IMG/VR virus record: IMGVR_UViG_3300020183_000051
Length of the DNA stretch: 20,000 bases
DNA from: an uncultured virus (IMG/VR IMGVR_UViG_3300020183_000051)
Lineage: Duplodnaviria > Heunggongvirae > Uroviricota > Caudoviricetes
Direction: 5' to 3' (one strand)
The notes beneath the pieces were generated by a model. It did not search any database and was not told the origin of the DNA. It saw only the letters and a program-made list of their open reading frames with translations. Of this stretch, positions 1 through 20,000 are shown piece by piece. The stretch's first letter is position 1. Every line of letters starts with the position of its first letter. A program made the translations under genes and the position numbers.

Positions 1-186
1 TCCGACATATGATGCCATGTCTATAAACATCATTCCAGGAGAAGCTTCACTAAAATCTTTATACGATTTAGGATAATATTGTTTTGCAAAATTTATTAAA
101 TTTTGTTTAATTTGATTAAAATCTCGACCGAGATATTTTACTTCTCTTGCCTGAGGTTTAAAATTTTTATCTAATATAGTTGCCAT
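1..186 (-). CDS. Baseplate wedge protein (T4 gp6 / baseplate J-like), N-terminal part, runs off window
   Basis: Hand-translated from ATG at 186: MATILDKNFKPQAREVKYLGRDFNQIKQNLINFAKQYYPKSYKDFSEASPGMMFIDMASYVG. The Y..RDF..IK..L...Y....DF...SPG...ID..SYVG pattern is typical of gp6-like N-termini, and it directly follows the gp25-like gene. Confidence 0.85.
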   Translation of the reverse strand, partial: MATILDKNFKPQAREVKYLGRDFNQIKQNLINFAKQYYPKSYKDFSEASPGMMFIDMASYVG

Positions 187-188
187 AA

Positions 189-602
189 TTAAATTCTATT
201 AGATTGTAATTCCAACACTAAATTATCCGATTCATTAGTTTTATTTATAATAAAATCTAAAGAAATGTATATTTTATATCCGTCAGTATTTTCCCTATCA
301 GATTTGTCAGAAATTATAATTTTCTCTATCGTGACCTCTGGTACCCAATATTTTATTTCTTCATTTATTATATTTTTTGTTATTTCGATTGTAGTTTCAT
401 CAATTTGTTCAAATGCTACATCATATAATTTAGTGCCGAATTGAGGAAACATTCGTCTTTCTCCTTTTTTAGTTTTTAAAAAATTTAAAAGATTTTGTTT
501 TACTTGACTGTTAGTATCGAACGTTTGTTGAAAATAACCATTATTACCTCTTGTAAAAGGCACTTCTAATCCGATAGGAGAATATGAGGAAGTTATAGTC
601 AT
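189..602 (-). CDS. Baseplate wedge subunit, T4 gp25 / GPW_gp25 family
   Basis: QVKQNLLNFLKTKKGERRMFPQFGTKLYDVAFE...EIKYWVPEV matches the gp25 signature (L.T..GER...P.FG..L...FE, W.P.V). Confidence 0.9.
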   Translation of the reverse strand: MTITSSYSPIGLEVPFTRGNNGYFQQTFDTNSQVKQNLLNFLKTKKGERRMFPQFGTKLYDVAFEQIDETTIEITKNIINEEIKYWVPEVTIEKIIISDKSDRENTDGYKIYISLDFIINKTNESDNLVLELQSNRI

Positions 603-1010
603 TTATAATCTTTTTTCTTTGACTTTCTCATCTACAGCTTTTAACAAAGAAGAGTAATTTTTTGTAAAAACAGAAGACAACGTATCAGGCAAGTTTTCAG
701 TATTATTTAAGACTGACGGCGTGGAATTTGTTATGGGAGATATTTCATTATCGTTAGGAATTTTGACAACCGTTTCATTCAAAATATCATTCAACACCGA
801 ATTATTTTTGATATACGTCTTTTTTTCTAAATTTGTCTTTGTTTCTTTTACACCTTTTGAAGCATCTAATATCTTTTTAAGACTTCCCTCGTTATTTTTA
901 GGTAAAGATAGGTTTCTTGAAAAGAACTCATTTAGTATTTGCGGCAATACAACTTTTAATTCCTCATTTACAGTTTCTTTTATCATTTTCTTAAATGTCT
1001 CAGTATTCAT
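603..1010 (-). CDS. Hypothetical protein in baseplate cluster, probable virion protein
   Basis: 135-aa ORF abutting the gp25-like gene. N-terminus FKKMIKETVNEEL...ILNE, C-terminal KNYSSLLKAVD, TATTTAT motif 5 nt upstream. Confidence 0.75.
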   Translation of the reverse strand: MNTETFKKMIKETVNEELKVVLPQILNEFFSRNLSLPKNNEGSLKKILDASKGVKETKTNLEKKTYIKNNSVLNDILNETVVKIPNDNEISPITNSTPSVLNNTENLPDTLSSVFTKNYSSLLKAVDEKVKEKRL

Positions 1011-1043
1011 ATATTATAAATATAAACTTATTTAAATAAACTA

Positions 1044-1865
1044 TTAAACAATTCTAGAGATGTTCGGAACCGAAGGCAAACTCGGAACCGAAGGCAAACT
1101 CGGAACCGAAGGCAAACTCGGAACCGAAGGCAAACTCGGAACCGAAGGCAAACTCGGAACCGAAGGCAAGCTCGGAAGCGAAGGCAAGCTCGGAAGCGAA
1201 GGCAAGCTAGAGTTTAATTTAAAATTGTTAATCATTTTAGGAATTTTAGATTTTAAATTTGAAGCTATCGTATTTTTCATTTTATTAAAGTTTGGCAAGT
1301 TGACTTTTGGTATCGGCGGTAAACTTGGTATCGGCGGTAAACTTGGTATCGGCGGTAAACTTGGTATCGATGGTAAACCTGGTATCGATGGTAAACCTGG
1401 TATCGATGGTAAACTTGGTATCGATGGTAAATTTGGTATTGAAGGTAGTTTGGGTATAGATAATTTCAAAACTGGTAACTTTGCCGATAATTTTGGCAAC
1501 GTAAAAGATGGCAATCGTGGAATTGGAGATTTTATAGAAACACTAGGTAATGAATTTAAAAGTTTAGATACGTTGGGTATTTTTATTTTAGAAATATCAA
1601 TTTTATCTGCTATAGATTTGAGATTGCCTGATATGTTAGGAACCTTAAATTCGGGTATCGATGGCAAACTTGGTATCGATGGTAAACTTGGTATCGATGG
1701 TAAACTTGGTATCGATGGCAAACTTGGTATCGATGGTAAACTTGGTATCGATGGTAAACTTGGTATCGATGGTAAACTTGGTATCGATGGTAAACTTGGT
1801 ATCGATGGTAAACTTGGTATCGATGGTAAACTTGGCGTTGATGGTAAATTTGTATATGTAGGCAT
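1044..1865 (-). CDS. Pro-rich (PSI/PSL/PSV)n repeat protein
   Basis: 273-aa ORF co-oriented with its neighbours, ATG 5 nt after the upstream stop. Three blocks of P-S-I-P-S-L type repeats separated by Lys/Ile/Pro-rich spacers. Confidence 0.75.
   Translation of the reverse strand: MPTYTNLPSTPSLPSIPSLPSIPSLPSIPSLPSIPSLPSIPSLPSIPSLPSIPSLPSIPSLPSIPSLPSIPEFKVPNISGNLKSIADKIDISKIKIPNVSKLLNSLPSVSIKSPIPRLPSFTLPKLSAKLPVLKLSIPKLPSIPNLPSIPSLPSIPGLPSIPGLPSIPSLPPIPSLPPIPSLPPIPKVNLPNFNKMKNTIASNLKSKIPKMINNFKLNSSLPSLPSLPSLPSLPSVPSLPSVPSLPSVPSLPSVPSLPSVPSLPSVPNISRIV
1065..1208. repeat. 18-bp tandem repeat x8 (cggaaccgaaggcaaact)
   Basis: Directly visible. Encodes PSVPSL/PSLPSL on the minus strand. Confidence 0.95.
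1309..1452. repeat. 18-bp degenerate tandem repeat x8 (ggtatcg[gc/at]ggtaaac[tt/ct])
   Basis: Directly visible. Encodes PPIPSL/PSIPGL on the minus strand. Confidence 0.9.
1654..1851. repeat. 18-bp tandem repeat x11 (ggtatcgatggtaaactt)
   Basis: Directly visible. Encodes PSIPSL on the minus strand. Confidence 0.95.
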
Positions 1866-1870
1866 ATTTT

Positions 1871-3634
1871 TTATTCTGCTAAAGATTGATCTATTACGTC
1901 AGACAATAAAACGGTCAATTCGGCAGGAGATAATGTCTCTCCAAATTCCTCTAATATATCGTTCATAGAAGACTCTATTTGAGATTCTGCTGCACTCACA
2001 GTTTCGTCATCAAATACAGCATCTAATCTTCTGCTACGACCTGTCCAACCGCCAGGAATTCCTGAAACCCCGATCTCACTGTCAATATTTTCTATTGAAA
2101 CAGGATTTACTCCATCGGTTATAGACTTTCCATTTGCTCCTGTCGCATATCCACCTCCTGTTAAAAATACTCTTCGGCTTAAACAGGTATGTAATCGATC
2201 ACGCAACGCACGGAGTTCTGTTAATTGAACAGGAACTTGAGTGTCTGATGGAGACGCTTCACCAGAATGAGAATGCGAATGTTCATAGTGATGAACGTGT
2301 TCTTCTAACCAACAACATAAATCATATAACCAATCCACCGTTGTTTGACCTAATAACGCTGGTTCATTGGTATTATTATATTCGCCTAAATAAATCGCGG
2401 GCGAATTTATCACAGTTTTTTGATTTGTAGTCAATACAATTTGATCGTGCGCGTCCACGGTGTATTCACTATCCGTGGTTATCATATATCTTTTCTTTGA
2501 AAAATGCATGGTTTCGTTAAACCTAGAAGCAAAAATTAATCTATCACTATGAATCACAATTTGATCTTTATTAAAGACCGGAGTTTTAAATTTTGTAGCT
2601 TCCGACGGAATAAACTTTAACTGTTCTTCTTGTTTATCTGTTGAAAAATATTTTTTATAACAAGTGGTTCTAAACTTTGAAACAGTAAGTCCGCTAGTTA
2701 TATGAATTGATGAACCATCGTTATTAATATCTTCAATCATGTATCCGCCCACATTTTTTTCATTTAATGAAGAAGAAATATCCGATATGGTATTTAAAAG
2801 TGGATGCAACGTCTGTTTTTTATCTTGCGTTAATGGACGTTGACGATTTCGGATTAATATCATCGGATTTCCGCCACCATGTGTATCTTTACCACTTTTG
2901 TAATCAGTATAGTTTCCCTTGTCATTGCTTCTGTTATCATCATAAGATCCCATCCTGATGCTTTGTCCAAATCTACTTTCAAATACACTGTCACCCTCGA
3001 ATCTTCTTAAATTTCTTATTCTTGAATTAAACCAAAAATAATTACCTAAAATTCCGTTAAAACTGTTCTGATTAGAATTTTTAGTAGAATCTAGCTTTGA
3101 TTCTGGTCCGGTTAACGTCACTTCTTCGTAAGACGTATTTCTAGATCTTTTTCCGTAAGTTTGTTCATATCTAAAATCCGCAGATGTATTAGAAAAATTT
3201 CTAGTATTTACTTTATTAGTATAATAATAAGTGTCAAATATTTTTACGACGTGTACTATTTCATTTAGAAGTGGAAATGTAGAAAATGAATTGTCTAACG
3301 GACAGGCCCAAATTAATTCAGATTGATCTTTTTTTTGTTGAGAATAACACAATCTTACTAAAACGCTGCCAATAACAAAATAAGAGTTATCTGTAGTTTT
3401 TGCTTCTTCTCCATTATAATTAATAGGACGATCTTGTGGATCGTTCATTTTTCCCATTTTTTCATTTTTAAACTTGGGATGAGAATCGTTTAAAAGAACA
3501 TCTAATACCAAACCCGGTTCAAACTGATAACTAAAAACATTTTCAACAAGATTTTTAGCATCTCTACGAGTATACAATAAGTTATAATCTTCGTTTGCCG
3601 TATTAACTACGTTATTATTTACAGTATAACTCAT
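1871..3634 (-). CDS. Baseplate hub / central spike protein (gp5/Vgr/gpV-like)
   Basis: 587 aa. N-terminal OB-fold-like segment (WACPLD...FPLLNEIVHVV...YY), EGDSVFESRFGQSIRMG, beta-helix-like QIVIHSDRLIF...VINSPAIYLG, His-rich apex HVHHYEHSHSH. Lies in the baseplate cluster. Confidence 0.7.
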   Translation of the reverse strand: MSYTVNNNVVNTANEDYNLLYTRRDAKNLVENVFSYQFEPGLVLDVLLNDSHPKFKNEKMGKMNDPQDRPINYNGEEAKTTDNSYFVIGSVLVRLCYSQQKKDQSELIWACPLDNSFSTFPLLNEIVHVVKIFDTYYYTNKVNTRNFSNTSADFRYEQTYGKRSRNTSYEEVTLTGPESKLDSTKNSNQNSFNGILGNYFWFNSRIRNLRRFEGDSVFESRFGQSIRMGSYDDNRSNDKGNYTDYKSGKDTHGGGNPMILIRNRQRPLTQDKKQTLHPLLNTISDISSSLNEKNVGGYMIEDINNDGSSIHITSGLTVSKFRTTCYKKYFSTDKQEEQLKFIPSEATKFKTPVFNKDQIVIHSDRLIFASRFNETMHFSKKRYMITTDSEYTVDAHDQIVLTTNQKTVINSPAIYLGEYNNTNEPALLGQTTVDWLYDLCCWLEEHVHHYEHSHSHSGEASPSDTQVPVQLTELRALRDRLHTCLSRRVFLTGGGYATGANGKSITDGVNPVSIENIDSEIGVSGIPGGWTGRSRRLDAVFDDETVSAAESQIESSMNDILEEFGETLSPAELTVLLSDVIDQSLAE

Positions 3635-4005
3635 GATATATCCTTAATTTTTATAGAACTATTATGTCCGGCTTTAATATTTTCCACTTCTCGCATTAAT
3701 TCTTCTCTTTCTGCATCAGTTATCATGGCTACTGATCCATCGCCACTTTCATTTTGCCTTAATAATATTCTTTGAATAACTGCCGCCAGTTTAACTAACT
3801 GTTCGTCATTTTTTACACCCACATCCATATAGTCCTTAATTAAAGGAACTATAATCATAGCATCATTAACCGTCTTAATTAAAGCCCGCAGTTCGCTAAT
3901 TAATACGTCTAACTGGTCCTTTTTTTCGTTTTGATTAACCACAATCTCTTTACATAAAGAAGAAAATGACTTTCCTTTATATATTTCAATATCTTGTAAA
4001 TCCAT
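3631..4005 (-). CDS. Hypothetical helical protein
   Basis: 124-aa ORF with ATGA overlap to the downstream hub gene and a TATTTAT motif upstream. Confidence 0.8.
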   Translation of the reverse strand: MDLQDIEIYKGKSFSSLCKEIVVNQNEKKDQLDVLISELRALIKTVNDAMIIVPLIKDYMDVGVKNDEQLVKLAAVIQRILLRQNESGDGSVAMITDAEREELMREVENIKAGHNSSIKIKDIS

Positions 4006-4029
4006 GATGTTTATAAATATATCACATTA

Positions 4030-4758
4030 TCAAGTTTTTTTTCGATTTTTCCATAAGTTTTTACGGTGGGTTATAGTTTTAGCCTTTCCTTTTAATTTTT
4101 TACTTATTTTGGATCTTCGGTTTTTTTCAATATCTTCCAGTGGAATTCCTAACGTCCAGCCTTTTATAGAAAAACGTTTTCCTTTCAAAAATAAATGTAA
4201 CCCGCCACTATCTATGTTATATTTTTTTCTAAAATCGTAAGGAGTTAAAGTCTCTAATATATCAAGATTTTTATTATAAAATGTATACTTTTTATGTATA
4301 TATCTATAGTTATTCTTTCCCAAGTGAGCAATTTTATTTTTTAAAGTTTGATCCGCCGTTTTGGGTTTGCCATACATATAAGAGTTTGGTCCTTTATTCG
4401 CCAAACTTTGTTTTTTTCTAGTCTGTTCGCTTCTGAAAGATTTTCCTGACCAACTTTTGAAATAATTACATAAATTCTCTATTCCATAATATTCTATAAA
4501 TGCAGATTCTAAGGCTAAAGCTTCTAACTCATTAACATTTTCGGTTAATTTTTCGTACAATATAGGAATGTTTTCGTCAATTAATTTTTTTATTTTATAA
4601 TATAATTTATAATTTGTTTTATTGGGAATTTTTCCTAATCTAACATCCTTTTCATGTTTATACATTCGGTTCTTACAACCTTTACCAACATAAAAAGTCT
4701 TGCCGTCAGAAGAATCGACAAGTTGATAAGCGTAATACTTATTATCAAATTTTTCCAT
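4030..4758 (-). CDS. Free-standing GIY-YIG homing endonuclease with NUMOD3-like DNA-binding repeats
   Basis: YYAYQLVD....TFYVGKG..NRMYKH (GIY-YIG), EALALESAFI (catalytic Glu helix), LCN, and RSEQTRKKQSLANKG (NUMOD3-like). Confidence 0.85.
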   Translation of the reverse strand: MEKFDNKYYAYQLVDSSDGKTFYVGKGCKNRMYKHEKDVRLGKIPNKTNYKLYYKIKKLIDENIPILYEKLTENVNELEALALESAFIEYYGIENLCNYFKSWSGKSFRSEQTRKKQSLANKGPNSYMYGKPKTADQTLKNKIAHLGKNNYRYIHKKYTFYNKNLDILETLTPYDFRKKYNIDSGGLHLFLKGKRFSIKGWTLGIPLEDIEKNRRSKISKKLKGKAKTITHRKNLWKNRKKT

Positions 4759-5608
4759 GTTCCATATATAACCTCGTTATTTTATCTTGATACTCTTTCA
4801 TTTTATTAATTACTTTGGTTATCTGCTGCGTTTTGCAAGAAGAAATTTCTCTAATATAAAGATATAATGCTTTTTTATTGAAATAATCTATTCGATCACT
4901 ATTTCTAAATAACTCCACAACGGCTTCCGCAATTTTCAAATCTCTTTTTTTAGAAAAAATATCATTTAAATTTTTTTCCCAATATTCTACCATCATCTTT
5001 ATAAACTGTTGTGTCTCTACATTTTTATAGTGAGAATCTTCAGATTGTAATCTTACCGTGTTTTCTTCATTTTCTTCGCTAATATCTACATGTTGATTAT
5101 ATCGCTTGTAATTGGTATTATTATGAAAAATTAAATAGTTTTTTGCTATTATACTAAAATATGCAAAAGCTTTTCCTTTTCCAGATTCATACTTATGCAG
5201 ATTTGCTACAAGATGAGATAAAGTTTCTTTTTGTACTTCTAACGGACCTACATCAAAATACGTAAATTTAAAAGTATTAAATATATTCTCTACCAATTTT
5301 TCCAAAGCAAATTTTATCTTAGTCTCAAAAATTTGATTTTTTATAAGATCGTCAACCTCGTTGTTGTAAGAAATAATTGCATCCTCAGTTTCTTTTGTAA
5401 AATACATTTTTCCTTTTCCTGAACGTTTTCTAACAACTTCGACCGGCTTAATATTGTTAGAACTAACTGAGTCGGTTATATTTATCACCTTAATTTTTTT
5501 TATTTTATTTTGTTTTTTAAAAAACTTTTTTGATTTTAAAAAAGACTTGGGTTTACTTATTTTACGCACTTTTCGCATTTTATTCTTCTTTAGTAGTTTC
5601 TTCTTCAT
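4745..5608 (-). CDS. Phage RNA polymerase sigma factor (T4 gp55-like late sigma), start uncertain
   Basis: MYFTKETEDAI...KLVENI...LHKYESGKGKAFAYFSIIAKNYLI resembles sigma region 2 of gp55-like factors. Preceded by a very Lys-rich N-terminal extension. Confidence 0.65.
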   Translation of the reverse strand: MKKKLLKKNKMRKVRKISKPKSFLKSKKFFKKQNKIKKIKVINITDSVSSNNIKPVEVVRKRSGKGKMYFTKETEDAIISYNNEVDDLIKNQIFETKIKFALEKLVENIFNTFKFTYFDVGPLEVQKETLSHLVANLHKYESGKGKAFAYFSIIAKNYLIFHNNTNYKRYNQHVDISEENEENTVRLQSEDSHYKNVETQQFIKMMVEYWEKNLNDIFSKKRDLKIAEAVVELFRNSDRIDYFNKKALYLYIREISSCKTQQITKVINKMKEYQDKITRLYMEHGKI

Positions 5609-5861
5609 AAATTTTAGTCCTTAAATCTTTGATAATTTTCAATATGTCAGAAAATACAAAACCAACTTCATCATCTTTTTCAAATATTTGTTTTTCATCT
5701 ACAAATTTTAACGCCTGATACGTTTCTTCAATTTGATTTTTATATCCTAAAATCCAAGCTTCGTAAATATCCACTTTAGTTAAATTTATACGAAATAACT
5801 TAAATAATATAATATTTCCAATTAAAGAAATTATAAACAATATAAGTAAAATATGATCCAT
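5580..5861 (-). CDS. Small membrane-anchored protein
   Basis: 93 aa with N-terminal hydrophobic segment ILLILFIISLIGNIILF, then FEKDDEVGFVF. Confidence 0.75.
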   Translation of the reverse strand: MDHILLILFIISLIGNIILFKLFRINLTKVDIYEAWILGYKNQIEETYQALKFVDEKQIFEKDDEVGFVFSDILKIIKDLRTKIYEEETTKEE

Positions 5862-5866
5862 TTAAA

Positions 5867-6004
5867 TTAGTATTTTTCATCGTCTGAATCGTCTTCGACA
5901 TATTCTTCTAGATAGTCTATCGACTCCAAAACATACTCCCAATCTTTTGTTTTGATTGATTTCTTTAATAATCTTAAAACCTCAGTTATATTTTCATCAC
6001 CCAT
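5867..6004 (-). CDS. Small acidic hypothetical protein (45 aa, not in ORF track)
   Basis: Hand-translated MGDENITEVLRLLKKSIKTKDWEYVLESIDYLEEYVEDDSDDEKY*. Fills the gap and ends 5 nt before the next ATG. Confidence 0.65.
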   Translation of the reverse strand: MGDENITEVLRLLKKSIKTKDWEYVLESIDYLEEYVEDDSDDEKY

Positions 6005-6166
6005 AATATAAACTATATATTAAAATCTTTTTCCAAAATCAATTATTTCTAAACAATCTAGAAAAAATATCATGCTTTCTAACGTTTTTATATTTAGCAT
6101 TAGACGCATTCAGATTTCTTCCTACAGTATTATGTAAACTTTTATTGTCAATAATTTTCTCTCCAA

Positions 6167-6967
6167 CTATATTATTTTTTTTTTGTCTTCCAAAAATATA
6201 ATGTTGTTATACGCCAATAACAAACAAATAGCCAACGGATCAAAAACTGATATTAATATAGAAATAAACCACTTTACTACTCTATCCATCGTTAAATTAA
6301 ATTCATCTGCCACAAATTTAAAGGTAATTATATCACTTTGTTCTCTTCCCGATAATTTAAACTGATTAATAGTCTCATTTAACTTAAAAATTTCATCGTT
6401 GGCATCTTGAATTTTTTTGTTTTCTCCCTCAATACTTTTTTCGTTGCTAGAAATTAACTCCACCGTTTGAGACTGTATCTCCTGTAGCTGAATAGGATTT
6501 CTAGCTATAAATATATTCGTCATCGCCTCACTCAATCTACGTTCCTGTGAGATCCGCAAATCTTCAAGACTTTTTATTCTCGATTTCGATTGTGAAATTT
6601 TATCAACATATGAGGTTTTCTTAGATTCATATATTTGAATTTTTTCCTCGTTAGCCTTATCTGCCAACGAAGACCGTTGATACGATGCACTTAAATAACC
6701 AAAGATACCCAATGACGTTATAAACATTAATACAATAACACTCAGTGTTAAATAAAACTTTAAAAGCCGGCGTGTGTCTTGCCAATATCTAAATAAATAA
6801 CTCGTCGCTACTAATTTACCTAACTCTAACGAAAATGCCATGATTATAGCCGATTGTTTAGAACCAGAAAATAACATCGCAATTCCAATTATAGAAAAAT
6901 ATGCCGCACACGCAGCAATAAATAATGAAGTAATTCCTACCAAATTTTTAAAATTAAACTTATTCAT
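6167..6967 (-). CDS. Multi-pass membrane protein with central coiled coil
   Basis: Three N-terminal hydrophobic segments (AAYFSIIG, LELGKLV, ITSLGIFGYLS), a coiled coil, then a C-terminal TM (ISVFDPLAICLLLAYN). May be frameshifted at an A10 run near its end. Confidence 0.8.
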   Translation of the reverse strand: MNKFNFKNLVGITSLFIAACAAYFSIIGIAMLFSGSKQSAIIMAFSLELGKLVATSYLFRYWQDTRRLLKFYLTLSVIVLMFITSLGIFGYLSASYQRSSLADKANEEKIQIYESKKTSYVDKISQSKSRIKSLEDLRISQERRLSEAMTNIFIARNPIQLQEIQSQTVELISSNEKSIEGENKKIQDANDEIFKLNETINQFKLSGREQSDIITFKFVADEFNLTMDRVVKWFISILISVFDPLAICLLLAYNNIIFLEDKKKII

Positions 6968-6984
6968 ATTTTATAAATAGTGTA

Positions 6985-7017
6985 AAAATAAAAAAACCCT
7001 CGATTTGATCGAGGGTT
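6985..7017 (-). terminator. Intrinsic terminator after Hsp20
   Basis: Minus strand AACCCTCGAT-CAA-ATCGAGGGTT, a perfect 10-bp stem followed by TTTTTATTTTT. Confidence 0.85.
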
Positions 7018-7041
7018 AAAGGTCAAATATAACCTTTATTT

Positions 7042-7521
7042 TTAACTAATATTAACCTTTTTCTTGTTGGAAATATTAGTCGGTTTTAACTTTTTTAACA
7101 CAATAGTTAATAACCCATTTTCAACTTTCGCATCAACTGTATCAGTATCAATATTTTCACTCAAACTAAAACTACGAACAAAACTACTATGCTTTAATTC
7201 ACGATACGAATTACATATTACATCGTTTGTGTTATTTTTTGAAACTTTATTTCCTGTAATAGTTAACACTCCCGTTTCTATCTCCACATTAATATCAGCT
7301 TTAGTCAAACCAGGAATACCAGCCTCTATAATCACCAAATTTTCGTACTCGGTCACATTTATCTTAGGATATGCACCCTTTTCAAAAAAATCTACCCCAA
7401 ATTCCTTGCCAAAATTCGGAGAAGTAGCTTTATAAAAATCATCAAAGATTTTATCAAAGGGTGTCAAAAATTCATCGCGAGATGTGTAACGAAATAACGG
7501 ATTGTTTTTTATAATATTCAT
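7042..7521 (-). CDS. Small heat-shock protein Hsp20 / alpha-crystallin family
   Basis: YPKINVTE...IEAGIPGLTKADINVEI..GVLTITG...SFVRSFSL...AKVENGLLTIVLKK. Confidence 0.95.
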   Translation of the reverse strand: MNIIKNNPLFRYTSRDEFLTPFDKIFDDFYKATSPNFGKEFGVDFFEKGAYPKINVTEYENLVIIEAGIPGLTKADINVEIETGVLTITGNKVSKNNTNDVICNSYRELKHSSFVRSFSLSENIDTDTVDAKVENGLLTIVLKKLKPTNISNKKKVNIS

Positions 7522-7619
7522 ATTTTATCTTTCTATTTATGTACTCCACATGGATATACATCTGTGCCAACCCAACATAGGTGTTGACATATATACATAT
7601 ATACCAAAATAATATTATA

Positions 7620-8282
7620 TCAAGAATTTTTAACAGAATTCCACGCGTCATATTCAACCCTACACGCCAAATAATCCGCATGGTGAATAATTCTAGGAAG
7701 ATTGCTTTTTAAATCATGATCATTATTGTAATTCTTTAAATAAGAAGTGTTCGCCTCATTATATAAACCATCCGACAACTTTATAGCCAAAGTTTCTCTC
7801 CAACTACACTTAATTTGATATTGCTGCAAAATATATAACGCCCTATCCGCAACATCCATATATTGCAAATTTGAATTAAATTTAAATGCCTCACCACGAT
7901 TTTTAATATACCAATCGTTATCCTGTGGCAAATAATACTCTCCCTGCTGCTTGTCACCCAACTTTCCTAAATCGTGATGCAACGCCGAAAACGCCAACTC
8001 CTCATCCGTAAAATCTATCGTAGCCCCCATCACTTCCCACAACTTCTTTACCCCCAAAGACGCCCGATATACATTATTAATATGATCCAAATAACCACCA
8101 ATATATGCATTGTGAAAATGTAACTTTGAAGAAGCCGGCGCGGTAATCAAACGCAATCCAAACTGATCTTCATCGTATAAATATAACAACCTTTCAAGTC
8201 TCTCTCCCGAAAATAAAGACTTTATTAAAGATAAAAAATTTTCGTAGTTTGTTTGTAATTCAACCTCAGTATATTCTTTCAT
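7620..8282 (-). CDS. HD-domain phosphohydrolase (YhaM-like)
   Basis: APASSKLHFHNAYIGGYLDH...ALHHDLGKLG...IIHHAD. Confidence 0.88.
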   Translation of the reverse strand: MKEYTEVELQTNYENFLSLIKSLFSGERLERLLYLYDEDQFGLRLITAPASSKLHFHNAYIGGYLDHINNVYRASLGVKKLWEVMGATIDFTDEELAFSALHHDLGKLGDKQQGEYYLPQDNDWYIKNRGEAFKFNSNLQYMDVADRALYILQQYQIKCSWRETLAIKLSDGLYNEANTSYLKNYNNDHDLKSNLPRIIHHADYLACRVEYDAWNSVKNS

Positions 8283-8316
8283 CCGCCCATATTAACTCAA
8301 TTCAATAACTATTCAA
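8283..8316 (-). promoter_or_regulatory. Putative sigma70-type near-leaderless promoter of the HD gene
   Basis: TTGAAT-N16-TAATAT-N6-ATG, the same 16-bp spacing as the early promoter family. Confidence 0.45.
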
Positions 8317-8317
8317 C

Positions 8318-8464
8318 TTATTTTAAATACAATAACTTTTTCTTTATAATATACGCCAACTCATTAATTTTAGCAAAATCAACGTCTCCATTCTTTGCCT
8401 TCTCAAATGAAATTTTTAAAATTTCTTCTAAAAGATCATCTATACTTTTATTGTTAGAATCCAT
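8318..8464 (-). CDS. Small hypothetical protein (48 aa, not in ORF track)
   Basis: Hand-translated MDSNNKSIDDLLEEILKISFEKAKNGDVDFAKINELAYIIKKKLLYLK*. Confidence 0.55.
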   Translation of the reverse strand: MDSNNKSIDDLLEEILKISFEKAKNGDVDFAKINELAYIIKKKLLYLK

Positions 8465-8486
8465 ACAAATTATTATCAAGACTTAA

Positions 8487-10298
8487 TCAGGAAGAAGTAA
8501 TACCCGTATTTCTAGAACATTCAAGAAGCTTGGATCCATCAGAAACGAAAACAAAAACAGAACGTCTGACTAAAGTTGACGTAGGAACGTAGTTACTGCC
8601 GGTAGCAAATTGACCTGCCGAAAATGTAATTGCTCCAGTATAACCAGGACTAGTATGGTTTAAAATTAAAGTAAAATTTGAGCCAGCCGAAGGAATCGCA
8701 GAAGAAGTTATCATTATAGCAAATGTGCCGCTTACAGTCATTTGTAACACACTATTAGTAGAAGCTGTAACTGAAGCGGTTGTTACGCTTGCATTGCCAA
8801 ACGTACCAGGCAAGGTGAAAAATTTTCCTGCAATTTGACCATTAACATTGAGACTTCCACTATTGACATTGAGACTTCCACTATGAATATTAACATCACC
8901 CTTATGATTGATACGCATCTTTTCAGTAAATGTACTGTTAAATACGTTATAGTCCACGTCATTATGTGTGTAAAATGATAATGCGCTACCCCAACAATTG
9001 GTAGGTCCACCCGTCTGCCCGCAGGTTCTTAAACCATAAATACCTGCAGTACAAACATCGGAATTTTGAAATGTAATACCTCCACCTCTTCCTGCGTTTT
9101 GATTATGGGGATTTGACGAGATATAAATTCCCGCGTCAAATCCCAACTCCGCATCATGTTTAATTACGTGTAACACACTGCTGGATAAAACATTAAATAC
9201 GGACGAGTCTCCTCTTATTGTGCACACGCCCATTGACGCTGTTGGAACTATTCCCACTCCAAATTTTCCATCATGTGTAATTACGACTCTTGCTTCTTTT
9301 GGAGAATTGTTATTGGATCCAGATTTTACCGTAAAAAATGCCAAATTTCCACCTCTGTCTCCACTAGCAGTAGATTCGGCAAATGCTCCTATAGATGCAA
9401 TCAAGCTTTGTGATAATTTTTGATCAGCTTTATCAAATATGTGAAATCCTAATTCGCCGGTTGTCTGAAACACGTTTTTTGCACGTCTGGTTCCGCCAAT
9501 TGCCAACGCCATATTTAATCCTCCAAGATTTTCAGAGCCAGTTGCTGCTATTACAACTGACGCATATGAGTAATCAAGTGCATTTATTTGATTATCATTA
9601 AGAAAATTTGGTTGATTTTTTCTATAAAGAAACTGAGCTATTTGGTTTGGATTTCCAATACGTGCTTCGTAGGCTTCGGTTGGAGATGTAATATTGTTCG
9701 CTGTAAGATTGTTCGATGTAAGGTTGGTGAAGTTGCCTATCGGCGACGTGATCGATGTGGTGCCATGCAACGTACTGCCACTGATTGCACTGATTGCAAG
9801 AATGTTGCTCGCCGTTAAATTGGTAAAATTACCATCTCCAGCAGAATTAACTATTAAATTTTTCCACACACCACCTTCAAACACTTGAAATGCCGATGTA
9901 TCGGAATTATATATAATACTTCCGTTTTTGGTGGTGAACTGCAAAGCGTCTCTGTTTTGCGTTGTATAAGAACGTATGAGGAACGAATTAAAAGGAGTTC
10001 CGCCGACCTCTGCCACACTAGATAGTTCCGCTTTATCAGAAAAAGACGCGGTGTTTGCTGTTAAAGCACTGTCTGCTATAAATGCTCTTTCTGACACAGT
10101 AGAAATTTCAGCCGATTCCGCATTTAATGCGTGAACGGCTTCTTCGGGTATGACTTTTTTGGACAAATATCCAGAAAACTCATGTATGCTCATGTTTTTG
10201 GTCTCAGAGAAGCTTCTATCTACCACCACTAATAAGTCCTGAGGATCAAGACTTCCAGACGTCATTGGAGTCAATTCAGTAATTTTTTTATTAGACAT
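8487..10298 (-). CDS. Tail fibre / virion fibre-like structural protein
   Basis: 603 aa, Ser/Thr/Gly/Asn-rich. N-terminal KKITEL....DLLVVVD..ETKN attachment-type motif, GSIIYNSDT..FQVF.GG.W, and repeated L.F.T.....E..RI...G.V.I fibre motifs. Confidence 0.75.
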   Translation of the reverse strand: MSNKKITELTPMTSGSLDPQDLLVVVDRSFSETKNMSIHEFSGYLSKKVIPEEAVHALNAESAEISTVSERAFIADSALTANTASFSDKAELSSVAEVGGTPFNSFLIRSYTTQNRDALQFTTKNGSIIYNSDTSAFQVFEGGVWKNLIVNSAGDGNFTNLTASNILAISAISGSTLHGTTSITSPIGNFTNLTSNNLTANNITSPTEAYEARIGNPNQIAQFLYRKNQPNFLNDNQINALDYSYASVVIAATGSENLGGLNMALAIGGTRRAKNVFQTTGELGFHIFDKADQKLSQSLIASIGAFAESTASGDRGGNLAFFTVKSGSNNNSPKEARVVITHDGKFGVGIVPTASMGVCTIRGDSSVFNVLSSSVLHVIKHDAELGFDAGIYISSNPHNQNAGRGGGITFQNSDVCTAGIYGLRTCGQTGGPTNCWGSALSFYTHNDVDYNVFNSTFTEKMRINHKGDVNIHSGSLNVNSGSLNVNGQIAGKFFTLPGTFGNASVTTASVTASTNSVLQMTVSGTFAIMITSSAIPSAGSNFTLILNHTSPGYTGAITFSAGQFATGSNYVPTSTLVRRSVFVFVSDGSKLLECSRNTGITSS

Positions 10299-10319
10299 AT
10301 ATCAGAAGATAAATAGTCT

Positions 10320-11039
10320 TTAACCCATCTTTTTCATTTTTTTAATTAAAAATTTAACCAGTTTAGACCTAACAATGTCATCCTCAGTAAATTCAAAAGT
10401 ATATACTCCGTTTTCTCGACTATCTTCATCCGAAAACAATTCAATCATTTTTTTAAACCCACTCTTGTTTCCAATATCAGATTGATCCGGATCACCTAAT
10501 ATAAATAATTTGCTGAACTCTCCAACTCTGGTTACCAATGTCACCAATTCTTTAGTAGTCATGTTCTGCGACTCATCTGAAATAATAACTTTAGCATTCC
10601 AATTCAACCCACGCAAAAATCCTACCGGCACAGAATCAATATGTTCATTCTTTTGCAAAAAATCAATGTCGCTTCTATTTAAAAATTCCTCAAGCTTGTC
10701 AATCAATGGTTGCAAATATGGCGCCATTTTTTCGTGACTTTCTCCAGGTAAAAAACCCAACTTGCTATCACTACTCTCTACCGCACTTCTAATATAAAGC
10801 AAATCACTAACCTTACGATCATTTAATAACTTTAACGCACTCAATATCGCAAGATATGTTTTGCTCGTGCCAGCCGGACCAGAAACAAAAATTATCTTGC
10901 TTTCTTTATTTAACGCCAATTCCAAAAACAATTTCTGCTTGTCAGTTAAAATTTGCTGTTCTTTTATGTTTATTTTTAATGAAATCTTTTTATCCTGATG
11001 AACGTGTGAACTACGATCGATAAGTTTATGTTTTTTCAT
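10320..11039 (-). CDS. phoH: PhoH-like ATPase
   Basis: GPAGTSKTYLA (Walker A), LGFLPG...EKMAPY, FLRG, IISDESQN, TRVGE, GDPDQSD, DIVRS. Confidence 0.95.
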   Translation of the reverse strand: MKKHKLIDRSSHVHQDKKISLKINIKEQQILTDKQKLFLELALNKESKIIFVSGPAGTSKTYLAILSALKLLNDRKVSDLLYIRSAVESSDSKLGFLPGESHEKMAPYLQPLIDKLEEFLNRSDIDFLQKNEHIDSVPVGFLRGLNWNAKVIISDESQNMTTKELVTLVTRVGEFSKLFILGDPDQSDIGNKSGFKKMIELFSDEDSRENGVYTFEFTEDDIVRSKLVKFLIKKMKKMG

Positions 11040-11340
11040 ACTTGTTGTTTAACCTTACATTTATTTTTTTAATTTTATTGCATAACTCATAATGCTCATT
11101 TTCAATACAATAATCATATATCTCTTTAATATTGCATAAAAAATTCTTACGATCTAACGTAACAATAAAATCGCTATTCTCAAATTTGAAAACTTCAACG
11201 ACAGATAAACTTTTATCAATCGAATGATTAATCGATTCAATTACGTTCTCCAATAAAACTAAACGATGATTTTTTATGTAGGCTTGAAGCTGCTCGTCAT
11301 CCGATGGTAAAATCAACGGCGTATATTTAAATTTATTCAT
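11026..11340 (-). CDS. Hypothetical protein with C-terminal UvrB/UvrC-like motif
   Basis: 104 aa, with ENEHYELCNKIK resembling the E.YE.AA..RD UVR motif. Confidence 0.7.
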   Translation of the reverse strand: MNKFKYTPLILPSDDEQLQAYIKNHRLVLLENVIESINHSIDKSLSVVEVFKFENSDFIVTLDRKNFLCNIKEIYDYCIENEHYELCNKIKKINVRLNNKYEKT

Positions 11341-11394
11341 AAAATGAATACCAATAATAAATATCTAAAAAAAATACGTTAAATGAATTATTGC

Positions 11395-11425
11395 AAAAAA
11401 AAATCCGACCCAAATCAGGCCGGAC
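11395..11425 (-). terminator. Intrinsic terminator
   Basis: Minus strand TCCGGCCT-GATTT-GGGTCGGA (stem with G-U pairs) followed by T9. Confidence 0.8.
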
Positions 11426-11446
11426 TCAAAATAAATTTTACTTTGC

Positions 11447-11674
11447 TTACTTTTTTAAATTATGCCGATCAGAAATCGAAACCTTTGACGTAGGATCCCA
11501 ATTCAAAGTCAGCCGATTCCAATAATCATACTCGGAAATCGCCAACTCTTTAGTATCATAATCTCGATCAGATACTCGATGACCATCCCTAATAACGCAA
11601 TACTTCTTAATATTAACGTTGCTCTTATTACCCTGATTTTGTTTTTTATTAGTATTTTTTTTCGTATCACTCAT
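11447..11674 (-). CDS. Hypothetical protein
   Basis: 75 aa (YCVIRDGHRVSDRDY...EYDYW) with its own promoter and a terminator downstream. Confidence 0.75.
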   Translation of the reverse strand: MSDTKKNTNKKQNQGNKSNVNIKKYCVIRDGHRVSDRDYDTKELAISEYDYWNRLTLNWDPTSKVSISDRHNLKK

Positions 11675-11710
11675 ACAACCTCACTCTAACATTAACTTTC
11701 TACTTGTCAA
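11675..11710 (-). promoter_or_regulatory. Sigma70-type near-leaderless promoter
   Basis: TTGACA-N16-TAGAGT-N8-ATG. Confidence 0.6.
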
Positions 11711-11843
11711 ATACAATCTTCTCAATCGCCAATAATAACGCTTTTTTATCACCGTCCGATGCAATAATCAATTGCTTGATCTTCTCTAACTTAACCTCAT
11801 TACCAATCGCATAATCAACGTCTTCCATGTAAATATTATCCAT
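11700..11843 (-). CDS. Small hypothetical protein (47 aa, not in ORF track)
   Basis: Hand-translated MDNIYMEDVDYAIGNEVKLEKIKQLIIASDGDKKALLLAIEKIVFDK*. Starts 2 nt after the upstream stop. Confidence 0.6.
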   Translation of the reverse strand: MDNIYMEDVDYAIGNEVKLEKIKQLIIASDGDKKALLLAIEKIVFDK

Positions 11844-11845
11844 AA

Positions 11846-12112
11846 TTAACCTTTCAATAAAATTTTATCCTTCACATCCCGCCCAAGAAATTCCACAATC
11901 TCTTTCTTCGCAGCCGCATTTATGATAAACATATCATTCCACGGATTTCCTGTTTTCAAAATCTGCCAACACCAACAAATACGATTAAACCAACTTAATC
12001 GATTACGACTAAATCCAGAATTCCAAACCGTTAAATAATGCTGGTTATACTCACGATCATATTCCAATTCCAATAAATGACCATAACACTCACATTTTAT
12101 AAACTTATTCAT
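11846..12112 (-). CDS. Hypothetical protein (Trp/Cys-rich)
   Basis: 88 aa, FIKCEC.GH.L...LSWFNRI..CWQIL..G.PW.D. Confidence 0.75.
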   Translation of the reverse strand: MNKFIKCECYGHLLELEYDREYNQHYLTVWNSGFSRNRLSWFNRICWCWQILKTGNPWNDMFIINAAAKKEIVEFLGRDVKDKILLKG

Positions 12113-12231
12113 ACTTTTTTAATATTTATACCAGAATGAATGAGTATCCTATGAAAAGAAGAATACTTCACATTCTGTTTCATAGTATATGCATACTAAG
12201 AATATCCTGCCAACTTATTTTAAATAAAATA

Positions 12232-12270
12232 AATAAAAAAAATTATTGGCAAAAATTAAAATTCTTTGCC
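12232..12270 (-). terminator. Probable terminator of the tmRNA/ribozyme transcript
   Basis: Minus strand GGCAAAGAAT-TTT-AATTTTTGCC hairpin (12248-12270), then AATAA and a T-rich tract. Confidence 0.55.
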
Positions 12271-12311
12271 CACGGAATAATAAGATCGTTAAAGTAAAAT
12301 CTAAACTAATA

Positions 12312-12371
12312 CAGAATATTCTCGGCGTTACTCAAGCACAACCAACGTGAAGGTGATATTCTACTGTGCTC
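12312..12371 (-). ncRNA. Minimal HDV-like (theta-type) self-cleaving ribozyme
   Basis: P1 GAGCACA/UGUGCUU (G1-U wobble), P2 UAGAAUAUC/GA(A)UAUUCUG, P3 ACC/GGU, L3 UUCACGUU, P1.1 UC/GA, GUAAC linker with no P4, J4/2 C-C-G-A. The order of segments matches the HDV double pseudoknot. Confidence 0.85.
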
Positions 12372-12747
12372 TGGAGATGTCGGGAGTTGAACCCGAGTCC
12401 AATAATTATACAAATTACCTGACTACACGCTTATAGTTTTTAATATTTTCGTAAAAACAATTCTAAAACTCAAAAGTTGTTTATCTTAAGATTTATATTT
12501 CAACATTAACTTAAATCACTTTTTAATGCCAATCACAATAATGTCATAATTAAAACTATTGTGCATCATCCTAATTATGGGTGACTTATAATTAAGCCAC
12601 AACAAGAACTTCTTCCTCAACAGGAATGAAGTCATATGCGATTACGTTTTTAGCGTTTATCTTCTTGATAGATTCTTTACGAGGCCAACTATCATCCCCG
12701 ACGTGCCAAATACTCTCTCTAACTATTGTCGAAACCATTACATCCCC
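12372..12747 (-). ncRNA. ssrA: tmRNA (one-piece, CCA not encoded)
   Basis: 5' GGGGATGTAATGGTTTCGAC and 3' GGACTCGGGTTCAACTCCCGACATCTCCA. Acceptor stem GGGGAUG/CAUCUCC with the G3-U alanine determinant. ATAAAC then resume codon GCT opens tag AKNVIAYDFIPVEEEVLVVA* (12592-12654). Confidence 0.95.
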
Positions 12748-12777
12748 ATCAAATTCAAAGAACAGCCTAATCTAAAT

Positions 12778-13017
12778 CTATTTTTTTCCATCTCTCAAAA
12801 TTTGTGCAACAATCATATCAGATATAGCTTCACGATCCGCAGCGTCCAACGGAGCCGGTTCAATAGAATTTATATCCACCTTCACAACAACTTCGTAATT
12901 ATAATTAGTTCCCTCTAACTCAACCGTACCTTTTCTTACTTCATCAGTATTCTCAGTTAAATATTCACGCACACATTCTCTTATAATAGACTTTAATTCA
13001 GATATTTTCATTTTCAT
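12778..13017 (-). CDS. Hypothetical protein, possible head-packaged protein
   Basis: 79 aa with N-terminus MKISELKSIIRECVREYLTE and TATTTAT 5 nt upstream. Confidence 0.75.
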   Translation of the reverse strand: MKMKISELKSIIRECVREYLTENTDEVRKGTVELEGTNYNYEVVVKVDINSIEPAPLDAADREAISDMIVAQILRDGKK

Positions 13018-13033
13018 ATTAAATAAATATTTT

Positions 13034-13071
13034 AAAAAAAAATAAACCGTCGAAAAAATTCAACGGTTTAT
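13034..13071 (-). terminator. Intrinsic terminator after the outer-membrane protein gene
   Basis: Minus strand ATAAACCGTTGAA-TTTT-TTCGACGGTTTAT followed by a T run. Confidence 0.8.
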
Positions 13072-13097
13072 CTCATTATTTAACTTTCACTTGCTTT

Positions 13098-13865
13098 TTA
13101 GAAACTTACTTTAACACCAGTGGTAAAAGCCAAATTTCCATCAAACCTACGTGCAGCCAAAGCCGTATCAGACGTCACATACCCAATATCAATATATGGC
13201 TTCAAATACTTGACTCCGGTATAAGCTAACGTACCACCAGCAGTGTAACTTGTATGCTTGTCATACAAATATGCCTCAACTCTAGGAGTTAACTCAACCT
13301 GCCCCAAGGTAAAAGTACGATCAACTCCCAAGGTAGCACCAAACAATTGCGTGTCAAAATCACGCGCCACCCTCACATATGGAGTCGCCAATGTAGTCAA
13401 TATCGGAAACTTGTTCAAACGAAATCCACCATACGCAGTAAAAGTATCGCTAAACGCACCACCTATCATACGCTTCTCAACACCACCTACCGCAGTAACT
13501 TCAATCGCACCGTTTCCAAGCTTACGTGAAACATTCGCATCAAAAACCGCCTGTTCAGCGTTCTCGCCACGAATAAAATACGTAACTCCCAACTGTGGCG
13601 TCAAAAAAGAGTTTTCTAACGCAATCGTGGAAGCCACAAACGCACTGTTCTTTTGAAATTGCAAACCAAGATGATTCGCACGCGTCGTATAACCAGAATC
13701 AAACGCAACTCTAGGAGTCACTACAAATTCTGGCTTTGCAACCGCACGAGCCGTTAATGGATCCGCAACCACATTACTAGTCGCATTTGCAGACGCAGCT
13801 GACAGTTCATTAAAACCTGTCAACATAATCAACATTATTACTATATTTTTTACTGTTTTTATCAT
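13098..13865 (-). CDS. Outer-membrane beta-barrel protein (putative porin)
   Basis: Signal peptide (MIKTVKNIVIMLIMLTGFNELSAA), many amphipathic beta strands (LTPQLGVTY, TPYVRVAR, LTPRVEAY, LKPYIDIGY) and C-terminal TTGVKVSF ending in Phe (BAM signal). Confidence 0.8.
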   Translation of the reverse strand: MIKTVKNIVIMLIMLTGFNELSAASANATSNVVADPLTARAVAKPEFVVTPRVAFDSGYTTRANHLGLQFQKNSAFVASTIALENSFLTPQLGVTYFIRGENAEQAVFDANVSRKLGNGAIEVTAVGGVEKRMIGGAFSDTFTAYGGFRLNKFPILTTLATPYVRVARDFDTQLFGATLGVDRTFTLGQVELTPRVEAYLYDKHTSYTAGGTLAYTGVKYLKPYIDIGYVTSDTALAARRFDGNLAFTTGVKVSF

Positions 13866-13869
13866 ATTT

Positions 13870-14700
13870 TTTTCCTTTTCATTTAATCGAAACTAAATTA
13901 CACATTCAATTTCAATCGTGGATAACTATATCCTATATAACAAAAACATCAATTATAATAATATCACAAACTGTAACTCATTAATAACCAATAACTTATA
14001 AAAATATAAAATAATCAAAAATCTACCACCACACACCTACAATATATCCCAAATCTATAAAAAATATACCTTTTACACCACCTCTCACAAAAAAATATTT
14101 ACTCCACCAACTGCCGCTTATTTTATCTCGTAAAATTATAAAATATCTCCAGATTTTATCACAAAATCAAAAATAAAACAAATATCTAACTTAAAATCTC
14201 CCCTATAAAAAATTTTCCCCCCGGTTTTTTTCAAAAAATTAACAAATAAACAAAAAACTATATAACAAAATACGCTTTTTATAAAAAAAAAGTCTTATAA
14301 AAAATACTCGGTGTGTGTCGGGTGACTCTGGCCCAAAGTTGGGGTTGGGGGACCCCCTATTCAGAAGTAGGGGGGTACCGTCATTTTAGGGGTATTCTTC
14401 GGGGCCAGGGGGTGGGGGAGCATATATGTTTGGTAGGCTCCTCGCGGTGGGTATTTGTTGGGTGGGGTGGTCTTAATAGCAATGTTTGGGGGCAAAGAGC
14501 GGTGGAGGGGATAATAAACAAGGGTGGTTAGTTATGGTAGGAGGGCATAGGTGTTTGAGTTTGTGGGAGGGTTTTTATATTTTATAATGTGGGGGGTAAT
14601 AATAATTATCTCAATCAACTGAGTCTAAAGATATGATTAGGATTACCGCGAAGATTATTACGATAATAAAGATCGCTAAGATTTCTTTCACAATTTTTAA
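13870..14700. other. Gene-free region with sharp strand-composition switch: candidate replication origin or genome end
   Basis: On the plus strand about 13920-14305 is A/C-rich and almost G-free, while about 14310-14600 is G/T-rich with many G4-G6 tracts. Confidence 0.5.
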
Positions 14701-14712
14701 ATTGATACAGAG

Positions 14713-15297
14713 TTAATCAATTATTTTATAAACCACTGAAGCTCGGCCACGAGCTGACTTGGATTTTACTCGATCGGCGATGACGATGCGACCAGTGGAT
14801 ACGAGTTTTTTAATTTCCATATAGGCGAGTGGTTGGGTCCATTGTGGATTGACCTTGAGCAATTGTTTCATGGTAAATCCGTCGTGTTGAGTGGGTAGGG
14901 ATAGAGTGGGTCGAATTGTTTTGGGTCGGCCTTTGAATTTCTTGGGAGTTAGAACGACGGCTTTGAATTGTTCTTTAGGAATGACGGGTGTAGATTCTGA
15001 TTTGACCAACTGATTGAGTTTATTGATTGCGGCGGATTTGTTTCCGAACGACCAGGCATAATGTCCCCATTGAGAAGTTCCGGGATATCGTTCTTCGTCT
15101 TCGGCGAGGGTTTGTTTGAAGATTTTGGTACCTGCTTTGAGGGTACGAATGACGATGGTTTCGTAGTCTTTTACTTTACCGTCACAGCAACGTTCATAGA
15201 CTGCGAATTTTCCATTACGTTGAACTTGGGTATAGGTTAGAGGATTGGCAGAAAATCCACCTTCGCCGCTGACAAACTGTGTTTCGAGTGTTTTCAT
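14713..15297 (-). CDS. Hypothetical protein with basic linker and possible C-terminal winged-helix DNA-binding domain
   Basis: 194 aa. N-domain YETIVI...ERYPGTSQWGHYAW, KGRPK linker, C-terminal FTMKQL...LAYMEIKKLV..G.I......GRASVVY. Confidence 0.75.
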   Translation of the reverse strand: MKTLETQFVSGEGGFSANPLTYTQVQRNGKFAVYERCCDGKVKDYETIVIRTLKAGTKIFKQTLAEDEERYPGTSQWGHYAWSFGNKSAAINKLNQLVKSESTPVIPKEQFKAVVLTPKKFKGRPKTIRPTLSLPTQHDGFTMKQLLKVNPQWTQPLAYMEIKKLVSTGRIVIADRVKSKSARGRASVVYKIID

Positions 15298-15334
15298 GTT
15301 TCAGACAGTATGGACTTATTTTATAGAAAGTCAA
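15298..15334 (-). promoter_or_regulatory. Early promoter cassette
   Basis: TTGACT-N16-CATACT-GTCTGAAAC-ATG. Confidence 0.75.
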
Positions 15335-15365
15335 CCAATTATTCTTTTAATTTGTTTGTGGAATT

Positions 15366-15578
15366 TTAACGAACGGTTGAGTAAGTGTGTTTACGATTCA
15401 ACACCCACCGAATTGCACCAACGGTATGAGTATTCCACTTGTAGCAATGGGCATCCATTTCTAAATTCATGGAAGCTTCCATGGAGAGGCTGTCATAACC
15501 CATGGTGAAGTTTTCAACGGCGATCTTTTTAGCCTTGGGGAATTTGATGAGCGCTTTCGTGATTAGTTCGTTGTTCAT
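15366..15578 (-). CDS. Hypothetical early protein
   Basis: 70 aa (FPKAKKIAVENF...NLEMDAHCYKWN..TV.AI) with a promoter cassette directly upstream. Confidence 0.8.
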   Translation of the reverse strand: MNNELITKALIKFPKAKKIAVENFTMGYDSLSMEASMNLEMDAHCYKWNTHTVGAIRWVLNRKHTYSTVR

Positions 15579-15615
15579 TGTGAAAATAGAATAACAGTTT
15601 ATTAAAATAAGTCAA
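15579..15615 (-). promoter_or_regulatory. Early promoter cassette
   Basis: TTGACT-N16-TATTCT-ATTTTCACA-ATG. Confidence 0.85.
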
Positions 15616-15624
15616 GCCCTATCG

Positions 15625-15861
15625 TTATTGATCGTCGGAAAGATGTTCCAAATAAGGTTCTTGGTAGGTGTCACCGCTCACTTCCGCGTTCGGATAGGCT
15701 GCTTGAGCCTCTGACAGAGTGTCAAAGTCATCAAGCCAAACACGACGACGTTGACCCGACAGCACACTACTGCGGGGGTAGGTAGAGTGCTCGTAGACGG
15801 TATACTTGTTGTTGCGGTAGGTGGCACCGTTACCCATTTCGATGGTCAGATAGGATTTCAT
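15625..15861 (-). CDS. Hypothetical early protein
   Basis: 78 aa (YPRSSVLSGQRRRVWLDDFDTLSEAQAAYPNA) with a promoter cassette upstream. Confidence 0.8.
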   Translation of the reverse strand: MKSYLTIEMGNGATYRNNKYTVYEHSTYPRSSVLSGQRRRVWLDDFDTLSEAQAAYPNAEVSGDTYQEPYLEHLSDDQ

Positions 15862-15971
15862 TGTGCAAACAGTTTATCTACTTTTTATAAAATGTCAAGC
15901 CCTTGGTGTCGAATTAAAGATTTTCTTAAAGTTTTCCTTTGTTTTAATCCGGCGAAAGATTTCCGTCTTGG
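15857..15971. repeat. 115-bp direct repeat, copy A (copy B at 19628-19742)
   Basis: 7 mismatches by manual alignment. Contains a promoter cassette plus the 3' end of the 123-aa gene. Confidence 0.95.
15862..15898 (-). promoter_or_regulatory. Early promoter cassette
   Basis: TTGACA-N16-TAAACT-GTTTGCACA-ATG. The upstream gene's TGA stop lies within TTGACA. Confidence 0.85.
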
Positions 15972-16266
15972 GAATGAAACTGACGTTACGAGACTGATAG
16001 GCGTCACCGTAAGGAAGGTGGACGAGGAAGGATTGGGACGTTTTGACTTCCTTGGGAACATCCGCCACCATGTAAAGCGCATATCCATCACCGACGCCTT
16101 CACGATAGATTTTGCCGGTCATTTTGCCGGTGAAACCTTGTTTCAACAGATGTTCCTTGAGTTTATCAGTGTGGTTCTGTTCACGGGCCTGCTCCTTCTT
16201 GGAGTCCCAGTTCTTGTAATCAGGCTCTGGTGCGGGGAGGTCTTTGGGTAGGGAATAGACTTTCAT
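15895..16266 (-). CDS. Hypothetical early protein
   Basis: 123 aa (GVGDGYALYMV...LVHLPYGDAYQ), starting 6 nt after the upstream small gene. Confidence 0.8.
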   Translation of the reverse strand: MKVYSLPKDLPAPEPDYKNWDSKKEQAREQNHTDKLKEHLLKQGFTGKMTGKIYREGVGDGYALYMVADVPKEVKTSQSFLVHLPYGDAYQSRNVSFIPKTEIFRRIKTKENFKKIFNSTPRA

Positions 16267-16272
16267 AATGTA

Positions 16273-16443
16273 TCAGGGGATATACCAAACCGGCTCGCCG
16301 TGGTCGGGGTTGTAGTCGAGGGTGCGGCTGTCGTCAATCACGCCCTTTTCTTCGAGGGCCTTGATCCACCGTTTGATTCGTTCCGGGTCAACACCTTCGG
16401 AGAAGTAAATCAACGAGGCGTATTTTGTTCGTTCATCTTTCAT
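16273..16443 (-). CDS. Small hypothetical early protein (56 aa, not in ORF track)
   Basis: Hand-translated MKDERTKYASLIYFSEGVDPERIKRWIKALEEKGVIDDSRTLDYNPDHGEPVWYIP*. The ATG sits at the canonical position of the promoter cassette. Confidence 0.8.
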   Translation of the reverse strand: MKDERTKYASLIYFSEGVDPERIKRWIKALEEKGVIDDSRTLDYNPDHGEPVWYIP

Positions 16444-16480
16444 TGTGCAAACAGTTTATCTACTTTTTATAAACTGTCAA
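16444..16480 (-). promoter_or_regulatory. Early promoter cassette
   Basis: TTGACA-N16-TAAACT-GTTTGCACA-ATG, one mismatch to the 15862 copy. Confidence 0.85.
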
Positions 16481-16492
16481 GCCTCTTGTTTG

Positions 16493-16738
16493 TTAGATGG
16501 TTCCGATGTTGTAAAAGTCGATGTATTTACCCTTTGGAGATTCGTCGACGAATTCTTCGGAAGAAGAATTATTTTTCTCCAAACCAATTTCGACACGAAT
16601 TGCTTGGAGAAAGTTCATCTTTTCCTCATAGGTCATAACAGGCACTTCGACGGTGGTATTCGTGGTTTGGTCAACGGTTTGGTCAACGGTGGTATTCATG
16701 GTTTGGTCAACGGTTTGATTAGTAGTTTCAATATTCAT
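16493..16738 (-). CDS. Hypothetical early protein with N-terminal TVDQ/TTNT repeats
   Basis: 81 aa with 12-bp-unit repeats at about 16645-16725 and a promoter cassette upstream. Confidence 0.7.
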   Translation of the reverse strand: MNIETTNQTVDQTMNTTVDQTVDQTTNTTVEVPVMTYEEKMNFLQAIRVEIGLEKNNSSSEEFVDESPKGKYIDFYNIGTI

Positions 16739-16775
16739 TGTGGAAACAGTATAGAGGGTTTTTCTAAAGAGTCAA
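16739..16775 (-). promoter_or_regulatory. Early promoter cassette
   Basis: TTGACT-N16-TATACT-GTTTCCACA-ATG. Confidence 0.85.
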
Positions 16776-16835
16776 GTCCTTTTATTATTATTATTGCGAA
16801 AGTTGTAAACCACTTTAACGTAACGATTTACGTTA

Positions 16836-17009
16836 TCACTGATCATTTCTTGAGTTAAAAACGTAATCAAAAACCTCGTCGGTATCTTCAATTTCAAGAG
16901 TTTTTATTGCAAGTTTGTAAAGATCATCTTGTTGGCTTTGCAACTCTTGAATTTTAAATTTTACGCTATCGAGATATTTTTTATTTTCTTTTGATAGATT
17001 TTCAGTCAT
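16836..17009 (-). CDS. Small hypothetical protein (57 aa, start re-called to ATG at 17009)
   Basis: MTENLSKENKKYLDSVKFKIQELQSQQDDLY...FDYVFN. This ATG lies 1 nt after the upstream stop and avoids the 101-nt overlap of the track ORF. Confidence 0.65.
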   Translation of the reverse strand: MTENLSKENKKYLDSVKFKIQELQSQQDDLYKLAIKTLEIEDTDEVFDYVFNSRNDQ

Positions 17010-17010
17010 A

Positions 17011-17613
17011 TTACTCCCAAAGATTTTCGTAGTGTTTTCCAAATAATTCAAATCCTTCTTGAAGTCGTCTTTGATGGGCTTCAATTGGGGACCAGTCAAT
17101 TTTTCTATCATCTGCTAGTCTAAATGCAGTTCCTTTTTCTGAAATGTCAACTACAATGTGACGACTATCATAATTCTCAGGATAAATTGGGTCAACATCA
17201 TCATTTATATGTTCAAACGACCAAATGATTTTGTCCAATATCTCATTCCATTTTAGTGCGCCGAATTCTTGCGTTTTAGAGTCGTCTTTGCTAACATCTT
17301 TGTAAAAGGAAAAATATCTTTGATTTGAAAAATACCTTGAAGTCTCATCTGAATTGGATAGACGGCTTGGATAACTCAATGTATCTTCTCTTAATTTTTT
17401 TAATCTTGGCAAAACCCATTTGGCGCAATGACTTCTAAAATCCCAACTTTCTTCGAGCGGAAAGCCATAACGTATTCTTTGGTATTGTTTCTTGCACCAA
17501 TAACTAAAATCTTCCCATAACCATTTGGGTTTTAGATAGCAAAACTCCCACCATTTTGGTGAGCTAATTCCAAAACATTCTACTTTATCTCCGATTTTGA
17601 GTTGTCTCATCAT
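17011..17613 (-). CDS. Hypothetical phage protein
   Basis: 200 aa (QRIRYGF...WD....AKWVLPRLKKLR...YP...WNEILDKIIWSFE...LQEGFELFGKHYENLW), a pattern I recognise from large phages. Confidence 0.85.
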   Translation of the reverse strand: MMRQLKIGDKVECFGISSPKWWEFCYLKPKWLWEDFSYWCKKQYQRIRYGFPLEESWDFRSHCAKWVLPRLKKLREDTLSYPSRLSNSDETSRYFSNQRYFSFYKDVSKDDSKTQEFGALKWNEILDKIIWSFEHINDDVDPIYPENYDSRHIVVDISEKGTAFRLADDRKIDWSPIEAHQRRLQEGFELFGKHYENLWE

Positions 17614-17654
17614 AAATTGTAGAGATAGAATATCAAGATTCTAAAATAAGTCAA
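17614..17654 (-). promoter_or_regulatory. Early promoter cassette (4-nt longer leader)
   Basis: TTGACT-N16-TATTCT-ATCTCTACA-ATTT-ATG. Confidence 0.8.
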
Positions 17655-17696
17655 ACCTCAATTTTATTAATTTCAAAAGAGGGGATTTGATTTTCT

Positions 17697-18044
17697 TTAA
17701 TTTTCAAACACTTCCGTTCCACCGTCAGAGGAAAGTTGAATTTGAGGGTGAACTTCACGAGCAATTTTCAACGTCTTGACTACCGCAGCGTCGTAGGGAA
17801 GTCGACGAGTCTTGCAAAACTCGAAGTCTATAGCCTTTTTGTGGAACACTAACGATTCACACGCACCATCTTTCTCGGTGCCGTTGAAAAAGATTTTGTT
17901 ACGGTCAACAATCGGAACACCGTGAGAATCAGGTCCGGCGATGTCGTAGAAGGGGAGAACTTCTTTGTTGAACCGTTCCACCATCGTATTCCATTCAGCG
18001 TCGGTGAACGAAACTTTGTTTCTCCAGTAATGTGTATAACCCAT
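17697..18044 (-). CDS. Hypothetical phage protein (MGYTHYW...FCKT..PYD..SSDG type)
   Basis: 115 aa with a motif pattern I recognise from large phages. Function unknown. Confidence 0.85.
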   Translation of the reverse strand: MGYTHYWRNKVSFTDAEWNTMVERFNKEVLPFYDIAGPDSHGVPIVDRNKIFFNGTEKDGACESLVFHKKAIDFEFCKTRRLPYDAAVVKTLKIAREVHPQIQLSSDGGTEVFEN

Positions 18045-18054
18045 AAGTATAACT

Positions 18055-18369
18055 TTAATTTTTCAGAAGAACCAACACCTTTGCGTCCTGTTTCTTGATT
18101 GAACCGCGACGAGAACTCCGTTGACTTTTCTTGGTGGTAGCGTCATACGTTCGACCATCCGTGGGACAACGGTAGAGACGATACACGCTCCAACCAAACT
18201 GTTCTTTGACAAACTTAGTCAGTTCCTTCGCAAGTTTCTGACCTTCAGAGTCATTCCGAAAGAATCCGATGGTGGAAACGATTGAACACTTTCGTTTGAG
18301 AAGTTGAGTGAGGGAACCGTCACCGTGGTCTTGATACACGGCGTTTCTTGATTCATGATAGATATTCAT
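18055..18369 (-). CDS. Hypothetical basic early protein
   Basis: 104 aa with a promoter cassette upstream. Confidence 0.75.
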   Translation of the reverse strand: MNIYHESRNAVYQDHGDGSLTQLLKRKCSIVSTIGFFRNDSEGQKLAKELTKFVKEQFGWSVYRLYRCPTDGRTYDATTKKSQRSSRRGSIKKQDAKVLVLLKN

Positions 18370-18406
18370 TGTGTAAATAGAATATCAGGATTTTGAAATA
18401 AGTCAA
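18370..18406 (-). promoter_or_regulatory. Early promoter cassette
   Basis: TTGACT-N16-TATTCT-ATTTACACA-ATG. Confidence 0.85.
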
Positions 18407-18431
18407 GCCCCAATTTCTTATTTGTTTTTGG

Positions 18432-18596
18432 TTAAACGTTCGATTTACAAAGAGATACCACCTTAGTTCCGTAGAAACTGAAGACTGTTGTTGCAACCCA
18501 ACGAGCCAGACGTTTGTTGATGGTGGAAATGATGACTATCTTGTTAGTCTCAAGCTCACGAACCTTCCAATTACGAACTTTAGGAATGTGTTTCAT
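18432..18596 (-). CDS. Small basic early protein (54 aa, not in ORF track)
   Basis: Hand-translated MKHIPKVRNWKVRELETNKIVIISTINKRLARWVATTVFSFYGTKVVSLCKSNV*. ATG at the canonical cassette position. Confidence 0.75.
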   Translation of the reverse strand: MKHIPKVRNWKVRELETNKIVIISTINKRLARWVATTVFSFYGTKVVSLCKSNV

Positions 18597-18633
18597 TGTT
18601 AGAATAGTATAGATAAATTTTAAAAAAAGTCAA
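18597..18633 (-). promoter_or_regulatory. Early promoter cassette
   Basis: TTGACT-N16-TATACT-ATTCTAACA-ATG. Confidence 0.85.
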
Positions 18634-18636
18634 GCC

Positions 18637-18942
18637 TCAAACTCCCATGAGACTTTCTCGTGTTTCGTAATCGGTCTTGTCATCGTCTTGCCAATGAAGA
18701 TCACGTTCAATGGTGAGTCCGAACGGACCACGAATAGACTCTATTTCTTCTCTATTTGAAAATGCACCAAATTCCACACAACCCATTCCAAGATCGCAAT
18801 ATCCAATTAAATTTCCGTCTTCTTCACCCGTCACCAACCACGTACAATTGGACCAGGGAGTGAACAGTTTGAAGATGGGACGACGATTTTCATATCCACA
18901 CTTAACGAGTTTTTCGTTGATTTCTTTAGTGAATAGTTTCAT
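18637..18942 (-). CDS. DUF2958-like protein
   Basis: KLFTPWSNCTWLVT...GYCDLGMGCVEFG...IERDLHW matches the DUF2958 pattern. Confidence 0.8.
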   Translation of the reverse strand: MKLFTKEINEKLVKCGYENRRPIFKLFTPWSNCTWLVTGEEDGNLIGYCDLGMGCVEFGAFSNREEIESIRGPFGLTIERDLHWQDDDKTDYETRESLMGV

Positions 18943-18979
18943 TGTTAGAATAGTATATATGAATTTTAAAAAAAGTCAA
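18943..18979 (-). promoter_or_regulatory. Early promoter cassette
   Basis: TTGACT-N16-TATACT-ATTCTAACA-ATG, near-identical to the 18597 copy. The upstream gene's TGA lies within TTGACT. Confidence 0.85.
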
Positions 18980-19299
18980 GCCGTTACCATCTTCTCCAAG
19001 ACGGCCGGATCGATCAACGACTTGATTTGCTGCCAGTAACGAGGCATCTTTCTGAACACTAACTTCATCTGTTTCTCAGAAAGCGAACCTCTTTTATTAA
19101 ATTGATCAGCAAAAGAAGACAAAATCTCAGCGTCACAACCACTGAAACCGACGCCGTTGGCCTCGATAGTGTGTTGGCACGACTGTTCGGCGAGAGTTTG
19201 ACGTTGGTGGATTCGAACGAGAGCTCGTGTGGCCCACGACTTATCAGTGGCCAACTTGTTCTTGAGGAAGTTCTTGATGGAGGCTTGAGTAACTTTCAT
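18976..19299 (-). CDS. Hypothetical phage protein
   Basis: 107 aa (RALVRIHQRQT..EQ....NGVGFSGCDAEILSSFA...LSEKQ...RYWQQI) with a promoter cassette upstream. Confidence 0.85.
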   Translation of the reverse strand: MKVTQASIKNFLKNKLATDKSWATRALVRIHQRQTLAEQSCQHTIEANGVGFSGCDAEILSSFADQFNKRGSLSEKQMKLVFRKMPRYWQQIKSLIDPAVLEKMVTA

Positions 19300-19336
19300 T
19301 GTGCAAACAGTATATTTTATATTTAAAAAAACACAA
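19300..19336 (-). promoter_or_regulatory. Early promoter cassette (variant -35)
   Basis: TTGTGT-N16-TATACT-GTTTGCACA-ATG. Confidence 0.75.
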
Positions 19337-19421
19337 GACTTATTTTACTTTATTTTCAGTAAAGTAATTTGCGCACCCCCTGGTCCCCTACTCTTGACGC
19401 CTTTCGGTCGGTCGCATCTCA

Positions 19422-19458
19422 ACTGTGACTAGTTTATCTACTTTTTATAAAATGTCAA
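19422..19458 (-). promoter_or_regulatory. Orphan early promoter cassette (no ATG at the canonical position)
   Basis: TTGACA-TTTTATAAAAAGTAGA-TAAACT is identical to the 15862 and 19633 copies but is followed by AGTCACAGTTGAG. Confidence 0.75.
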
Positions 19459-19521
19459 GCCGGCAACGGCTCACCATACACACGATGACGAAATTCCGCG
19501 AAGTCATCCACGCCCGACCCG

Positions 19522-19632
19522 TCACCAGAACATCACCACCACCACTATCAGTAAAACCATCACCATCAGCGCGAAGTCATCCTCATCTTGCGGGTCGAGC
19601 TTAGAGTTGTTGGGGTCGGTTGCGTTATTCAT
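19522..19632 (-). CDS. Small single-TM peptide (36 aa, not in ORF track)
   Basis: Hand-translated MNNATDPNNSKLDPQDEDDFALMVMVLLIVVVVMFW*. ATG at the canonical cassette position. Confidence 0.65.
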   Translation of the reverse strand: MNNATDPNNSKLDPQDEDDFALMVMVLLIVVVVMFW

Positions 19633-19742
19633 TGTGCAAACAGTTTATCTACTTTTTATAAAATGTCAAGCCCTTGATGTCGAATTAAAGATTTTCTTAA
19701 AGTTTTCCTTCGTCTTGATCTGACGAAAGATTTTCGTCTTGG
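19628..19742. repeat. 115-bp direct repeat, copy B (copy A at 15857-15971)
   Basis: See copy A. Confidence 0.95.
19633..19669 (-). promoter_or_regulatory. Early promoter cassette
   Basis: TTGACA-N16-TAAACT-GTTTGCACA-ATG, identical to the 15862 copy. Confidence 0.85.
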
Positions 19743-20000
19743 TAAGAAAAATCCTCGACAAGCTCTTCATATTCTGGCTCATGGCTTTTGTAACAGCGTT
19801 CAGTAAAACCATCTCGCGCAGAAAAATTCGCCACGCCGCCGAAAGCCATTCCCGGTTCAAAATACTTAAGGTCTATCGTGAGCGCAGGAAACTTCTCCAC
19901 CAAATTTTTTAAGGCTTCGATTGGTGGCCCCCAAGCGGTATCGAAATTCAAAGTCACAGAATCATCCGTATCAGAAAATTTCCAAGCATCTTGATTCCCA
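19697..20000 (-). CDS. YubB ferredoxin-like (DUF1281 C-terminal type) protein, 5' end outside the window
   Basis: Frame is open to the window edge (GNQDAWKFSDTDDSVTLNFDTAWGPP...FPALTIDLKYFEPGMAFGG). F.TAW.PP and Y.EPG..F.G are the family signature. Confidence 0.8.
   Translation of the reverse strand, partial: GNQDAWKFSDTDDSVTLNFDTAWGPPIEALKNLVEKFPALTIDLKYFEPGMAFGGVANFSARDGFTERCYKSHEPEYEELVEDFSYQDENLSSDQDEGKL

Follow-up and report, generated by a model that had tools for sequence, protein, structure and literature searches.

The 60 nt that directly follow a phage tmRNA gene form, as judged from comparative sequence analysis, a genuine theta-type HDV-like ribozyme that is conserved, has an L3 of 8 nt and is so placed that its predicted cleavage would make the 3′ end of the tmRNA. 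Gene and ribozyme lie in a 20,000-nt stretch of DNA (hereafter the window; positions are counted from its first letter) that is part of a 103,351-nt IMG/VR virus record from an uncultured member of the Caudoviricetes (IMGVR_UViG_3300020183_000051; CheckV completeness 34%). The fold, its position, its conservation and its recurrence behind the tmRNAs of many other phages make it probable that the ribozyme generates the tmRNA 3′ end and that tmRNA, ribozyme, spacer and terminator form a single unit, with cleavage, healing of the cut end and a benefit to the phage as the predicted parts of this reading. If it is true, a tmRNA would for the first time be seen to owe its 3′ end to RNA acting catalytically in cis, and not to host RNases.

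HDV-like ribozymes cleave on the 5′ side of the first P1 base, and theta ribozymes, a minimal form of them associated with tRNAs, have been described from Caudoviricetes of the gut (Kienbeck et al. 2024, PMC10879173). According to the same paper, theta ribozymes at tRNA 3′ ends cleave themselves in vitro with Mg2+ and are inactivated by a C-to-U change; tRNAscan-SE was the sole tRNA finder of the survey, which also yielded 526 non-tRNA matches, the majority lying over 200 nt away from any ORF (PMC10879173).

The tmRNA gene of the window occupies positions 12372–12747 on the minus strand (376 nt) and is the only one that ARAGORN finds there, with the tag AKNVIAYDFIPVEEEVLVVA*; it also matches Rfam family RF00023 (122.8 bits, E 5e-48). 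The gene has a tRNA-like domain with the G3-U70 pair, a discriminator A and a tag frame; the latter, AKNVIAYDFIPVEEEVLVVA plus stop, lies at 12592–12654 on the minus strand (ARAGORN coding part 94–156 of the gene). Its acceptor stem, GGGGAUG/CAUCUCC, carries the alanine-identity G3-U pair and leads into discriminator A12372, and the bases after it are GAG, not CCA. G12371, position 1 of the ribozyme fold, directly follows the tmRNA end given by both ARAGORN and Rfam RF00023, and the earlier note's description of a tmRNA without encoded CCA and with its discriminator at 12372 holds.

The ribozyme itself, as parsed from the sequence, covers 12312–12371 (minus strand, as are all of its parts; 60 nt, no P4), and the predicted self-cleavage site is the junction 12371–12372, between A12372 and G12371, where an HDV-like ribozyme would cut 5′ of P1 position 1. 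All seven bases of the P1 5′ strand GAGCACA (12365–12371) pair with the 3′ strand UGUGCUU (12334–12340; placed by the parse and by relatives), and P1 is closed by the wobble G12371-U12334, the G-U pair that HDV-like ribozymes have at +1. A single G (J1/2, 12364) is followed by the P2 5′ strand UAGAAUAU (12356–12363), which forms eight pairs with AUAUUCUG (12312–12319), an 8-bp P2 on comparative grounds. Beyond an unpaired C (12355), the P3 strands ACC (12352–12354) and GGU (12341–12343) enclose the 8-nt L3 UUCACGUU (12344–12351), whose U12350 and C12349 form P1.1 with the GA at 12332–12333 (U12350-A12332 and C12349-G12333). The linker L4, GUAACG (12326–12331), takes the place of P4, and the same 6-mer serves as L4 in the published theta list; then come J4/2, CCGAG (12321–12325), with the candidate catalytic C12325, and an unpaired A (12320). 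The nested double pseudoknot of P1, P1.1, P2 and P3 is complete, and the earlier note, which had claimed a 60-nt element starting at G12371 with every part of the HDV double pseudoknot, is borne out on this point and on the coordinates of P1 with its G1-U wobble, of P3 (ACC/GGU), of the 8-nt L3 and of P1.1 (UC/GA). Two of its details change: the linker, which stands without P4, is corrected from GUAAC to the 6-nt GUAACG of published theta ribozymes; and P2 loses the proposed bulged A, as the relatives favour an 8-bp P2 with C12355 and A12320 unpaired and a J4/2 that reads CCGAG (in 16 of the 25 unique relatives the P3-proximal position does not pair). C12325 is kept as the candidate catalytic base, in the register given by a sister lineage.

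As parsed, J4/2 is led by C in all 25 unique relatives, a count to be read with the fact that the parser itself demanded a C; when A, G or T was demanded instead, 25, 22 and 26 of 37 unique tails still parsed, and this control does not discriminate because loop lengths were free. No HDV-type family of Rfam matches the element at E up to 10. This miss says little, since at the gathering threshold no HDV-type family is found on L014 either, a locus whose ribozyme matches a published theta sequence. The nested minimum-free-energy fold recovers P1, P3 and a terminator hairpin, at an energy no better than that of shuffled sequences (z = -0.30). The hairpin in question (12270–12248), with an 8-T run behind it (12242–12235), is a terminator-like element at 12235–12270 on the minus strand that starts 41 nt after the ribozyme; two terminator-like sites were found against 0.3 expected, and the frequency of promoter-like sites was not above chance. 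With a terminator 41 nt downstream, the ribozyme belongs to a trailer dedicated to the tmRNA rather than to the leader of an mRNA.

Both strands of the 103,351-nt contig together contain a single P3-L3-P3′ core, exactly behind the tmRNA, and the same is true of the full fold. Simulated contigs (300, first-order Markov, of the same dinucleotide make-up) gave a mean of 0.28 core matches and no full fold; with 0/300, an origin of the fold by chance is ruled out.

The contig bears the markers of a T4-like phage (Gp23 major capsid protein, Gp20 portal, gp25 baseplate wedge, prohead protease and T4-type terminase), with genes for PhoH and Hsp20 inside the window. Among the 23 sequencing runs listed for the locus, 20 are lake-water metagenomes, as DNA contigs, from which the record may itself derive, and no RNA run is among those listed. 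A blastn search with the locus at 'distant' settings against 50,697 GenBank phage records returned no match. An ORF resembling homing endonucleases (GIY-YIG plus NUMOD3) lies amid structural genes at 4030–4758 of the window (minus strand), about 7.5 kb from the tmRNA. Eight tRNA genes are located outside the window, at 6305–27042 of the contig; five of them encode CCA (Arg, Ile, Leu, Lys and Met) and three lack it (Gly, Glu and Asn), and the contig search found no ribozyme core after any of the eight. With CCA on five of the eight tRNAs and the core behind none of them, the ribozyme goes specifically with the CCA-less tmRNA.

Four IMG/VR loci are identical to the window at 733–736 of 736 positions. 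More distant is a sister lineage (L019 and L021), whose tag, AKNVIAYDFTPEGVEVEVAA, shares its N-terminal half with that of the window tmRNA. Between the window and this lineage, identity reaches 92% in the ribozyme (55/60) and 76% in the tmRNA, against 60% upstream and 58–60% downstream, and the five differences within the ribozyme are one P2 pair (two bases), one base of L4 and two of J4/2. The P2 change, from U12356-A12319 to C-G, is compensatory; the other three fall where the sister lineage reads GUCACG|CUAAG, with a canonical CUAAG in place of CCGAG, which fixes the register and makes C12325 the J4/2 cytosine. At 92% identity, and with every change at a position that is variable or compensated, the catalytic core is under purifying selection. 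Such selection argues against an inactive relic, or a mere structured trailer, behind a tmRNA whose 3′ end is made by host RNases (RNase Z or E, then exonucleases). That reading could draw on the 8-nt L3, which differs from the tested theta design, but four tRNA-Ala loci whose P1 helices differ are also followed by an L3 of this length, and we hold a relic or passive trailer to be extremely unlikely.

How widely the arrangement recurs was assessed with a relaxed pattern that fixes only the T arm and an acceptor ending in CUCCA, followed 14–24 nt later by the core RCY-UNCNCGY(N)-RGY; everything 3′ of P3′, that is P1′, P1.1′, J4/2 and P2′, was absent from the pattern. Scanning IMG/VR in this way returned 54 loci (26 with a stricter first version), and once G or A is allowed at +1 the full fold is present in 54/54, where P1′ pairs at every position, P1.1′ is paired, J4/2 begins with C and P2′ follows; when the 3′ halves were shuffled, 0/7,400 kept the fold. 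The identical pattern, run over 596 Gb of bacterial and archaeal genomes, found 83 stretches, and 4 of the 80 examined parse. Three of these 4 (L222, L255 and L266) come from metagenome-assembled genomes, on contigs where the match is linked to a tmRNA, and the remaining matches are GC-rich chance matches that provide a natural negative control. L266, from a sheep colon (match 451–504), has the tag ANNLIAA and encodes CCA, followed by one A and then the ribozyme, so that one extra base would have to be trimmed.

The gene upstream of the ribozyme at the 54 IMG/VR loci is a tmRNA in 44 (29 called by ARAGORN, 15 by Rfam only) and a tRNA-Ala in 6, and in 4 there is no program call. An acceptor-pairing test resolves the four: three are 78–80-nt RNAs with a tmRNA-type 5′ end (GGGGAUG...GG.UUCGA) and no tag frame, which from their sequences look like mini tmRNAs consisting of the tRNA domain only, and the fourth is a tmRNA-like RNA of 336 nt. 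The ARAGORN tags at ribozyme-linked loci fall into about 15 families, some of the tag calls looking doubtful. In all 29 tmRNAs called by ARAGORN the first base of the ribozyme comes directly after the ARAGORN 3′ end, which is the discriminator in 21/29, while in the other 8/29 the tmRNA keeps a single C, the one that begins CCA. In one tmRNA lineage (L146 and 13 further loci, among them L158, L161 and L164) the ribozyme begins one base later (…CUCCA-C|G), and the predicted cut would leave that first C in place.

Recurrence behind different kinds of RNA is also what one would expect of a selfish or mobile passenger that settles on CCA-less tRNA-like 3′ ends and brings the phage no benefit, as unrelated phages have the same type of ribozyme after tRNA-Ala genes, after full tmRNAs and after mini tmRNAs. 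A passenger, however, fits poorly with a ribozyme that has changed less than the tmRNA and either flank and whose first base follows the discriminator directly, or after one C, in 29/29 ARAGORN-called cases; nor does an endonuclease gene adjoin it, the nearest GIY-YIG ORF being about 7.5 kb off. We therefore consider a passenger without benefit very unlikely, and favour a ribozyme that makes the tmRNA 3′ end. The frequency of the arrangement was gauged in a separate IMG/VR sample, in which 80 tmRNA-like 3′ ends were read among at least 117 stretches: 43 encode CCA and 37 do not, and a ribozyme lies behind 1 of the 80, which belongs to the window lineage. Phage genes are counted in this sample together with tmRNA ends of hosts at the borders of prophages. 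With 1/80 of the ends read carrying a ribozyme, the arrangement is best described as recurrent but in the minority.

Several variants widen the description of the family. An A instead of G stands at +1 in 11 of the 54 loci (L149, L151, L163, L169, L172, L181, L182, L183, L185, L187 and L195; position 472 on the match strand). There the A pairs with a U and the rest of the fold is complete, in contrast to the G1 that HDV-like and theta descriptors demand; among the 25 unique tmRNA-linked ribozymes, 6 have A at +1. A variant of the 8-nt L3, UCCACGUU, occurs behind tRNA-Ala too (L152, L167, L190 and L192), with P1 helices that differ from one another; an 8-nt L3 in such settings indicates a sub-type that recurs and that would escape the published field format with its 7-nt L3.

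Covariation was evaluated among the 44 program-called tmRNA loci, which reduce to 25 unique ribozymes. The set consisted of the 21 of these 25 that have a 7-bp P1, aligned with MAFFT over the 5′ 37–40 nt; the four with a 6-bp P1 were dropped. (A MAFFT alignment of the whole ribozyme misaligned the members with a 6-bp P1 and those bearing P4, and no count was drawn from it.) Standard pairs fill 99.2% of the cells in the set of 21, against 68.9 +/- 2.0% in shuffles; 75 cells are changed on both sides, against 21.3 in shuffles (for both measures, 0/500 shuffles reach the observed value); and the covariation score is 0.836 against 0.244. When partners were slid by 1–3 columns, pairing fell to 26–45%. 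The only two unpaired cells come from MAFFT placing the L3 gap inside P3′ in an 8-nt L3. Changes on both sides affect six of the seven P1 pairs, two of three in P3 and one of two in P1.1. Across the 21 relatives the closing pair of P1 is GU in 11, AU in 6 and GC in 4, and the P1.1 pair types are CG (14), GC (5) and UA (2). In P2, positions 2–7 are paired in 25/25 unique ribozymes, with 2–4 pair types each, and the P3-proximal position is paired in 9/25. The earlier note had called for a look downstream of phage tmRNA ends for a conserved fold and covariation: the fold is there at 44 tmRNA loci, and the covariation is strong.

Among known systems the window element is closest to the theta ribozymes. 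It has the same order of parts (P1, J1/2, P2, P3, an L3 of the form U-NN-NCGY, P3′, P1′, P1.1′, a short L4 and a C-led J4/2) as well as a cut site at the 3′ end of a CCA-less, tRNA-like acceptor (PMC10879173), and its UC/GA P1.1, GUAACG L4 and CCGA J4/2 all appear in the published list (PMC10879173, supplementary file 6). It differs in that its substrate is a tmRNA and not a tRNA, in that none of the tRNAs of the window phage carries a ribozyme, in coming from lake water rather than the gut, and in an L3 of 8 nt (one extra U) where the published format has 7. Laid against the theta field format as it can be read from the sequence list, P1(6–7)|J1/2|P2(7)|P3|U|NN|NCGY|P3′|P1′|NN|short L4|C-led J4/2|P2′, the element misfits in L3 alone. 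It also falls outside the tRNA-association rule of that survey (a cut within 5 nt of the end of a tRNA found by tRNAscan-SE), its neighbour being a tmRNA, and the offset to the tRNA-like end is 0.

With the HDV (delta) ribozymes the element shares the nested double pseudoknot, the G-U wobble at the cut site and a cytosine at the start of J4/2, the candidate catalytic base in the window; unlike them it has no P4, its P1.1 consists of one U-A and one C-G pair instead of two C-G pairs, and it matches no HDV-type family of Rfam. The genomic HDV ribozyme likewise has an 8-nt L3, as in the window element. Such ends are also made by proteins: RNase Z acts on CCA-less precursors, and RNases E, III, T, PH and R act on E. 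coli tmRNA. There, too, the discriminator or its neighbour becomes the 3′ end to which CCA can be added; in the window the cut, as predicted, would be made by RNA in cis and would leave a 2′,3′-cyclic phosphate instead of a 3′-OH. Phage-encoded tmRNAs have been reported before, including the tRNA-domain-only form of mycobacteriophage DS6A (PMC4131195, PMC11915505), and the ribozyme-linked loci have in common with them a tmRNA of the phage's own and its mini forms. The accessible text of these two papers does not mention 3′-end formation, and the word 'ribozyme' occurs 0 times in each.

The course of events that we propose is as follows. The phage would transcribe tmRNA, ribozyme, 41-nt spacer and terminator as one unit. 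The trailer would then fold into the minimal HDV-like double pseudoknot and, with C12325 and Mg2+, cut between A12372 and G12371, a reaction that by analogy with theta ribozymes it should be able to carry out by itself. The freed tmRNA would end exactly at the discriminator, the same point at which RNase Z would process a tRNA precursor lacking CCA, and the released trailer, about 137 nt long with a 5′-OH, would carry off the ribozyme and the terminator hairpin. The earlier note's proposal that the ribozyme generates the tmRNA 3′ end is supported by these comparisons: the fold is present, conserved and covarying, and the predicted cut coincides with the ARAGORN 3′ end in 29/29 cases. Cleavage of the HDV type leaves a 2′,3′-cyclic phosphate, and for this reason the end would need healing before CCA can be added: a host or phage enzyme would have to open and remove the phosphate, after which the CCA-adding enzyme would build CCA and alanyl-tRNA synthetase would charge the tmRNA. 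The 5′ end would still be made by RNase P. The earlier note's wording that host RNases are replaced goes beyond what the comparisons show: RNase P, healing of the 2′,3′-cyclic phosphate and CCA addition are all still needed. The benefit we propose for the phage is a 3′ end independent of host endo- and exonucleases.

The contig, a 34%-complete record, was also searched for proteins that could act on this end. Among 108 of its 110 ORFs of at least 70 aa there is no CCA-adding enzyme, SmpB, RNA ligase or kinase-phosphatase, and a six-frame search of the contig (34% of the genome by CheckV) for PolyA_pol and SmpB found nothing. A 220-aa ORF at 7620–8282 of the window (minus strand) matches the PHROG 'metal-dependent phosphohydrolase' (E 2.8e-08), with a sub-threshold hit to Pfam HD (E 0.042); as a speculation, it may be named as a candidate opener of the cyclic-phosphate end.

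The same cyclic phosphate, which follows from HDV-like chemistry as the product end, could alternatively make an active ribozyme a means of control, either as a timing switch that keeps the tmRNA unchargeable until it is healed or by way of an uncharged RNA that titrates SmpB, a role proposed for tmRNAs reduced to the tRNA domain. Three loci pair the ribozyme with 78–80-nt tmRNA-like tRNA domains that have no tag frame, and a DS6A-like tRNA-domain molecule strongly inhibits tmRNA (PMC4131195). The window tmRNA, in contrast, keeps a full tag frame, with an N-terminal half that the sister lineage has conserved and an end that reads VVA or VAA, as fits a working tagger, and no healing enzyme or regulator was identified on the 34%-complete contig. 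Control as the purpose of the ribozyme is in our judgement unlikely, and 3′-end formation for a tmRNA that tags is the reading we retain.

The earlier note did not recall a theta ribozyme attached to a tmRNA and left its novelty to the literature. That doubt was justified: the main text and nine supplementary files of the theta survey contain no mention of tmRNA (PMC10879173), and a full-text literature search returned no publication in which a tmRNA is connected to an HDV-like or theta ribozyme, the co-occurrences examined being unrelated. Two sequences that the survey lists as 'isolated' are nevertheless ribozymes behind tmRNAs, no. 1814 being that of L014/L168 and no. 3563 that of L017/L175 (PMC10879173). 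The kind of ribozyme is therefore known, and what appears to be unpublished is the tmRNA as its substrate and its recurrence across many phage tmRNAs. Part of the theta ribozymes published as 'isolated', including at least these two, would gain a function by standing directly behind tmRNAs, and the theta family is widened in three respects: L3 can have 8 nt, +1 can be A, and the habitat need not be the gut. Ribosome rescue encoded by phages now faces the question of who removes the cyclic phosphate, and when. A broader idea, which we offer tentatively and think rather doubtful, is that small HDV-like ribozymes might be the phages' general means of giving exact ends to stable non-coding RNAs, with tRNAs as just one instance; full and mini tmRNAs might then be a major hidden class among the 'isolated' theta ribozymes, and dependence on healing might time the takeover or block of host ribosome rescue and tagging. 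One further locus, L163, combines an 80-nt mini tmRNA and an A1-type ribozyme (from position 472) with a ROOL RNA about 50 nt later (579–950; RF03087, 195 bits, cut by the end of the locus).
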